Virus record (IMG/VR): IMGVR_UViG_3300029319_000003
Location: 32,001-96,000 of that record
Direction: 5' to 3' (one strand)
Length of the DNA stretch: 64,000 nucleotides
From: a virus
Below are positions 1 to 64,000 of this stretch, in pieces. Numbering within the stretch: the stretch's first letter is position 1; every line of letters begins with the position of its first letter. A program made the position numbers and the translations under genes. The notes under the pieces were generated by a model. It searched no databases and was not told where the DNA came from. It saw only the letters and a list, made by a program, of their open reading frames with translations.

Positions 1-402
1 CTCGGCGGCGGCATCAACCGGGGCGGCGTCATCGACAGGCATTTCATCATCAACAGGGGCAGCGTCAGCATCTTCGCCACCCTCAACGGGGGTACCTGTC
101 ACATCGGAAACAGCACCAGCAATTGCATCTACAATCGCAGCGACGGCTTCAGGTGGAACCTCTTTAGCAGCGGCTTCACCGTCTCCAGCAGGTGCGGCTT
201 CGGCGGCGGGGTCTTCAGCAGCCATTGGATCTTCCGCAGCAGCGGGGTCTTCCATAGCAGCAGGATCCTCGACGGGAGCCTCCTCTTCCTCTTCTTCGAA
301 CATAGCCTGATTGCTATCGAAGTAGTTTTCAGTCAGGGCTCCGATGTTCGCCAACTTCATGAATCGACGGATGGTGCCTTCGTTTAGTGTTTTCTTAGCC
401 AT
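1..402 (-). CDS. Acidic low-complexity protein, candidate internal head protein (runs off the window; not in the ORF track)
   Basis: Manual translation from ATG at 402 (AGGAGA RBS upstream): MAKKTLNEGTIRRFMKLANIGALTENYFDSNQAMFEEEEEEAPVEDPAAMEDPAAAEDPM..., open to position 1. ACTATTTA box at 458-465. Confidence 0.8.
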   Translation of the reverse strand, partial: MAKKTLNEGTIRRFMKLANIGALTENYFDSNQAMFEEEEEEAPVEDPAAMEDPAAAEDPMAAEDPAAEAAPAGDGEAAAKEVPPEAVAAIVDAIAGAVSDVTGTPVEGGEDADAAPVDDEMPVDDAAPVDAAAE

Positions 403-457
403 TTTGTAATTTCTCCTACATCACAAGTGTTTTGCCATAAGCGGCATTTTACGATAT

Positions 458-465
458 TAAATAGT
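458..465 (-). promoter_or_regulatory. Candidate phage late promoter box ACTATTTA
   Basis: The same octamer recurs upstream of many virion genes; here 55 nt upstream of the ATG at 402. Confidence 0.6.
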
Positions 466-502
466 TCCGTTATTTGGAAAAGAAACAAAGAATCGACAAC
501 TT

Positions 503-760
503 TTACTCATAATCAACCAGTCGCTTTCTCAGTTTATCCTTTGCGGCGTCCTCGATTTGCTTAATTCTTACAAAACTGACGCCCTCGCGTTTTGCAATTT
601 CTCTCAACGTCATCTCGCCATGCTTCTCTACTGCAATGTTTGTGCAGTTCAAATCTTCTTCATAATCAATCCACATGCGGCAAGTTTTATTGGGGCATGA
701 CACCTCATACCCCTTGCAGGCGGCAACGCAACTCTTGTACTTCTCTTCTGTTTTGCTCAT
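503..760 (-). CDS. Stand-alone sigma-70 region-4-like HTH protein with Cys-rich N-terminus
   Basis: MTLREIAKREGVSFVRIKQIEDAAKDKLRKRL matches the sigma region 4.2 pattern (TLxEI...SxxRVxQIExxAxxKLR); five Cys in the N-terminal half. Confidence 0.75.
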   Translation of the reverse strand: MSKTEEKYKSCVAACKGYEVSCPNKTCRMWIDYEEDLNCTNIAVEKHGEMTLREIAKREGVSFVRIKQIEDAAKDKLRKRLVDYE

Positions 761-1080
761 AGGTCTGGATGTTCCTTTTCTAAAATATCAAAAATATCTT
801 CTATCTCTTGTTCGTTTAGCGCGAACTGACTTTTTGTAGATTCTGCGCCTTCTGTCTCTTCGCGCCAAATCTTTCTTTGACGATTGCTTCCAGAATTGGA
901 CTCTTCACGGGTCGAGTGAATAAACTCCATAATCAGCGGATTGTCAGACAAATACCCGCCGACAATAGTTCTAAAGAAATCGCTTTGTGTCATTCCATCG
1001 TATTGCAATTTCACACGAAGATCCGCATGCCGCTTCGTTGAGTCGTAAAATACAACTTTCTTTTTACTTTCTTGCGTCAC
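757..1080 (-). CDS. Hypothetical protein
   Basis: 107-aa ORF with 4-nt overlaps to both neighbours. Confidence 0.75.
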   Translation of the reverse strand: MTQESKKKVVFYDSTKRHADLRVKLQYDGMTQSDFFRTIVGGYLSDNPLIMEFIHSTREESNSGSNRQRKIWREETEGAESTKSQFALNEQEIEDIFDILEKEHPDL

Positions 1081-2108
1081 CCTTTGTCTCCCAAGATATG
1101 TGGGCGACTCTCCGTAACACTTGCTGGGGATTGTCTTACAAATCTTGCTTTCGCCTGAAGTTCAGCAATGCTCCTCGCGCCGGAATACGAAAGACCCGAC
1201 CGGACGCCTCGACTCAGCCGATCAACAACACCCCTAACCGGACCCTTGAAGTCAACTGTTGTCGTCACACCCTCAAGCGATGAGGCATGACCTCGCCAGT
1301 CATTCTGAGCGTCCTCTGAAGCCATACCACGATACACCTTTTTACGAACCGTGTTGTTGTAAGAGTGCAATAGGTCGCCGGGTGTTTCGACGGTGCCAGC
1401 CAAAAGAGATCCAACCATCACCACATCAGCGCCGGCTGCGAGCGCTTTGACAATATCTCCAGATGATCGAATACCCCCATCTGCAATGATGGGCACATCG
1501 CGATCTGTCTTTGCACATTCAAAAATTGTGTGCAGTCCCGGCAAACCGTGACCAGTTTGCACACGGGTAGAGCAAATGGAGCCACCGCCAATGTTGCAAC
1601 GAACAGAGTCTGCCCCCCAATCAGCAAGAGCATTGAACCCTTCCAGTGTAGCCACGTTTCCAGCCATGATATGAACATGCTCCCCAAATGAACCTCGCAA
1701 GACCTGCAAAGCCTTTCGGACATTTTCATGATGACCATGAGCCACGTCAACACACAGCACGCGACAGCCCGCGTCAAGCAGGGCAGTTGCACGCTCAAGA
1801 TAGTCGCCGGTGACACCGACCGCAGCACCAACTACCGCGAGGGTTCCATTTTTACGCTTAACCTCTTTGACCATTTCAGCCTGTCTTTCAATTGAATTAT
1901 ACCGATGCAAAATTCCAAGACCGCCCAACTTATTCATCTCCATTGCCATCGAGCCTTCCGTAACTGTGTCCATCGGGCTTGAAATAATTGGAATCTCCAA
2001 TTTGAGATGAGCGCCCATATCTACAGAAATATCAATTTCTGAACGGCTGGAAATATCACTGTACTGTGGCTCAAGCAGTACATCATCGTAACTCAGTGTT
2101 TCTTTCAT
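1077..2108 (-). CDS. IMP dehydrogenase / GMP reductase family protein, no CBS subdomain
   Basis: [43 protein letters not shown] (catalytic Cys), [27 protein letters not shown]. Confidence 0.92.
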
Positions 2109-2109
2109 T

Positions 2110-2436
2110 CTATCCCTCTTCTTTCTTCTTTGCAGTGCGACGGGTACGACGCTTTGGTTCTGGCTCGGGTTCTGGCTCGGGTTCTGGCTCGGGTTCTGGT
2201 ACCGGCTCAGGGGCGGGCTGCGGTTCTTGTGGTTGTTGGTTGGACTTCTGAAGGTTCATCAACATCCCTTCAGTCTCCTGCGCCCGTAGTAGTTCAGCAA
2301 CCAAATCATAAATTCTTTCTTGCTGTTCGGGAGAGCCATCCACTGGTTCCTCCAGTAAACTTACAAGGGCTGAAAGAGCCGTTGTTCCCCGATGGGTTGT
2401 ATATTTTCTCATAACGTCAAGTAAATTAGCATTCAT
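2110..2436 (-). CDS. Hypothetical protein with (EP)n linker and basic tail
   Basis: Start moved to ATG 2436 (GAGG RBS, just after the dam stop); PEPEPEPEPEPEPKRRTRRTAKKK. Confidence 0.7.
   Translation of the reverse strand: MNANLLDVMRKYTTHRGTTALSALVSLLEEPVDGSPEQQERIYDLVAELLRAQETEGMLMNLQKSNQQPQEPQPAPEPVPEPEPEPEPEPEPEPKRRTRRTAKKKEEG
2156..2199. repeat. 12-bp tandem repeat (GGTTCTGGCTCG x about 3.7), coding EPEP
   Basis: Visible at 2156-2167, 2168-2179, 2180-2191, partial to 2199. Confidence 0.9.
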
Positions 2437-2446
2437 TTTGTTTTCC

Positions 2447-2938
2447 TCATTTTTGCATAGTGCCAAACACCTGTGGCTTGGCTCGATCATATTTAGTTTT
2501 GTCTCCGTCAAATACCACTACTGCTGAAGGGAAAGGAGCAGAATTCTTGCCCTCACCAAACTTAAGCCTGCCTTTGATAAAGTACACCTCGCTCGCCTTC
2601 ATGACATATTGGTGCCAGTACTTTGTATCTGTCCTTGCAGGAATCAACATGACAACTCTTGTGTCTGCATACTTGCCAGATTCATACGCTTTTTTAATCC
2701 ACTTATCAATTCCACGACCATACGGAGGATTAACAAAGACAACATTGCCGAGCCAGTCTTGATCCAGCCCATTGTCTTTCACAGTGTAAAACCTTGCACA
2801 CTTGGCGTTGTCTGCGTTTGCACATGGGTCGAGAGTAAACGGTCCAAACCTCCAGTTGAGTTTGTCAAAAAAATCTTGTGGGGTTGCCCACTCACCAGTA
2901 GCACTGGAAAACATAATCTTTTGTGTTGCTGTGTTCAC
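2447..2938 (-). CDS. dam: Phage DNA N6-adenine methyltransferase (T1/HP1 Dam-like)
   Basis: EWATPQDFF, FTLDPCA, VFVNPPY (motif IV), LIPARTDTKYW, FIKGRLKF, SAPFPS. Confidence 0.9.
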   Translation of the reverse strand: MNTATQKIMFSSATGEWATPQDFFDKLNWRFGPFTLDPCANADNAKCARFYTVKDNGLDQDWLGNVVFVNPPYGRGIDKWIKKAYESGKYADTRVVMLIPARTDTKYWHQYVMKASEVYFIKGRLKFGEGKNSAPFPSAVVVFDGDKTKYDRAKPQVFGTMQK

Positions 2939-3393
2939 TTGTCTGTACTCCCCAGAGCGCCGTGTCCTCGGTCGCTAATTGTGATTGAACTCCAGCCATA
3001 AAGGTTGTCCGTTGGTGTCTCCATCGCCCGAAAATGCACAACGGGAATCATTACCAACTGTGCAATTTTCGTGCCAACTTCAACAACTTGCGTTACTTGA
3101 CCGACATTGTGCAAATTAATAAAAACCTCGCCGTTGTAGCCTGAATCAATTACATGCGCCCCAACGATAAGGCTTCGCTTTGCAGCAACGCTTGACCGGT
3201 TCTTGACCTCCAACATGTAGCCGTGCGGAACACCGAATTTCAAGCCAGTGGGTAGCACCACGCTGTCACCCGGCAAGATGCGAATTGCATCGCTGTCATC
3301 AGGACAGAAGTATACATCCAGCCCCGCATCGCTTGGATTTGCTCGCGACGGGGGGATAGCCTGTGGTCGAACTCTAAAGTACTCTAGCATCAT
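2935..3393 (-). CDS. dut: Trimeric dUTPase
   Basis: DAGLDV, NRSSVAAK, VIDSGYNGE, KIAQLV, RGHGALGST. Confidence 0.95.
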   Translation of the reverse strand: MMLEYFRVRPQAIPPSRANPSDAGLDVYFCPDDSDAIRILPGDSVVLPTGLKFGVPHGYMLEVKNRSSVAAKRSLIVGAHVIDSGYNGEVFINLHNVGQVTQVVEVGTKIAQLVMIPVVHFRAMETPTDNLYGWSSITISDRGHGALGSTDK

Positions 3394-3817
3394 TTTTTTT
3401 AATCTCCTCTGTGATATATTCTACAACTTCTTGGAAGCCATCGAAAGAAAAAGTATTCCTTCCAAAGTTAGCGATTCGGCAGCAAATCACAATATTGTCT
3501 TTAGAGTAATCGCCGTCGTCATCAATCCGGTCAACACTCAAAGCCAGTGGGTGCCGCTTTTCATAAATCCAATCAGGGTCGAGTGGAATGCCAAACCAAT
3601 AGCATCTCTCCTGCTGCCGGTTATACCAAATGTCCTTTAGATCTTCTTTTGAGATATAAATTTTGGCTGGTTCCCAGTTGCCCGACCATGCTCCATTGCC
3701 CTTCCACCGGTCCATATTTGTTTTTGAAGAAATCTTCCACTCGCCATCCTTAAGAAAAGCGCCACACTGTTTGACATTGCCAAAAAGTTTATTAAATGGA
3801 TCCCTTTGTCGTCCCAT
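3374..3817 (-). CDS. Putative HNH-like endonuclease
   Basis: RCYWFGIPL...LSVDRIDDDGDYSKDNIVICCRIANFGR resembles phage HNH-type nucleases (SxDRID..GY..DN..C...N). Confidence 0.6.
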   Translation of the reverse strand: MGRQRDPFNKLFGNVKQCGAFLKDGEWKISSKTNMDRWKGNGAWSGNWEPAKIYISKEDLKDIWYNRQQERCYWFGIPLDPDWIYEKRHPLALSVDRIDDDGDYSKDNIVICCRIANFGRNTFSFDGFQEVVEYITEEIKKNDARVL

Positions 3818-3820
3818 TTC

Positions 3821-6800
3821 TCACCCTAATAGTTTAAAGTTATACCTGATGGAGCGTGTGCTAAAGCCCCACTTCGGATCATAGTCAAGTTTCGCCATGT
3901 ATGGTTTATTAATATGAACCAAGTCAACACCGGGCTTGACCCCCCAGCATTTAATAGAAGTCATTGTGCTTGTTGAATCTGTTACCCGAACAATCCAATA
4001 CGCTTTACCATTCTTTGTCTTCTTTGGTATAACCTCGCGAGGAACAAACCACGCGACCAACAAGTCTGGATCATAGTTGCCCAACGGTGGGACGGCATGT
4101 CCCTCAAGTTTATCTTGAATGCTGCTGTTTAGCACTAAGTGCATAGGAAACACCCCTGTCAAACTGACAAGATATTCAATCTTTTCCTCAACAGAGAAGT
4201 CTCCTTCAGGCTTGTAGAGGTCAATATTCTCAGCGAACTTTTTCTTGTTCTTTGGTCTGTCAACCGCCACCGCAGACCAAAAGTGCTTGAGTCCGGTGAA
4301 CCTGTCATCCATCAAACAATTCAGCGCCTGCGAACGAGTAAGCACGTCGATAACTCTTTTGTTTAGTTTACTATAAGACACGTCCTCATTAAAGAGAAAA
4401 TCTTCAATATTTTGAAATGGACGATTCGCAATAATCTGTTGAATCGCGGCATCGCCAACCCCCTTGACAGAGGTGAATGGCTGGATAAGTGTTTTATCGT
4501 TTGGTCCAATCTCCCACTCAACACCTGAAGTATTAATGTCTAGCGGCTGAATTCTAAAGCCCATCTTCTTAGCGATATTAATTGCCTTCTCCTTGCGGGA
4601 CTCGGGCTCCTTGTCAAGAAAGGAAGCCATCCACTCAACCGGATAGTAGTTAAACAACCAAGCGCACTGATATGAAAGCATGCTGTACGAAACGGCGTGG
4701 GACTTATTGAAACCATATCCTGAGAAGTATTCAAACTTGTCCCACATGCTATCGGCGTCCGACTTTGAGATACCCTTGTCTTCGCAGCCGGAGACAAACT
4801 TATCATAGATCTTCTTCTTCTCAGAGGCACCTTTGCCAGTGCCCTTCTTTGTGAGAAGTTTACGCAAGAGATTACCCTCGTCCAGACTCAAATCGTCTCC
4901 CAGCAAATGAGCAAGAAGCGCGATCTGCTCTTGGAAAATCAGGAACCCGTGAGTCTCTTCAGTGACGCTCCGCACAGTATCATTAAGATACTTAACCATA
5001 GTGTGATTGACCTTGGCATTAACATAGTGCTTGTCAACACCCGCCGACAAAGGACCGGGACGGAAGATTGACGTAATAGCAGCAATGTCAATAATGCTTT
5101 CTGGCTTCGCGCTTACGCAGAACTTTTGTGCGCCGGGTTCAGTGAACTGGAAAATGCCAGCCCACCGACCTTTGTGAAAAACATTCTTAAATACATTCTG
5201 GTCATTAAAGTCAATGGTGTCTGGATGGAGCCTTTCGTTGTAGAACTTTCGCACCTGCTCAAATGTCGGCTCTTCAATATTGTGATGCCGCTTGAGGATA
5301 TGACGAATAGCAGTTTCAATCATACGCAGCGTACCAAGCCCAAGAATATCAAACTTAATAAACCCCATTGGCTCCAAGTGGCGAACATTCTGCCCCTCTG
5401 ACCAAGGCGTCTGGCGCACACCACCAGAATTAATCAGCGGCATACGAGTATCAAGATCCTCGCCAACAACAATGCCGCCGGCATGTCGGGAGCAACTGCG
5501 TACTTGTCCGTACAGGGCGTTAATATGCTCTTTAATATGCGGATACTTCTTCAAGAACGCGCCGAGTGATTCGCTAAACTCCATAACCTCTTCAAAGGTG
5601 GGGTTATAGACACCAGCAGTAATGCCATGCTTCTTCTTCGCCTTGGGCGTTGCCTCATGCAACATGCGCGAAGTTACTTGATTGACCTCAGTAAAAGGAA
5701 TTCGATAGAACTTTGAAATATCTTTAATCAACGACCGCAACTGGAGAGTGTTCCAGTTAGAGATCGGCACCACGCGGCTTTCGCCCCACTCCTGTGAAAG
5801 AATCTCTTTGAGCACCATCGGATCAGACACATCGTAATCAATGTCTGGGTAATCCTTTGCATCAGCCCGCAAGAACCGACTAAACAGCAGTCCATATTTA
5901 ATCGGATCGACCTGCGTGATGCCCAACACATAAGCAACCAGTGAGCCAGCGGCAGATCCGCGACCGGGACCAGCGAGTTGAATTTCTGTTGCCTTGTCGG
6001 CAATCGCCTTCATAGTCAAGAAATACTTGCTGAACCCTCGATCATCAATAACCTGCAACTCACTGCGAAGCCTCTGGATGTATTCGTCGTCCTCCATCTT
6101 TGTCGGGAGTTTTTCACGCATGCCATCCAGACACATCGCTGTCAGTGCCTGTGTCGCGGTCTTGCCCGGTGGCACAACAAAATCAGGAAGGCGAACTTCA
6201 TTGTCAGGAAGGAACGAATCGATACGCTCATGAGCAATCGTGTGAGTTTCAACCAATGACTGACGAATCAGATCATCGTCATATTCAACGCCCGCTCCTT
6301 CCGAATAGTGCTTATATGCTTTCCACATTTCTTCACCATTCTTCGGGTACAACTCATAACCAACCTCATCCACATCAACGGGCAAGTCTGTTGCCATTTC
6401 AAGGTTTTTGCCAAGCCAACCCAACTTCTTGTACAGCAACCTATCCTTCCAAGCGGTCTGGCTCGGATAATGACTGTCGGCAGTAGAAACAAGCGGGATG
6501 CCAAACTCTTGGTGCATCTGGATCACATATTTATTTAATTCATGCTGCTCCGGCACTGCGTTCCACTGGAGTTCCCCATACCAGCGGTCACCAAACACTT
6601 CAATCATCTGCCGGGTGGTTTCGCGCATCGCCTCTAGAATCGCTTCTGAGCCGTCCTCGCGGTTGTCCCACATGTTACCAGCATAAACACCGCCGAGGCA
6701 GGCTGACATGGCAATGATGCCCTCGCTGTGCTCCTTCAGCATCGCATAGTCCATGCGTGGGAACCGATAGAAGTTATCGCCCTCATAGGACTCGGAAATC

Positions 6801-7231
6801 AATTTAAAAATGTTCTCAAGCCCAGTCTGGTTCTGCGCCAAAAGAATAAGGTGGCTACGCTTCTTAATCTTATCCTTGGCAGAGCGATCTTCGTCTTCGA
6901 CCACCGTACCAGCAGAGCCTTGCTTTTTAATTTTTTGCGCTTGCTTCTTGTTCTCTTGTGCCTCTTCGTAGTCCCGTGACCACTGCTCAAGGTTTGGATG
7001 AAAATACGCCTCGACGCCGAAGATAGGTTTGAAGTCTTTGCCTTCCGCTTTCATCTTCTTTGCGTGCAAGACCTGATAAGCCAAGCCGTTACAGTTGCCG
7101 TGATCAGTCAGCGCCAGCGCATCCATACCGTTTTCATATGCAAAGTCCATATGCTCGCCGGGATAGCCAAGACCATCGAACGGAGAGCCCGCAACGCTAT
7201 GGGCGTGGAGCCCAACAAAAGGAATCTTCAT
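3821..7231 (-). CDS. dnaE: DNA polymerase III alpha subunit (family C)
   Basis: PHP domain (LHAHS, LTDHG, GVEAY, TADSHY), GPGRGSAAGSL, PDIDYD catalytic aspartates, RHAGG, KFDILGL, YGFNKSHA. Confidence 0.97.
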   Translation of the reverse strand: MKIPFVGLHAHSVAGSPFDGLGYPGEHMDFAYENGMDALALTDHGNCNGLAYQVLHAKKMKAEGKDFKPIFGVEAYFHPNLEQWSRDYEEAQENKKQAQKIKKQGSAGTVVEDEDRSAKDKIKKRSHLILLAQNQTGLENIFKLISESYEGDNFYRFPRMDYAMLKEHSEGIIAMSACLGGVYAGNMWDNREDGSEAILEAMRETTRQMIEVFGDRWYGELQWNAVPEQHELNKYVIQMHQEFGIPLVSTADSHYPSQTAWKDRLLYKKLGWLGKNLEMATDLPVDVDEVGYELYPKNGEEMWKAYKHYSEGAGVEYDDDLIRQSLVETHTIAHERIDSFLPDNEVRLPDFVVPPGKTATQALTAMCLDGMREKLPTKMEDDEYIQRLRSELQVIDDRGFSKYFLTMKAIADKATEIQLAGPGRGSAAGSLVAYVLGITQVDPIKYGLLFSRFLRADAKDYPDIDYDVSDPMVLKEILSQEWGESRVVPISNWNTLQLRSLIKDISKFYRIPFTEVNQVTSRMLHEATPKAKKKHGITAGVYNPTFEEVMEFSESLGAFLKKYPHIKEHINALYGQVRSCSRHAGGIVVGEDLDTRMPLINSGGVRQTPWSEGQNVRHLEPMGFIKFDILGLGTLRMIETAIRHILKRHHNIEEPTFEQVRKFYNERLHPDTIDFNDQNVFKNVFHKGRWAGIFQFTEPGAQKFCVSAKPESIIDIAAITSIFRPGPLSAGVDKHYVNAKVNHTMVKYLNDTVRSVTEETHGFLIFQEQIALLAHLLGDDLSLDEGNLLRKLLTKKGTGKGASEKKKIYDKFVSGCEDKGISKSDADSMWDKFEYFSGYGFNKSHAVSYSMLSYQCAWLFNYYPVEWMASFLDKEPESRKEKAINIAKKMGFRIQPLDINTSGVEWEIGPNDKTLIQPFTSVKGVGDAAIQQIIANRPFQNIEDFLFNEDVSYSKLNKRVIDVLTRSQALNCLMDDRFTGLKHFWSAVAVDRPKNKKKFAENIDLYKPEGDFSVEEKIEYLVSLTGVFPMHLVLNSSIQDKLEGHAVPPLGNYDPDLLVAWFVPREVIPKKTKNGKAYWIVRVTDSTSTMTSIKCWGVKPGVDLVHINKPYMAKLDYDPKWGFSTRSIRYNFKLLG

Positions 7232-7863
7232 AGTGCAATCTCTCCCTTCTCAAACATGTCCATGAGTTCTGATAATGTTAATTTAACACCTTTTACCAAA
7301 ATATGCAAGTCCAAATCGTGAGAAACTTCAAAAATTTCTTTAAGAGAGATGGAAATCGAATCGCGTGGAATACGACGACCGATAGTCTCATACATTTCAA
7401 AGACTACCATAGCCTCTTCCTGCTTTTTAGCAATCAGGTTTTTCTTAATACTTTCGACCGACCTCGGAGCATCCACATACACAAGCAGTACTGGTTCTGG
7501 ATCCAAATACCGATGAATGTGAAATCCAAAAGCATCATATTTCATCACAGCCTCGCGTCGAACTGGATCATTCTGCTTGTCAAACTGAAAGTTCACGCAA
7601 TCCTTAAGGCGCAGGTGGTGGATAGTCTTCTTGGGAGTCACCTTGCAAGACTTAAACTCAATCTGCTGAAACTGTTTGGATGTGGCATCGGCACCGTGAC
7701 GACCAGTGAGGCGCTCAATCGAGGGATTAAAATTCTTTTTTACTTGTGCAATTGCACCAATCTCACGAAAAGAATAATTATCTATAGGGTTCTCGCCAGT
7801 CTGTTCATGATATTGCCGCAAGCACTCAAACGCCTTTGATAGCAGTTGATCAGAGTTTTGCAT
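7228..7863 (-). CDS. Hypothetical protein, possible PD-(D/E)xK nuclease
   Basis: GADAT...QIEFKSC resembles a D...ExK catalytic core; 211 aa, overlaps the dnaE start. Confidence 0.45.
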   Translation of the reverse strand: MQNSDQLLSKAFECLRQYHEQTGENPIDNYSFREIGAIAQVKKNFNPSIERLTGRHGADATSKQFQQIEFKSCKVTPKKTIHHLRLKDCVNFQFDKQNDPVRREAVMKYDAFGFHIHRYLDPEPVLLVYVDAPRSVESIKKNLIAKKQEEAMVVFEMYETIGRRIPRDSISISLKEIFEVSHDLDLHILVKGVKLTLSELMDMFEKGEIAL

Positions 7864-8083
7864 TCGTCACTTCCTTTACCGTCTCTTTCATTTCGGATAC
7901 AAGGTCTGACATTTCTTCCGTCAACCTCGCAACTTCTTCAACACTCTCATCATAGCGTATTTCAAGCAGCGCGTCAACAAAAATCTTCTGATCAACTGTT
8001 AATTGATAATAGTGCAGGGGAAAGCCGGCGAAATCTTTAATGTGCAAAGGTAGTTTTTCATAATAATCAATCGTCTTCATCAT
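7850..8083 (-). CDS. Hypothetical protein
   Basis: 77-aa ORF in the contiguous minus-strand run. Confidence 0.65.
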   Translation of the reverse strand: MMKTIDYYEKLPLHIKDFAGFPLHYYQLTVDQKIFVDALLEIRYDESVEEVARLTEEMSDLVSEMKETVKEVTNAKL

Positions 8084-8945
8084 CCTGCCCTATTGGGTTC
8101 CATTCGTGATACTCCAACCAATCTGGACGAGTCATTTCGTTCACATCGTTGGAGCCTATATATGTTTTATATCCTTGCCAGTCATCAATTTGGTGATACC
8201 AATCGACTTGGGCAGAATTTGCAGTAGTGAGATCAAGCCCCTCAAACACCACGTCAAGCGGGAAGAAACGGGCTGAGTAGCGTTCATGCAGTGGAAGCCT
8301 CTTGCCGTCGTCGCCAAGGAGCACACTTCCTTTCTCCCTTACGATCTGACGGCATCGCTTAAAATCCTCTCCATCAAACGTGAATCCCAAATACTTACCT
8401 AACTTAACCGACTCACCGGCGTGTGTCAAGTAAAATTTTTCTTTACTAGAAATTTTTGTGCGATGCTCTCGCACCGACTCTATCGGGTACACTCCATAGG
8501 GAAACGCCGTATAATACTTGTCGGGAATAACCCACTTGCTCATCTTTCGACTAATGTGATATGCCGACAGTGCGCCATACAACACGCTCCAGCCCAAGCA
8601 ATCTCGCTTGTATCGATCTTTAGGATGTATGGGAACATAAAAAATAGGGACTCGGCGCTTTCGTTCAGCCGGGTATGGTCCCTGTCCCAATGAAGCGGGA
8701 TCGTACACCCACTCTCCAAGCCGGTGACGAATCAGCGGTTGCATATCCTTGTGGCAGACAATCCATATTGTCTCGCATCCTGCGGCAGCGCACTCACAAA
8801 CGGCTCGCTCGACAGCCAAGTAATCAACTGACAAAGGCATCAGCGAATCATGCCACGGAAACTTGAACTCCAACTCCTGACCGGCAACAGGAACAATGCC
8901 AGCCAAATGAAATGCGTTAGTGTTTTGTGCGCCAGTTTCAATCAT
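8067..8945 (-). CDS. Divergent sugar-phosphate nucleotidyltransferase-like (GalU/RmlA fold) protein
   Basis: GIVPVAG, SLMPL, AVERAVCECAAAGCETIWIV parallel GalU IPAAG, EMLPI, VVEEAVAAGIEDIIIV; the GxGTR and PK catalytic residues are absent. Confidence 0.6.
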   Translation of the reverse strand: MIETGAQNTNAFHLAGIVPVAGQELEFKFPWHDSLMPLSVDYLAVERAVCECAAAGCETIWIVCHKDMQPLIRHRLGEWVYDPASLGQGPYPAERKRRVPIFYVPIHPKDRYKRDCLGWSVLYGALSAYHISRKMSKWVIPDKYYTAFPYGVYPIESVREHRTKISSKEKFYLTHAGESVKLGKYLGFTFDGEDFKRCRQIVREKGSVLLGDDGKRLPLHERYSARFFPLDVVFEGLDLTTANSAQVDWYHQIDDWQGYKTYIGSNDVNEMTRPDWLEYHEWNPIGQDDEDD

Positions 8946-9643
8946 AAGAATTTAATTCGCTCTGTGTCTTCGTATAAGTTCTTACCCAGCCATCGTGTCT
9001 CTCGACCTGTGGGTTCGATTTTAATAGAGTAGTGTTTGCCCTTTCCCGCTGACTGTCCTTTGATACCCGCCTCTCTCATCATGTATAAAACTTTAAACTT
9101 CGCGTAAACTTCTGAGTACTTTGGATCTGCAAGTTGCGCTTCAGGCATATAAGAAACCGCCACCAAATCCTTTTTATTGTGATTGCCATCAATCCGTTCT
9201 GATGGGTAAAAGTCAATCCACTTAACAAAGTCTGATGTTGACTCCAACCTGTCATGCTCATGCGTTGTCCCGCTACGAACATTCATCCAGTCAAACACTT
9301 CGTATAAATCTGAAGTCTTACCAATGGGTTCCGGCAAGCCGACAATATTTTTGTCATCGAACACATAAAGCACCTGACAAGAAACATCATATGCTTTCAT
9401 GCCAGCGATGACCGCTGCTCCCTCTTCCGTAAGTCGGATGGATGAAACCTTGTCAGCAAACGGCAACAGCCCTGCCAAACTTAGATTAAAGCAGAGCCAT
9501 TCCCATCTTTTTATTTCCTGTTCTGTGCTACCACCATAGCCGATGGGGCGCTTGGGCTCACAGTATACTGCTGGTATTTCATTGTCCCATGCATACTGAA
9601 GAGCCGCAAGCGAACCACCTATGACCACCTCTTGGTGGCGCAC
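8942..9643 (-). CDS. Protein with N-terminal Rossmann/FAD-binding-like motif
   Basis: VVIGGSLAALQYA at the N-terminus resembles a degenerate dinucleotide-binding beta-alpha-beta motif. Confidence 0.5.
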   Translation of the reverse strand: MRHQEVVIGGSLAALQYAWDNEIPAVYCEPKRPIGYGGSTEQEIKRWEWLCFNLSLAGLLPFADKVSSIRLTEEGAAVIAGMKAYDVSCQVLYVFDDKNIVGLPEPIGKTSDLYEVFDWMNVRSGTTHEHDRLESTSDFVKWIDFYPSERIDGNHNKKDLVAVSYMPEAQLADPKYSEVYAKFKVLYMMREAGIKGQSAGKGKHYSIKIEPTGRETRWLGKNLYEDTERIKFL

Positions 9644-9927
9644 TAAGCCCCCGGTGCAACGACGCCCATAACAACATTCTCAGGGACGAGAAAGTACTTC
9701 GTGTCGCCAACCGGCACCTCATGAATCATATGCGATGCAACCACCAGCGTATGACCCACTTCGCCATTAAATTTTTCTGAATCGGGTGCTACTGCCAAAA
9801 GCGTAACCAACTCAAACTCATCACGCGATGAACTCTTGTAACCGTCGGGCAGAATCACTCCACCCGATTCATTATTTTCACTTGCCACCGGCTGAACGAG
9901 TAGGTGGCGATTGTATGGAATCAACAA
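9643..9927 (-). CDS. groES: Co-chaperonin GroES-like protein
   Basis: LIPYNRHLLVQP...ESGGVILPD...VTLLAVAP...VGDTKYFLVPENVVMGVV. Likely TTG start at 9927 after GGAGG; the 10128 start in the track is an overextension. Confidence 0.85.
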   Translation of the reverse strand: MLIPYNRHLLVQPVASENNESGGVILPDGYKSSSRDEFELVTLLAVAPDSEKFNGEVGHTLVVASHMIHEVPVGDTKYFLVPENVVMGVVAPGA

Positions 9928-9929
9928 TT

Positions 9930-10250
9930 TTACCTCCGACCCGTGTAGCGATAATGCCCCGGCACCCAACGGCGATGAGGACCGTAGCCCACATAGCGTC
10001 CCGGCACCCAAACCCGAACAGGCTGACGATACGGGCGGGCGTGCTGACGCACATATCCGTACTGCGGGTGTGACCAGTAGCCGGGTTGGTATCGAACTCC
10101 AACCCAAACACCGGGCACCCAAACCCAACCCACGGCTACAGCCGGAACAGGCTTCCGATGGTGATGGTGCTTATGGGAACGGTGAGCCTCGGCAGGACCG
10201 GAGGCGACAAGCCCTGCTCCAATTAGCAAGGCAAACAGTGTCTTCTTCAT
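9930..10250 (-). CDS. Secreted YXWGXW/WXXGXW-repeat protein
   Basis: Signal peptide MKKTLFALLIGAGLVASGPAEA, His-rich linker, repeats WVWVPGVW, YQPGYW, VWVPGRY, RWVPGHY. Confidence 0.75.
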   Translation of the reverse strand: MKKTLFALLIGAGLVASGPAEAHRSHKHHHHRKPVPAVAVGWVWVPGVWVGVRYQPGYWSHPQYGYVRQHARPYRQPVRVWVPGRYVGYGPHRRWVPGHYRYTGRR

Positions 10251-10270
10251 TTTACACTCTCCTTCGCGTA

Positions 10271-10555
10271 TCAACGCTTGAATGTATCTTGAACCTTCTC
10301 ATAAAAGTCAAGAAGTTGGTCAATGTCTACGTCACCACGAAGAAGACGATAGGCGCGTACTGCTACTCGCTGATCTTCCTTTGTAAGCCATCCGTTAGTC
10401 GCATAGTTTTCACGAAGAGCACGCTTCTGCTCCTTGAACGGCTCCATGCTTTCTTCAATCGCTGCAAGCGACTTAATATAGTTTTCAATATAACCTTCCT
10501 TCTGGATGGTTTCTTCGTCTGTATCAATAGTGTCTGTGTTGTTGCGTACTCGCAT
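10271..10555 (-). CDS. Small helical protein, possible T4 DsbA / GapR-like dsDNA-binding protein
   Basis: Size and pattern (YIKSLAAIEESMEPFKEQKRALRENY...AVRAYRL...QLLDFYEKV) resemble DsbA/DUF2312; own sigma70-type promoter upstream. Confidence 0.45.
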   Translation of the reverse strand: MRVRNNTDTIDTDEETIQKEGYIENYIKSLAAIEESMEPFKEQKRALRENYATNGWLTKEDQRVAVRAYRLLRGDVDIDQLLDFYEKVQDTFKR

Positions 10556-10581
10556 TTTCTCTCCTTTGGTTGAGTGTCTAT

Positions 10582-10610
10582 ACTATAGACTATTTTTATC
10601 TTGTTGTCAA
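10582..10610 (-). promoter_or_regulatory. Sigma70-type promoter TTGACA-N17-TATAGT
   Basis: -35 at 10605-10610, -10 at 10582-10587, exact 17-nt spacer. Confidence 0.75.
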
Positions 10611-10850
10611 GCGATTTCTAGAAATATTTAAAGATTTTTCAATCAATGACTTTTGTGTCTCATGTTCAGACTTTGACAAAAAAATATAATGGGACTCGCC
10701 GCACCGTTCGCAGCGCATTTGCACTCCAAAGTTGCCGCCCAATTTTGCTTCGGGCTCCATCGCCGGCACCCAATAGTGCTGCTTATTTGTGCCGCGACAC
10801 AACTGACTTTGTAGCGGCTTGGGGAGCAAGTGGTTGAGTTTAATGTTCAT
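10596..10850 (-). CDS. Hypothetical protein with CxxC Zn-ribbon-like motif
   Basis: 84 aa, MRCERCGESH; promoter immediately upstream. Confidence 0.65.
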   Translation of the reverse strand: MNIKLNHLLPKPLQSQLCRGTNKQHYWVPAMEPEAKLGGNFGVQMRCERCGESHYIFLSKSEHETQKSLIEKSLNISRNRLTTR

Positions 10851-10859
10851 TGTTGCCTC

Positions 10860-10888
10860 AATATAACATAAATAGAACCAGTTGGCAA
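10860..10888 (-). promoter_or_regulatory. Sigma70-type promoter TTGCCA-N17-TATATT
   Basis: -35 at 10883-10888, -10 at 10860-10865; the spacer also contains CTATTTAT. Confidence 0.6.
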
Positions 10889-10901
10889 GTTTTTATTTTA
10901 T

Positions 10902-13319
10902 TTATCCGCAGGCTGCATATCCGCATGTGGTGCATGTCTTGCAACCCTCGCGGTAAACCAAGGTTTCTGCACCACAACTTGAGCACATTTTATCACTGGG
11001 AATCTCGCCATCGCCAATGTAGTTCTTGAGGATCCTCGCGATGCATCTTGCAAAACTAAACATATCACTATCCTTATCCTTTTGCAGTTGCTCCACCATA
11101 AACCGTGGTTTCGCGCCGTGGCGAAGCCCCAAAGAAATCATGCGAGTAAACCCTGCATTGTTCGGATTGTCAAACACCTTTACAACATCATTAATTGTAA
11201 TGGTGTCGCCATTATACCCAAACGACAAGTCGTAACGATTGTTCTTTGTCTTGAAGTTTCGCTTCGTCAGGCGACCTGTATCATATTTTTTCGGAATCTC
11301 AATCAAACTAGCCTCGCCGCCAAGAACCTCGTATGGTCTGCCATCGAGAAGCCCAATAAGTACAACCCACTTTTCGCCTTTTATAGTTGTGTGGTGAATG
11401 TCACAATCCAAAACTTCTGGTCGAGAAGGCGCTGCTCGCTGTGGGAACACTTCTTCAGATTGCTCAGTGTTGGTAACCAAAACCCCTGTACGACTGCCGT
11501 CCACATAGACGGTCACACCCTTAAGCCCGCGTTTCCACCCTTGGCGATAAATCTGTGCAACGACCTCTGGATCAGTGCCGGCTGGCAAGTTGATTGTTGA
11601 ACTAATCGCATGATCAATAGAACGCTGAATCATCGACTGGACCTCTACGCGCTTGATCCAATCAATGCTATCGCTCTCAACAAAAAAGTCAGGAAGTTCT
11701 GTGTCTTCTCCAAACATCTCTCGCCACTCTTGTGCATTGTGGTGAAATACCGTAAACTCTTTCCAGCGGTCACCGAGGGCATCTACAAAATCAGCCTCCC
11801 CCTCTGTAGTGTCCAACTTGCGACGGCGAATGTACTTGTTTCGGAAAACAGGCTCAATGCCAGAACTAGTCTGCGACATGATTGATACCGACCCAGTAGG
11901 AGCGTTCGTAAGAATAGAAATGTTCCTTCTTCCGTACTCTGCAATCAACTGAGTAATATCGGTAGGGAGGTTTTTAATAAACTCACTGTTCTGGTCCTTG
12001 TTCCAATCAAAAATTGGAAACGCTCCGCGCTCCCGAGCGAGGATAACACTCTCCCTATACGCTTCATTACGAAGCGTCTCGTAAATGGTCCCAACAACCT
12101 TTAGCGCATCGTCTGAATCGTATGATAAGTTCATGCAAGCAAGAGCATCAGCCAACCCATGCGTGCCCAGTCCGGTCCTTCGTCCCTGATGGCAGGCATT
12201 CAAAAGTTTGTTCCACATGACCTTTTCGTCGTCGGTGTCCGCGCTCTCGATGATGGTCGTCAACTTCTCTGTCTCTAGTTCGACCAAATCATCGGACAGT
12301 CGCATCGCAATCGACACTGTGCTGGCGAAGCCTTCATAATCGAACTCTGCATCTGGAGTGAATCTATTGTTCACAAAGTTTTTCAAATTAATGGAAATAA
12401 GCCGACAACTATCATATGCAGAAAGAGGGATCTCTCCACACGGATTGGTAGAGATTGTCTTAAACCCGTCACTGGCATATGCATCTGCGGGCAGGAACCT
12501 TTCCACGTTCCCCCACATAAGAAGTCCCGGCTCCGCTGTCGTTGTCGCAGACTCTACAATTGTTTGCCACAAAGAGGATGCCTCGATCTCCCTTGTCACT
12601 GTTGGGGTGTCAGAATTAACCGGGTATTGCAGTGTAAACGATTCATTGTTCTCCACAGCAAGCATAAACTCGTCGCTTATCTTGATTGATACGTTAGCGC
12701 CCGTGACCTTAGTCAAGTCGTGCTTCATCGTAACAAACTTTTCAATGTCAGGATGCTTAATGTCCATAGTGATCATAAGAGCACCACGCCGTCCGTTCTG
12801 ACCAATCATCCGGCAAATATAAGAATATAAATCTGCAAACGACCAAGCGCCCGTTGTAGTTCCAGCGGAGTTGTTTACTGGTGTCCCGTCTGGTCGAAGC
12901 CCAGATATGTCAAGACCAACACCGCAGCGGCGCTTAAATAAATTTGCAAGATCTCTTCCGGTGTTAACGATGGAAGAGATGTTGTCGGAAGGTGATTCAA
13001 CCACCACGCAGTTTGATAGCGATACATTGACGTAATCATTCCCAATACCCATCATGGGCGAGCCTTGGGGTACAATTTTATTAAAACCCTTTAGATGCTC
13101 GTAGATCTGCTCTTCAGTAAGAGCACGCGACCCTCCAAATTTCTCCTCCATGCGAGCGAACTCACTCGCCATGCGGCGGTGCATATCATCGGGCGTTTGT
13201 TCAACAAAATTACCCAACTTATCCTTGAGAGCATACTTTGTCATGAAGACATTTGCTGCTAACTCATCGCCACCAAAATATTCTAGAGTGGCTTTCTTGA
13301 CCTCATCATTATTATACAT
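10902..13319 (-). CDS. nrdJ: Class II (adenosylcobalamin-dependent) ribonucleotide reductase
   Basis: SLSNCVV, STNPCGEI, APTGSVS, KGVTVYVDGSR, C-terminal extension ending CSSC...CKTCTTCGYAACG; no beta-subunit gene in the window. Confidence 0.92.
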   Translation of the reverse strand: MYNNDEVKKATLEYFGGDELAANVFMTKYALKDKLGNFVEQTPDDMHRRMASEFARMEEKFGGSRALTEEQIYEHLKGFNKIVPQGSPMMGIGNDYVNVSLSNCVVVESPSDNISSIVNTGRDLANLFKRRCGVGLDISGLRPDGTPVNNSAGTTTGAWSFADLYSYICRMIGQNGRRGALMITMDIKHPDIEKFVTMKHDLTKVTGANVSIKISDEFMLAVENNESFTLQYPVNSDTPTVTREIEASSLWQTIVESATTTAEPGLLMWGNVERFLPADAYASDGFKTISTNPCGEIPLSAYDSCRLISINLKNFVNNRFTPDAEFDYEGFASTVSIAMRLSDDLVELETEKLTTIIESADTDDEKVMWNKLLNACHQGRRTGLGTHGLADALACMNLSYDSDDALKVVGTIYETLRNEAYRESVILARERGAFPIFDWNKDQNSEFIKNLPTDITQLIAEYGRRNISILTNAPTGSVSIMSQTSSGIEPVFRNKYIRRRKLDTTEGEADFVDALGDRWKEFTVFHHNAQEWREMFGEDTELPDFFVESDSIDWIKRVEVQSMIQRSIDHAISSTINLPAGTDPEVVAQIYRQGWKRGLKGVTVYVDGSRTGVLVTNTEQSEEVFPQRAAPSRPEVLDCDIHHTTIKGEKWVVLIGLLDGRPYEVLGGEASLIEIPKKYDTGRLTKRNFKTKNNRYDLSFGYNGDTITINDVVKVFDNPNNAGFTRMISLGLRHGAKPRFMVEQLQKDKDSDMFSFARCIARILKNYIGDGEIPSDKMCSSCGAETLVYREGCKTCTTCGYAACG

Positions 13320-14715
13320 TTTCCCCTCGGCTTTTTCTAAATTTCTTATATTTCTCTTTTAATGTCTCGGCTTGATCTTTCGCAGTTGTCGCAAAGACAG
13401 AAGTTATATCTGTAGTGTTTTGTGGAAGAACATTGATTTTAACAATGCTTGTGTCCATTTCAATTGGGAAGATCAAGCCGTCCGGTCCATTTCTGTTTTT
13501 CGCGATGAAGGCACGTCCAGTGTTGTTGTTCTTATCAATCACTGTTCGTGAAACAGTAAAAATAAAATCAGAAACAAAGCACTTATTAAATGCTTCCGAG
13601 ATTGCTTCCATCGTAATCACTTCTGCGTTCAGCCCAGAGCGATTCGTTTGGCTAGCAGTCCAGACCGGACATTCATGGATTTGTGCCAACCCCCTTAACT
13701 CTTCGTAAATAGATTCCAGTTCGGTTCTTTTCTCTTTTCTTGCCTTAATAGGTCGCAATAGATCACCATAATCAACAATGACCATATCGACCTTAATATC
13801 TTGCGCCTTCAGTTTGTCGAGATGCACCTTGATGGTCTGAGTGGAGGCTGTTTTCGTTGGGTACTCTTTAACGATCAGCCGACCGGGAATCTTCTTGACC
13901 ATCTCATATACATCATCTTTGCGAGTCAGTACTTGTCCAAGAGGAATGCTGGTAAGCCGGCTATCATAGCGAGTTGCAACAACAGTATCTGCCAACTCCA
14001 GTGTATAGTGAACAACTGTCTTGCCGCGAGCAACTGCCTCCGCTCCAAGATGAACAAGAACCATTGATTTGCCGGCTCCCGTGGGGGCAATAACACAACC
14101 CAGTTCGCCACTGCCGAGCCCGCCGCCGGAAAGTTTATCAAACTCAGCCCAGCCTGTGCTAATCGGATTTCTTGCCTTGATTTCGAATCGGCGCTCAAAA
14201 TCTTTCAAGTAATCATAGCCAAAATTATTATTTTGCCCCAACTTGAGGGCATCATTGATAATTGTGGAAATTTCTTCATAAGAAGATTTCTGGATCAGCG
14301 GCACAGTCTTGAGCATAGCCTCCTTCAACTTCTGCTTCTTACAAAAATCCAATGCTGTTGATTTAATATAATCAGAGTCGCCAACTCCATCTGTGGTGGA
14401 CAAGATGCGAGCAAAGTATTCTCGGACTTGCTTCCTGCTCATTGGCGACTCGTCATCCAAGTCGGTTCGCAGTATAGTTGTCAGCGTGTCTCTTGATGGG
14501 TGTGAGCCATACTTCTCACGATAATCTAAAAGTTTAGTTACGAAGATTCGGAGATACTTCAACTCCAAAAACTCTATATCCAAAACCTCAGAAATCTGAT
14601 CAGTAAAAGCCCGGTCATCAAGGATCACTTGACAAAGATTTTCTTGAAATCTTGTCCCATACTTGGAAAAAGAAATACTCTCTTCTGGTGTTGTCATGTT
14701 GCCCCTAATTGTCAA
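13312..14715 (-). CDS. dnaB: Replicative DnaB/gp41-like helicase (start may be 14697)
   Basis: Walker A GELGCVIAPTGAGKS, YTLEL, IVDYGDLL, WTASQTNR, IAKNRNG. Confidence 0.92.
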   Translation of the reverse strand: MTIRGNMTTPEESISFSKYGTRFQENLCQVILDDRAFTDQISEVLDIEFLELKYLRIFVTKLLDYREKYGSHPSRDTLTTILRTDLDDESPMSRKQVREYFARILSTTDGVGDSDYIKSTALDFCKKQKLKEAMLKTVPLIQKSSYEEISTIINDALKLGQNNNFGYDYLKDFERRFEIKARNPISTGWAEFDKLSGGGLGSGELGCVIAPTGAGKSMVLVHLGAEAVARGKTVVHYTLELADTVVATRYDSRLTSIPLGQVLTRKDDVYEMVKKIPGRLIVKEYPTKTASTQTIKVHLDKLKAQDIKVDMVIVDYGDLLRPIKARKEKRTELESIYEELRGLAQIHECPVWTASQTNRSGLNAEVITMEAISEAFNKCFVSDFIFTVSRTVIDKNNNTGRAFIAKNRNGPDGLIFPIEMDTSIVKINVLPQNTTDITSVFATTAKDQAETLKEKYKKFRKSRGENV

Positions 14716-15670
14716 ATGCGATTTTATTTAAATGCTGAAAGAGATCACTCCAGTTCCACTCTCCGAAGCCGTCTTCGATCATCATGGCACGGACGCCGGT
14801 CTTATTGAAAGACCACTCGATGTTGTCCAGCGCAAATTGAAGTTTGCGACGACCCTGCACAGAAATGCTTGGAGAATACAACTGCATCATCTTGTAGTTT
14901 AACTCAATTGTGTCTCGACTTTCAATGATATTTGTAAATACTTTTAATTTAGACTCTGCAAGGATCTCTGAGTGGCAATGATCCATCAGAGCGTCAATTG
15001 TGCAAACCTCTTCGGTCTTCATAAACGGAAACCTTTTAGCCACTGTCGCCAAGCCTACACCGGGCACACCCGGCAGGTTGTCAGACTTATCACCAGCCAC
15101 GGCGCGTGCTAATGCAAAGTTGCCGGGATGGATATTGAACTTTTCAATAATAGAGTTCTTGTTCAAGACCTCTTTCTGAATAGGTCGAAACACCACAGTC
15201 TCATCGTCACACAACTGGAAAAAATCTTTATCACTGGATACAATTACTTTTTGCCAGCCAGAGTATTTCTCAGAGCCGACGACATAGGAAATTATATCAT
15301 CTGCCTCGACGCTCTCCAGCATCAGTTGCATAATCGGCATTTCGTTCAGCAACTCAACGAGCCTTGTCTGTTGCCAGATTTTATTTTCGACCTCTTCATT
15401 TTCCGTCATGTTGCGGATTTCACGATTCAGGCGAATCGGCTTGCGACCTTCTTTATAGCCCTTTGCAAGAGTCTTTCGCTTTTGTGAACCTCCGGCTCCA
15501 TCCCAGCAAATAACAATCTGATCGGGCTTTGTTTCACGCACCAACTTCTGAAGGATCTTTAAGAAGCCCTTGACCCCGCCGATTGGCTGACCGTTTGTTG
15601 AAAGGCTGGGGTCTACGATATAGGCGCGGAAATACATGTTCAGCGCATCAATAACTAACAATCGTTTCAT
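14705..15670 (-). CDS. 5'-3' exonuclease / flap endonuclease (Pol I N-terminal domain-like)
   Basis: LLVIDALNM, CWDGAGGS, EADDIIS, VSSDKDFFQL, GDKSDNLPGVPGVG. Confidence 0.93.
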   Translation of the reverse strand: MKRLLVIDALNMYFRAYIVDPSLSTNGQPIGGVKGFLKILQKLVRETKPDQIVICWDGAGGSQKRKTLAKGYKEGRKPIRLNREIRNMTENEEVENKIWQQTRLVELLNEMPIMQLMLESVEADDIISYVVGSEKYSGWQKVIVSSDKDFFQLCDDETVVFRPIQKEVLNKNSIIEKFNIHPGNFALARAVAGDKSDNLPGVPGVGLATVAKRFPFMKTEEVCTIDALMDHCHSEILAESKLKVFTNIIESRDTIELNYKMMQLYSPSISVQGRRKLQFALDNIEWSFNKTGVRAMMIEDGFGEWNWSDLFQHLNKIAFDN

Positions 15671-16587
15671 GCTGCCATCCTCTTGCGGTACTCCAGCAGT
15701 GCAATTTCTTTGTGTTTGGCTTCGATCATAACGTCAAGATCGTGACCGTAGTCATCGAACGGATGAATAATACGGTCAGAGTGTGCTTGCGGCTTGATCT
15801 TAGGGTTGTTGTGCTCCACTGACCGTGACTCTGCATAGTGTACGACTGGCTTGATATTACCCCACGTCGATAGGGCGAGTTCAAGTGCCTCTTGCTCTGT
15901 TTGACCACCGGGGTGGAGCATGTGGTGGTGGTAGTCAAATACGATAGGAATACCAATGCGCTTGTATACGCCCTCATACAACTCTAGGGTTGAATACAGT
16001 GATTCCTTGTCGTCGTTCTCGACAGTTAGACGAGAGCGAACGGACTCTGGTAGGCGCTCAAAGTTGCGACAGAAGTTGTCAAGCGCAAACGGCTTGTCAC
16101 CGTAGGCTGCGCCGACATGAATATTTAGTTTTGCGTATGGTGTGCGTGGCAATCCGATCATGTCGAACAAGTCAGCATGGACCTTGAGATCTGATAGCGT
16201 GAGTTGAAAGACGCGCTCTTTGGGAGATGCAAGTTTGTTGAATGGACCCGGATGGGATGTTAGGCGCATATTGTGTTCGCGGGCAAAGTTGCCTGCCTTC
16301 TTACACGCTGCAAGAATCAAATCGTAATCTGGCAAGTCTTGCATATCATACTCGCTCGCCCACGGGATAATGTCTGACGACAAGCGATAGAAATAAATGT
16401 CATTGGCAAGATTCCACTCTAGAATCTTGTACAAATCACGCACATTCTGCAACGCAAGTTGTGACGCATATGAAATGCCGCGCTCCTGAAATGTGCGCTT
16501 GATCATGGTGCGGTTTGTTGTGATCCGCTGCGACTTGGGTCTGGTTGAAAAACCCATGTTGATGCAAGCGTAGCCGTAATTTTTCAT
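15667..16587 (-). CDS. uvsE: UV-damage endonuclease (UVDE)
   Basis: GYACIN, FYRLSSD, RLTSHPGPF, NIHVG, LTVENDD, FDYHHH, HYAES, AHSD, MIEAK. Start at ATG 16587, which overlaps the upstream stop (ATGA). Confidence 0.95.
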   Translation of the reverse strand: MKNYGYACINMGFSTRPKSQRITTNRTMIKRTFQERGISYASQLALQNVRDLYKILEWNLANDIYFYRLSSDIIPWASEYDMQDLPDYDLILAACKKAGNFAREHNMRLTSHPGPFNKLASPKERVFQLTLSDLKVHADLFDMIGLPRTPYAKLNIHVGAAYGDKPFALDNFCRNFERLPESVRSRLTVENDDKESLYSTLELYEGVYKRIGIPIVFDYHHHMLHPGGQTEQEALELALSTWGNIKPVVHYAESRSVEHNNPKIKPQAHSDRIIHPFDDYGHDLDVMIEAKHKEIALLEYRKRMAA

Positions 16588-16979
16588 AGTTTTAATGCTC
16601 CTGCGGTTTGTTCGTCTATAGAATATATAACACGTTTGACGCCAACATGCAATAGTGCTTGGTAGCACATTTTACAAGGTTTTGACATTCGGAACTCGCC
16701 CCCCTTGCCAATTCTAACAACATATACAGTTGAACCCGTGGTCACGCTGCGGTCCATGCCAAGGATACAACCCAGTTCTGCATGATGCGTGGCGTGACCG
16801 CAGTTGCGCTGCCGGAAACGATTTCCAAAAGAAACTTGCCGATTTTTGTTAGCGGCTACACTGCGAATCTTATTACCCTTCACTAACACCGCGCCGTGTC
16901 GGTAATCTGGTGAGCACGATGATTCTGCCACTTTGCGGGCAACCTCAAAATGACGTTTTATCTTACCAGAAATCTTCAT
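16584..16979 (-). CDS. Zn-dependent cytidine/dCMP-deaminase-fold protein
   Basis: RHGAVLVKG...N, HAE, SKPCKMC. Confidence 0.85.
   Translation of the reverse strand: MKISGKIKRHFEVARKVAESSCSPDYRHGAVLVKGNKIRSVAANKNRQVSFGNRFRQRNCGHATHHAELGCILGMDRSVTTGSTVYVVRIGKGGEFRMSKPCKMCYQALLHVGVKRVIYSIDEQTAGALKL
16624..16652 (-). promoter_or_regulatory. Sigma70-type promoter TTGCAT-N17-TATATA, inside the deaminase 3' end and upstream of uvsE
   Basis: -35 at 16647-16652, -10 at 16624-16629. Confidence 0.5.
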
Positions 16980-17006
16980 AAGGAAGCCCCTATTGCGTTA
17001 TATTAT

Positions 17007-17035
17007 AATATATCACAATAGGGGCAGGCTGTCAA
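17007..17035 (-). promoter_or_regulatory. Sigma70-type promoter TTGACA-N17-TATATT
   Basis: -35 at 17030-17035, -10 at 17007-17012, upstream of the deaminase. Confidence 0.75.
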
Positions 17036-17054
17036 GGTGCGAATGCCAAAAAGA

Positions 17055-18188
17055 TCACTCACCTCCTTCTTCGGCAGTGTCGTCTACATCATAAAAATCA
17101 GCAGCATTACCTTCCCTCTTCTCAAAGCGAAGAATAACCTCTTCATCCATGATCTCAAGCACTCTGGCTTTAAATGATTCATCTTGTAGTTTATCGAGCC
17201 ATTGCTTGGTTTGGAACTTATCGGTCTTTCCATCTGCGTGATGCAGGGTAAACCACGCCCCACTGTTTGTCAGAGATTCTGACCCCTTGATAGCCTCAAG
17301 CCAACTCTCTTCATCTTTGATTCCGACTTCGCCGCCCCAAAGAATCTTAAAAGCACACTGACGCCCCTGTGTCCCGAAACGGGACTTTTCTAATTTAACT
17401 TTTACCTCAGAGCCGATTCGGAAACCACGGTCATCCATGATAAATGACGCCTTTGCCTTGCGACCAGTAAGCCAAACGCGAAGACTATAAGTATAGTGCA
17501 TCGCTTTGCCACCCGGTGTAAAGTAAGGGGTGGTCATAGCCTCGGCTACATTACTGGTAATGTTTGTCTTCAACTGATTCAGAACAACCAGCGTGGCTTC
17601 GGCGTTTGCAATTGGCTGGACCAACTTTGCCATGCCTTTTGACAAGATACGCGGCTTGACAGCCATCGAACTTAGAGGATTGAAATCACCCTCAATATCC
17701 GTGGTGCTCGGTGTTAGCGCAAGACTATCCCATACAAACAAAAGTCGATTCTCCGAACTTTCTAGAAGTTCCTCAATCGTCTCCAAGACAAATTCAACTG
17801 ACTCTGCCTGAACGTACAAAATGCGCTCAAGGTCACACCCAGCGGCTTCTAAGAACGCAGGATCGATTGCAGACTCCGCGTCAAAATAAACAACATCAAT
17901 GCCCATCTTTTGGGCGTTTGCAGCGATTTGTGCTGCCATATAACTTTTACCGGTAGACTCAAGACCCGCGATCTCGGTCACCTTCCCAACTGGGACGCCT
18001 GCCAAACGACCTCGGCAGATAATACTGTCGAGCCAGCGACTTCCAGTGGGAATAAATTCTTTTACCTCGGTAGGATTATCATCGGTTAGGTCATATGCAA
18101 CAGCAACCCCAGCCTTCTTGTTAATAATCTTCCGCATATCCGCAATGCTAAGTTTTCCAGCCTTTGCGGTTCGTTTTCGTGCCATCAT
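17055..18188 (-). CDS. recA: RecA/UvsX recombinase
   Basis: IPTGSRWLD, EIAGLESTGKS, FDAESA, VWDSLA, VLNQLK, TPGGKAMHY, KLEKSRF. Confidence 0.95.
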   Translation of the reverse strand: MMARKRTAKAGKLSIADMRKIINKKAGVAVAYDLTDDNPTEVKEFIPTGSRWLDSIICRGRLAGVPVGKVTEIAGLESTGKSYMAAQIAANAQKMGIDVVYFDAESAIDPAFLEAAGCDLERILYVQAESVEFVLETIEELLESSENRLLFVWDSLALTPSTTDIEGDFNPLSSMAVKPRILSKGMAKLVQPIANAEATLVVLNQLKTNITSNVAEAMTTPYFTPGGKAMHYTYSLRVWLTGRKAKASFIMDDRGFRIGSEVKVKLEKSRFGTQGRQCAFKILWGGEVGIKDEESWLEAIKGSESLTNSGAWFTLHHADGKTDKFQTKQWLDKLQDESFKARVLEIMDEEVILRFEKREGNAADFYDVDDTAEEGGE

Positions 18189-18200
18189 GTTAACCCCGTT

Positions 18201-18245
18201 ATAAAAAATAAAAATGTGGCAGACTATTCACAACCCGGTCTGCCA
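18201..18245 (-). terminator. Rho-independent terminator after the SSB gene
   Basis: TGGCAGAC (18217-18224) / GTCTGCCA (18238-18245) stem, followed by a T-rich tract on the minus strand. Confidence 0.65.
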
Positions 18246-18270
18246 TCGGTTTCCTTTCAAGGGGTTTCAA

Positions 18271-19032
18271 CTACCGCAGAAGGTCGTTAAAAGCCTGCTC
18301 AACGGACGTTGCGTTGTTGCCAGCGCTGTTGTTGTAGCGCGTGGTTTCGCTGGACTGCTCTTCAGCAGATGAGTCATCCGAAAGATACTCATCGAGCAAA
18401 GTCTGAACATCAGCCGCAGTCTTGCGCTCAAAGAGATTGTCGGTATCTGGAATAGTCTCCAGAAGTTCCGCGCACTCTTCAGGCGTAATGTCAGGACAAA
18501 TCGCTGAAGTGCGACGATGTGGCGTCAGCCGAGTCACTGGAAACGACGCACCAGCAGGCTTGCCATACTGAAGAGTCAGGTCAGTGCCGGACTCGGCATC
18601 AGTAATATCGCCGTACTCTGGGTTGAGCACAAGATTAAGCAACTGCTCGTACACAGTCTTTCCATAGCCCCAGATGCGGATGCCCTTGTCCTCTTCACCG
18701 CGCACGATAACGGGTGAGAAGAATCGCTGACGTGCCATAAGGTTCTTTGCCAACTTGGTACTCTCCTCAGTTCCCTCGTTGAAGAGTTGCCGCACAAAAG
18801 AGTCGAGCGGATCATCTTCGCCAAAGTTCTTCTTGGGACTCAGGAAGCCGGCGTTCTTGCCAAGGTTGTAGTGAAACCAAAACTCCTTAAAGGGATCGCC
18901 GTCGGCGGTCGGAACAATCCGAATCACCTGTTCGCCATCCGTTGGACGCCAAAATTGAGAACGGTTACCGCCGCCTCCTCGGTTTTGCAATGCGTTCAAC
19001 TTGTTACGCATCTTCTTTAGATCAATTGCCAT
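18271..19032 (-). CDS. Single-stranded DNA-binding protein, gp32-like
   Basis: FWRPTDG...IRIVP...PFKEFWFHY, GIRIWGYGKTVY, YGDITDAESGTDL, acidic C-terminal tail; adjacent to recA. Confidence 0.8.
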   Translation of the reverse strand: MAIDLKKMRNKLNALQNRGGGGNRSQFWRPTDGEQVIRIVPTADGDPFKEFWFHYNLGKNAGFLSPKKNFGEDDPLDSFVRQLFNEGTEESTKLAKNLMARQRFFSPVIVRGEEDKGIRIWGYGKTVYEQLLNLVLNPEYGDITDAESGTDLTLQYGKPAGASFPVTRLTPHRRTSAICPDITPEECAELLETIPDTDNLFERKTAADVQTLLDEYLSDDSSAEEQSSETTRYNNSAGNNATSVEQAFNDLLR

Positions 19033-19093
19033 GATTCATTCTCCTTGTTAAAGTCAACTTAGCGAATCTTCCAAGTTGCTATGTTGTTTAGTT

Positions 19094-19122
19094 AATATAA
19101 CACACCCGCTAAGGAGTGTCAA
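19094..19122 (-). promoter_or_regulatory. Sigma70-type promoter TTGACA-N17-TATATT
   Basis: -35 at 19117-19122, -10 at 19094-19099, upstream of SSB. Confidence 0.75.
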
Positions 19123-19966
19123 GCACTTTTTCATAGTTTTTTTGAACTATTTTACTGTGTGCCAAGCAGTAAACGTAATTTTCTTCATAAGATGTAGAGT
19201 GGACCATATAAGAAACAGCGCAGTCTTCGCTTCGTCTGTCTTTAATCTGGCTGCGAATATCTCTAAACAGACTGCCATCCTTTTCTATGGAATCTTTATT
19301 GATAGCATAATAATAACACTTGTCTGCGATTGTGTCAAGAGGAAAAAATAACTTTTCTTCATTTTTTTCAAAATCGACCACGCCGAGCGTTGATATGCGT
19401 GCTGGATTACTCGGCTGTGCGGAAAAATCAATCTCCGGCTTTGTCTTGTTAAAGACGTTGATCATATGAAAAGTCGAGACGACCGTCTGATTGATAGCCT
19501 CATAATAAGAAGACAACGGCACCTCCCCGATAACGTCCTCGACCACCAAATTAGATACCATATACATTCTTTCAAAAACACCAGAACGGGCATACTGCTG
19601 TAAAACACCCGATACCACACGCTCTCTTAGCACGGCTCGCTCGTTCAGCAAATCAACGTCAGGCTGAATGTACAGAATGCTGATATTGTGATCTTTTATA
19701 TTTTTTAGAATTTGCAGTGTTGCACCGGATACTTTGCCGGAACCAGCGAGCACAAATAGTACCTGCCCGCTGGCTTGCTTTAAAAACTTGCCGAGCCCAC
19801 GGAAATTGCCTCTGTCGTATGACTCATGATCTGACCGCTTCGGAAGAGAATAGCAGTTTTCGCCTTTTAACCCTGCGTCAAGTTTTAAAATCTTGTATTG
19901 TGGGTATGCTGCAAAGCGATCTGCAATAGCACACCCAGCAGAGCCGAGTCCAATTATCGTGTCCAC
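19109..19966 (-). CDS. Divergent tubulin/FtsZ-family protein
   Basis: IIGLGSAGCAIAD (T1 loop), FVLAGSGKVSGAT (position of GGGTGSG), ILYIQPD, MYMVSN follow the FtsZ N-domain order. Confidence 0.7.
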   Translation of the reverse strand: MDTIIGLGSAGCAIADRFAAYPQYKILKLDAGLKGENCYSLPKRSDHESYDRGNFRGLGKFLKQASGQVLFVLAGSGKVSGATLQILKNIKDHNISILYIQPDVDLLNERAVLRERVVSGVLQQYARSGVFERMYMVSNLVVEDVIGEVPLSSYYEAINQTVVSTFHMINVFNKTKPEIDFSAQPSNPARISTLGVVDFEKNEEKLFFPLDTIADKCYYYAINKDSIEKDGSLFRDIRSQIKDRRSEDCAVSYMVHSTSYEENYVYCLAHSKIVQKNYEKVLDTP

Positions 19967-21144
19967 TCTAACTCCTTCATTTGACCATAATTAGTTCCAA
20001 CAGCGAGATTGACCCTCATTTGACCCAGCGATGTGGCAGAAAAAGTGTTCAACAATTCCCCCAACATCAAGCGATCATCTTGGTGCAAATCAATCACAAC
20101 ACTGTCATGAAGACAGAAACTAATAAATGACTTCTTGCCCTCCAGCAGCCAATTAAGTGCAATCATTTGCCTCAACACCATGTCAGCAGTTGTGCTCTGG
20201 ATCAAATAATTCAAAGCATGATGGGCATCTGAACTAATAGATCGATCCCAAATGGTCGTCACTTGGCTTCCATTGAAGTACTTCTGTACCACCTTGTCTC
20301 GCTCGTACAGCCGACCCGAAAGATGATCATTTGAGTCGGGATTGTATAGCCAAGCAAAAATTCTTTCTTTGGCTTTCTCTCTTGTTCCTGCACCTCGATA
20401 AACATTCTTCAAATTCCAATCGTGTATGTCTTCTGCCGGCTGGTCCTTTCCAGACAAAGCCAGAAGCACTCGCAACTCTGCTGCGTTATAATCCAACTCC
20501 ACAAAATAGTCATTGGTTGGCTTAATAATTTTGCGATTGCGCTTGTCAAGATTGAGTATGGGAAAACTATTTTGCTCCAAACCTAAGCGACCTGTCTTTG
20601 TACCAAAGATATTATATTTTATGTGCTGTGTCGGCTGGGCTGTCATTCGCTGCCACAATCTCCGTGACCGGGGGGAGGCGCGATCAATTAAACTTGGGTC
20701 AATCTTTAACGGGCGGCTGGCAATCTCTGTGGTCAACTCCTGAAGATCTGCCAAAAATCTATAATTTGCTGGCTCATCGTGGGTATCGAAAACATGTTTC
20801 GAAATCTGGCTCTTAATATCGCAATACTCCATCAGAAACCTATGCGGCACCAAGTCAAAGAAGCAATTTTCGTCCAGCGACACCTTGGCGTTGATAAACG
20901 ACCGCAAATACGCCTTCAGGCGGTTAGAAATATAATCCCACTCTCCAGTCAAATCAGAAGGACATGCATCCTGCAAAGAAGCCCCGCCGCAGTACAGCCG
21001 AGCATATTTCACGTCAAGCCCCTTAAGGTAAGGTGCATATGACCATGTTTTTGTAAGACCGTCGGGCAGCGAACCCATCGTCAGTTCACCATCGGCGTAT
21101 ACACCAACGCACTCACCCTTGTCATCAAGAGTTTGAAAAATCAT
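19954..21144 (-). CDS. Miniature family A DNA polymerase-like protein
   Basis: KTGRL, motif A LDYNAAELRV, motif B REKAKERIFAWLY, NYLIQSTTAD, motif C LHDSVVID; 396 aa. Confidence 0.85.
   Translation of the reverse strand: MIFQTLDDKGECVGVYADGELTMGSLPDGLTKTWSYAPYLKGLDVKYARLYCGGASLQDACPSDLTGEWDYISNRLKAYLRSFINAKVSLDENCFFDLVPHRFLMEYCDIKSQISKHVFDTHDEPANYRFLADLQELTTEIASRPLKIDPSLIDRASPRSRRLWQRMTAQPTQHIKYNIFGTKTGRLGLEQNSFPILNLDKRNRKIIKPTNDYFVELDYNAAELRVLLALSGKDQPAEDIHDWNLKNVYRGAGTREKAKERIFAWLYNPDSNDHLSGRLYERDKVVQKYFNGSQVTTIWDRSISSDAHHALNYLIQSTTADMVLRQMIALNWLLEGKKSFISFCLHDSVVIDLHQDDRLMLGELLNTFSATSLGQMRVNLAVGTNYGQMKELEWTR
19988..19995 (-). promoter_or_regulatory. Late-promoter-like box ACTAATTA upstream of the tubulin-like gene
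   Basis: Fits ACTANTTA; 21 nt upstream of ATG 19966, inside the polA 3' end. Confidence 0.4.
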
Positions 21145-21153
21145 CGACCCCTC

Positions 21154-22455
21154 TTAGAAGTAAAAAGTACCCGGCTCGTTGCTAAAAGCCATTTCCTCTA
21201 ATATACACGCAATTTCTGCATCTGTCAAGTTTTTTTGATCAAATACTGGAACAGTATAATCGTTTTTGAACTGATTGTTAATATATTTCATTGCAGTCTT
21301 CTTGTCAACATGTCTATTGAAATTTTGTGCTCTTTTCACAATTCTGTCAAACTGCATCTGATCCCAGTTTTTGTTCATTTCATGAGCACGAATAAAAACC
21401 AACATCCGAATCCAATAATCATCAGCATATCTTTCATCCAACTCAGCGCGTGTAATCTTTTTTCTCTCTGATAACACTGTGGTTGTGATCAGGCGACCCT
21501 TGTGCCGGCGAGTGACCAGTTCTTGTACCATTGGAGTCATAGTAACATACGAATTATAAAAGTCAAGCACATATGTTTTTAAAGTGTCCATGTCCGTCAA
21601 ATGAGACTTGTAAAAACCACGCTGGAACGCCTGAGCCGCATTATCGATATTGTACTCTTCCATATATCGCTGCATTGCGGGCGAGTCGAGGTCAGCATAT
21701 AGTCTCCAAGGGGCGTTCTTGTCAACATAAAACCCAAACTGCATGGCGGCTTGCCGGAAGAAACTAAAGTTGGCATTTTTAATAAACCCTCTGTATTTCA
21801 GATCATCATTATCGTGAGGCGCATCTTTTTCTATGTCGATAGCCAGTCCGCTAATCATTGGGTCGCAATACTTCGACATTAACCAATGACTTCTTGTGAC
21901 TGGGAAACCCCTGCCGATAAAGGCAGGGACATATTCATTTACAAAGAGTTGCACAAAAGACTTCCAGTCCACAAGGCGCTGTGCCTTAAGGCTGTTCTGA
22001 AGGAACTTGTCAGTAAACCCGGTGAAAATAAAACTAGCCCATTGATGATATGCCGAATGGGGCGACTGCCAGCCTCTTTTTGGCGCTAACGTCAAATACG
22101 GACCATCTTCCTTACTAATCTTGTTGCCATATGCCGCTTCCTTAAAATACTCTCGCAAGCCTTCGAACGCTTCAGCGACGTAATTCATCACCATATATGT
22201 TTTACCGTCTATGGTTCGTAACTGCTTTAACGGTGCTTCCGATGCAAAAACTGTGTCGCCCTCGGTGTCAATTCTGCCATAAAACGGCTTGTCATACCAA
22301 ACATCAATAGGCTTGGCTCCAATTTCAGGATAAGAATATTTTTTATATTTATCTCTCTGGTGGAACAGTGGATATGTCTTGAGTTTATTCTCTCCCTTGG
22401 GATTTGTAATAACTCTAGCGTTCGGTGTTGGCGGCAATTTTTTATATTTAGACAT
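21154..22455 (-). CDS. Hypothetical protein (end of baseplate operon)
   Basis: 433-aa ORF overlapping the stop of the hub-like gene; no motif recognised. Confidence 0.85.
   Translation of the reverse strand: MSKYKKLPPTPNARVITNPKGENKLKTYPLFHQRDKYKKYSYPEIGAKPIDVWYDKPFYGRIDTEGDTVFASEAPLKQLRTIDGKTYMVMNYVAEAFEGLREYFKEAAYGNKISKEDGPYLTLAPKRGWQSPHSAYHQWASFIFTGFTDKFLQNSLKAQRLVDWKSFVQLFVNEYVPAFIGRGFPVTRSHWLMSKYCDPMISGLAIDIEKDAPHDNDDLKYRGFIKNANFSFFRQAAMQFGFYVDKNAPWRLYADLDSPAMQRYMEEYNIDNAAQAFQRGFYKSHLTDMDTLKTYVLDFYNSYVTMTPMVQELVTRRHKGRLITTTVLSERKKITRAELDERYADDYWIRMLVFIRAHEMNKNWDQMQFDRIVKRAQNFNRHVDKKTAMKYINNQFKNDYTVPVFDQKNLTDAEIACILEEMAFSNEPGTFYF
21200..21228 (-). promoter_or_regulatory. Sigma70-type promoter TTGACA-N17-TATATT embedded in the 3' end of the upstream ORF
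   Basis: -35 at 21223-21228, -10 at 21200-21205; marks the boundary between structural and replication blocks. Confidence 0.7.
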
Positions 22456-25151
22456 TATGGCATCTCCATGTCAGCCGGAGCAGTTGGCATGCCATCAGTA
22501 TCTCCGTCGTCACCACAGGATTCCTCTGGGGTGTTTGGATCAGGCTGACCGTCGCCAAAGGCTGTAAATATGCACTCTACATCTGTGCTAAACTTGCCAC
22601 GCTCAATTGCACCCTTAGCCTTGAGGACAGTATAATATCCTCCGAGCCCCATGCCTTTGATTGCGTCAAACGTAGCACCCGGCGCGGAAGAAACGACCAT
22701 CGCCGGATCAACATACAACATCATTCCCGGTTTAAAAATGGAATTTCCGAACATTTCAACATCAACATTATAAGGCATCGGGCGATAATTGGGTGTATCT
22801 CCACCATCGGTGGGGTTTGTCATGTGACTCTCTCTCATGCCGGGTATTTCCATTTTTTTAAATTTCACCTTTTTGGTCAAACCACGATCACAACCCATCT
22901 TAATCCAAGGAATTCCCTCTTCGGCATCGCGTGCCTCTGCCTCTGCGTGACTAGGCTCCCAAGCGTTCAATGACCGTGCGCCTTGAGAGTTTGCATAAAC
23001 AATAAAGTAATCTCCAGACATTAATCCCATCCTGTTTTCTCCAGTTGGAAAAGGCTGGATTTCAGTCACCAGAATATTACCAAACGGCTCTTCAGATGGT
23101 TGATTGGACATTCTGTCTTTCGGACCATCAGCAAACGGCGCATTGACAGTGGTCATGGAAACCCGTGTTCTGGTGCCTCGCATTTCATTGCCAAAGCATC
23201 GCGGAGATAACGCTGGACCGATAAGTGTTGTAATCGTATCTTTAATAAAATCTTTAAGAGCATACTTTTCGCGCTCTGGCTTAACCACCTTATCCAAAAA
23301 CCAGACATTGAACAACTCCAAAGAAATGGGAATGTCTGCGAGGCAGTAGTTTTTGACCTCTTGAGTAAAAGGATCCGATATGCGTATCGGTCCAACTACT
23401 GGTCGTAACTCTTTCAAACTTCTTGGAGCCTCGTCCCGACGCAGAACAGACAGCGCAACATCCAGCAAGTCACCGTAATAAAAGTAAAACATTTTTTCTT
23501 TGGTTGAGGCGGTATCATCAGGGGTCTGCCGATCTCGCAAACGATCTACGTCCTCTGTTCGATGTTCTGCTGTTCTCTCGGCACCTTGGATGCCAAGCGA
23601 GCCACGATCTGCAATATCTGTGCCGATGCCATCCAATTGGCGATTTAAATTTTGTCTACCGCCGGTGGATGCAAAATCCGATTGTGCAGCAGCAACGGCT
23701 GCTTGGTCGTTTCGATCCACAACTTGATTTGCCCATGATGGATTGGGATCACGCCCTCGCTCGGCGCGGCGTTCTGCTGCTGCCCTGTCAGTCAACTGCC
23801 CGCCTCTTATATTAAAATCCGGTCCTACAAGCATGTCTACTTCTGCAAGGACAGCGCCCATCTCTTCGATCTGCTCGTTCTCAAGAGTAATACTAAAAAT
23901 ACCATTTCGATTGTACAACTGCTCCATCATATTACCATAAATAATATTCCTGTTATACATGTTTCGAATTGCAATGTTTTCACGCTCTCTTTCTTGATCT
24001 TCTGTGACCTCTTCCTCATTGTGATTTTCGTCATTATAAGAGCCAAGCCATCCCTGTCGTTGCGTGCCACCGGTGCAGGCGTCTTGCTCTTTTGCATCAG
24101 CCAGTTCATCATCCATTTCTTCTAGTCGCGCAGCATCTGCTGCCATTTGTTCCTGAACGCTTAGATTGGGGTCATTGCCTAATTGCTCTTGTGGAGATTG
24201 ACGGTGCATGCTCAATGAGAACAAACCGGGCTCTTGAGTGAAGCCCCTGTCGGTATTTCCAGAGCCCTCCAGTCCTGCCAAAAGTGCATCTGCTTCTGGA
24301 ACGTCTAAACTCCCTTCGGCAGCGGCAATATAGTCAATCGTTACTTCGCATGAACCGTCATTTTTAAAATCAATTTCATGACCCGTGTAGTTTAAGAAGT
24401 AGGTTGAAGTGGCGTTTAAAACAGCCTCTCGGAATGTTGCAAGATCTTCTGTGGGAGTAGTTATATTTTCACCATAATTTGCCGGCAATGGCGCATAGCC
24501 AACAACAACCTTAAATCGAAAATATTCTGGATTGTAGCCGCCGGCTCTTAAAATTCTTCCTTCCGCTGATGGGTTGAACATCTCTAAAAATCGGAATTGG
24601 TGAAGCCCCCCATTTTCATCGGCTATACCAGTGTGAAGCGTAAACATGTCATCTAAAGACGAAAACCTCAATTTCATCTTTGCCTCAATTACGCGAGATG
24701 CTTCAGCGGGGTTGGATCCCGCAAGTTCCCATTCAAAAGATTTAATTCCATTGCCGGGAACGCGACCGCCATGCCGTGCCGTAATATTCTCGACGGAGGA
24801 TGGATCCATGTGATCATCAAACGGAATCTCTATGTGAGCCTGATTTGTCCCATCTTCGTTCGGATAAAAAACTTTATATACTTTTATGCGAGGCACCAGA
24901 GCAGAAACTTCTGCCGGAGTTGCATTCATTAAGTAGCCGACATTCCCCGGCGACACTAACTTTTGGACCATTGCCTGTGGGGATGACGAAGTATCGGAAC
25001 CCCCCGAATACAGTTTTGCAAAATTTGGATATGGATGACCACTGTTTTTACCACAAAAAAGATCCAAGTAAGTCGTGAAGAAACACTGCTGCTGAAACCT
25101 TACGGATTCTTCGCGCTGCTCGTCATCGCCAATAACTTCATCATCTGCCAT
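22455..25151 (-). CDS. Putative baseplate hub-like protein
   Basis: 898 aa. C-terminal NVDVEMFGNSIFKPGMMLYV...GLGGYYTVLKAKGAIERGKFST resembles gp27/gpD hub C-termini; lies downstream of the LysM and tube-initiator genes. Confidence 0.55.
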   Translation of the reverse strand: MADDEVIGDDEQREESVRFQQQCFFTTYLDLFCGKNSGHPYPNFAKLYSGGSDTSSSPQAMVQKLVSPGNVGYLMNATPAEVSALVPRIKVYKVFYPNEDGTNQAHIEIPFDDHMDPSSVENITARHGGRVPGNGIKSFEWELAGSNPAEASRVIEAKMKLRFSSLDDMFTLHTGIADENGGLHQFRFLEMFNPSAEGRILRAGGYNPEYFRFKVVVGYAPLPANYGENITTPTEDLATFREAVLNATSTYFLNYTGHEIDFKNDGSCEVTIDYIAAAEGSLDVPEADALLAGLEGSGNTDRGFTQEPGLFSLSMHRQSPQEQLGNDPNLSVQEQMAADAARLEEMDDELADAKEQDACTGGTQRQGWLGSYNDENHNEEEVTEDQERERENIAIRNMYNRNIIYGNMMEQLYNRNGIFSITLENEQIEEMGAVLAEVDMLVGPDFNIRGGQLTDRAAAERRAERGRDPNPSWANQVVDRNDQAAVAAAQSDFASTGGRQNLNRQLDGIGTDIADRGSLGIQGAERTAEHRTEDVDRLRDRQTPDDTASTKEKMFYFYYGDLLDVALSVLRRDEAPRSLKELRPVVGPIRISDPFTQEVKNYCLADIPISLELFNVWFLDKVVKPEREKYALKDFIKDTITTLIGPALSPRCFGNEMRGTRTRVSMTTVNAPFADGPKDRMSNQPSEEPFGNILVTEIQPFPTGENRMGLMSGDYFIVYANSQGARSLNAWEPSHAEAEARDAEEGIPWIKMGCDRGLTKKVKFKKMEIPGMRESHMTNPTDGGDTPNYRPMPYNVDVEMFGNSIFKPGMMLYVDPAMVVSSAPGATFDAIKGMGLGGYYTVLKAKGAIERGKFSTDVECIFTAFGDGQPDPNTPEESCGDDGDTDGMPTAPADMEMP

Positions 25152-25166
25152 AATCTATGCTCCTAA

Positions 25167-25508
25167 TCAACCAAGTCGCAACATGTCAAACACCTTATGA
25201 AGCGGCATTGGAATTTTAATCACATCTCCAATCTTAACATGCGCCTCTGTCGGCGTTTGGTTAAACCATGCGATGACCCACCAATACTCTGGCTTGCCAT
25301 AATACTTGTGAGCCAATTTATAAAATCGATCTCCCCGAACCCAAATATGACCATGACGCTCTAATGTGCGAATCTGCTCCACGGTGGGGTGCGACATGTT
25401 CGCAGTCATGTATTGCATAATGTGTTTAACATTCCTTTCACGAAATACCTCACTATACATTCTGCTTTTATTTTTTCTGATCTCACGACCACCGTTTCTT
25501 TTAGCCAT
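25167..25508 (-). CDS. LysM-domain baseplate wedge protein (gp53/gpX-like)
   Basis: HIWVRGDRFYKLAHKYYGKPEYWWVIAWFN...IGDVIKIP. Confidence 0.85.
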   Translation of the reverse strand: MAKRNGGREIRKNKSRMYSEVFRERNVKHIMQYMTANMSHPTVEQIRTLERHGHIWVRGDRFYKLAHKYYGKPEYWWVIAWFNQTPTEAHVKIGDVIKIPMPLHKVFDMLRLG

Positions 25509-26248
25509 CAGGTTCCCTCCATATCAGCGGCATCTGCTGCTTGCCACGGCATTGCTGAAGGGTCACTATTTGCGTTTCCACCTGAAGCCCAGTCCTCGGG
25601 ACCGGGGGGTGGATCGCCTTGACCTTCTCCATATGGGAAGGGGTCGAACCCTTCCCTTGCACCACCGCCGCTGGAGTATCCAAGGCGGTGAGTGTGTAAA
25701 ACATTTAGATCACACGACAGTTCCAAAATTTTGGGATACAGCAACCCATCAGAAGGAACAAACATGCCTTCATCTAAGTTGGGCGAAAACTCAAACCCTG
25801 AAACAGTACACAACAGCCCAGCAGACTCGGCAGAAGCACCATCAGCGGATGCTCCCATAGCAGCGTCTTGAATTAGGTTTGTAAACTTAACTTTAAACAG
25901 TGGCGCACCGCGCAAACCAGCGGCACCAGCGCCTCCTTCGTCATATGTTGGATACAGCATAGAAAATAATTTTTCACACTTTTGCATATTAAATCGCGCC
26001 TCGTCTGTGTGTGCCGAGACAATCGTCCATCCAATATTCAGCGAACGCTTTGTGCCAGAATAAGTTTGGATTTCATCCATTCGACCATACACCGACTCAG
26101 ACTCCCAAGCGGTTTCATAAGAGTCACTGTAATCGGTAAGCATTGCCCGAAAGGTTACACTCTCGCCCAAAAGAACACTAAAAAACTCAATCGTGAGTTT
26201 TGCGTTCTCTGCAACATTTAAACCTAAGTCTCCGTAGATCTGTGCCAT
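25508..26248 (-). CDS. Putative tail tube initiator / baseplate protein
   Basis: VTFRAMLTDYSDSYETAWESESVYGRMDEIQTYSGTKRSL pattern; lies between the tape measure and LysM genes. Confidence 0.65.
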   Translation of the reverse strand: MAQIYGDLGLNVAENAKLTIEFFSVLLGESVTFRAMLTDYSDSYETAWESESVYGRMDEIQTYSGTKRSLNIGWTIVSAHTDEARFNMQKCEKLFSMLYPTYDEGGAGAAGLRGAPLFKVKFTNLIQDAAMGASADGASAESAGLLCTVSGFEFSPNLDEGMFVPSDGLLYPKILELSCDLNVLHTHRLGYSSGGGAREGFDPFPYGEGQGDPPPGPEDWASGGNANSDPSAMPWQAADAADMEGT

Positions 26249-26267
26249 TTGCCCACTCCTTATGACC

Positions 26268-26275
26268 TAACTAGT
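26268..26275 (-). promoter_or_regulatory. Candidate late promoter ACTAGTTA
   Basis: Abuts the TMP stop; about 20 nt upstream of the ATG at 26248. Confidence 0.55.
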
Positions 26276-29200
26276 TAACTGCCAAATATAACATTGTTCT
26301 TCTTGTTCATGGCAACCTCGACGGCGCGGGCAAACTCTCTCTCATTGAGGACCATAACAATTTCTTTGTTACTTTCGCTTGATGCCGTCATTGCTTTTGC
26401 ACTGGACTCAAGAGCACGCAAGAAGGGGTCGAACATTGGCCACCTCATGTCATCTTGAATCTCTTCATAGCGCTGTGCCTGATCAACCAATTGCATTGTA
26501 TTATCAACAACTTGTGGAGTGACCTTGACCCCGGCGTCTGCAAGTTTTTCCCAAGAATCGGCATAAACACCGAATGTAATCATCTTCTTCGTCGGCATCA
26601 TCCATAGCGCCCACGCCATCGACCAAATTGCACTCGATAGCATCCAAATTCCAGCCGCCATGCGGAACAATGGAGACTCGGCTATCGTCTGGAACAATTC
26701 CATAAGTTGCTCCATCACATCCATACTGTTTCGCAACTGCTCAAGCGCTTGATGGAAAACTAAGGTGGCTTCGCCCACTCTCTCCATAGAAAATACAAAC
26801 ATATTGAATGCCCACGAACTCTTTGCAATCATCAGCAACGCCAAGTTAAGCGGGAACATGGCATAAGCAATTTTGCGAAGACCCTTCGCAGTCTTCTTCA
26901 TGTTGGTCATGTTTGATAGCGCGGTAAAGATAACGCCTAACGCGGCACCTGTTTCGGGAGGGATTTTAGCAAATGCATCTGCAAGCATATTAATAACTCT
27001 TCCGAGAGAGCGAACACCCTTACTAAAGCCGGGAACCAGCGCTGCGAGTCCGAAAGCGATGAGCCCTGCTCCAAGAACCATCAGAGCCGGTCCTAACATT
27101 AGCAACCCAAGGGCGATTGCGGGCATTGATGACGCAATCGGTCCTAACAGCACCAGCAGGTTTACAAGTTGAGTCAGGGCACTCCCGCCGAGTGTCATGC
27201 CGAGGAAGATAAAAATCATCGCAATAAAAAACAAGACTGCTGCTGGAAGTAAGAATAGTGACCCGATAAAGAAGAAGAAAGCCCCGAACATCAACAATGG
27301 TCCCGCGAGCGCTATAGCCAGTGCAAACGGAATAAGAAGTCCGGTAACAGTTGCAAGAGAAGAACCTCCTAGCATGTTAATTGCCACAGCGAATATTAAG
27401 AATGCGACGGCAGCAATCATCATCGCAACGCCAAGGAAGATCAGCGCCTGCGCCATTATTATCATTGCTGTTGCGGCAACGGGTGCAATCGGAGCCAGAG
27501 CAGCGAAGATCATAATCAACCCTGCCACAACAAGACCCAAAAACAATAATGCCAGCGCAGCCAAGAATGCCTGACCGGGGGTTTGCATCAAAAGCCAAAT
27601 AAGGACAACAAACGACACCACAATCACGATCACGGCAAGAGCAACCATTGCAATCGCAATAGCCAGCGCGATAGCGGCTAACGCCACAAAGATAACAATC
27701 GGAAGAGCCGCATACAACACGGCAGTAAGAGCACCGAACGCAGGAGTTGCACCAGCAGAGGCTACACCTGCGGCTGTCGTTCCAGCAGCAGAGCCACCCA
27801 TCGCTACACCAAAGAAGGTCGCCACACCGGCGGCAATTCCCTTAATAGTCGTTATGACCCCCATGATCATTGCATATGCTTTTGACACCACGGTCAATGT
27901 AATAAAAATACCTACAAGAATACCGAACGCGGTAACGAGGAAATCCGCAACTGGACCCATGCTCAAAAAGCCATCCAACAGAAAGTGGATTCCCGAAACT
28001 AGCGGCTCGACTGCTACTGCCAACATTCCCATGATTGCATGCATTTTATCCATCATGGTTGCCGTTGCCGCTGTCGCTTCTGCAAGTTGTTCTTCGCTAA
28101 CTGCTGCTTCCTCCGCTGCTGCTTGTGCTTCTTGCACCCCGCTAGCACCGGTAGCAAATAATTTTTGTGCCTCTGCCATGTCGGTGATGCCAGCGGCATT
28201 AGCAAGAGCCTTTTGTTCGAACCTATCCATTGAATCCCAAGACTTGCCTGATGCAGCAACTCCGTCGAGGATCATCTGAATTCTTTCGTCTTCCGAGGCG
28301 TTCAACAGATCCATTGAGTTGAGAAGATCGCCGCCGAGGACAGCGTTCAGTTGCCCTGCGGCTTGTGCCGCACCTTCGAACGTATCCATGCCCTCGGTTA
28401 TTGCAATCAAAGACTGGACTTCCAATCCGGTAGCCTTTGCTGTTGCTGCAAGTTTCTTAAACACAGCCGGCGCATCTTTACCATATTTTGCCAAGGTCGG
28501 CATTGCCGCTTCAAAACCAGCCGCCATTTCAGCAGGGGCAATTCCTAGACCAATTGCTGTTCTAGCCAAATCGCTGTTGACAGCCATCGCTTCGTTTGCC
28601 GTCATTCCCATGCCAGTCACAAACTGGTTATTAAGATTTGCGGTTGTCTGGGTTGAAACACCAAGACGATCCAATGCCGCTGCTTGACCGGCGACCGCTG
28701 CTTGGGCTTCGGCTGGCAATCCAGAAAATGCTGCCATGCCACTTTGCAAAGATGCAACCGCTGCACCGGCTTCTGCCATGTTTACACCGAACTGTCTGGT
28801 ATCTGCCTGAACGTCCATCATGACGCCCCGCATTGAGTGACCTTGACCCGTTGCAGCAGCAAGAGAGGCACCTGCTTGATCGACCTCCAGAACCATCATC
28901 ATCGTGGACTGGACAATCTTTGTGCCGATGCTGTAAAGAATGTCGGCTGGGTTTAGCGCTTCTTTAATGCCATCTGTAACAGCACCCCAGCCACCTTCTG
29001 TGGCGAAAACCTGACCTAAATAAGAGTCCTGCCAACTTGAAAGCCCAAGAGCGCCTTGCAGCGTTTTTTTCGATGCGGCGGTGATCCGATCTTGAGCATC
29101 CATCTGCTCATTTTGCTTGTCAAGAATCTCTTCCTGCTTTTGAAGAGTCTTTTCTAATTCTGCATTATAAGTGCCTGCTGCCTGTGCAGCCGCACGAATG

Positions 29201-29442
29201 TTGGCAATCTCAGTTGCTCGCAGATCATTTTGGGCACGTTGTTTATCACGCCCGTCATCCATAAGATCAACAAGGATCTGCTCATTAGCAACGGATTCCT
29301 GTTGAGCAGAGATCGTGTCCCGAATGGCTTGGGCTTTTGCCTTTGCTTTATCAGTACCTTCCTGCTCTAATTGATTAATCCGCTCAAGAATTGCTTCATA
29401 TTCTTCTGCAAGTGCTGGATCTGGTCCATTTCCCTCTGACAT
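26275..29442 (-). CDS. Tape measure protein
   Basis: 1055 aa, Ala-rich and helical, with a long hydrophobic middle section; position upstream of baseplate genes. Confidence 0.85.
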   Translation of the reverse strand: MSEGNGPDPALAEEYEAILERINQLEQEGTDKAKAKAQAIRDTISAQQESVANEQILVDLMDDGRDKQRAQNDLRATEIANIRAAAQAAGTYNAELEKTLQKQEEILDKQNEQMDAQDRITAASKKTLQGALGLSSWQDSYLGQVFATEGGWGAVTDGIKEALNPADILYSIGTKIVQSTMMMVLEVDQAGASLAAATGQGHSMRGVMMDVQADTRQFGVNMAEAGAAVASLQSGMAAFSGLPAEAQAAVAGQAAALDRLGVSTQTTANLNNQFVTGMGMTANEAMAVNSDLARTAIGLGIAPAEMAAGFEAAMPTLAKYGKDAPAVFKKLAATAKATGLEVQSLIAITEGMDTFEGAAQAAGQLNAVLGGDLLNSMDLLNASEDERIQMILDGVAASGKSWDSMDRFEQKALANAAGITDMAEAQKLFATGASGVQEAQAAAEEAAVSEEQLAEATAATATMMDKMHAIMGMLAVAVEPLVSGIHFLLDGFLSMGPVADFLVTAFGILVGIFITLTVVSKAYAMIMGVITTIKGIAAGVATFFGVAMGGSAAGTTAAGVASAGATPAFGALTAVLYAALPIVIFVALAAIALAIAIAMVALAVIVIVVSFVVLIWLLMQTPGQAFLAALALLFLGLVVAGLIMIFAALAPIAPVAATAMIIMAQALIFLGVAMMIAAVAFLIFAVAINMLGGSSLATVTGLLIPFALAIALAGPLLMFGAFFFFIGSLFLLPAAVLFFIAMIFIFLGMTLGGSALTQLVNLLVLLGPIASSMPAIALGLLMLGPALMVLGAGLIAFGLAALVPGFSKGVRSLGRVINMLADAFAKIPPETGAALGVIFTALSNMTNMKKTAKGLRKIAYAMFPLNLALLMIAKSSWAFNMFVFSMERVGEATLVFHQALEQLRNSMDVMEQLMELFQTIAESPLFRMAAGIWMLSSAIWSMAWALWMMPTKKMITFGVYADSWEKLADAGVKVTPQVVDNTMQLVDQAQRYEEIQDDMRWPMFDPFLRALESSAKAMTASSESNKEIVMVLNEREFARAVEVAMNKKNNVIFGS

Positions 29443-29463
29443 GGATGGCGGGCTCCCTTAAAA

Positions 29464-29799
29464 CTAATCTTTAAATGGCCACTTCAGACCCGTAGTCCTT
29501 TCGAACTTACTAATTGACTTATTTAATTTAAACTTGTTCTTGTATGTCCTTGGATCGTTAAGACCATATTTTGCGGCTGACTTCATGTACTTCTTCTCGC
29601 CGCTGAGTGCTCTAGCGAAAGACGAAACTTCACGCTTACTACCCTTTACACGAACAGGAATTGCCGAACCGCCGAACATCGCTTTCATAATAGATTCGAT
29701 GCCAAAGCCAAGCATGCGTAGCCAACTTTCGCTGACCTCGCCTCTTCGGGCAACGCCCAAATCAATCTCAATTGGTGCAATATCATTAGTGTCCTGCAT
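29464..29799 (-). CDS. Hypothetical protein immediately upstream of TMP
   Basis: 111 aa, AGGAGA RBS, ACTACTTA box upstream. Confidence 0.8.
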   Translation of the reverse strand: MQDTNDIAPIEIDLGVARRGEVSESWLRMLGFGIESIMKAMFGGSAIPVRVKGSKREVSSFARALSGEKKYMKSAAKYGLNDPRTYKNKFKLNKSISKFERTTGLKWPFKD

Positions 29800-29835
29800 G
29801 TGGTCTTCTCCTTGAAATATAAAAACGCTTACTCA

Positions 29836-29843
29836 TAAGTAGT
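29836..29843 (-). promoter_or_regulatory. Candidate late promoter ACTACTTA
   Basis: 36 nt upstream of the ATG at 29799. Confidence 0.6.
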
Positions 29844-29899
29844 GCCGAAATCCAAAAGCCGTCACTCGCATTTCACCATCAGAGGCTCAATCGGGCGAT

Positions 29900-30088
29900 T
29901 TATTCGTCTTCGTTTTTCTTGATAATTTCTTTGCAGACCAGTTCAGAGCGCTTGATACTTCTCATTTTTAAAACTTCTTCAATCAGCGTTTCTCGATCTG
30001 TCTCTTCTTTAATTTTTTTAACGGATTCATCCGTGGCATTCCGCAGATATGCCAATATCTTCCAGTTGAGTTTATCCTCATTATTCAT
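29900..30088 (-). CDS. Hypothetical protein
   Basis: 62 aa, GGAGGGA RBS. Confidence 0.6.
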   Translation of the reverse strand: MNNEDKLNWKILAYLRNATDESVKKIKEETDRETLIEEVLKMRSIKRSELVCKEIIKKNEDE

Positions 30089-30123
30089 TGTAGTTTCCCT
30101 CCTACAAAACCTATTCTACAATT

Positions 30124-30354
30124 TTACAGCGCCAGCCATCCTGCGATCCCGAGTATGGATATACCCCCTAATAATGCGGTAATCGCAGTGAACATAAATA
30201 GTTTTTCTGACAGTGAAAGCCTCGGTTTAAAATCTTTTTTCAACATTTCGCGAACTAAAGCATCAAACTCTTCATCAGTACCTTCATGAATTGCACTGGC
30301 AACTCTTTTCTCATCCATAATCTTTTGAAGTTCAATGATGTTGTTCTCTTCCAT
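30124..30354 (-). CDS. Small membrane protein
   Basis: 76 aa with C-terminal hydrophobic segment LFMFTAITALLGGISILGIAGWLAL. Confidence 0.65.
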   Translation of the reverse strand: MEENNIIELQKIMDEKRVASAIHEGTDEEFDALVREMLKKDFKPRLSLSEKLFMFTAITALLGGISILGIAGWLAL

Positions 30355-30357
30355 GTT

Positions 30358-31389
30358 TTAGGCTCCCGTATCCCCTGTGTCTGCGGAGTCGTCGTCATCT
30401 CCATCTTCGACGGGCTCATAATGATATGCAATCTCCACCAAGACATTGGCACCGGGAATTACCGTAAACTCCACGGAGTTGGTGGCTGGATCGAATACCC
30501 AATCCCAGTTCAGCACGCCGTTGTGAAATACCCGAATTGTGTCTTCATGAGAGGGGATGTGTGTAAGATCCCAGTACTCATGAGGCTCAACGGAGTTTGA
30601 CGCATCGGTTACACCGGGTGCCCAATCTTCGTCGCAAATGTCAACAATGACACCTCCAAAGTAATTTGTAGCCTCGATGTATCGGTCACCAATATTAATT
30701 ATGCTTGGCGGGGAGGCACACACGGAGTCTGCCTGCTCTACGTTCACCACGCTGGCAACAAACGCAGACCCACCACGAAGAGCGCCAAACCAGTTGGTGA
30801 AGTCTACCACATCGATCATGTAGTCATCGCTTTGCTCCTCTTCATCAGAAACAAAGACAACCAACAGCGCAGCGTCGGGACGCAACCAAGTGCTAGCATA
30901 AGAGTTGTTTTGAATATACTCATATACTGCATCGAACCCTTCTTCACGATGACCAGTGCCCATTGCATTGTACATATCAATGGCGTCAGCAATATCATCG
31001 CCGGGTACCAGCGGGAACTGTGATTCGCCAAGAGCCGCAACGGGGTCGTTGCTCATCATGGCGAGCCGCCAGCCTGATTCTGGCAAGGCATTCATCATCG
31101 CCTCGATGCCCAACAACAAATCAGGCTCGTATTGATACATTGATCCAGATGTGTCGATTACCCATAAAATATCGACGCCATCTACACTTGCTGGCTGGAC
31201 AAAGTGATCCACCCAAATTTCACCATAATCAGTCTCGCCGGGGATCTCGACATATTCAGTCTCACCCGGTACTTCTACATAAACTGTTTCGGTTTCAGCA
31301 TACCTTGCTGTAATTGCATAATCAGAACAGCCTACGACACTCCCTGCAAGCAGGAGCATCGCGACTGCAAGCCTCGCGAATTTGCCCAT
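30358..31389 (-). CDS. vWA-domain lipoprotein
   Basis: Lipobox-like VVGC after a hydrophobic signal; MIDAS DILWVIDTSGSM and LLVVFVSDEEEQS; VEVPGETEY repeats. Confidence 0.8.
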   Translation of the reverse strand: MGKFARLAVAMLLLAGSVVGCSDYAITARYAETETVYVEVPGETEYVEIPGETDYGEIWVDHFVQPASVDGVDILWVIDTSGSMYQYEPDLLLGIEAMMNALPESGWRLAMMSNDPVAALGESQFPLVPGDDIADAIDMYNAMGTGHREEGFDAVYEYIQNNSYASTWLRPDAALLVVFVSDEEEQSDDYMIDVVDFTNWFGALRGGSAFVASVVNVEQADSVCASPPSIINIGDRYIEATNYFGGVIVDICDEDWAPGVTDASNSVEPHEYWDLTHIPSHEDTIRVFHNGVLNWDWVFDPATNSVEFTVIPGANVLVEIAYHYEPVEDGDDDDSADTGDTGA

Positions 31390-31479
31390 TCCATAACTTC
31401 CTCCAGAGACATTGCCCTTGCCTCATTTGTAACTATGAGGAAAAAACACAAATCTCTTAGGAAGTATGAAATAAATATT

Positions 31480-32088
31480 TTATTCGGCTTCGTCTTTTGC
31501 GAGCAGTTCGTCCACCCAGCCTTCAACAAGTTCCTGACTCCACCCGTGGACTCCAGCATGAATGACCATTTCTCGGTCAATAGCAAGAATTGTCGGATAG
31601 CCTGATACTGGGTAACCATCTTCTGCCGAGTAGTCAACAACACTGGAATCGCCCTGCAAAACTGGAGATACGCTGGGGATTCCATAAATGACCGCCCAAT
31701 CTTGCACATCGTGCAGTTCAACTGAACCGCCGGCATGGTCTTGAAGTAAGACCGTAATCCACACCACGCCATCTTCGTTATACTTTGTGACGTGTGAGGC
31801 GACCTGTGATGCCGCCGCTTGGCACGGTCCACACCATACCACCGAAAAGTCTAAAATAATAATTTTTCCGTAGTAGTCGTCATACAAGGACACCATTTCA
31901 TCTGCCTGATCTTTAAAAGAAAAATCACAAGCATGATCTCCAATCTTGCCGCCGCAATCATCCCATGTTATAGGGTTCGGCTCTTCATCTACAACTTCGG
32001 TGTCAACCACCAACTCCGCACCATTTTTACATCCACTGGTACAACCTGCGGTCAACAATGCCATCATTAATATAAGAAAGTTTTTCAT
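31480..32088 (-). CDS. Thioredoxin-fold (TlpA/redoxin) lipoprotein
   Basis: Start 32088 with GGAGGG RBS; lipobox-like TAGC; IILDFSVVWCGPC; GYPTILAIDREM (cis-Pro). Confidence 0.85.
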   Translation of the reverse strand: MKNFLILMMALLTAGCTSGCKNGAELVVDTEVVDEEPNPITWDDCGGKIGDHACDFSFKDQADEMVSLYDDYYGKIIILDFSVVWCGPCQAAASQVASHVTKYNEDGVVWITVLLQDHAGGSVELHDVQDWAVIYGIPSVSPVLQGDSSVVDYSAEDGYPVSGYPTILAIDREMVIHAGVHGWSQELVEGWVDELLAKDEAE

Positions 32089-32123
32089 GTTCTTTCCCTC
32101 CAAAAGTAATTATCAGGCTATTA

Positions 32124-32157
32124 AATAAAAAACCGGAGATGTAAAAACATCTCCGGT
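32124..32157 (-). terminator. Rho-independent terminator
   Basis: Perfect 11-bp stem ACCGGAGATGT / ACATCTCCGGT, 4-nt loop, T tract on the minus strand. Confidence 0.85.
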
Positions 32158-32189
32158 CGAATCCAAGGTTGCCGTCGCTTATCTGGAAG

Positions 32190-32436
32190 TTATGGTTTGG
32201 GCAAACCGCTCGGCATACTTGGCTTACTTGGCTTCGATGGGGAGGACCGGTTTCCGCGACCCTTGTTCATTGCATCTTCTTCTGTCTTAAGTTGTTTTGT
32301 CAATCTCTCAACAAACCACCTTCTTAAACCGACTGGAAGACTGTATGCTTCTGTGAAACTCCACCCACCGTAATATTTCATATAGAAAAACTGTTCGTAA
32401 ACATTTTCTATGTACTTAGGACTTAGGCCAAAAAAA
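32190..32436 (-). CDS. Start-less ORF (gp51 / tail-chaperone-extension-like), probably reached by frameshift
   Basis: FFGLSPKYIENVYEQFFYMKYYGGWSFTEAYSLPVGLRRWFVERL looks protein-like; the upstream in-frame part (MRRWRWRCRLRR) is a shadow of the previous gene and lacks an RBS. Confidence 0.7.
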
Positions 32437-33315
32437 GTCCGTCGTAAACGGCACCTCCATCTCCACCTCCGCATCGCAGTGTACGCAAGCGAAGTTCTGC
32501 TTAAGATCTACGTTAGGCATGAGCGCTTGGTACAGCGTCCGCAGATAACGGGAGTCTGAAGCAGGAAGGTTATCGACGGCTTTGTTGATTGTGCTAGCAT
32601 CTGTGTGTCCCTCAACGGAGACAATCATTCGTCGCAACTGAATAGACAAAGTTGCTTCTGGCATCTTTGACTTCTTCCGCTGCTTAACTGAGTTTTGGAT
32701 TGCTTGCTCGTCTGCACCGGTCATGGCACGAACCTCAAGCGACCAACCAGACTTTGGAAGCGTAATGACATAATTATTTGTTGTGTCGTTAATGCTTACC
32801 CTCTCTAGAATGTCTGGATCCTCGCACACATCCAAATCCAAAGCCGCTTGGATTGGCGCGTCATTCAAGTCGAATGTATACTGCGACTTTTCACCACATG
32901 AAGGGCACTGGACCCCGGTTGTATAATCGGCACCGTAGGCATCGATTCTGGCAGCAACCAAAAGCGCGTTCTTATCGCCAACCAGCATGTCACCCGGTGT
33001 TACCCGACGGTCACAAATAATACTGGAAAGCATACGCTCAATCGCGATACCATTCTTAAGCAAAGAACGAGAAGTTAGAATATCTTCTTCCTTTGCTGTC
33101 ATATGGCGAATTTCCAAAGTGGTTTGTCCTGCGAGCGGATGCTCGGCAGGGTATAGCAAACCCCTTGATGGTAATTCCACATGTTCTGTTGGAGTTACAA
33201 ATGTAAGTCCACCACCACCATCTCCACCGCCACCGGGTGGCTTGCGAGCGGTAAGGGGTGGATCTGAATCGGGGCGTTGCGTACCGCCCATGCGATCCTG
33301 ATTTCTTCTACCCAT
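32416..33315 (-). CDS. gp26-like baseplate hub / tail assembly chaperone
   Basis: PTEHVELPSRG, IRHMTAKEEDILTS, CPSC...CVHC, ends FFWPKS; directly downstream of the tube gene. Confidence 0.8.
   Translation of the reverse strand: MGRRNQDRMGGTQRPDSDPPLTARKPPGGGGDGGGGLTFVTPTEHVELPSRGLLYPAEHPLAGQTTLEIRHMTAKEEDILTSRSLLKNGIAIERMLSSIICDRRVTPGDMLVGDKNALLVAARIDAYGADYTTGVQCPSCGEKSQYTFDLNDAPIQAALDLDVCEDPDILERVSINDTTNNYVITLPKSGWSLEVRAMTGADEQAIQNSVKQRKKSKMPEATLSIQLRRMIVSVEGHTDASTINKAVDNLPASDSRYLRTLYQALMPNVDLKQNFACVHCDAEVEMEVPFTTDFFWPKS
32430..32436 (-). other. Candidate slippery site UUU UUU U
   Basis: GAC TTT TTT TGG CCT AAG TCC TAA in frame 0; the +1 frame reads TTT TTT GGC CTA AGT... for 79 more codons. 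Confidence 0.65.
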
Positions 33316-33356
33316 TAATCACCTCTTTTCTGTTGACAGGTATTTGTCTCTTTAAC

Positions 33357-33385
33357 AATATATCACCATTGTATTGGTATGTTAA
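33357..33385 (-). promoter_or_regulatory. Sigma70-type promoter TTAACA-N17-TATATT upstream of the chaperone gene
   Basis: -35 at 33380-33385, -10 at 33357-33362; same TATATT -10 as the replication-gene promoters. Confidence 0.5.
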
Positions 33386-33393
33386 ACTTTTTT

Positions 33394-33951
33394 TTAGGAT
33401 GAACTGCCCGGTGTGAAGAATGCATTGGTTCCCTGCGTACCGGGTCGGTTAGTCTCAAGGTAAGCCCAATCATAACGGAGTTCGATTTCCACGTCGGTCA
33501 TCTCATCACCATCGTAATCAAGTTCACCATACTTAACATCCTTAATCCATGCGTTCCAAAGCGTCCATGTTTCCACGGCTTCACCGTTTCCATCAATCTG
33601 TTGGATTTGAATTTGTCCAAGAGCGGTCGTAGCCTTTGCCTTAGACATGGTGTCCAGTGCGTCTGCGCTAAGAGCGGGAGAGTAGCCGGAACTGCGGATA
33701 ATTTGAGTTACAGTTGCGGCGGCATCGGGATCAACTGGGTCTGCCAGAGTCAAAGAAATTGTATTCCACTCAACTCTACCGGGATACCAGTAGGTGTGGT
33801 TAATATATTTATGTGATGTTTCAGATACCGTGTATGAAGGCTTTGCCACCTTCTTAAGTGTCCATGAAGGAATATGATCGTTAACCAAGATCCAGCGGTA
33901 CTGTCTCTTTGGATCTTTCATGCCTTCAGCAGCGTCAGACCAGAATGCCAT
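33394..33951 (-). CDS. Tail tube protein (gp19-like)
   Basis: DPKRQYRW, WYPGRVEWNTISLTLADPV, ETWTLWNAWI..VKYGELDY...VEIELRYDWA. Confidence 0.9.
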   Translation of the reverse strand: MAFWSDAAEGMKDPKRQYRWILVNDHIPSWTLKKVAKPSYTVSETSHKYINHTYWYPGRVEWNTISLTLADPVDPDAAATVTQIIRSSGYSPALSADALDTMSKAKATTALGQIQIQQIDGNGEAVETWTLWNAWIKDVKYGELDYDGDEMTDVEIELRYDWAYLETNRPGTQGTNAFFTPGSSS

Positions 33952-33989
33952 TGTTTGTGTTCTCCCTTACAAGCGTTTCGCTATATCAT

Positions 33990-33997
33990 TAAGTAGT
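33990..33997 (-). promoter_or_regulatory. Candidate late promoter ACTACTTA, preceded by a GC hairpin at about 33998-34020
   Basis: 38 nt upstream of the tube ATG. Confidence 0.6.
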
Positions 33998-34029
33998 GAG
34001 GCGCAATACTTTACGCCCCCATATTTTTA

Positions 34030-37000
34030 TTAATCGTCAAATGACGCTCCACTATCCGTAATCACGAAGTCAATCGCAATAAACTCAATTGCACGGGCAG
34101 GCTTCAGAAGAATCTTAGCGTACATAATGTTTCTATCAATCAACTCTGGTGTAGTAGTGGTTTCGTCAAGGATGACTCGGAACTCAGTAAGACCGAACCG
34201 AGACTGGACACTTGCCAAGAATGGCTTCACCCGAGAGGTGAATCGTGACCATGTAGTCTGGACGTTCTGGTCGAAGAGGACCGTTGCAGCCATACGAGAT
34301 ACCTGCTTCTTGATGAAAATCATCAAGCGACGTACATTGATGCGGTCGAGAGCAGACTGTGTGACCTGAAGGGTCTTCTGTCCGAACACTACAATGCCTT
34401 CTGCTGGGAACTGTGCGATGGGGTTAATATTTGCCTCATACAGCAGATCCCGTTCCTTAGAGTTCAAGCGGTGTCGCACGTTCAAGACGGGGATACCGGC
34501 AGCACCTTCTGTCAGACCACCACGGGTGAATCCAGCAGGGGCGAACCAAACTTCAGTCTTGCGCTGCGAACTTGACATAGTACCGAGAGCCACGATTGAA
34601 GGTGGAGCCCACAGAAGTGAGTTCTGATCTTGGTCGCGAATCTGGACCCAAGGGAAGTAAGCACAACCGTAACTTGAATTCAAGCCGCGATCTTGTAGGC
34701 TACTCACCGCCGAGGACACACTTGGCAAACGGTTGGCTTCGGAATCTGTGCCTTCTGTTGAAGGAACATAGTCATTCTGAAGGTCGATAATTGCAAGAGC
34801 ATCAGCGCGGTTCTCGCATGCATTAATCATGTGCTCCGTCAAGCCGGGGTTTGTGATACCGGGCATTGCCATCAAGTTGCACTCGACAACTTCAGGGTCT
34901 GCAACGGAATCCACAGCACGCTTGATTGAGTTGTAAGCATAGTGCGTAAGGCTGCTCTGACCGCTCAGTCCAGTATTGCGGAATGGCTCTTGCTCCATAA
35001 TGTCAAGTCCATCGCAACCACCCCAGACTGGCATTGTGAACCGGTCGAAGCCGGATGACAACACTTGGTTGTAAGTTCCACTCACAGCGGTTAATGAGTG
35101 TCCACCCGAGCGGTTTCCATTTGCCCATGAGGCATGTGTTGTGGAGCCGGCGACCAGTCGCACATCGTCAAGAGAGAAGAACTCTCCATACTCTGTTTGA
35201 TTTTCTGTAACTGTCCATGCGCCTGTTCCAACCTCATTGGTGGTTGACCAAGGACGCCCAAGGTCTTCGTAACTCACATCGTGGCGAGCAGAGCCTGTCT
35301 TGGAAGTCATAAGACCCCAATAAGCATCCTTTGGATTGGAAACATCGCCCTGACTGGAACTCACGCGCAACTGATACTTCGGGAAGTGAAGGTCGATATG
35401 TGCGCCGGGAATATTTCCAGCCCAAATGTCGCCCTGACGAGCCTTCCATGTGGCTGTGTCGGCAGAGGCGCTAATAAGCACGTCTGTCGCGGAACCTCTT
35501 GCCGTACCCGTAGCGATACCCCAGTAGTATGAGTATTCATCGCCATATGCGAACGGCTGGGTAACCTGACTGCTTGTGCCGACGGTGTGAATATCACCAG
35601 AGGCGGCAGCGACGGCAGCAGGGGTTGAAGTCAGTGAGGTTGGATCGCCAACTGTGGCGCTCTTCCAGCGAGCCTTTCCATAGTATCCGAAAGGAAGGAG
35701 AGATGGATCGGTAACACCGGTATCCACATCTTCGTTCATTTCCATACGGAAGAATCGAGACTGGTTGTTGAAGCGACCATAAGTCTTGAATCGACCCTCT
35801 GAGTAATCCCAAGTAGAGTACATATCGCCAACCTTGCGAGCAACATAGTTCTCGGAGTTGGGGTTGAGGTTACAACTTGAGAAACGCTCAACGATCCGTG
35901 GAGCATTGTCCTTGTCGTTGGCACGACGCACAACAATACTGAAGGAGCCGTAAGGTTCAAACTCATTTGTTGATGCCTTAATGTCTTCGATAGAAATCTT
36001 AAGGTTTTGCTGTTCCCACTCGCCACTGTAAAGTCCGTGGAACTTCATCAACTTAGTGACAGGATACTCACCGTCGGAATCAGGAACGAACAGCGAACCT
36101 GAGCCAAGGTGTTGCGAGACAACCCAACCACTCTGGGCTGGACGTGCGCTAACACGGTTGTCAGACTGATCTGCACCAGAGGATGCCATTTGCTTCAGTG
36201 GCACCAGAGCCGCCATTTGTGAACCGGCAGCAGTGGTAGCAGACAAACTATGTCCAAGATACTGATCAAAAGTCTCTCCGAGCCAGAATGTCTTTACTTG
36301 CGCCGAATTCGTAATTGTATCGTTGCACAGCGTTGGGTTCGTGTTGAGAACCTTTCGGGCATACTTCTTAGATGCCGGTGCCATGTTGAAAGAAATTGTA
36401 TCTTGCACAACATCGGACTTGTTACGAACACGCAACTTAAATTCATAATCTGAACCATCGGATTGAATCCACATTCCTGCTCCGTCGCGGGCAACACCAG
36501 CCAAGTCGTTTCCGACCAGTGTCAGAGCGCCCTCGTCAGCGTAAATAACTGCGGCAAGGTGGGCATCGCCCAAGTCTTGAGCAGAGCCAGATGCGGCAAC
36601 AGGACCAGTAGCAAGACCATCAGAGGAAAAGTCCACGACAGTCATGCTGTTAATATCTTCACTAATACTGCTCGCTACGCCAGCAGCGCCGGGAATGAAC
36701 TTGTTGGTAACCGTGACTACAGCGTCAGCAGCAGAGGCACCAAGCATGTAAGCCGAAGAGTCACTGGCGGCAGCAGAGCCACTTACGATTTGCTTTGCAA
36801 TGTGTGTTGCAAGCGCAGCGTTGGTGGCGGCAGAAGCGTCAGCCTCAAACCATACCCAAGTGTTGTCAGGGGTAGCAGCATTAACTGAGAAATCTTGATA
36901 TGAAGTGGAGATGGCAGCACCGCCGAAAGCAGGAGTGCCACGGGCTGTGAATCCCTTGAACTCCATCTTGAATGCCTTCGATCCTTTAATTTCTACCTTT

Positions 37001-37929
37001 CCGCTAGCGTCAAGTTGACCGGCTGTTGAACTGCTCTTCTGGTAAATAACAACATAACCCGAGGATGGGCTCATGGTGCCAATAGCGTCAGCCACATCGT
37101 GAGCAGCAGAGCCACCTGTTCCACCGGTGAGCGAGTTTCCAAGACCGTTTGTGGTGTGTACAAAAGTAGTACCGACGACAGCGCCAAAGTGACTAGCAGA
37201 TGCATTAATGTCGGTAACAATGTTAGCCGCGCTCCAAGCACCTGCTCGGAGGTTGATTGTGTCTTCACCGGCACTGCAAGAAAGAATCAAGTTTCCGTCG
37301 CCGCCGTATGTTCCACCGGCTTCATAGATTACACCCCAAGCGTTCATGGATGTTCCTTCGCGGAACTTGATAGTATCGGAAGAGCCGTCTGCCTTGTATG
37401 AAATTTCAGAGTCAACAGCACCATTTGCTGTGCCGTGATCTAACAGTCGGGCGTATGTGCCGCCCATCGTCAAAGATGCAGTTGCGTTTGTAACGCCGGC
37501 AAAATCAGCGACAAACAGACCATATGCAGCAGCGTTTGCATTTACATTGGTTCCAAGCGTACCAGAAACCTTCCAACCAGCACGGGTTGCAGAGGCACTA
37601 TAATCATCATGATCAGCGCCAAGCAGCCTCACATATGTAAGCGGTCCAGAGTTGCGGAGGTATGCTTGTGCAGCATATGCACCGTATGTTGGACCGAGGC
37701 GGTTGCCTTCTCGCCAAACATCGCCACCCTTTCCACCGGGAACGGGCATTCCGAATGTCTCAACGAATTCAGAAAATGAATCGACCTTCGTAGGGACTAA
37801 ACCGGGTCCGCGCTCTGCGCGACCGATAACCACCGGACCCATTTCTGCTGGGGCTTTCGGTAGTTGTGAGTTATCAATCTCATTCAGGAAAATTCCCGGT
37901 GATACAAACTTAAACTTTTTAACTGACAT
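34030..37929 (-). CDS. Contractile tail sheath protein (gp18-like), greatly enlarged
   Basis: N-terminal FVSPGIFLNEIDNS; C-terminal WFAPAGFTRG, INPIAQFP, GQKTLQ, RINVRRL, IEFIAIDF; 1299 aa. Confidence 0.95.
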   Translation of the reverse strand: MSVKKFKFVSPGIFLNEIDNSQLPKAPAEMGPVVIGRAERGPGLVPTKVDSFSEFVETFGMPVPGGKGGDVWREGNRLGPTYGAYAAQAYLRNSGPLTYVRLLGADHDDYSASATRAGWKVSGTLGTNVNANAAAYGLFVADFAGVTNATASLTMGGTYARLLDHGTANGAVDSEISYKADGSSDTIKFREGTSMNAWGVIYEAGGTYGGDGNLILSCSAGEDTINLRAGAWSAANIVTDINASASHFGAVVGTTFVHTTNGLGNSLTGGTGGSAAHDVADAIGTMSPSSGYVVIYQKSSSTAGQLDASGKVEIKGSKAFKMEFKGFTARGTPAFGGAAISTSYQDFSVNAATPDNTWVWFEADASAATNAALATHIAKQIVSGSAAASDSSAYMLGASAADAVVTVTNKFIPGAAGVASSISEDINSMTVVDFSSDGLATGPVAASGSAQDLGDAHLAAVIYADEGALTLVGNDLAGVARDGAGMWIQSDGSDYEFKLRVRNKSDVVQDTISFNMAPASKKYARKVLNTNPTLCNDTITNSAQVKTFWLGETFDQYLGHSLSATTAAGSQMAALVPLKQMASSGADQSDNRVSARPAQSGWVVSQHLGSGSLFVPDSDGEYPVTKLMKFHGLYSGEWEQQNLKISIEDIKASTNEFEPYGSFSIVVRRANDKDNAPRIVERFSSCNLNPNSENYVARKVGDMYSTWDYSEGRFKTYGRFNNQSRFFRMEMNEDVDTGVTDPSLLPFGYYGKARWKSATVGDPTSLTSTPAAVAAASGDIHTVGTSSQVTQPFAYGDEYSYYWGIATGTARGSATDVLISASADTATWKARQGDIWAGNIPGAHIDLHFPKYQLRVSSSQGDVSNPKDAYWGLMTSKTGSARHDVSYEDLGRPWSTTNEVGTGAWTVTENQTEYGEFFSLDDVRLVAGSTTHASWANGNRSGGHSLTAVSGTYNQVLSSGFDRFTMPVWGGCDGLDIMEQEPFRNTGLSGQSSLTHYAYNSIKRAVDSVADPEVVECNLMAMPGITNPGLTEHMINACENRADALAIIDLQNDYVPSTEGTDSEANRLPSVSSAVSSLQDRGLNSSYGCAYFPWVQIRDQDQNSLLWAPPSIVALGTMSSSQRKTEVWFAPAGFTRGGLTEGAAGIPVLNVRHRLNSKERDLLYEANINPIAQFPAEGIVVFGQKTLQVTQSALDRINVRRLMIFIKKQVSRMAATVLFDQNVQTTWSRFTSRVKPFLASVQSRFGLTEFRVILDETTTTPELIDRNIMYAKILLKPARAIEFIAIDFVITDSGASFDD

Positions 37930-37997
37930 GCTTTTTCTCCTTGGAACCGTTTGGCACTTCTAGGACTACTATTCTAATCCCGTGGTTTTTACTCTAT

Positions 37998-38005
37998 TAA
38001 ATAGT
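37998..38005 (-). promoter_or_regulatory. Candidate late promoter ACTATTTA
   Basis: 68 nt upstream of the sheath ATG. Confidence 0.6.
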
Positions 38006-38053
38006 GCGGAGTTTGTCGAAAGACCATTTCGATTTCTAGAATTTACCCACTAC

Positions 38054-38875
38054 TTAATCGATTTCATCTGGAAACCAGATGGACTCTCTTGGAAACTTAA
38101 ACTCTACTGCACTCTCTCGTTTCGTAATGAAAGGTTTTTCGCGATTTGGACCCTCTCCGATCAAATGACCAAGAACTTTTATTTCAATTTGAGTTTGAAA
38201 CTTTCTCTCATCTTCACCCATGTCCGCGACGTTGTTGTCTCCCGAGAAGTCATCGCCAATAAAAGCCTCAAATTTGTGCTCTTCGTGGCTGAGTGTGAAA
38301 TAATTAACAGCGCCGGTCTTCGTCATGAATGGCTGGGTGATCTCATTCATTTGCTGCACATACTCTGTCCAAACAGAGATCGTATACGTCACATCAACAT
38401 ACACGGGCATGGGAATTGAAATCGTTTCGTACACCACTTTTTCGTTCTGCGGGCTGAGTTTAAAATTGATTTTGCCATGCCGCTTTTTCGATGTGGCGTT
38501 GGCGAAATTCTTTGTCTTGTCTTGCTGGATTCTTCTTGAGATGACAATGGAACCACCCTTGTAATCATTAATCTCCGAGATGTGTGCCCAAGCCGGTCCT
38601 TTGCGACCGGGATCTTTAACAGCACCTGTTCGTTCAACAGTAATGATAGGCAAAATAAGAGATCCATTCTTGTCTCGGAGGCGGCTATCTTTTTTAACTT
38701 GATGAACGCGCTCGCCGGCAACAAAAATAACAGGCACCTTCTTCCAGCCTTCGTTTGTGGTGGTGTGGATGTTTAGGGTGTCGTTAACCCAGTTGAACAT
38801 GCTGCGATCAATGTTCTCCATTGAACAGGGAGACACTTCAATCTTTTCTTTATATTTGTTATCCGGTATAGGCAT
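38054..38875 (-). CDS. Tail terminator / sheath stabiliser (gp15-like)
   Basis: Start at ATG 38875; VPVIFVAGER, LILPIITVER, PVYVDVTYTISVWT; position between neck and sheath. Confidence 0.7.
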   Translation of the reverse strand: MPIPDNKYKEKIEVSPCSMENIDRSMFNWVNDTLNIHTTTNEGWKKVPVIFVAGERVHQVKKDSRLRDKNGSLILPIITVERTGAVKDPGRKGPAWAHISEINDYKGGSIVISRRIQQDKTKNFANATSKKRHGKINFKLSPQNEKVVYETISIPMPVYVDVTYTISVWTEYVQQMNEITQPFMTKTGAVNYFTLSHEEHKFEAFIGDDFSGDNNVADMGEDERKFQTQIEIKVLGHLIGEGPNREKPFITKRESAVEFKFPRESIWFPDEID

Positions 38876-39353
38876 TAAACACTCCCTCTCTAGCCTTACG
38901 GCACGTTGCGGTGATTTGGAACTTGTGAGGATCCTGACCAAACAAATATCTCGGCTGTCCTAAATCTGCGATTTCATAAAACTCGCCATCGTACTGCAAG
39001 AAGTCGCCTTCGCGAATAAATAAATTTTGATCTTCGGTCAGTCGGCGCTTGTGAAAATGTACAGTGATGTTACTAATCTTATCAACACCATAATTCGTAT
39101 AAGAAGTCGTTGTCTCGTTCTTTTCAACCAAGCAATGAATTCTCACCGGAGGCAAGAATGTTTTTTCAATCGCCTCGCCATACAAATCGTGAAACTCGGA
39201 CCTTTCAAGGTCAATAGGGTAATATAAAACTGTCTGACCGATGACGCGCTCGATCAACTCATCATTAACTTGCTTAACAAGATTTCTTTCTTTTTCCCCT
39301 GCAAATAACGGTGGTGGAGGGGCTTCTGGCTGGGACCATTCGTTGTCTGCCAT
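38859..39353 (-). CDS. Neck protein (gp14-like head closure)
   Basis: ELIERVIGQTVLYYP, LYGEAIEK, IREGDFLQYDGEFYEI. Confidence 0.75.
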   Translation of the reverse strand: MADNEWSQPEAPPPPLFAGEKERNLVKQVNDELIERVIGQTVLYYPIDLERSEFHDLYGEAIEKTFLPPVRIHCLVEKNETTTSYTNYGVDKISNITVHFHKRRLTEDQNLFIREGDFLQYDGEFYEIADLGQPRYLFGQDPHKFQITATCRKAREGVFNAYTG

Positions 39354-39366
39354 GTCTTAGCCCTCC

Positions 39367-40680
39367 TTATCCTGTGAAAATCGGCAATGGGTTTTGCGTC
39401 TGCAATCGAGATGATTGCTCCGCAAAGTCTGCGTCACCTTCAATTAGTTTTCCGTATGTCAATTCATCAAGCACGGTAATCAATTCTTCTCTAAGAGAAT
39501 TTTGCTCGTCTTTACCTGCGGTAATTAAGTCTCCACCATTCATCGACAAGTCGTTGCCGGGAATAGGAATCGAAGAAAATTTGCTACGCACCAAGCCAAG
39601 CATCTCCTTAGACAATGCGAGTGCGAATCGACGGATCCACTGCTTTCCAATAGAGTTAATCTTATCAAATGGCAAGTTTTGCATTGGCATCGTGTTCATG
39701 TTATTAATGCCGTCGATACCCTTGAAAGGCTTCGTTTCTTGCCAGTTATCTCCCGAGGTTGGAACTGTGAATTCAACCCAAAACTTTGCGGGCGAGCCGC
39801 CGGCTGTGGGCGTTGGGAAAAGCCTCAACTGATTGTCACGCAACTCGTAAGAATAGTGTGAAGTGCGAGTATAAATCGCATCTTCATATGCAGTTGCTTG
39901 CAACTTGTTGTGCCACACTGGGATCATTTCAAATGTCGATGCATCTGAATATTGCCCATAGTCAGCCAAGTTACCGATAACAGAAAGCCCGCCATAATAT
40001 GCATAGAAGTTCCACATGGCGCGGGAAGTTTTGTAATACACTTTATTAACAAGAATCTTCTGATCTCCAACAGCCCCCGCAAAATCTAAAGAAGCAGTGT
40101 TGGCGGCTGAAGATGAAATCAGTGATTGAAGATCGTAGTCTTGTTGTCCGTCTACCATATCAAAAGATGCAGAGTATGTACGGATATGCCCACCCACGGC
40201 AACTTCGCCTGAAGTGCCTTCTGCGATGCGGCGACCGTATGCGAAGTCAAAAATTGGATATTTTAGACCCAAATGCAGATTCTTATCAACCGAACCATCA
40301 TTAAATGATCCGGTAATCATCCCATTGGAATCAAAACTTCCCGTTGTGGAACCAAGAAGGTTCGACAAAGTATTCTTCGACTGGTGTACATTTAAAATAT
40401 ATGAGTACTCCAATATCGCCTCTTCATATGCCGCATAAATATTATATTCGGTCAACTCAATGTCCAAAACATCGCCGCCTAATTTCTTGTATACATAAGC
40501 AACCTGATCGATGCTGCCTGTTTTATACATTCCAATTTGTTCTGCTGACCAAATATCTGTGTCAACATAAACCCCAAACGGAAGAGGGTTATCTGATGAA
40601 TTTACGTTGCCAATAGTACCCGTGATCGGCAAGATCACAGTACTTGCAGTTTGGCTCGGAGTGAGGGTTGGTTTCGCCAT
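39367..40680 (-). CDS. Neck protein (gp13-like adaptor)
   Basis: KLGGDVLDIELT, QWIRRFALALSKEMLGLVRSKF, MNGGDLITAGKDEQ. Confidence 0.85.
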   Translation of the reverse strand: MAKPTLTPSQTASTVILPITGTIGNVNSSDNPLPFGVYVDTDIWSAEQIGMYKTGSIDQVAYVYKKLGGDVLDIELTEYNIYAAYEEAILEYSYILNVHQSKNTLSNLLGSTTGSFDSNGMITGSFNDGSVDKNLHLGLKYPIFDFAYGRRIAEGTSGEVAVGGHIRTYSASFDMVDGQQDYDLQSLISSSAANTASLDFAGAVGDQKILVNKVYYKTSRAMWNFYAYYGGLSVIGNLADYGQYSDASTFEMIPVWHNKLQATAYEDAIYTRTSHYSYELRDNQLRLFPTPTAGGSPAKFWVEFTVPTSGDNWQETKPFKGIDGINNMNTMPMQNLPFDKINSIGKQWIRRFALALSKEMLGLVRSKFSSIPIPGNDLSMNGGDLITAGKDEQNSLREELITVLDELTYGKLIEGDADFAEQSSRLQTQNPLPIFTG

Positions 40681-40705
40681 TTAATAATTCTCCACAATAC
40701 TGCTG

Positions 40706-40713
40706 TAAATAGT
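40706..40713 (-). promoter_or_regulatory. Candidate late promoter ACTATTTA
   Basis: 25 nt upstream of the neck gene ATG, just after the MCP terminator. Confidence 0.6.
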
Positions 40714-40742
40714 TTGCCGACCATAGAAACACCGACACAAAT

Positions 40743-40773
40743 AAAAAAACCCCGCTCGGATGAGCGGGGTTTT
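40743..40773 (-). terminator. Rho-independent terminator after the major capsid gene
   Basis: CCCCGCTC-4 nt-GAGCGGGG stem with a T7 tract on the minus strand. Confidence 0.9.
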
Positions 40774-40814
40774 AGTATGTTTAACAGTATTACTACTATT
40801 AATCTTTGGGGGGA

Positions 40815-42722
40815 TTAGCCCTCAAGGTCACGGACCACGACCAGACCGTAAAGGTCAGGGCGCACCATCTTCTTCCCGTAACGGGTCATCACGCCCTTGC
40901 GGGGAGTGAAGTCGTCAGCGTTGAAGATAGTTGGAGTGACTTGCAGGGGCACATAAGGCGCGTAAACATAGCCGCTTTCCAAGAAAGAACTACCCTTACG
41001 ACCAACAAGAATCACATTTCGGGGGAAATATGGATCGACGTAAACGTCCCACTTCTTGTTGATTGAGCCAGACTGCTGTGCTCCAACAGTTCCTCGGTCG
41101 TCATCAGCGGTGATGCTTGCGCGGAAACCACTGGTGAACTCAAGGATGTTGGCAACCTCTGGTGAACACACCAAGAAGTTAGCCCCACCGCGAAGAGTCT
41201 TGCGGTGAATGTCGGCAGACACGTCGTTGATTGTCTCAACAAGAGTCTCGTACCACTCACTCACAGTACCCGTGAAGTCGGGGGGAGCAGTTGCAGAAGT
41301 AATATCTGCACCAGTCGAACGGTTCACGAAAAGACCGGGACGACGTGACCAGTAAAGTGTACCAGCAGTGGCACCCATCACCAAGTCGCGAAGGATTTCC
41401 TGATCAATCTCAAGACCGATCTGCTCGGACAGAATTGAAGTCAATTCCACCTCGGCATCAAGGTTGTGGTAGGCGTTAAGATCCTGACCCAACTCTGGGC
41501 TCCAAGAAGCCTTCAACTTCCGAGTGCGAGCGGTAATTGCGAGGGAGTCAACACGGATGTTGATTTCGCGCATAGCGTTCGAATCGGGACGGAACTGACC
41601 GCTGCCATTTCTGGACTCAAGACCCCAAGGGGCAGTACCAGCAAGAGCGCCAAGGCTACTAGAATCAGCAGCAAGACCATCGCTGATGGGGAAACGGATA
41701 GTAATTCCGCTAGTCGCAGACAATGCAGAGATATTATCACCAGCCGCATCGTAAGAGCCATCAAGGGAGCCAGATGAAACAGATACGAACTCAAGATACT
41801 TCGTACCCACAGCATCAACACCAGATGCGGTGTGAACACCTTCACCTTCAACAACGCGAGTCAAACGACGCACAAGAATACCAAACTTAGCGGCGTTCAT
41901 GACGGTTTGTCCATCGTTGCCCATTGAAACTGTCAGGGAAGACAAGTCGTTCTCGGCGCGGAGACTCCAGTCGTTACGAGCATCAAACGGTGCAGAGTCG
42001 GTGGACTGGGAGTCGATGATCTGTGCCGTAGGAATACGGTGAACAAGAGCCTTATAGCCAGCCAGACCAATAAGGTCAGCATCGTGACGGATAGCCTTCT
42101 TCATGAGATCACCAGCAGTAGTGGCTGGGATAGTCGCGAGAGGAACAGCATCAACCAGCAACTTGACTTGGGCTTCGGTAAGACCAGCCTCACCCCGAGC
42201 AGCGGAATACCCACTGTTCAAGTTGTAGAAGCCCTTATCGGCTTGATCAAGGTTGACGGTACCGGCAGTGTCAATGCCACTAAGGCGAACACCAGAAGTG
42301 ATTCCGCGAGCAACGCGATCACCATAAAGGGACCGATTATCGTCAGCCTCAATCACCTTATCTCCACTCGCCTCATCAAGATCATCTGCATGCTTGAAGT
42401 CGAGGAAGAAGATCAGTCCAGAAGGCAGGCTCATGGGCTGAACGCTAACAAGTTCATTAGCGATTAGTCCACCGAATACACGGCGAACGATTGGGAATGC
42501 AACAGCAGCAAAGCCTGAGACTTCACCGGACTGCATTGAGTTATACTCCCGCAGGAGTTCTTTGGCTTGGTTCTCTAGCAAGAGAGCCATTCCATTCTTG
42601 GCATTTTCTGCGTCAAGACCTTCCAGAAGTCCGGTTGCTTCCCACTTGTTAATGAGAGCCTGACCTTCCTTCGCAAGATCGCGAGACACGATGCCTTCAG
42701 TTAGTTTATCTAATACTGACAT
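40815..42722 (-). CDS. Major capsid protein (T4 gp23-like) with enlarged insertion
   Basis: AFPIVRRVF, VSVQPMSLPSGLIF, ARTRKLKASWSPELGQDL, EIDQEI, YAPYVPL, GVMTRYG. Confidence 0.96.
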   Translation of the reverse strand: MSVLDKLTEGIVSRDLAKEGQALINKWEATGLLEGLDAENAKNGMALLLENQAKELLREYNSMQSGEVSGFAAVAFPIVRRVFGGLIANELVSVQPMSLPSGLIFFLDFKHADDLDEASGDKVIEADDNRSLYGDRVARGITSGVRLSGIDTAGTVNLDQADKGFYNLNSGYSAARGEAGLTEAQVKLLVDAVPLATIPATTAGDLMKKAIRHDADLIGLAGYKALVHRIPTAQIIDSQSTDSAPFDARNDWSLRAENDLSSLTVSMGNDGQTVMNAAKFGILVRRLTRVVEGEGVHTASGVDAVGTKYLEFVSVSSGSLDGSYDAAGDNISALSATSGITIRFPISDGLAADSSSLGALAGTAPWGLESRNGSGQFRPDSNAMREINIRVDSLAITARTRKLKASWSPELGQDLNAYHNLDAEVELTSILSEQIGLEIDQEILRDLVMGATAGTLYWSRRPGLFVNRSTGADITSATAPPDFTGTVSEWYETLVETINDVSADIHRKTLRGGANFLVCSPEVANILEFTSGFRASITADDDRGTVGAQQSGSINKKWDVYVDPYFPRNVILVGRKGSSFLESGYVYAPYVPLQVTPTIFNADDFTPRKGVMTRYGKKMVRPDLYGLVVVRDLEG

Positions 42723-42756
42723 TTTTTCGTTTCTCCTTTTTATTTAACGAATTAAG

Positions 42757-43821
42757 TTATTTCTTTTTTGTGATACCAGCCAACCGTTGCATACGCTCAA
42801 GTGCTGGATCGTGTCTTGTTGATTCGGTCACAACTTTACGTCGAGACATAAAAGGAACCGAAGACCTATTCCGATTTGCCGCTTCGCTCAGTGTATTTTT
42901 ACCTACAGTGTTACCACTGTTGCTAGCCACTGTGCTTCGAAGGGTTTCGAAAATTGTTTTCGCCTCTTCTACTGAACCAACTTTTGAAATAGCCTCGACA
43001 ATCTTCTTTTTCTGTCGCTCATTCAAGGAGTCACTATTTAATACCCTGTTGGTATACAGGAGTTTCGCATTAGAAAGGTTAACTTTCAACATGCGTTGCC
43101 CCATATCATCAATTGTAGCCGTCAGATCTTTGTTTTCTTGAACGAGCGTTGCACGGTCATTCGCCAACGCATTTACCTTCTCTTCAAGATCCTTAATACG
43201 ACTCATGAAATCTTTTCTTTCTTGTGCCCTTTTGTCGTCGCGTGCGGAAGCCATTGCTTGTGCTAATTGCTCCTCGTCATCTGCGACATTCGAAGTGGAA
43301 TAGCCATCGGGCACCGGCTCAACATCCACTGCTAATTCTTCTCTAATTGCATCGAGGAGCGCAGAAATGTCTGCTTCTTCCAATTCGATTTCCAATTCTG
43401 TATTTCCATCTTCTTGAAGGAGGTCACCGAGGTCTTCTTCCTCTTCTCCACCAAGTTCATCACCCATTTCATCACCGCCAAGACCTAAGTCGTCTTCGCC
43501 GCCTTCCATGTCACCGAGGGCATCTTCTTCGCCGGCTTCTTCAGCCGCATCCATTGCCACTCGCAGTTCTTCGAAATCGAGCGTTACTGGCTCCATGTCT
43601 TCTGGACAAGGACAAAGTTTTGCTCCGTCTCCATGTGCAGGGGGAACTGCGTCGAGTCCGCTCGGAACGCCCATTCCCATTTCTGGCTGCTCCAACATGA
43701 GCCCCACGGCATCTTTAATATCAGCGGAATACCGCTCGATAAGTGCCTGTTCAGCATTCTTAATTGCTGCTGACTTCAATGCTGTCGCATCGATAATTGC
43801 TTGTTCTAACATACTTGACAT
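42757..43821 (-). CDS. Prohead core scaffold protein (gp22-like)
   Basis: Acidic coiled coil directly upstream of MCP; NLSNAKLLYTNRVL; C-terminal RMQRLAGI. Confidence 0.85.
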   Translation of the reverse strand: MSSMLEQAIIDATALKSAAIKNAEQALIERYSADIKDAVGLMLEQPEMGMGVPSGLDAVPPAHGDGAKLCPCPEDMEPVTLDFEELRVAMDAAEEAGEEDALGDMEGGEDDLGLGGDEMGDELGGEEEEDLGDLLQEDGNTELEIELEEADISALLDAIREELAVDVEPVPDGYSTSNVADDEEQLAQAMASARDDKRAQERKDFMSRIKDLEEKVNALANDRATLVQENKDLTATIDDMGQRMLKVNLSNAKLLYTNRVLNSDSLNERQKKKIVEAISKVGSVEEAKTIFETLRSTVASNSGNTVGKNTLSEAANRNRSSVPFMSRRKVVTESTRHDPALERMQRLAGITKKK

Positions 43822-43867
43822 TTATTCTCCTGCCTCATAAACCCGGTTGATGTATACAGTCTCACCA

Positions 43868-43875
43868 TAAATAGT
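43868..43875 (-). promoter_or_regulatory. Candidate late promoter ACTATTTA (scaffold-MCP operon)
   Basis: 46 nt upstream of the scaffold ATG. Confidence 0.6.
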
Positions 43876-43923
43876 GCTCTTAAGTTCAAAATTCCCTTGC
43901 ATAATTAAATTAGTGACCTAGTA

Positions 43924-44361
43924 TTAAAGTGCTGTGTCAGCAATGCCCCTATATGCGGCAATTTTACTTGAAAAATCGTCCTGAATGGGGGTTAATCCTG
44001 CGATGATCTCCACGCTAACGCCGGTGTTGCTTGCCAATAAAAATAAAGATGATACGCGCACCTCAAGATGAATGTAATCTGCCTGATTTGCTGGCAGTGT
44101 AATCCACGGCTGTTTTTGTGGACTTGTTCCAGTTGAATTCACTCCAGCAGAACTAAACCCTAATTTAACTGTGTGGCTACCGTGCAAATTTTTTACTTTA
44201 ATCCAACGGGTAACATTGTGGTTTGTCCCATCGGGCTTAAAGTCAACTTGGGTGCCGGGTGCTGAGTTTGTAACTGCAATAGTTTGAAGCCACGGAACGC
44301 CGCTGATCTGATATGAGCCGACAGAGCCAACTCCAACTTTATACTGATTTCCAAGAGCCAT
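43924..44361 (-). CDS. Small beta-rich virion protein, paralogue A
   Basis: Near-duplicate of 44379..44813 (GVGSVGSYQISG.PW, QPWITLP, HLEVRVSS, IIAGLTPIQ). Confidence 0.8.
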   Translation of the reverse strand: MALGNQYKVGVGSVGSYQISGVPWLQTIAVTNSAPGTQVDFKPDGTNHNVTRWIKVKNLHGSHTVKLGFSSAGVNSTGTSPQKQPWITLPANQADYIHLEVRVSSLFLLASNTGVSVEIIAGLTPIQDDFSSKIAAYRGIADTAL

Positions 44362-44378
44362 TTATATTTCTCCAACCT

Positions 44379-44813
44379 TTATGATGTAACTGAGCCTGTG
44401 CCGACGCCACGATACAAACTGATATTTTCTGTGAAGTCGTTTTGAATTGGGGTCAAGCCTGCGATAATTTCGACGTTTGGGGTGCCTGAAGCCGCCTGAA
44501 GATATATCGAGGACACGCGAACTTCAAGGTGAAGCCACTCGGTCATGCTGTGGGGGAGCGTAATCCACGGTTGCTCGCCGGCAGTTGAACCGGTGATTCC
44601 ATTAGCGTGCAGTCCAAGTTTTACTGTTTCTCCCGACCCGCCAGTGTTTCTCAATTTGATAAACCTTGTAACATAGGGATTTGTACCATCGGGTGCAAAA
44701 GTCACTTCCTTTATACTGGTGTCTGTCTCAAATGTCTGCACCCAAGGGATGCCACTAATTTGATATGAGCCGACAGAGCCGACCCCAACTTGATACCTAT
44801 TGCCGAGAGCCAT
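44379..44813 (-). CDS. Small beta-rich virion protein, paralogue B
   Basis: Shares the motifs above and a 20-nt identity (TGATATGAGCCGACAGAGCC) with paralogue A. Confidence 0.8.
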   Translation of the reverse strand: MALGNRYQVGVGSVGSYQISGIPWVQTFETDTSIKEVTFAPDGTNPYVTRFIKLRNTGGSGETVKLGLHANGITGSTAGEQPWITLPHSMTEWLHLEVRVSSIYLQAASGTPNVEIIAGLTPIQNDFTENISLYRGVGTGSVTS

Positions 44814-44851
44814 CTATATTATCCCCTTTTAGCGCGTAAATCGAACATCAT

Positions 44852-44859
44852 TAAATAGT
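44852..44859 (-). promoter_or_regulatory. Candidate late promoter ACTATTTA
   Basis: 38 nt upstream of the ATG at 44813. Confidence 0.6.
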
Positions 44860-44898
44860 GATAATATTTTAAATTGACTGTTTCTGTCCTCAATAAAT

Positions 44899-44932
44899 AA
44901 AAAAGCACCGGGTAAGTTTCCCTACCCGGTGC
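44899..44932 (-). terminator. Rho-independent terminator after the fibre gene
   Basis: GCACCGGGTA (44905-44914) / TACCCGGTGC (44923-44932) stem, T tract on the minus strand. Confidence 0.85.
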
Positions 44933-44972
44933 AAGTTTTGTTTTTAGTCTATTGTTCTATCAATCAACAATA

Positions 44973-47081
44973 CTAGGCTACTGCGATAGCAATGTACTGA
45001 TAGCGTCGGTCGCCCGCCGGTGCGTTAGACAGATCAACAGAGACAGAGTTGTCATTCGAAATCGTGATCGGAACATCAACGATTTGACCTTGGTCATCAA
45101 CAACCTGCTGAATCAGGATCTGGCTGCCCAGACTGTGAGTAACAGTCTGAGGATTCGATCCACTGCCTGCCTGCAAGCCGGCACCGCCTGATGATGGAGC
45201 AGCAGAGGAAAAGCCATCAGCAGAAACTGACAGTCCCTGAGCAACACCAGCAGCGGTGATTGACCAAGTTCCGTTACCCAACTTACCGTCGGAATCCAAC
45301 GCTAAGTACTTAGATGGGGCTTCTCCGTCGTCTCCGTCGTTAACCTTAACCATCCATCGCGTCTTTTGATCGTCGTTGGTGCCGTCGTGTTCGAACAACA
45401 TGAACCCACCATTGTAGTAGGAGCCACCTGAAACGCGGGCACGGTAGTTGATGTGGAAAGGCTTATCACCCTGACCATTGGAGTTGTGATCTGATTGCAA
45501 GACAAGACCTTGCTGACCGTCTCCCTTTGCAGTACCGGGGGCGAAAAAGACTCCACCACCAAATTTTGCTGCCCAAGCGGCGTTGGTACCAAAAGTGACG
45601 TTAGAGCCAGCCAGAGGCTTGGCAACATCAAGAGTCACAACATCACTATGCGTAACACTGGCGTTAGAAGCAGCCAGAGTTGGGGCTTCCAGTTTGTGGA
45701 ATGCAACCCTTGCGGTGGCAGTAGCGTTCGCGCTTGTACCCGCATCTGTGAGAGTCGCTGAATCAACGTGGAACAAAACACCGTTAGTACCAGCAAGTTC
45801 ATCGGCTTCCATGTTTCTGTTGTTGGGGTCGATTGACACCAGTTGAGTAGTAATCATAGGAACCTCAAGCATGTTCTCGGAAGCGTCATAAGCGAAGCCG
45901 GATTCTGCCGACAGAACCCCATCGGTGCCAGTGTAGACGATCAATCCAGCACTCAACGAATCAGCAGTAAGTGTTTGAGCACGCACGTCGAAGCCACCAA
46001 AGTCCACGTCGGCGTCCATGCCGCCGATACCACTTTTCACGATGGCAAGATCTTGACCAGCCGAAGTGGTAAGAGTACCACCGGATACGTTCAGCGTCTT
46101 ACCAGTGCCAACAGTAACGTCGGATGTTGCGATGGTTGCACCGTCGATGGTTCCACCGTCAATGTCAGCAGTTGTTGCAACCAAAGATGCGGCAGTTGTA
46201 ACACCAGCGGCTGAAACCGTCAATTTATCTGTACCGTCTTGCAACTCCACGCCAAAAATATCAGCACTCTGAGATGCATGAGCAACGACTTTCAACTGAA
46301 TTTCGCCAGCAGCATCACCAGTGATGACGGCATTTGCATTAACAGCAAGAGAGTCGTTTGCTGTCAAAGCCGTGAACGTACCAGCAGCAGGAGTTGTTGC
46401 ACCAACGACACCATTCGCACCGGAGTCATCGAGTTGGAAGACTTGCGCCTCATCAACTTTGAATGTCATCTTACCCATGTGGGCGGTGTTGGATGCGGTC
46501 TTTGATTGAAAAACAACTTCGCTCAATTCTTTGCTGCCGTCCGCGTTGAGTGCTCGGACTTCAAGTGCCTCATTAGCACCGGTTCCAAGTTTCAACGTAG
46601 CATCGGCATTGTTTTGATCATCCAAAATCGAAACATCGCCAGTGAAAGCACCCGAGGAAGCAGCCAAGGCAGCGAATGTACCATCAACAGCAGAATTGGC
46701 ACCAATAACAGCGCCGTCAATTGAACCACCGTTAATGTCGGTAGTTGTCAAAACTGAACTGCCAATTGTCATGACACCAGTGCTGTCAGCGATTGTCGCT
46801 GAAGCGGTGCCGTCGTTCGCTTTCAAAGCAGCGGCTTGGACGTTTGTTGATGTAAGAGTGGTGATTGTGGTTGAGGCAATCGTTCCACCTTGAATTTTAT
46901 CACCAGAAATCTGGTCATTGGCAAGCGTCAATGTGCCATCGGACACATTAAGAGTCTTGCCGGTTCCAACAGTAATGTCGGATGTTGCGATGGTTGCACC
47001 ATCAATATTACCCCCGTCAATATCAGGGGCGTCAATGTTCGCGCTCAATAGTTGAGCGTCTACAATAATTCTTTCAGCCAT
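44973..47081 (-). CDS. Fibre-like virion protein with internal duplication
   Basis: 702 aa, Ala/Gly/Thr-rich; IDGGxIDGATIATSDxTVGTGKTLNVS occurs twice; C-terminal VTHSLG domain. Confidence 0.7.
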   Translation of the reverse strand: MAERIIVDAQLLSANIDAPDIDGGNIDGATIATSDITVGTGKTLNVSDGTLTLANDQISGDKIQGGTIASTTITTLTSTNVQAAALKANDGTASATIADSTGVMTIGSSVLTTTDINGGSIDGAVIGANSAVDGTFAALAASSGAFTGDVSILDDQNNADATLKLGTGANEALEVRALNADGSKELSEVVFQSKTASNTAHMGKMTFKVDEAQVFQLDDSGANGVVGATTPAAGTFTALTANDSLAVNANAVITGDAAGEIQLKVVAHASQSADIFGVELQDGTDKLTVSAAGVTTAASLVATTADIDGGTIDGATIATSDVTVGTGKTLNVSGGTLTTSAGQDLAIVKSGIGGMDADVDFGGFDVRAQTLTADSLSAGLIVYTGTDGVLSAESGFAYDASENMLEVPMITTQLVSIDPNNRNMEADELAGTNGVLFHVDSATLTDAGTSANATATARVAFHKLEAPTLAASNASVTHSDVVTLDVAKPLAGSNVTFGTNAAWAAKFGGGVFFAPGTAKGDGQQGLVLQSDHNSNGQGDKPFHINYRARVSGGSYYNGGFMLFEHDGTNDDQKTRWMVKVNDGDDGEAPSKYLALDSDGKLGNGTWSITAAGVAQGLSVSADGFSSAAPSSGGAGLQAGSGSNPQTVTHSLGSQILIQQVVDDQGQIVDVPITISNDNSVSVDLSNAPAGDRRYQYIAIAVA

Positions 47082-47102
47082 TTTTATTTCCCTCCATAAG
47101 AA

Positions 47103-47110
47103 TAAATGGT
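47103..47110 (-). promoter_or_regulatory. Variant late promoter ACCATTTA
   Basis: 21 nt upstream of the fibre ATG; one mismatch to the consensus. Confidence 0.45.
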
Positions 47111-47337
47111 AGTGAATACAATCTTGACTCTAAGATGCAATGTAGGTACACCACACCCATGCTTCAAGATGATTCGCCTATAACTACGCAGCACAACTTT
47201 GAAAATATCGAGGGCGCTTAAAAAGTTTTCTGAACCACTGTTTAAATTGAATAGGGCACAAAACCTTGTCAATATTTTTTTGAGCGCCCAAAACTATTAA
47301 AACAAGGATGCTTGGAACAATTTATTGTGTTTACTTG

Positions 47338-48045
47338 TTATACTCTAACCACATTTACAGTATATTGGTCGGTGGTTGGGACGGTAGACACATATACTGT
47401 CATTGCACTGGTTGACGTAAACTCAATTGGCACATCAATAATTGCATAAGGGCTGCTTGTCTCGCGAACAGTGACAACCAAGTCTCGACTCCCAAGATTG
47501 TGGGTTACGGTGAATGTATCTGCCACACCGTCACCTATTGTTGCAGCGTAACTTGTGCCACCGCCGGTGCCGAGGGCTGTCCAAGTGCCAGAACTATTTT
47601 TAAATTCTAAATTCCCACCATTGTCTCGGATACCATAACCAGAAGCACCAGTGGTTGATCCCCAATTGAGATATGAACTGGCATCCATCTGCAACCCGGT
47701 CAAAGAGCCGAGAGAGGTAATATTTGGCTGGGCTGCTGTCGTTAGCGTACCACCGAGAGACGTTGCGGTGATCGCATTAGTGGCAGCGTCTAATGTAATG
47801 GTGCCGCCTTCGCCGGCAAGGGTCAAACTGCCACCAACGAACTCATGCGTATCGTCGTTAGAATCACCAAAGGCGGTGGAGCCAGATTGCTTTACAACAA
47901 TTTTTTCATTGACCACAAATTTATTAGCAGTAATGTTTCCATTTACTGCCAAATCTTCACGAATCAATTTTGAGCCATCAACCTGAGTTTCAATCCCAGA
48001 TGCAATGGCTAACCCTGTGCTTCTTTTGCCTGCTGAATAAGCCAC
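47338..48045 (-). CDS. Short fibre-like virion protein
   Basis: GSTAFGDSNDDTHEF, GYGIRDNGGNLEFKN, C-terminal VTHNLG domain; GTG start with AGGAGA RBS. Confidence 0.7.
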   Translation of the reverse strand: MAYSAGKRSTGLAIASGIETQVDGSKLIREDLAVNGNITANKFVVNEKIVVKQSGSTAFGDSNDDTHEFVGGSLTLAGEGGTITLDAATNAITATSLGGTLTTAAQPNITSLGSLTGLQMDASSYLNWGSTTGASGYGIRDNGGNLEFKNSSGTWTALGTGGGTSYAATIGDGVADTFTVTHNLGSRDLVVTVRETSSPYAIIDVPIEFTSTSAMTVYVSTVPTTDQYTVNVVRV

Positions 48046-48071
48046 TTACAAAATCTCCTGCCGGTTATTCG

Positions 48072-48079
48072 TAAATAGT
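48072..48079 (-). promoter_or_regulatory. Candidate late promoter ACTATTTA
   Basis: 26 nt upstream of the GTG at 48045. Confidence 0.6.
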
Positions 48080-48083
48080 TGGC

Positions 48084-48545
48084 TTATCCCAATCCGTCAC
48101 CGGACTCGTAAATCACATCTTGTCCGTGACCAGAAAGTTCTGAGATAATACATACTTCAACCGTCTCACCTGACGTTGAGTCGTTTGCGGTATTTACAAT
48201 TGTAATATAAAACCTTCTGTGTGCAACATTAAAACTAATTGAAGAATTGTTTGATCGGAGGGGCACATAATTGCCACCAGCCATTGGGTTGCCATCAGCC
48301 TCGGAAAGAAAATGCACTCGCACTTCTGTGTCTCCCGGCAAAGATAAAGCAACCACTTGTGTGCTGCGTGCTGTCGAGGGGTAGGTAATTACGGGCTGCT
48401 CTTGCCCAGCGGGTGTATTTGAAGCGTTCCAGTCGTTATCGCTGGCACAGGTATATGTTTTCGTCAAGCAATACGGAACACCGGGAACAAGATGACCTCC
48501 AGCGTTTCGATACGATCCTCTGTACATAAATCGTAGATCTGGCAT
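48084..48545 (-). CDS. Small virion protein, distant paralogue C of the 44-kb pair
   Basis: GSYRNAGGHLVPGVPY versus GSVGSYQISGVPW; VRVHF...NYVPL...ISFNVAHRRFYI parallels VKLGF...PWITL...HLEVRVSSLFL. Confidence 0.6.
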   Translation of the reverse strand: MPDLRFMYRGSYRNAGGHLVPGVPYCLTKTYTCASDNDWNASNTPAGQEQPVITYPSTARSTQVVALSLPGDTEVRVHFLSEADGNPMAGGNYVPLRSNNSSISFNVAHRRFYITIVNTANDSTSGETVEVCIISELSGHGQDVIYESGDGLG

Positions 48546-48546
48546 G

Positions 48547-48810
48547 TCATCTCCCCTTCAAGCGTCTTTGTCTTGCTCTTTCTCTCTTGCGTGCAATACG
48601 GCGTGCATCGCGCTCACGTCGGCGTTGAGCCGCTTCGCGCTTCAGCCTCTTCTTAACGGACGGCTTAACATGACGCCGAGCCGATGCGCTCTTTTCACGA
48701 ATTAGTTTATCTACTTCTTGTTTCTTTACTGTTCTAATGAAGCGCCGAATTAATCTTTCAGAATTCTCATTACGACGCGCCTTAACTTGTACAATTGCTG
48801 CTCTAGCCAC
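48547..48810 (-). CDS. rpsU: Phage-encoded ribosomal protein bS21
   Basis: VQVKARRNENSERLIRRFIRTVKKQEVDKLIREK...HVKPSVKKRLKREAAQRR fits bS21 (V.vr..E..E.alrRF.r.v.......e.r....y.KPS..r..k...A.rr); GTG start, AGGAGA RBS. Confidence 0.8.
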   Translation of the reverse strand: MARAAIVQVKARRNENSERLIRRFIRTVKKQEVDKLIREKSASARRHVKPSVKKRLKREAAQRRRERDARRIARKRERARQRRLKGR

Positions 48811-48821
48811 GGTATCTCCTG

Positions 48822-49391
48822 TTATCCATCTGCCATCCTCTTCCAGATACCTGTGTTGCCCATTAGACCAGAAATATCAATGCCGGCATCGTTTGGATCC
48901 ATGCCCGACAAAGGACCATGACCTCCACTACCGGCATCATTTCCAGCCGCATCTACTGCCCCGCCGCTTGACAGTGGGGCTGTTCCTTCAAAAATATTAA
49001 CACCGTTATAAGCATCTTTGCCGATGCTGTCTAGCATCTTTCTATGCGCTGCCTTGCTTGCTGCGGCTGCTTGCTTTGCTTTCTGCTCTTCCAGCAAACG
49101 CGCATCTGCTTCGGGATCAGACTGCTGTCCTTCATAAAATGTTCCCGGTCCTTGCATTCCAGTCATGCCACGAACCAAGTCAACGCGAGGTGTCCGATCA
49201 ATCTGCTTTGCACCGGGATGAACCAACGGACTCATTCCAACGGCAACCTCTGACACCACTCGCGTCAAAACACCGTTCTCTTCATACAAAACATCTTTAA
49301 TTTGAGTACGAATTGTTTCTACTTCTTCCTGAATACACTCTGCGACAATTGGTTTTAAAAGTTTCTTCAGTTGTTCCTTATTCATAATCAA
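48822..49391 (-). CDS. Hypothetical head-region protein
   Basis: 189 aa; MNKEQLKKLLKPIVAECIQEE N-terminus, Gly-rich C-terminus. Confidence 0.75.
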   Translation of the reverse strand: MIMNKEQLKKLLKPIVAECIQEEVETIRTQIKDVLYEENGVLTRVVSEVAVGMSPLVHPGAKQIDRTPRVDLVRGMTGMQGPGTFYEGQQSDPEADARLLEEQKAKQAAAASKAAHRKMLDSIGKDAYNGVNIFEGTAPLSSGGAVDAAGNDAGSGGHGPLSGMDPNDAGIDISGLMGNTGIWKRMADG

Positions 49392-49984
49392 TCCACAATA
49401 TCATTAAGAAGCCGGTTAATCCTATCTGCCTTAGAAAAGATTTCCTGCTCCTTATTTTCTTTAATCATATAAGCCCCAGCCGTCGATGGCTCGGACACAA
49501 AATCAAAACAAATTAATTGAAAGTCATCTTCAACAATTGTTTTACCGTTGGCGTCTTCTCTAACAGAGCCCAGACCCCGCGATGAAATACCCAACTTCAC
49601 ACCGGAATCAACAAGTGATCTCAAAATGTTGCCAGAGGGAGTATTAAGAATCTTCACCTTGCCCATAACATTGTCGCCATCCCACCACAGCCCTGTGACC
49701 ATGTGAGAGGCGTTCTTTAAGTTAACAACAGAGTCTTCAGGGTGATCAAGTTCGCCAAGAGCGCGTGCCTCACTAATAATCTTTGCATAGTTTTTAACTT
49801 CGCGTTCAAGCACGGGGCGAGGATAAACTCGACCGTTGCCGTTAACAGCATTGCACCGCTGCATCACTCCGCTCAAATACATCCCGCCGGAGGCGACATG
49901 AGCCTTTTCATCTTCAGTCAGAAGATCTTGGCACTGCCCACCCTCGCACAATTCATAATATTCTCTTAATAATACTTTACTCAT
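49388..49984 (-). CDS. Prohead protease (T4 gp21-like)
   Basis: NGNGRVYP, ALGELDHP, GISSRGLGS, FDFVSEPS. Confidence 0.93.
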   Translation of the reverse strand: MSKVLLREYYELCEGGQCQDLLTEDEKAHVASGGMYLSGVMQRCNAVNGNGRVYPRPVLEREVKNYAKIISEARALGELDHPEDSVVNLKNASHMVTGLWWDGDNVMGKVKILNTPSGNILRSLVDSGVKLGISSRGLGSVREDANGKTIVEDDFQLICFDFVSEPSTAGAYMIKENKEQEIFSKADRINRLLNDIVD

Positions 49985-49988
49985 GTCC

Positions 49989-50225
49989 TTAGTCCTGAAT
50001 TGATTCCTTTTTTACCCAAATAACATTTACTGGTGATTCAAAGATCTTGGCGATCTTGTGTTCGACGTGGACAGCAACATATTCGCCACCTCCAGTCCAA
50101 GGTAGCCGTGAACCCTCAATCTCCTCCACTGACGTGAACTCGCGAGTGCAGGGGTAGTAAAAATTATAATGACCAATCTGACTGGGCTTTACTTGCGATA
50201 AAGCCCTGATTGTTACTTGAGACAT
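49989..50225 (-). CDS. Hypothetical protein
   Basis: 78 aa with RBS; GCTATTTA box 20 nt upstream. Confidence 0.65.
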   Translation of the reverse strand: MSQVTIRALSQVKPSQIGHYNFYYPCTREFTSVEEIEGSRLPWTGGGEYVAVHVEHKIAKIFESPVNVIWVKKESIQD

Positions 50226-50244
50226 TTATTGTTCCTTTCCTGTC

Positions 50245-50364
50245 TTAAATAGCGGGCGCGACCCGCCCGAGTTTGCTGCCCTTGCAACAACGGCGAACTG
50301 GCTGCAAAGCCCACTTAGTTACGAAAAAATCCATAAAACTAAACATTGGAATTGTTAGTGCCAT
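50245..50364 (-). CDS. 39-aa small ORF with a CC motif
   Basis: AGGAGG RBS then ATG 50364: MALTIPMFSFMDFFVTKWALQPVRRCCKGSKLGRVAPAI. Confidence 0.55.
   Translation of the reverse strand: MALTIPMFSFMDFFVTKWALQPVRRCCKGSKLGRVAPAI
50246..50253 (-). promoter_or_regulatory. Variant late promoter GCTATTTA
   Basis: 20 nt upstream of the ATG at 50225, overlapping the small-ORF stop. Confidence 0.45.
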
Positions 50365-50689
50365 TTTCAACCTCCTTACTTGTGGATGAGTTAACGTATT
50401 CAACTTTAAAACCGCAGTCTCCAACAATCATGCTCAAGGCATAAGAGGTTGCAGAACTTAACCAGCCGCAAACCAAAGCGTTAACAAGTGTATAATCAAA
50501 TGTAAATAGTTCCGTCCATGCATTTATTCCAAACAAAAATAAACCACTCCAGAATCCCAAACACATGGGACAGTGAAATAGTTCTCCAAGTTTGCCCTTT
50601 GTTGGTCTAACAGAATCAAAGATTGTTCCATATACAAGAATCTGTGTCAGACCGTGGGACGCTAATACAAACCAAACCAACTCATTCAT
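50339..50689 (-). CDS. Membrane protein, DUF1360-like
   Basis: Three hydrophobic segments; ELFHCPMCLGFW. Confidence 0.7.
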   Translation of the reverse strand: MNELVWFVLASHGLTQILVYGTIFDSVRPTKGKLGELFHCPMCLGFWSGLFLFGINAWTELFTFDYTLVNALVCGWLSSATSYALSMIVGDCGFKVEYVNSSTSKEVENGTNNSNV

Positions 50690-50698
50690 GCATCACCT

Positions 50699-51247
50699 CT
50701 ATGATCGCCAGCCGTGGGTGCCGGGGTACTGACCTCTCGGATTAATACTGCCCTTGCTTGTTGCATGGGGTACTTCGCCCATCTCTGTGGAGTGCTCCTC
50801 TTCTGGCTCCAAAAGATGATCTTCAAACTGTTCTTCCCAAGCCTCTTCGGCAACGTAACTTTCTCGGAACTCTTGCATATACTTTCCAATTGTGTATACA
50901 ATAATATCTACACTGTTTTCAGCGTCGGCTGGGAAGGTTGCTTCCAGCGAGTTAAAGACGTTTCCTGCTCTGATGCTGTCCTCAAATATAACACCATTGC
51001 GATTTAGAAAATCGTACATTTCAGACTGGACACCGTAAGTGTCATCTGTTACACCGGATTTTGTCATGGTTAAAATTTTATTTTTGTCTGGCATGACAAT
51101 AACGTCAAATGATGGATGGTCTTTGATGGCGTAGTTCCCGCCCATCGTCTTTCGGATGACCATCTCCATCTGTGCTTGGGGAGTCGGCTTGACTTCAATA
51201 TCGACCTGCTCTAGAGCCTCGTCTGCAACTTTGAGTGTGATTGCCAT
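50699..51247 (-). CDS. Hypothetical protein
   Basis: 182 aa; 1-nt overlap with the upstream gene. Confidence 0.75.
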   Translation of the reverse strand: MAITLKVADEALEQVDIEVKPTPQAQMEMVIRKTMGGNYAIKDHPSFDVIVMPDKNKILTMTKSGVTDDTYGVQSEMYDFLNRNGVIFEDSIRAGNVFNSLEATFPADAENSVDIIVYTIGKYMQEFRESYVAEEAWEEQFEDHLLEPEEEHSTEMGEVPHATSKGSINPRGQYPGTHGWRS

Positions 51248-52095
51248 TATGCAACCTCCCTGACAAGTTCTTGAATCTTAAGAAGACGTTTAAGGTTCCC
51301 TTCATTGATTGGAGTAGTCTTATACTCTTCAAGAATTGCCAAAACCCTCTTTGCATTGTCAAGCATTGTAGAGTCAGACTTGATCTCTTCGATTGTTAGT
51401 GATTCAGTCACGGCATCTCGCAAACGTCCAATCTCTTCGTTGAGGTATTCGTTCAAACTGATGCCTCCATCCGAGAAGGAGAAAATATAGCGCATCAATA
51501 CTTGCTGCTGCTCTTCATGGAGCGACTGCTTGTATGTCTGATTAAACTTCTCTGTAAAAGTCTTAAACACTAAGTTATCAACGTGCTCAAGTGGCTCAAG
51601 TGGCTTTTCTTCTGGTGCAGCCGTAGACATTTTTGCAACAATCTTTTCTTCTAAAATCACACGATCCTTGACAGATGCTGTACCTCCGAAAATCTGTGCG
51701 ATTGTTGCCAAAGTCTTGTAGTCGGGCACAAAGTTAGAATATACCTCGCCGCCAAGTTCAATATTAATTCTTTTAATCAAGCGCGACTGCTCAACGAACA
51801 AGGCAGTTCGGTCCACTTTGGTGTCATGCTCTTTTCTTGTCTCCGACACCATCTTTTCTGCCACTCGGGGCTTCAACTCTTTAGTGTCGGTCAAGACGCC
51901 ATACAACTGCAACTCTGTATAAAGTTGAGTGCCCTTATGAAAATGCTCTTGTAGGATTCTCATAACTCGCGCTTGACGTGGCGTGTCTTTTGCCACAATA
52001 GTTTTGGTTAGTTCGTTGCACAACGCCTCATATAGAAATGCAGTATTTCGCTTTTTGTTGTGCTTGAACTTTTTAAGTTTCTGATTTGGTTTCAT
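51247..52095 (-). CDS. Hypothetical head-assembly-region protein downstream of portal
   Basis: Start likely 52095; KFKHNKKRNTAFLYEAL; helical. Confidence 0.75.
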   Translation of the reverse strand: MKPNQKLKKFKHNKKRNTAFLYEALCNELTKTIVAKDTPRQARVMRILQEHFHKGTQLYTELQLYGVLTDTKELKPRVAEKMVSETRKEHDTKVDRTALFVEQSRLIKRINIELGGEVYSNFVPDYKTLATIAQIFGGTASVKDRVILEEKIVAKMSTAAPEEKPLEPLEHVDNLVFKTFTEKFNQTYKQSLHEEQQQVLMRYIFSFSDGGISLNEYLNEEIGRLRDAVTESLTIEEIKSDSTMLDNAKRVLAILEEYKTTPINEGNLKRLLKIQELVREVA

Positions 52096-54037
52096 TGCGT
52101 CTCTCCAAGCCGTCAATCAAGTTTCGTACATCTTGATCGATTTTATTAACTTCGAAAAGAAGTTCTTCTTCTTCACTAGGATAAGTAGTATCCTCGTTCT
52201 CATAAATTCCGTTTGCGAGCCCCATTAAGTCAGAAAGACCCTTATTAATGTTCCGACTGGTGGAACTCGTTATTTCTTTAGACCAGACCCCAGCCATTGA
52301 ACGTGCTCGGGCACCGGCGTCACGACGATCTACATCCACGGGCTGATACCACTTACCTTTAGACAAAGGGGTTGTTGTCATGTCATCGTCTCGCTTACCG
52401 GGCGCAGCAAGAAGTGGTCCTTCATCGCCGCCCTCATCCCCGCCGCCTTCATCGCCGCCGAGATCTCCTCCGAGGTCACCGCCAAGGTCGCCACCGCCCA
52501 TGTCGTCGCCTCCACCCATGTCGTCACCACCTTCGCCGCCTTCACCGCCTTCACCACCGGCTCCGAATCCAAATGAATTCTCAACCTCTTCAGCGACTTT
52601 TTCAAGTGCGGCTTCGACCTTCTTATCATAAAACATTTCGCGCTGTAGTCTGACAATCTCTTGATCTGACAAGCCAAAAACATTCTTCTGTACCCAGCGC
52701 TTGGAGAAGTATCCCTCGGTTGCGCCGCCAGCGATTTCAAACTTGGTCTTCCAGTGCTCCAGTTCTTGAAGTTCAGCAATCTTTGATGGGTTGTTCAAAC
52801 CCAATCCAAAATTAATAAGATCTTCGTTGCGATAGCCGAGTGTGTAAAGATGGATAATGCCAATCTTCTCCAACTCGGAGATTATCGCACGCTGCAACCT
52901 TTGGATGGTCCTTGCAAAGCGAATATCTTTTTGAGCGAGCGTTGACTTATCTTCATCGGCACCTTCACCCCTTGACAGATAAGACATAGGAACTTTAAGA
53001 GCAGCGAACAACTTATCACGCAAATACTTTACGTCATCAATATCACCGGTATAAGTTCCACCGGGCAAAGACTCGATACGAGTCCCGCCACCTGAGCCGC
53101 GAACAGGCAAGAAATAATCTTCATCAATGCTCATTGGATTGTAGCGCAAATCAACGCGACCAGTGCTCGGATCAACAACTTGATTCCGCTTCATCTGTGT
53201 CATCACTCTCTGCATATATTGCTCAACATCCTGCGGGGCGATGTTGCCAACGTCAACATAAAACACGCGGCGCTCTGGAGAGCGTACAATCCGGTACGCC
53301 ATCATTGCATCTTCAAGCAGTGTCAACTGTCGCCAAATACGTCGGGCTGGCTCCAAAACAGAAGTTCCATAGGGAGCATATTTGTCATTACCAAGAATAC
53401 GAAAATGGGCAATCTGCCAGTTTTCAAAAGTCATCCCTGCGGAGTTCCACTGGTATTGAACATAATTTGGGTTCGTCTTATCCTCGCCCTCTAATCGCTC
53501 GATCTCTTCTTGGGGCATACCGATAACACTGGTAATGCCTTGAGTCTCGTCAATGTCCAGATATAGGAAAAAATCGCCAAACTTGCACATGGCGCGGGAC
53601 CAGCCGAACAAATTGTGCTCAATGTTTAGAACCTTATAATATAAAGTGTGCAGGATGCTCTTAATCTCTTCGTTTGGACAGTCGATACGCAACAAGTCGG
53701 TTAAAGCGGTGGCTGTTGTCATTTCATCAGCATATACATCCAGCGATGATGCGATTTCAGGCGTATATTCCATCTGATCAAAATCTACATACCTTTCGGC
53801 GCGATTCTGATTCGACATAATGTTTGCTTGCAACCCCTCAAACGGATTGTACGCTGATTTTTGAAAAGTTTGACCACTAATTGACTTGAAGCGCCCCGAA
53901 TACGGGTCGAGCCGCTTTCTATTGGGCGAAATCTCAGTTTGAGTGCGATAATTCGTAATTGGTCCAGAGAATAGCCGCGTCAATCGCCTAAACAGGGCTG
54001 ATTGGTTATTTTTTGGATTCTTTTTCTGATCTGCCAT
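52073..54037 (-). CDS. Portal protein (T4 gp20-like) with Gly/Asp-rich C-terminal tail
   Basis: EIASSLDVYADE, LEDAMMAYRIVRSPERRVFYVDVGN, DEDYFLP, LKVPMSYL, DIRFARTI. Confidence 0.95.
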   Translation of the reverse strand: MADQKKNPKNNQSALFRRLTRLFSGPITNYRTQTEISPNRKRLDPYSGRFKSISGQTFQKSAYNPFEGLQANIMSNQNRAERYVDFDQMEYTPEIASSLDVYADEMTTATALTDLLRIDCPNEEIKSILHTLYYKVLNIEHNLFGWSRAMCKFGDFFLYLDIDETQGITSVIGMPQEEIERLEGEDKTNPNYVQYQWNSAGMTFENWQIAHFRILGNDKYAPYGTSVLEPARRIWRQLTLLEDAMMAYRIVRSPERRVFYVDVGNIAPQDVEQYMQRVMTQMKRNQVVDPSTGRVDLRYNPMSIDEDYFLPVRGSGGGTRIESLPGGTYTGDIDDVKYLRDKLFAALKVPMSYLSRGEGADEDKSTLAQKDIRFARTIQRLQRAIISELEKIGIIHLYTLGYRNEDLINFGLGLNNPSKIAELQELEHWKTKFEIAGGATEGYFSKRWVQKNVFGLSDQEIVRLQREMFYDKKVEAALEKVAEEVENSFGFGAGGEGGEGGEGGDDMGGGDDMGGGDLGGDLGGDLGGDEGGGDEGGDEGPLLAAPGKRDDDMTTTPLSKGKWYQPVDVDRRDAGARARSMAGVWSKEITSSTSRNINKGLSDLMGLANGIYENEDTTYPSEEEELLFEVNKIDQDVRNLIDGLERRNETKSET

Positions 54038-54043
54038 TGTTTT

Positions 54044-55621
54044 TTACCCCTTATACAGCCATTCAAATTTTTTCATCTGCTCAAGTTCCTTATTCCACTC
54101 TGGCTTGTTCTTAAAACCTTTCATGCCGGGAATTTTAGTGTCCAACTGTGTTGAAGATCTTGTCATGCCGGCAATCATAGCCCGCTTATACTCTACATCA
54201 CGCTGATTAACCACTAAAGCAGTGTCTCTGACCCAACACGCAATCGCCAAAGACATAATTAAGTCGTCATTGTAGCCGCGCATTGCCTGTGGCTTGCCAT
54301 TGTGCCAGATAAAAGTGGTTAATTCGTTTAAAAGTCTCCTTGAACGCAATGTAATTAGTTTATTGCGGATAAACTCTTCGAATTTCGCAATGATTAAAGG
54401 TCTTGTCTTGCCAGAAGTCGTAAAACCCGGTACAGAGTTAGAGACATTCTCTGCCTCATACGGATCCAAGTATTGATGACTCCCTTTTGTTGAATAATAC
54501 AGATTACTATAACCCATTTCTATGAGTTTTGTTAAGACCGAATATCCAATATTGTTATTTTCTACAACAAGCATGGCATTTCCATACTCTCGGGCTGCAT
54601 CGAACAACACTGTGGCAAAGAAGTCGGGCTCGGGCTTGCCTTGATATTCCGCTACCTGCTCAAGATCAGTAAGATCAATAATGTGAAAAACTGAGAAATC
54701 TCTTCCGTCACCACGGGCAACGTCCGCAGATAAAATATATGTATGAGTCGGGTCATATTCCTTCCAAATGTAAAAATTTCTATCAAATCCTGTCTTATGC
54801 TTGGGATCGATTATTGACTTTTCAATTACTCCAATATCTTCTGGATGAACAACTGTCTCGCCAGACATATTAAAATTGCATTCAAGTTCTTGGGCGATCT
54901 CCCGTCGAGACATGTTACGAGTTTCTTTTTCGAACCACTCCATGTCTCGATCAGGGTGCATATCCCACGGCAATGTTGTCAAATAAAAATCATTGTCTTC
55001 TTCTTGAGCGTCCGTACAAGTCTGGTGGAACCAGTTTCCCACACCGTTTGGAGTAGACAGGGCGATACATCGACCACCAGTAGACAGCGTGGGGTACAAG
55101 CCCATCCACAACTCCTCTAGACCTTCAATGTGTGCTGCCTCGTCCAGTACAAGCAAAGACAACGCCTCCGAACGACCGGCATCAGCGCTGGTTGAGGATG
55201 CTTTGATTTGGGATCCATTCGTCAACTCAAACGAGGTGCGGTTGTCAATTTCAATTTGTGCAACCTGTAGCCAATCAGGAACACCCTTCATGATTGCCTT
55301 CACCTTCTTAACCAAGTTGGCAGCGGTACTAAATTTTGTTGCCATTACCAAGATATTCTTATCTCGGTGGAATAACATCATCCAAACGACGTATCCGGCA
55401 GTAAGGGTCGAGATGCCCAACTGGCGGGCTTTCAAAATGACATTGAAGCGATAGTCGTTGAATGACTGTAGTAGGTCGTCTTGAAAGTCATAAGTCTGAA
55501 ATGGGATCAGACCTTGCATGGGGTGAGAGATCTTACAATAATTGTTTAGAAAATATGCCGGGTCTTTACCGCACCTGACAATCTCTTTTACCAGTTGTTG
55601 TTTGCTTGGAGTATAAGCCAT
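54044..55621 (-). CDS. Terminase large subunit (gp17-like)
   Basis: ILKARQLGISTL (Walker A), LVLDEAAH (Walker B), STPNG, QELECNF, SADVARG, NDDLIMSLAI. Confidence 0.96.
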   Translation of the reverse strand: MAYTPSKQQLVKEIVRCGKDPAYFLNNYCKISHPMQGLIPFQTYDFQDDLLQSFNDYRFNVILKARQLGISTLTAGYVVWMMLFHRDKNILVMATKFSTAANLVKKVKAIMKGVPDWLQVAQIEIDNRTSFELTNGSQIKASSTSADAGRSEALSLLVLDEAAHIEGLEELWMGLYPTLSTGGRCIALSTPNGVGNWFHQTCTDAQEEDNDFYLTTLPWDMHPDRDMEWFEKETRNMSRREIAQELECNFNMSGETVVHPEDIGVIEKSIIDPKHKTGFDRNFYIWKEYDPTHTYILSADVARGDGRDFSVFHIIDLTDLEQVAEYQGKPEPDFFATVLFDAAREYGNAMLVVENNNIGYSVLTKLIEMGYSNLYYSTKGSHQYLDPYEAENVSNSVPGFTTSGKTRPLIIAKFEEFIRNKLITLRSRRLLNELTTFIWHNGKPQAMRGYNDDLIMSLAIACWVRDTALVVNQRDVEYKRAMIAGMTRSSTQLDTKIPGMKGFKNKPEWNKELEQMKKFEWLYKG

Positions 55622-55624
55622 TCA

Positions 55625-55894
55625 TCACTCCGCTGCCGGCGAGAGTGCCCCACTTTCCTCCAGTGAAACCAGCATGTCCATAATAATGTTTGCCTGCTTT
55701 GAGACATACGAAGCATACTCAGAAGCAGTAACATGGGACGGGGAGTCTCCCATGTCTTGTGCGGCTTCCAATAGTCCCATTACCGCCTTCTTTGCGGCGT
55801 CTGCCTTCTTCTGCGGACTCATGCCCATGCCGGCGTTTTCGCGGAGAAGTTCCTCTTTAATAATTTGCTTCAAGCGGTGTCTTGTAATTTCCAT
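55625..55894 (-). CDS. Small protein with ITRHRLKQIIKEE N-terminus
   Basis: Start 55894 follows the previous stop; contains IIKE and LLRE. Confidence 0.65.
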   Translation of the reverse strand: MEITRHRLKQIIKEELLRENAGMGMSPQKKADAAKKAVMGLLEAAQDMGDSPSHVTASEYASYVSKQANIIMDMLVSLEESGALSPAAE

Positions 55895-55896
55895 GC

Positions 55897-56442
55897 CTAC
55901 TGCTCTCCCTTGCGTGTGACGTTGCTGGGCTTCTTGGCGCTGTCGCGGCTCAATGCCAGCCAATCTTTCATCGCCTTATCGAGCCGATCTTCGCTTGACT
56001 CGTTTTGATTTGCAACAACAGCATCGCCATAGTTTCCAACGTCATACATGCAATTGGCTTGAACCCATGATCGGTGGCGGTTTAGGGACTGCACCATAAC
56101 ATCAATTTCGCCAACCTTCTTAAGATTGAGCGCACTCTTTGTTACCTTCTTGTATTCTTTCTTCAAAAAGGATGCGATCTCTTCAATCATGCTTGACACC
56201 TCACCTTCGAAGTCTTTGCCGTGAACCTCTTCCAAGGGCACCTCGCTGTGGTACTTGATACATAGTTGGTCGCCATGAAGCGCAACCTTGAATCCGTCCA
56301 TAACACGACGGTCTGTAATGTCCACATCCTCTTCTCTACGCAAGCCAATCTTTACGGGCTCGCCATTCTCATCTAGCGCACCATCGTGCGTGTTGGCAAT
56401 TGCTTGAGAGATACCCCTAACAATTTCAAGTACATCAGCCAT
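55897..56442 (-). CDS. Hypothetical protein
   Basis: 181 aa, AGGAGA RBS. Confidence 0.8.
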   Translation of the reverse strand: MADVLEIVRGISQAIANTHDGALDENGEPVKIGLRREEDVDITDRRVMDGFKVALHGDQLCIKYHSEVPLEEVHGKDFEGEVSSMIEEIASFLKKEYKKVTKSALNLKKVGEIDVMVQSLNRHRSWVQANCMYDVGNYGDAVVANQNESSEDRLDKAMKDWLALSRDSAKKPSNVTRKGEQ

Positions 56443-56839
56443 TTTTATTTTCTCCTAAATTGGGTCGCCACCCGCCTGACCATCTTTCTTCTCGACCATC
56501 AACATGTTGTACAAAACATTGATAGCAACAACTGAACTTCGTCATATAAACGTCATCCCGCGATTCAAAAGAATATTTTTCACAAACCGGACAAGTGCGA
56601 TTAGATTCTTTATTAAGTAGTTTCTTTGTGAGCAAAAAGCCATCTTCTGTGTTGACAGTTTCAGAGCGTTCTTGATACCGCCTATCTCGTTCACTCAAAA
56701 TTTTAATTTGCTCTAAATAGTCACCCTCTTTCGCGTCGTCCCACCCCTTTTTAGGATTGGTAACGGTGTCTTCGCCCCACTCTTCGGATATGGCTTTTTC
56801 GACACGGGCAATATAGTTTAAATCTCTTTTCTGACTCAT
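56435..56839 (-). CDS. Hypothetical protein with C-terminal Cys cluster
   Basis: ATG 56839 overlaps the upstream stop (ATGA); CPVC...CCYQC. Confidence 0.75.
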   Translation of the reverse strand: MSQKRDLNYIARVEKAISEEWGEDTVTNPKKGWDDAKEGDYLEQIKILSERDRRYQERSETVNTEDGFLLTKKLLNKESNRTCPVCEKYSFESRDDVYMTKFSCCYQCFVQHVDGREERWSGGWRPNLGENKNG

Positions 56840-57309
56840 TTCGCTGCCCCTGAAACTGCATATGTAATGCCGATAGTTGTTGCAGCACCTCCGACGAACC
56901 CAAGGACAACCCATAGCGGCGTCAAGTCTCGGCGCTTTACAATTACGTCTTCTAAATTCTGAATATGATTATCGCGAGACGACAATTGGGTTGTGTACAA
57001 GTCTCTCTCAATCTGCCAAAGACGCCGCTGTGACTCAAGTTCACTTTCCGAAATGTTCAGTCGATATTGCAGATCATTCCGCAGCAGATCGACCTCCAGT
57101 TGATGATCAAATTGAATTTTAATCATGGCATCTGGCGTCAAGAGGATACCGGCAAACGGAGCCGGGGTGCCTTGCGACAGAGACGTAACTCTCAAATCTA
57201 AGGGCACCGACGGTGTAGCACTCTCTTCTTCTGCAAACACCGGGGCTGGAAAGATAAGCCCACAGGAGACAATGCCAGCAACAATTGAATTTAAAAACTT
57301 ATTCCACAT
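56836..57309 (-). CDS. Membrane/secreted coiled-coil protein (spanin-like?)
   Basis: Signal-like N-terminus, coiled coil, C-terminal TM segment LWVVLGFVGGAATTIGITYAV. Confidence 0.55.
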   Translation of the reverse strand: MWNKFLNSIVAGIVSCGLIFPAPVFAEEESATPSVPLDLRVTSLSQGTPAPFAGILLTPDAMIKIQFDHQLEVDLLRNDLQYRLNISESELESQRRLWQIERDLYTTQLSSRDNHIQNLEDVIVKRRDLTPLWVVLGFVGGAATTIGITYAVSGAAK

Positions 57310-57694
57310 GTGTTAGTCCGTATAGTTTAGCAAGTTCTTTTGCCATAGCATCGGGGTCTTCCCGCGCTGCCTCGGCAGCAGACAAAAGTGCCTCGCGGTT
57401 CTCGGTTGTAATTTGTTTTTCCTTGATGCCGTGCTCTTCTGCCAACCTCTTCAGTCCTTCTGCATATTCTTTCTGTACTTCCATTTGGCGCTCATGGGAA
57501 TCTTGCAAAGCCTTAATCTCTGCATCGGACTGTTCCTTTCTCGATGACATGACCTTAAGAATGCCTGCTGTGTTACGGCGTCCTGTAAAAAACCCAACCG
57601 CCAACAGCGCAACACCCACAGGTAACCACCAGTTGTGTTTAATCCAAATCCATGCTTTTTTCAAAAAAAGTTTTGTTGCTATCCAACTAACCAT
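57299..57694 (-). CDS. N-terminal TM plus coiled-coil protein (i-spanin-like?)
   Basis: WWLPVGVALLAVGFF followed by a charged coiled coil. Confidence 0.5.
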   Translation of the reverse strand: MVSWIATKLFLKKAWIWIKHNWWLPVGVALLAVGFFTGRRNTAGILKVMSSRKEQSDAEIKALQDSHERQMEVQKEYAEGLKRLAEEHGIKEKQITTENREALLSAAEAAREDPDAMAKELAKLYGLTHVE

Positions 57695-57941
57695 GACTAC
57701 CTGACTTCCAAGCAACTGCTAAATCAATCGCAGCCTGCGAGCCGATGTATACCAAAGAGATTGTTACCCAATCGCTTGATGTTAAATTTCCTGTGAAGAG
57801 GAGCGCCCACGTTGCAGTCGCCCAGACCATGAGTTTACGAGAAACAAGTCTTCCGACAATCTTGTCTGCGATGCCCTTCTTGTCAGATTCCCAAAAATCC
57901 GATTGATTAACAGTGATTTCATTTTTTTCTTCTTCAGCCAT
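57687..57941 (-). CDS. Holin-like small membrane protein
   Basis: SRKLMVWATATWALLF...WVTISLVYIGSQAAIDL, two TM segments; GGAGGG RBS before ATG 57941. Confidence 0.55.
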   Translation of the reverse strand: MAEEEKNEITVNQSDFWESDKKGIADKIVGRLVSRKLMVWATATWALLFTGNLTSSDWVTISLVYIGSQAAIDLAVAWKSGSHG

Positions 57942-57971
57942 ATTGGTGCCCTCCACCAATACATAGTTCCC

Positions 57972-60900
57972 CTAATGGTTTACATGAGCGTGCCGATCCT
58001 TCTTTTCAATAGAAATTTGGTGATCCACGCAGTCCTTTAGCGAATCCAAGTGGGAAATCAAGAGCACCGTTTTGAAATATGTCTTGACAATATCCAGCAA
58101 GCGAACAAAGCCTTCCATGTTTTCTTCATCAAGCGCAGTACCCGGCTCATCCAAAATGAAAATATCTCCCTTGGGCATAGACGACACGTTTAACAGTGCC
58201 AAGCGGATTGCCATTGCGGCAATAGTCTTCTCGGCTCCAGAACCCATTTCTAGCGGTCGAGGAGCGAAGTGTGGATGCTTAATCAAGATGTTCAAGCGCT
58301 TGTCGTCGTTTTCCATAATAACTGAAAAGTCAACAATATTCGCGAGCACCTTTGCAATCTCTTCATTAACAAGTGGCAGTCGCTTCTTGATAATGTCCAA
58401 CGAAATGCCATTGCTATGCATGCACTTCATAAAGAGATCTTGCGCTGCATACTGGTTCCTCAACTCCTCCATCTCCTGACGCTTTGCTTCCAGAGATTTG
58501 ATCTGCTGCTCATAGCCGCCATGCAATTTATAAAGTTCCATGACCTTTTCTTCACATGTGTCGAGGTCACATTCCAACTCTACCAAGTCATCTTCAACAT
58601 CAGATCTCTGAGACATTAGTCTGCCGAGATTTTCGATGGACTCCCTATTCTCTTCGTACTTCTTAATACGGCTCTGATGGAATGCAATCTCACTCTCAGT
58701 TCGAACAATAGCGGTCTTTGACTTCTCAACAACAAGTTGCTTTTTTGCAATCTCTGATGTGAGAGTCGAAAGGCGATCAACCACTTGAGCATATTTTTCA
58801 AATTGCCAATCTACCTGCTGCGGATCCAACTTCTCAATCTCAGTAGAGGTATCGCCTTGCTGCTGACTGTATTCAGCGAGCAAGCCCTCGACGGCAGTCA
58901 ACTTCTTTTTTGCCGAGTATGCATCACGAATGAACTTGCAATGCGAAAACTCTTCGCCACAAGGAACCTCGTTCAACAAGCGAACCTTGCGAGTGTATAC
59001 CTCTTGATTGCGTTCCTCCAGCGCTATGTCTGCCAGAATCTTGTTCAACTCATCCTTCTTTGACTTGATGATCTCACGTCGTTCTTCCAGTGCCTCCAGA
59101 TCAAATGTTTCCAAGAAGCGATCTATCTTCTTTTGCTTTTCTCGATGTTCAACAATCTCTTGAATAGTCGTGCGAACCTTTTCTTCTAATCTGGTGTGCT
59201 GGCTCTTGGCGGCTTGCAGATTTTCGACCTCCTGATCATAATTGATAATGTCCACAGGCACCGACTCAATTTTCTCGGTAAGACCTGCAATCTTCTTTTT
59301 CAGAGCAAGAATTTGAACACGCTGGGAGTCACACTTATCTCTAAAGTCTTCTGTTTCAACTTCATTCTTTGTTAGCAGTGTTTGTGTTTCCTGCAACTGT
59401 CCGTCAAAATCAATGTCTTCCAACTTTTTAAGATGTGTCTTTGTTTCCGCGTTCAAATCTTTGGCTAGTTTAAACTTTTTATCAAAGATCTCCAAGTCCA
59501 AGAACTTCGCCAGAATTTCTTTTCGCTTCGTTGAACCCTCGGCAATGAACGCGAGCGAATCCAACTGGCTTGCCATTGAGGTAAGAAGAAAGTCGTCAAG
59601 CGTACCAAAGATTTTTCGAATAGCCTTATCGGTATCGTTTCGGCTCATACCGTTTAACGGCTCTTCTGTCGTCTGGTCGCTGACAGAAAAATTAACCGTG
59701 GTCTTCGCTTCTTCAGACTCGACACCTTTCAACTTCTTAATATATTTTTCGGCGCTGCGTTCAATTGTATATGTGTTTTCTCCAATATCAATTTCAACCT
59801 TGCCTCGACCTGACTGCTCGTTTTGATTAATAATATTGACGTTCTTGCGGTCGCGCTTCGAAGTAGAGTTGTAGATCGTCCACAGCAGACTATCAATAAT
59901 TGACGATTTGCCAGAGAAGTTCTTACCGAAGATACCAACAATCCCTGAAGTCTCTTCGAAATTAATAGTGTTGTTTTCCCCGTAATTAAACAAGTTATCA
60001 AACTCTAGCGAGCGCAAACGCCAGTTAATATTGCGCTGAACCTCTTCGTCTTCCTCTGCTATTTTATTATATGCGCGGTTGAGTTCAACTACCTGATCCA
60101 ACAAATCTGGTTCAACCTGATAGTCGCTCAAGTACTCACGAATCAACTCCTCTTGCACAACAGGGTCGCGTAGATTTTTATTAGCAAAGTCACCAGAAAC
60201 ATCAATCGACCCGCGATCACCCGCAGTGCGATTTAAAAATGTAATAGCCTCTGGCTTGAACCTCTTCTGGGCTACATCCACCGCCTTCCTAACTGCGTTC
60301 AATGGGGTGCTATGGTTTGCAACCAAGCGAATTCTTGCACCGGGCTCGACGTGTGTCTTTTTTGGAATGCGACCCTTTGCAGTCAATTCAATTGTGACAA
60401 ACGGACGGGGGTTCTTAAGGATATGGTGCTCGCAAGTAAAGTTATCTTTATCTTCAATATCCCAAATCAAAAAACCCTTATCATTAGACTCGCCGTGGTT
60501 CTGCTGTACCGTCGAGCCGCAATACCGAACTCGCCCCTCTTCATCCAAGATCTGGTTGGTCTTATGAATATCGCCCAGCATGACATAATCGTGACCCTCA
60601 AAGATTGATATGTCATGATCGCCGTGCTGCATGATAAAGCCAGTGTCAGTGGTCACGCCCGCCACGGAACCGTGGTATAGGGCGATGTTAACCCTTGAGT
60701 GGTCGCTCGGCTCAACCCAACCTTCTTCATCGAACACGCTTAATACATTGAGCGTGAAATCATCGTTCAGTTGCGTTTCACCGGAACTCTTGAGCAGATG
60801 TAGGTTGTTAAGCCCCAAGGCGTCCACAATGGGTGTCAAGGCGTCCTGACGGCTACTGTTCTTTAGGTTACCGTCGTGGTTGCCCAAGATGATATATGTC

Positions 60901-61121
60901 GGAGCGATTGCCGCCAAGCCTCTAAAGAAGTTCGAACACATTTCCACAAACTCAGGAGAGATTTGTGTTTTCGTGTGAGCAATGTCGCCACAGTGAATAA
61001 TGTAATCGACATTTTCTTCTTTTAGAATATCATACAGCCTGTCAAACACCTCTCGGTATTCATAATGATATTTTAAATTTTTAATATGCGTATCCGCAAT
61101 GTGTGCAAACTTAGTACTCAT
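57972..61121 (-). CDS. Fused SbcD/Mre11 nuclease - SbcC/Rad50 ATPase (gp47-gp46 fusion)
   Basis: Phosphoesterase motifs ADTH, GDIAH, GNHDG, LYHG, LGDIH; Walker A GKNFSGKS; signature GSGAEK; Walker B ILDEPG; LISH. Confidence 0.93.
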   Translation of the reverse strand: MSTKFAHIADTHIKNLKYHYEYREVFDRLYDILKEENVDYIIHCGDIAHTKTQISPEFVEMCSNFFRGLAAIAPTYIILGNHDGNLKNSSRQDALTPIVDALGLNNLHLLKSSGETQLNDDFTLNVLSVFDEEGWVEPSDHSRVNIALYHGSVAGVTTDTGFIMQHGDHDISIFEGHDYVMLGDIHKTNQILDEEGRVRYCGSTVQQNHGESNDKGFLIWDIEDKDNFTCEHHILKNPRPFVTIELTAKGRIPKKTHVEPGARIRLVANHSTPLNAVRKAVDVAQKRFKPEAITFLNRTAGDRGSIDVSGDFANKNLRDPVVQEELIREYLSDYQVEPDLLDQVVELNRAYNKIAEEDEEVQRNINWRLRSLEFDNLFNYGENNTINFEETSGIVGIFGKNFSGKSSIIDSLLWTIYNSTSKRDRKNVNIINQNEQSGRGKVEIDIGENTYTIERSAEKYIKKLKGVESEEAKTTVNFSVSDQTTEEPLNGMSRNDTDKAIRKIFGTLDDFLLTSMASQLDSLAFIAEGSTKRKEILAKFLDLEIFDKKFKLAKDLNAETKTHLKKLEDIDFDGQLQETQTLLTKNEVETEDFRDKCDSQRVQILALKKKIAGLTEKIESVPVDIINYDQEVENLQAAKSQHTRLEEKVRTTIQEIVEHREKQKKIDRFLETFDLEALEERREIIKSKKDELNKILADIALEERNQEVYTRKVRLLNEVPCGEEFSHCKFIRDAYSAKKKLTAVEGLLAEYSQQQGDTSTEIEKLDPQQVDWQFEKYAQVVDRLSTLTSEIAKKQLVVEKSKTAIVRTESEIAFHQSRIKKYEENRESIENLGRLMSQRSDVEDDLVELECDLDTCEEKVMELYKLHGGYEQQIKSLEAKRQEMEELRNQYAAQDLFMKCMHSNGISLDIIKKRLPLVNEEIAKVLANIVDFSVIMENDDKRLNILIKHPHFAPRPLEMGSGAEKTIAAMAIRLALLNVSSMPKGDIFILDEPGTALDEENMEGFVRLLDIVKTYFKTVLLISHLDSLKDCVDHQISIEKKDRHAHVNH

Positions 61122-61130
61122 TATTTCTCC

Positions 61131-62075
61131 TTAAATCGAAGCAATTGCTTGCGTGAGCATGTTCTCAAACGTCATCGGCACTGCTCTCGTCATTCTTTCT
61201 TTATACTGTTGCCGGGTCATTTCACCAACATCTGAATATGGTGAGATATTGACTTTGTACAACTCCACATCGTACTGAGCCAAAGATTTTATTAAACTCA
61301 TCGCTCTCTTTTCCGCATCCGCATCAAGTGCAATATAAACCGGCGTATCATATTCCACAATCTTGCGAATAAGTTTGGAATCCTCACGCAAAGAAGATCC
61401 CAACAGTGGCACTGCGTTTCCTGCTGTGATTGCATCAAACACACCTTCCACAATAGACAAGTCGCTCTCCCAGTCTACATATAATTCATTAAAAACCACG
61501 TCACGCCCCGCTGGGGGGTTAAGATATTTTCTCCAGTTACCATTATAACTCCTTGCTGTGAAATAGTTAACCTTTCCTTCCATGTTAAAAGAAGGCACAA
61601 TTATTCGATCCTCATACTGACCTGTAGGACAATATCCAATCTTCCATCTAAGAATGTCGTCCGTGCCGACGCCGCGATCAAACAAATATTTCTTTGCAGG
61701 TAGTGCTCCAAGTGAGGACTTGCGAGATGTTAGAGATACAAACTCGTCTGGCAACGACATAAACTCTTCAGGCTCTTCACGGGTCAAGCCCAGCAGCCCT
61801 TCAGCCATCCTCGATTCGAATGAGGATATATCAACGCGCCCAACCAACTTGTTCCATTCTTGCTGCTGCGAAAAGGTACCGTGTCTTCGCACCAAGCGAC
61901 GAACAGACGTACCTCGGTAATCACAAACCCAGCACTTGAACTTGTCTTTGGATATATTGACTGATAACTTCTTTTTGTGGTGCTTACACTCTGGGCAGTA
62001 GAATAGCCACTCTGTGCCGGAGTTGTATGTGTCACCAAGAAACTCTTTTAGGATGTTGAGTTTCTTTCCTTCCAT
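61131..62075 (-). CDS. dnaG: DNA primase (Zn finger plus TOPRIM)
   Basis: CPEC...FKCWVC, RIIVP, IVEGVFDA, ALDADA, DVGEM. Confidence 0.9.
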   Translation of the reverse strand: MEGKKLNILKEFLGDTYNSGTEWLFYCPECKHHKKKLSVNISKDKFKCWVCDYRGTSVRRLVRRHGTFSQQQEWNKLVGRVDISSFESRMAEGLLGLTREEPEEFMSLPDEFVSLTSRKSSLGALPAKKYLFDRGVGTDDILRWKIGYCPTGQYEDRIIVPSFNMEGKVNYFTARSYNGNWRKYLNPPAGRDVVFNELYVDWESDLSIVEGVFDAITAGNAVPLLGSSLREDSKLIRKIVEYDTPVYIALDADAEKRAMSLIKSLAQYDVELYKVNISPYSDVGEMTRQQYKERMTRAVPMTFENMLTQAIASI

Positions 62076-62578
62076 AAACTATAACCCGCTCTTGCAATTA
62101 CGATGCTGTCTGCCCGGTCATATGCGCCGGGTTTTGGATTTCCATATTTTGTATATTGTATCTCAAAACAACTCTCGTTGTCAAGTAAAAAATTCAAAAC
62201 TATTTCTTTTGCCTTCTGCCCGCGTGGTACTGTGATGCCACACATCTTTCTTGCAGCGGTCGCAGAAACGTGTTCTGGTTTTATACTCCATATACTATAA
62301 CACATCCACGAAACAATGCCATTCATTTTTGATAAAGTTGACAAAGTTTTTGCAGATGAGAATCCGCTTCGAAATGACTGGAGCGATTGCTCAACAAAAA
62401 TCTGTTCGATGGTAAACTTGTTTGCTACAGCCTTGAGGTTGTTTTCAACCACTTCGGCTTTTAAATAAATATCTTTATACTTCCGAGTGTCCCACGCTTC
62501 GCAAAGCAGTACGTTGCCTTGATCGTCTAATACGGTTGCGCCGGTAATGGAAGTCGATACATCCAATCCAAGTATCAT
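62048..62578 (-). CDS. RuvC-like Holliday junction resolvase
   Basis: ILGLDVSTSITG, IFVEQ, DRADSIVIA. Confidence 0.85.
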   Translation of the reverse strand: MILGLDVSTSITGATVLDDQGNVLLCEAWDTRKYKDIYLKAEVVENNLKAVANKFTIEQIFVEQSLQSFRSGFSSAKTLSTLSKMNGIVSWMCYSIWSIKPEHVSATAARKMCGITVPRGQKAKEIVLNFLLDNESCFEIQYTKYGNPKPGAYDRADSIVIARAGYSLWKERNSTS

Positions 62579-62587
62579 TTAACCTTC

Positions 62588-63928
62588 CTAAAAGTCTAAC
62601 TTCAGTTTAAAAGTATACTCTCTTTCTTCGGTTTTTTTAAGGGGAGTTGCCAACTTTGCGATCCCAATCAGATTTCGATCCTTATCGTAAATACCGACTT
62701 TCGAAATCCAAGTCTGCTTTCTGAAACTACCGGACGTATCGGTGTATCGAGTTTTGACCGTGTTGGTGATCTCCAGATTATCTCTTTCGTAATAGTGGTT
62801 GGCACCAGACGATGCAGCCTCACTTTTGTCCTGACCATACTTCATGAACGTCGGGTTGTTAGAATGGTTCAATTCATTTTTTGGGGCGTGGGCAAGCATA
62901 GTAACAACTGGTACATAATTTGTACCGCTGAAATCTAATGTAAAACTCGATGATGGCACCATCGTGTCCACGTCGTGCGACGAACCGGTGGTTCCCCAGT
63001 AGACCCATGCCGGCTTGACTTCCGCTTTTGGATCTGGCCAAGCAGCACAGGAACTATAATAATCTACATGACTGGCATGTAAATCCCAACTGCCGGTCAA
63101 GCAAATAACACCCTCGTTGTACAGCACCACGCCGGCAACCTTACCATTGTTAGCCTCGACACTTCCAAACACCTGAACCAACTCGCCGTTCTGCTTGGTG
63201 TCTTGTAGTTGTCCAATCAGAGTGCCGCTGACATAAAATTTTAAATCAACCGTGCCCTTCTTAATAGAAGACCCGTAGAAAATAGATGGAACATTCACCA
63301 AAGCCATTTGCTGTTCTTCTTTGTTCCAACTCATGCCTATGCCGGAACTGTCCATTGTGTAGCCAAAGTGTGGGCTAAGTTTCTTGTAATAATTAAAAAC
63401 ATTCTTGAGCGCTCGCACTCGACGCCGAGGGAATGCTGAAGCCGTCCCACCGCATTCGGGCGTATCAGTGCCACCAAGAGAAGAAACCGCAGCGATCTGA
63501 TCAATGCCCACGCTAGCCGACAAAGGATAACTGCTCGTCATTGTTGAGCCGTATGCAAAACTTTGGAATGTCGAAGTCGAGACAGTGCTGAAAGACATGA
63601 GTGTTCCTTCCTTTGTGATGAAAGGAAAGATCATACTTTTGACGCCGCCGCCTTCTTCGATGCCGTCACCGTCTGCGTCTACTTTTGAATTCCAAGTGTG
63701 CGACGACTCGTCACGATCCACGTTGAGTTCATATAGGTTCACATGACCAGTTGGCACATGCGTGACGTTGGAGCCCGTTGTTGAGCCGTCCTTCCACACT
63801 AAGGCACCGGCTTGGGCTCTCTTGTTGTTATGATAAATGCTGCCACTATAAATGACAAACCGCTGCTGCGGATATGTCTTTATCTGATTTTGAAATAAAT
63901 CGTTATTGGTGAACTTATACAAGGGCAT
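62588..63928 (-). CDS. Virion structural protein with tail-collar/baseplate-like C-terminus
   Basis: C-terminal ISKVGIYDKDRNLIGIAKLATPLKK...FKLKLDF; ACTATTAA box at 63949-63956. Confidence 0.55.
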   Translation of the reverse strand: MPLYKFTNNDLFQNQIKTYPQQRFVIYSGSIYHNNKRAQAGALVWKDGSTTGSNVTHVPTGHVNLYELNVDRDESSHTWNSKVDADGDGIEEGGGVKSMIFPFITKEGTLMSFSTVSTSTFQSFAYGSTMTSSYPLSASVGIDQIAAVSSLGGTDTPECGGTASAFPRRRVRALKNVFNYYKKLSPHFGYTMDSSGIGMSWNKEEQQMALVNVPSIFYGSSIKKGTVDLKFYVSGTLIGQLQDTKQNGELVQVFGSVEANNGKVAGVVLYNEGVICLTGSWDLHASHVDYYSSCAAWPDPKAEVKPAWVYWGTTGSSHDVDTMVPSSSFTLDFSGTNYVPVVTMLAHAPKNELNHSNNPTFMKYGQDKSEAASSGANHYYERDNLEITNTVKTRYTDTSGSFRKQTWISKVGIYDKDRNLIGIAKLATPLKKTEEREYTFKLKLDF

Positions 63929-64000
63929 GACACATCGCCTCCCCTCTTTTAATAGTCCAACCTGACGCGCAAAATCATTTCATTTGTGGGGTCTTTACGA

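What the first reader, a model, noticed from the sequence alone, without database searches (positions are those of the whole stretch)
32190..32474. Probable programmed +1 (or -2) ribosomal frameshift on a U7 run in a T4-gp26-like tail chaperone
Seen: the gp26-like ORF ends GAC TTT TTT TGG CCT AAG TCC TAA (7 T; plus strand 32430-32436). The +1 frame from this run stays open for 79 codons of protein-like sequence (GLSPKYIENVYEQFFYMKYYGGWSFTEAYSLPVGLRRWFVERL...), followed by a strong terminator. I find no RBS-supported start for it: ATG 32474 gives MRRWRWRCR, and ATG 32381 has no Shine-Dalgarno. Known: long-tailed phages make a tail-chaperone pair by frameshifting (lambda G/GT at -1, Mu at -2); T4 gp26 and gp51 are separate genes. 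Inference: a roughly 374-aa transframe fusion is made alongside the 299-aa protein, via a frame unusual for this system.
Basis: partly seen in the sequence, partly recalled or inferred. Interest (0 to 1): 0.82.

Follow-up and report, generated by a model that had tools for sequence, protein, structure and literature searches.

The report
Frameshift in phage tail chaperone gene
One tail-assembly gene of this 184-kb marine phage very probably makes a short and a long protein because some ribosomes slip forward one base on a run of seven U's; phage T4 makes the same pair from two separate genes (26 and 51), which would explain why T4 looked like the exception to a rule of long-tailed phages.

Summary
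The 299-aa ORF (32416-33315, minus strand) ends on a T7 run (32430-32436), and the +1 frame stays open for 79 more codons up to a strong terminator.

Comparative evidence for recoding is strong:
- In 77 of 80 related viral contigs the same T7-GG site is kept, and synonymous sites are frozen from codon -7 to +3 only.
- The +1 frame always encodes a conserved peptide that begins at the slip site.
- No start codon is conserved; 7 of 75 unique loci have none at all.

Sister clades keep the +1 arrangement on sites that are not homopolymers, such as TTT CTT TGG. More distant clades (cyanophages, PA5oct) use a canonical -1 heptamer instead. This points to ribosomal frameshifting.

The ORF belongs to Pfam PF12322, which holds both T4 gp26 and gp51, and its N-terminal domain folds like tail assembly chaperones. 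The extension is homologous to cyanophage 'gp51' and, through it, to the C-terminal 48 residues of T4 gp51. So short form = gp26 and long form = gp51.

Transcriptional slippage on the U7 run, helped by an adjacent hairpin, is not excluded for this clade. No protein or RNA data were available.

This scan has reported the same gp26/gp51 frameshift on many other genomes. I found no published report and no GenBank annotation of it.

The parts
32416..33315 (-). Zero-frame ORF of 299 aa. It is a PF12322 (T4 gp26/gp51 family) protein and the proposed short 'G-like' chaperone form.
   Evidence: Pfam PF12322 at E 9e-13, 48.8 bits against a cut-off of 24.5. phrog_150 baseplate hub. About 3979 homologues of 285-305 aa. 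AF2 model pLDDT 84. Residues about 38-136 match tail assembly chaperone folds at Z 5.5-6.8.
32430..32436 (-). U7 slip site. The zero-frame codons are TTT (32434-32436), TTT (32431-32433) and TGG (32428-32430).
   Evidence: Read directly. The site is conserved in 77 of 80 related loci. TTT is used in 149 of 150 Phe codons here, against 75% elsewhere. No indel appears in contigs of three independent studies.
32190..32429 (-). +1-frame extension of 79 codons plus stop. It is a gp51 C-terminal-like domain of three helices followed by a basic, low-complexity tail.
   Evidence: The peptide is conserved from the slip site on in all 78 loci. hhalign to the cyanophage gp51 alignment gives probability 89%, E 2e-6, over 62 columns. 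AF2 model pLDDT 84. Foldseek matches Gp51 of phage P-HM1 at TM 0.80, rmsd 1.4. It is the only copy in the 184-kb genome.
32439..32451 (-). Small GC-rich hairpin (5 bp stem, 3-nt loop) ending 2 nt 5' of the U run. It is a candidate stimulator.
   Evidence: Flagged by the scan. At least 4 bp form in 48 of 75 loci. Mean MFE is -4.8 kcal/mol against -0.43 for control windows. U-A, C-G and U-G alternate at pair 4 (Fisher p 0.004, not corrected for phylogeny).
32425..32457 (-). 33-nt island of frozen synonymous sites (codons -7 to +3). It includes a GGAGGT Shine-Dalgarno-like hexamer at 32453-32458.
   Evidence: Codon choice is ordinary at codons -27 to -11. It is strongly skewed from -7 to +3, with binomial p from 3e-5 to 1e-44. 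Metagenome k-mer depth over 32423-32469 is 20-50 times that of the flanks.
32131..32158 (-). Intrinsic terminator after the extension.
   Evidence: 12-bp stem with 6 GC pairs, followed by a T run.
33394..33951 (-). Tail tube gene, immediately upstream.
   Evidence: phrog_4542 tail tube at E 1e-25, and PF06841. A tube gene lies upstream in 77 of 78 loci.
26275..29442 (-). Tape measure protein gene (1055 aa). It lies downstream, separated from the chaperone by an inserted cassette.
   Evidence: ORF listing. In relatives the tape measure gene follows the extension directly.

Best explanation
A programmed +1 ribosomal frameshift makes two forms of one tail/hub assembly chaperone.

Most ribosomes finish the 299-aa protein, the counterpart of T4 gp26. 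A minority pause with peptidyl-tRNA-Phe on a UUU codon and the Trp codon UGG waiting in the A site. The tRNA re-pairs one base forward on UUU, and GGC is then read. Translation continues for 79 codons. The result is a 374-aa protein whose extra C-terminal domain matches that of T4 gp51.

The small hairpin 2 nt 5' of the E-site codon may push the shift forward and suppress -1 slippage.

By analogy with lambda G/GT, the shared part would hold the tape measure or hub, and the extension would recruit another tail component.

Shown here: conservation of the site, of the frame and of the peptide; absence of a conserved start; family and fold assignments.

Inferred: that slippage happens, its direction and efficiency, the role of the hairpin, and the binding partners.
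For: Within this clade:
- Site and frame: 77 of 80 related loci keep T7-GG, all with the conserved peptide in the +1 frame and a closed -1 frame.
- Synonymous sites are frozen only around the site.
- No conserved start: 7 of 75 loci have no ATG, GTG or TTG before the conserved motif. The commonest ATG (41 of 75) has no SD and is ATA in the window. An invariant Tyr lies upstream of it.

The shift is ribosomal and forward:
- L046 has TTC TTT TGG.
- In the immuto clade, 33 loci have TTT CTT TGG and 4 have TTT CTA TGG.
- Gram-positive phages have TTC TTT CGT and similar sites.
- All of these keep the +1 frame.

Recoding is a property of the whole family:
- PA5oct, Atu_ph07 and 63 of 63 cyanophage loci use a T_TTT_TT(C/A) heptamer with the domain in the -1 frame.
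- In the cyanophage loci a 3' stem-loop follows in most, and 28 of the 63 have no ATG.

Genome content and identity of the parts:
- The genome has one PF12322 gene and one copy of the extension.
- The extension matches cyanophage gp51, which in turn matches the T4 gp51 C-terminus.
- T4 gp26 and gp51 both belong to PF12322.
- Synteny fits, and so does the chaperone fold.
- An upstream hairpin next to the E site stimulates +1 frameshifting on 70S ribosomes (PMC6321510).
Against: - There is no protein, reporter or RNA evidence.
- If UUU_U alone were enough, strict conservation of all seven U's would be unnecessary. The first TTT is kept in 74 of 75 loci, and a hairpin-plus-U7 layout also fits transcriptional slippage.
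- The hairpin is absent or weak in about a third of this clade and in the T7-bearing loci of the immuto clade.
- RNAalifold found no conserved structure.
- The SD-like hexamer lies 19-20 nt upstream, too far for the prfB mechanism.
- One distant huge phage (LR756511) encodes the domain as a separate ATG gene. About half the cyanophage loci have an ATG, and P-HM1, where I read the context, also has an SD. So independent expression of the domain can work.
Confidence: 0.7

Rival explanations
1. Transcriptional slippage. RNA polymerase, paused on the rU:dA hybrid of the U7 run with the nascent hairpin directly behind it, realigns and makes some transcripts with six U's. Standard translation of those transcripts gives the same 374-aa protein.
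For: - The hairpin at 32439-32451 plus AC plus U7 has the geometry of an intrinsic terminator.
- It also resembles the hairpin-stimulated one-base deletion described for a Roseiflexus IS element (Atkins 2016 review, PMC5009743).
- All seven U's and the preceding C are frozen.
- A one-U deletion gives exactly the +1 frame.
- Four rare database ORFs read through as ...DFFGL....
Against: - Sister clades keep the +1 arrangement on sites with only 3-4 U's in a row, where polymerase slippage is not expected.
- The family's -1 members use canonical ribosomal heptamers, in the cyanophages with 3' stem-loops.
- According to the same review, efficient bacterial polymerase slippage needs about 9 identical bases unless helped.
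- The hairpin is missing in many loci that have T7.
Confidence: 0.14
2. A -2 ribosomal frameshift on the U7 run, giving a 375-aa product with three Phe at the junction.
For: The U7 run allows perfect re-pairing two bases back. Conservation of the first TTT codon would be explained.
Against: Relatives with TTC TTT TGG, TTT CTT TGG or TTT CTA TGG cannot re-pair at -2 yet keep the same frame. The four read-through ORFs have two Phe, not three.
Confidence: 0.05
3. No fusion protein is made. The downstream ORF is translated alone, by reinitiation after the zero-frame stop or from a non-canonical start. The conserved run then only reflects overlapping coding constraints.
For: ATG sits 8 codons into the +1 peptide, just after the stop, in 41 of 75 loci. 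The domain is a separate ATG gene in LR756511. In P-HM1 it has its own ATG and SD.
Against: - The window has ATA at that position.
- 7 of 75 loci have no start at all.
- Conserved residues precede the ATG.
- TTT over TTC and GAC over GAT are not explained by the +1-frame coding upstream of the site.
Confidence: 0.08
4. A homopolymer sequencing error or a decaying gene. The true gene would be a single 374-aa ORF, or the extension would be dead.
For: Homopolymer runs are error-prone. Four fused ORFs exist in the databases.
Against: T7 is seen in 77 of 80 independent contigs and in contigs from three separate studies. About 4000 homologues are 285-305 aa long and only 4 partial fused ORFs were found. 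The extension is under clear purifying selection.
Confidence: 0.01

Closest known systems
Lambda gpG/gpGT and P2 gpE/gpE+E' tail assembly chaperone frameshift (Levin 1993; Xu, Hendrix and Duda 2004; reviewed in PMC5009743)
   Same: - Two overlapping ORFs lie after the tube gene and before the tape measure.
- The second ORF has no start of its own.
- A conserved slippery site sits at the end of the first ORF.
- The first ORF has a chaperone-like fold.
   Different: - The shift is +1 on UUU_U(GG), not -1 on a heptamer.
- The protein is about twice as long and carries a Cys4 zinc-ribbon-like C-terminal half.
- It belongs to a different sequence family (PF12322).
- A four-gene cassette separates it from the tape measure in this phage.
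Phage T4 gp26 (208 aa) and gp51 (249 aa), hub assembly chaperones (Leiman 2010, PMC3004832)
   Same: Both are PF12322 members, like the window ORF. gp51 extends beyond gp26 by 48 residues. The extension starts at the position that corresponds to the slip site and is homologous to the window's extension by way of cyanophage gp51.
   Different: T4 encodes the two forms as separate, divergently transcribed paralogues with no frameshift. A direct profile comparison of the window's extension with T4 gp51 is negative.
T4-like cyanophage gp26 plus 'gp51' (for example Prochlorococcus phage P-HM1)
   Same: The gene pair is the same, with the same order and the same two domains. The extension is unannotated as a fusion.
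   Different: The shift is -1 on T_TTT_TT(C/A), with a stem-loop 5 nt downstream in most loci. About half of the loci also have an ATG for the small ORF, and P-HM1 has an SD as well.
prfB (RF2) +1 frameshift
   Same: P-site re-pairing one base forward onto UUU, and a slowly decoded A site. The immuto clade even has CUU_U.
   Different: The A site holds a sense codon (UGG), not a stop. There is no SD 3 nt upstream; a hairpin sits next to the E site instead. The function is not autoregulatory.
Hairpin-stimulated transcriptional slippage of Roseiflexus IS630 (Penno 2015, as summarised in PMC5009743)
   Same: A nascent hairpin lies directly 5' of a slippage-prone run, and a one-base deletion gives the productive frame.
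   Different: Here the run is U7, the hairpin is weak, and relatives manage without a homopolymer. No transcript data are available.

Membership tests
G/GT-type tail assembly chaperone frameshift pair | Overlapping ORF pair between the tube (major tail) gene and the tape measure gene | tested here: met
   Order is tube 33394-33951, the ORF pair, then the tape measure at 26275-29442, with a four-gene insert. The genes are directly adjacent in immuto, HSE3, LIS04, SP-15 and BRock.
G/GT-type tail assembly chaperone frameshift pair | Conserved slippery sequence near the end of ORF1 | tested here: met
   T7-GG in 77 of 80 loci, with frozen synonymous sites.
G/GT-type tail assembly chaperone frameshift pair | ORF2 lacks its own conserved start and RBS | tested here: met
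   no positionally conserved start, and 7 of 75 loci have none.
G/GT-type tail assembly chaperone frameshift pair | Shift direction is -1 (the usual case) | tested here: not met
   ORF2 is in the +1 frame and the -1 frame closes after 4 codons. +1 and -2 exceptions are known in the literature (PMC5009743).
G/GT-type tail assembly chaperone frameshift pair | Tail assembly chaperone fold in ORF1 | tested here: inconclusive
   The top three of 48161 chains are 3fgx (Z 6.8), the HK97 chaperone 2ob9 (Z 5.6) and YqbN 3klu (Z 5.5), all on residues 38-136; the next match has Z 3.9. 2ob9 is titled a tail assembly chaperone; that 3fgx and YqbN are chaperones too is my own recall, not the entries' titles. 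These Z values are below the tool's usual noise ceiling. Foldseek was not significant.
G/GT-type tail assembly chaperone frameshift pair | Both products are made at a set ratio, are needed for assembly and are absent from virions | not testable with these tools
   No RNA or protein data. No RNA run was listed.
G/GT-type tail assembly chaperone frameshift pair | The shared part binds the tape measure and the extension binds the tube protein | not testable with these tools
Pfam PF12322 T4_baseplate (T4 gp26 and gp51) | HMM score above the gathering cut-off | tested here: met
   48.8 bits against 24.5, profile positions 12-219 of 219. T4 gp26 scores 215.6 bits and gp51 scores 177.5 bits.
gp51 C-terminal domain (Pfam 38.1 PF28602 Gp51_C; not in the local library) | Profile similarity of the extension to cyanophage gp51 | tested here: met
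   hhalign probability 89%, E 2e-6, 62 colinear columns. Foldseek TM 0.80 to P-HM1 Gp51. Atlas lead at score 0.89.
gp51 C-terminal domain (Pfam 38.1 PF28602 Gp51_C; not in the local library) | Direct profile similarity of the extension to T4 gp51 residues 202-249 | tested here: not met
   hhalign probability 0.2% and nothing from hmmsearch. The link is only transitive, through cyanophage gp51: probability 95.7%, E 1e-8.
Pfam PF20546 DUF6760 | HMM score above the gathering cut-off | tested here: not met
   18.2 bits against 27. 18 of 32 clade members hit at E up to 0.01, best 1.7e-4.
prfB-type +1 frameshift | [quoted passage not shown] | tested here: not met
   GGAGGT lies 19-20 nt upstream and the A-site codon is UGG.
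Hairpin-dependent transcriptional slippage | Nascent hairpin directly 5' of the slippage motif | tested here: inconclusive
   Present in the window and in 48 of 75 loci. Absent from other T7-bearing relatives. Transcripts could not be examined.

The most novel reading that the evidence does not exclude
The PF12322 family is the tail/hub assembly chaperone of T4-like and many other large myoviruses, and it was ancestrally expressed as a G/GT-type frameshift pair. Lineages have switched between +1 sites (UUU_Y, here with a 5' hairpin) and -1 sites (U_UUU_UUC/A, in the cyanophages with a 3' hairpin). T4 itself replaced the frameshift by gene duplication, so that gp26 is the short form and gp51 the long form. 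This would remove the textbook 'except T4' exception and give the enigmatic gp51 a defined role.
Probability: 0.6. Interest if true: 0.75.

Novelty: new variant of a known kind. Interest (0 to 1): 0.62.

Why it matters
Frameshift-made chaperone pairs are described as a near-universal feature of long-tailed phages, with T4 as the stated exception (PMC5009743). This locus and its relatives suggest the T4 lineage follows the same logic in a different protein family.

- The marine clade uses an unusual +1 site.
- The pair is missed by gene callers and by the GenBank annotation of every cultured relative I inspected: immuto, Mel-JY01, HSE3, SP-15, LIS04, BRock, PA5oct, Atu_ph07 and P-HM1.
- The result gives a testable role for T4 gp26 and gp51.
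- It offers a natural set of matched +1 and -1 sites with oppositely placed hairpins for studying what sets the direction of frameshifting.
- It allows a simple correction to the annotation of thousands of phage genomes.

Tried and rejected
Searches that found nothing useful:
- tblastn of the extension against the phage collection found no match.
- Sequence searches of solved structures gave nothing for either part.
- Foldseek against the PDB was not significant.
- RNAalifold found no conserved structure around the site in this clade, nor over the cyanophage site when run on all sequences together. Direct pair counts were used instead.
- Direct comparison of the extension with T4 gp51 was negative. 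The link was found only through cyanophage gp51.
- DUF6760 stays below its cut-off.
- A search for longer, naturally fused homologues found only four partial ORFs reading ...FFGL... (three of them ...DFFGL...), whose sources could not be traced.

Data and tools that were not available:
- No RNA holder was listed for this stretch, so expression and transcript heterogeneity could not be examined.
- Complex prediction (tube protein plus extension) was busy twice.
- Two papers on haloarchaeal viruses with a reported +1 chaperone frameshift were not held.

Other points:
- No tRNA genes lie in the window.
- Literature searches for a report of a gp26/gp51 or PF12322 frameshift found none. The library lacks most subscription journals, so this absence is weak evidence.

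Full report
**1. The observation.**
The feature lies on the minus strand. A 299-aa ORF (32416-33315) ends GAC TTT TTT TGG CCT AAG TCC TAA. The seven T's are A7 on the plus strand at 32430-32436.
- The +1 frame runs from GGC at 32429 through 79 sense codons to a stop at 32190-32192.
- A 12-bp-stem terminator follows at 32131-32158.
- The -1 frame closes after four codons.
- Gene order on this strand is sheath (34030-37929), tube (33394-33951), this ORF pair, a four-gene insert, then a 1055-aa tape measure (26275-29442).
- The window belongs to a 184-kb viral record judged complete.
- Contigs from three independent marine metagenome studies cross the run without an indel, so it is not an assembly artefact.

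**2. Conservation in the clade.**
The ORF has about 4000 homologues, all 285-305 aa long, with an almost invariant C-terminal DFFWP motif. I analysed 80 related viral contigs.
- 77 have the T7-GG site.
- In every one of them the +1 frame carries a conserved peptide that starts right at the site and runs 57-92 codons.
- The -1 frame is closed.

Among 75 unique loci, synonymous codon choice is ordinary from codon -27 to -11. It is frozen from -7 to +3:

| Codon | Share here | Share elsewhere in the gene |
|---|---|---|
| GAG | 0.97 | 0.37 |
| CCG | 0.76 | 0.16 |
| GCG | 0.69 | 0.14 |
| GAC | 1.00 | 0.33 |
| TTT (two codons) | 149 of 150 | 0.75 |
| CCT | 1.00 | 0.25 |

Metagenome k-mer depth over 32423-32469 is 20-50 times that of the flanks. 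Many co-occurring phages therefore share this island at the nucleotide level.

**3. No independent start.**
Between the upstream +1-frame stop and the conserved VYE motif there is no positionally conserved start.
- Seven of 75 loci have no ATG, GTG or TTG at all.
- In nine loci the +1 frame opens only three codons before the site.
- The commonest ATG (41 of 75) has no Shine-Dalgarno sequence, is ATA in the window, and lies downstream of an invariant Tyr.

A search for longer proteins found only four partial ORFs that read straight through as ...FFGL... (three of them ...DFFGL...). These are probably T6 variants or errors. The genome has a single PF12322 gene and a single copy of the extension. 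A long form can therefore arise only by recoding.

**4. Mechanism.**
Relatives without a homopolymer keep the +1 arrangement.
- L046 has TTC TTT TGG.
- In the Flavobacterium phage immuto clade, 33 loci have TTT CTT TGG, 4 have TTT CTA TGG and 41 have T7-GG.
- Bacillus, Listeria, Streptococcus and Streptomyces phages have TTC TTT CGT, TTT TTT CAC, CTG TTT CGC and similar sites.

The common denominator is a Phe UUU codon followed by U or C. This allows perfect forward re-pairing of tRNA-Phe but not -2 re-pairing.

More distant members place the same domain in the -1 frame behind a canonical heptamer.
- PA5oct and Atu_ph07 do this.
- So do all 63 unique cyanophage loci examined. Most have a stem-loop 5 nt downstream, and its stem sequence differs between lineages. 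28 of the 63 lack any ATG for the small ORF.

A family that switches direction while keeping direction-appropriate slippery sites argues for ribosomal frameshifting.

In the window's clade a small hairpin (32439-32451) ends 2 nt before the E-site codon. It forms at least 4 bp in 48 of 75 loci and has some covariation. Upstream hairpins next to the E site stimulate +1 and damp -1 frameshifting on 70S ribosomes (PMC6321510).

The same hairpin-plus-U7 layout also resembles an intrinsic terminator, and the hairpin-stimulated polymerase slippage of a Roseiflexus IS element (PMC5009743). A one-U deletion in the transcript would give the same protein. I could not examine RNA, so this rival stays open for this clade.

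**5. What the proteins are.**
The ORF hits Pfam PF12322 above its cut-off. T4 gp26 and T4 gp51 both hit this family strongly, at 8.8e-64 and 3.9e-52, so they are paralogues. In T4 they are separate, divergently transcribed genes.
- The profile ends at the FF motif in all three proteins.
- gp26 stops there, and gp51 continues for 48 residues.

The AF2 model of the window ORF (pLDDT 84) matches many phage 'baseplate hub' models.
- In a Foldseek-independent scan of 48161 chains, its three best matches are 3fgx, the HK97 tail assembly chaperone 2ob9 and YqbN 3klu (Z 6.8, 5.6, 5.5). All three align to residues 38-136.
- I take all three to be tail assembly chaperones. For 3fgx and YqbN this rests on my recall of their families, not on the entry titles.
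- The next match has Z 3.9.
- These Z values are modest, so I treat the fold as supportive rather than proven.

The extension folds as three helices.
- It resembles the 53-aa 'Gp51' of Prochlorococcus phage P-HM1: TM 0.80, rmsd 1.4 Å, with an E-value that is not significant.
- Profile comparison gives probability 89%, E 2e-6, over 62 colinear columns to the cyanophage gp51 alignment.
- That alignment in turn matches T4 gp51 residues 206-244 at probability 95.7%, E 1e-8.
- Direct comparison with T4 gp51 fails, so the link is transitive.
- DUF6760 is a sub-threshold resemblance only.

**6. Comparison with what is known, and novelty.**
The logic is that of lambda G/GT and P2 E/E+E'. A 2016 review states that this frameshift is conserved in long-tailed phages 'except T4', and notes a likely +1 case in a haloarchaeal myovirus (PMC5009743). 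Leiman et al. list gp26 and gp51 as hub assembly chaperones (PMC3004832).

I found no paper reporting a gp26/gp51-family frameshift. None of the GenBank records I inspected annotates one. The library is incomplete, so prior publication cannot be excluded.

This scan has flagged the same phenomenon on many other genomes. Earlier follow-ups reached the same gp26/gp51 reading. I reached it here from my own Pfam, fold and profile tests.

**7. Verdict.**
- Recoding of some kind: about 0.9.
- +1 ribosomal frameshifting as the mechanism: about 0.7.

It is a new variant of a known kind, and of moderate to high interest to phage-assembly and recoding specialists.

Noticed in passing
window 29900-32103: Four genes separate the chaperone pair from the tape measure, which are adjacent in relatives. 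They include an AhpC/TSA-thioredoxin-fold lipoprotein-like ORF (31480-32103) and a weak VWA-domain ORF (30358-31389).
   Followed up: partly
L201-L280 (cyanophage contigs); L200:2150-2360 (P-HM1): T4-like cyanophages carry what looks like a canonical -1 frameshift cassette between gp26 and the small 'gp51'. The T_TTT_TT(C/A) heptamer is present in 63 of 63 unique loci. A stem-loop lies 5 nt downstream in most, with different stem sequences in divergent members. 28 of the 63 have no ATG for gp51. GenBank annotates two separate genes.
   Followed up: partly
L093 (LR756511, 595-kb uncultured phage) about 2740-2960: Here the gp51-like domain is a separate ORF with its own ATG right after the stop of a longer PF12322 gene. 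This is an example of the pair without a frameshift.
   Followed up: no
L095-L099: A Bacillus-phage-related clade keeps the extension in the +1 frame, but its site (TTA TTT AAT, or TTA TTC AAT) offers no clean forward re-pairing. The mechanism there is unexplained.
   Followed up: no
window 32423-32469 and 33034-33127: Metagenome contigs break at these two short stretches and k-mer depth spikes there. These are nucleotide islands shared by many co-occurring phages. The second lies in the conserved HMTAKEEDILTS region of the same gene.
   Followed up: no
window 34030-37929: The tail sheath ORF is unusually long at 1299 aa.
   Followed up: no
window 32416-33315, residues C137, C140, C277, C280: Two invariant CxxC pairs far apart in the sequence suggest a single Cys4 zinc site that ties the C-terminal half together. 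Weak zinc-ribbon Pfam hits fit this.
   Followed up: no
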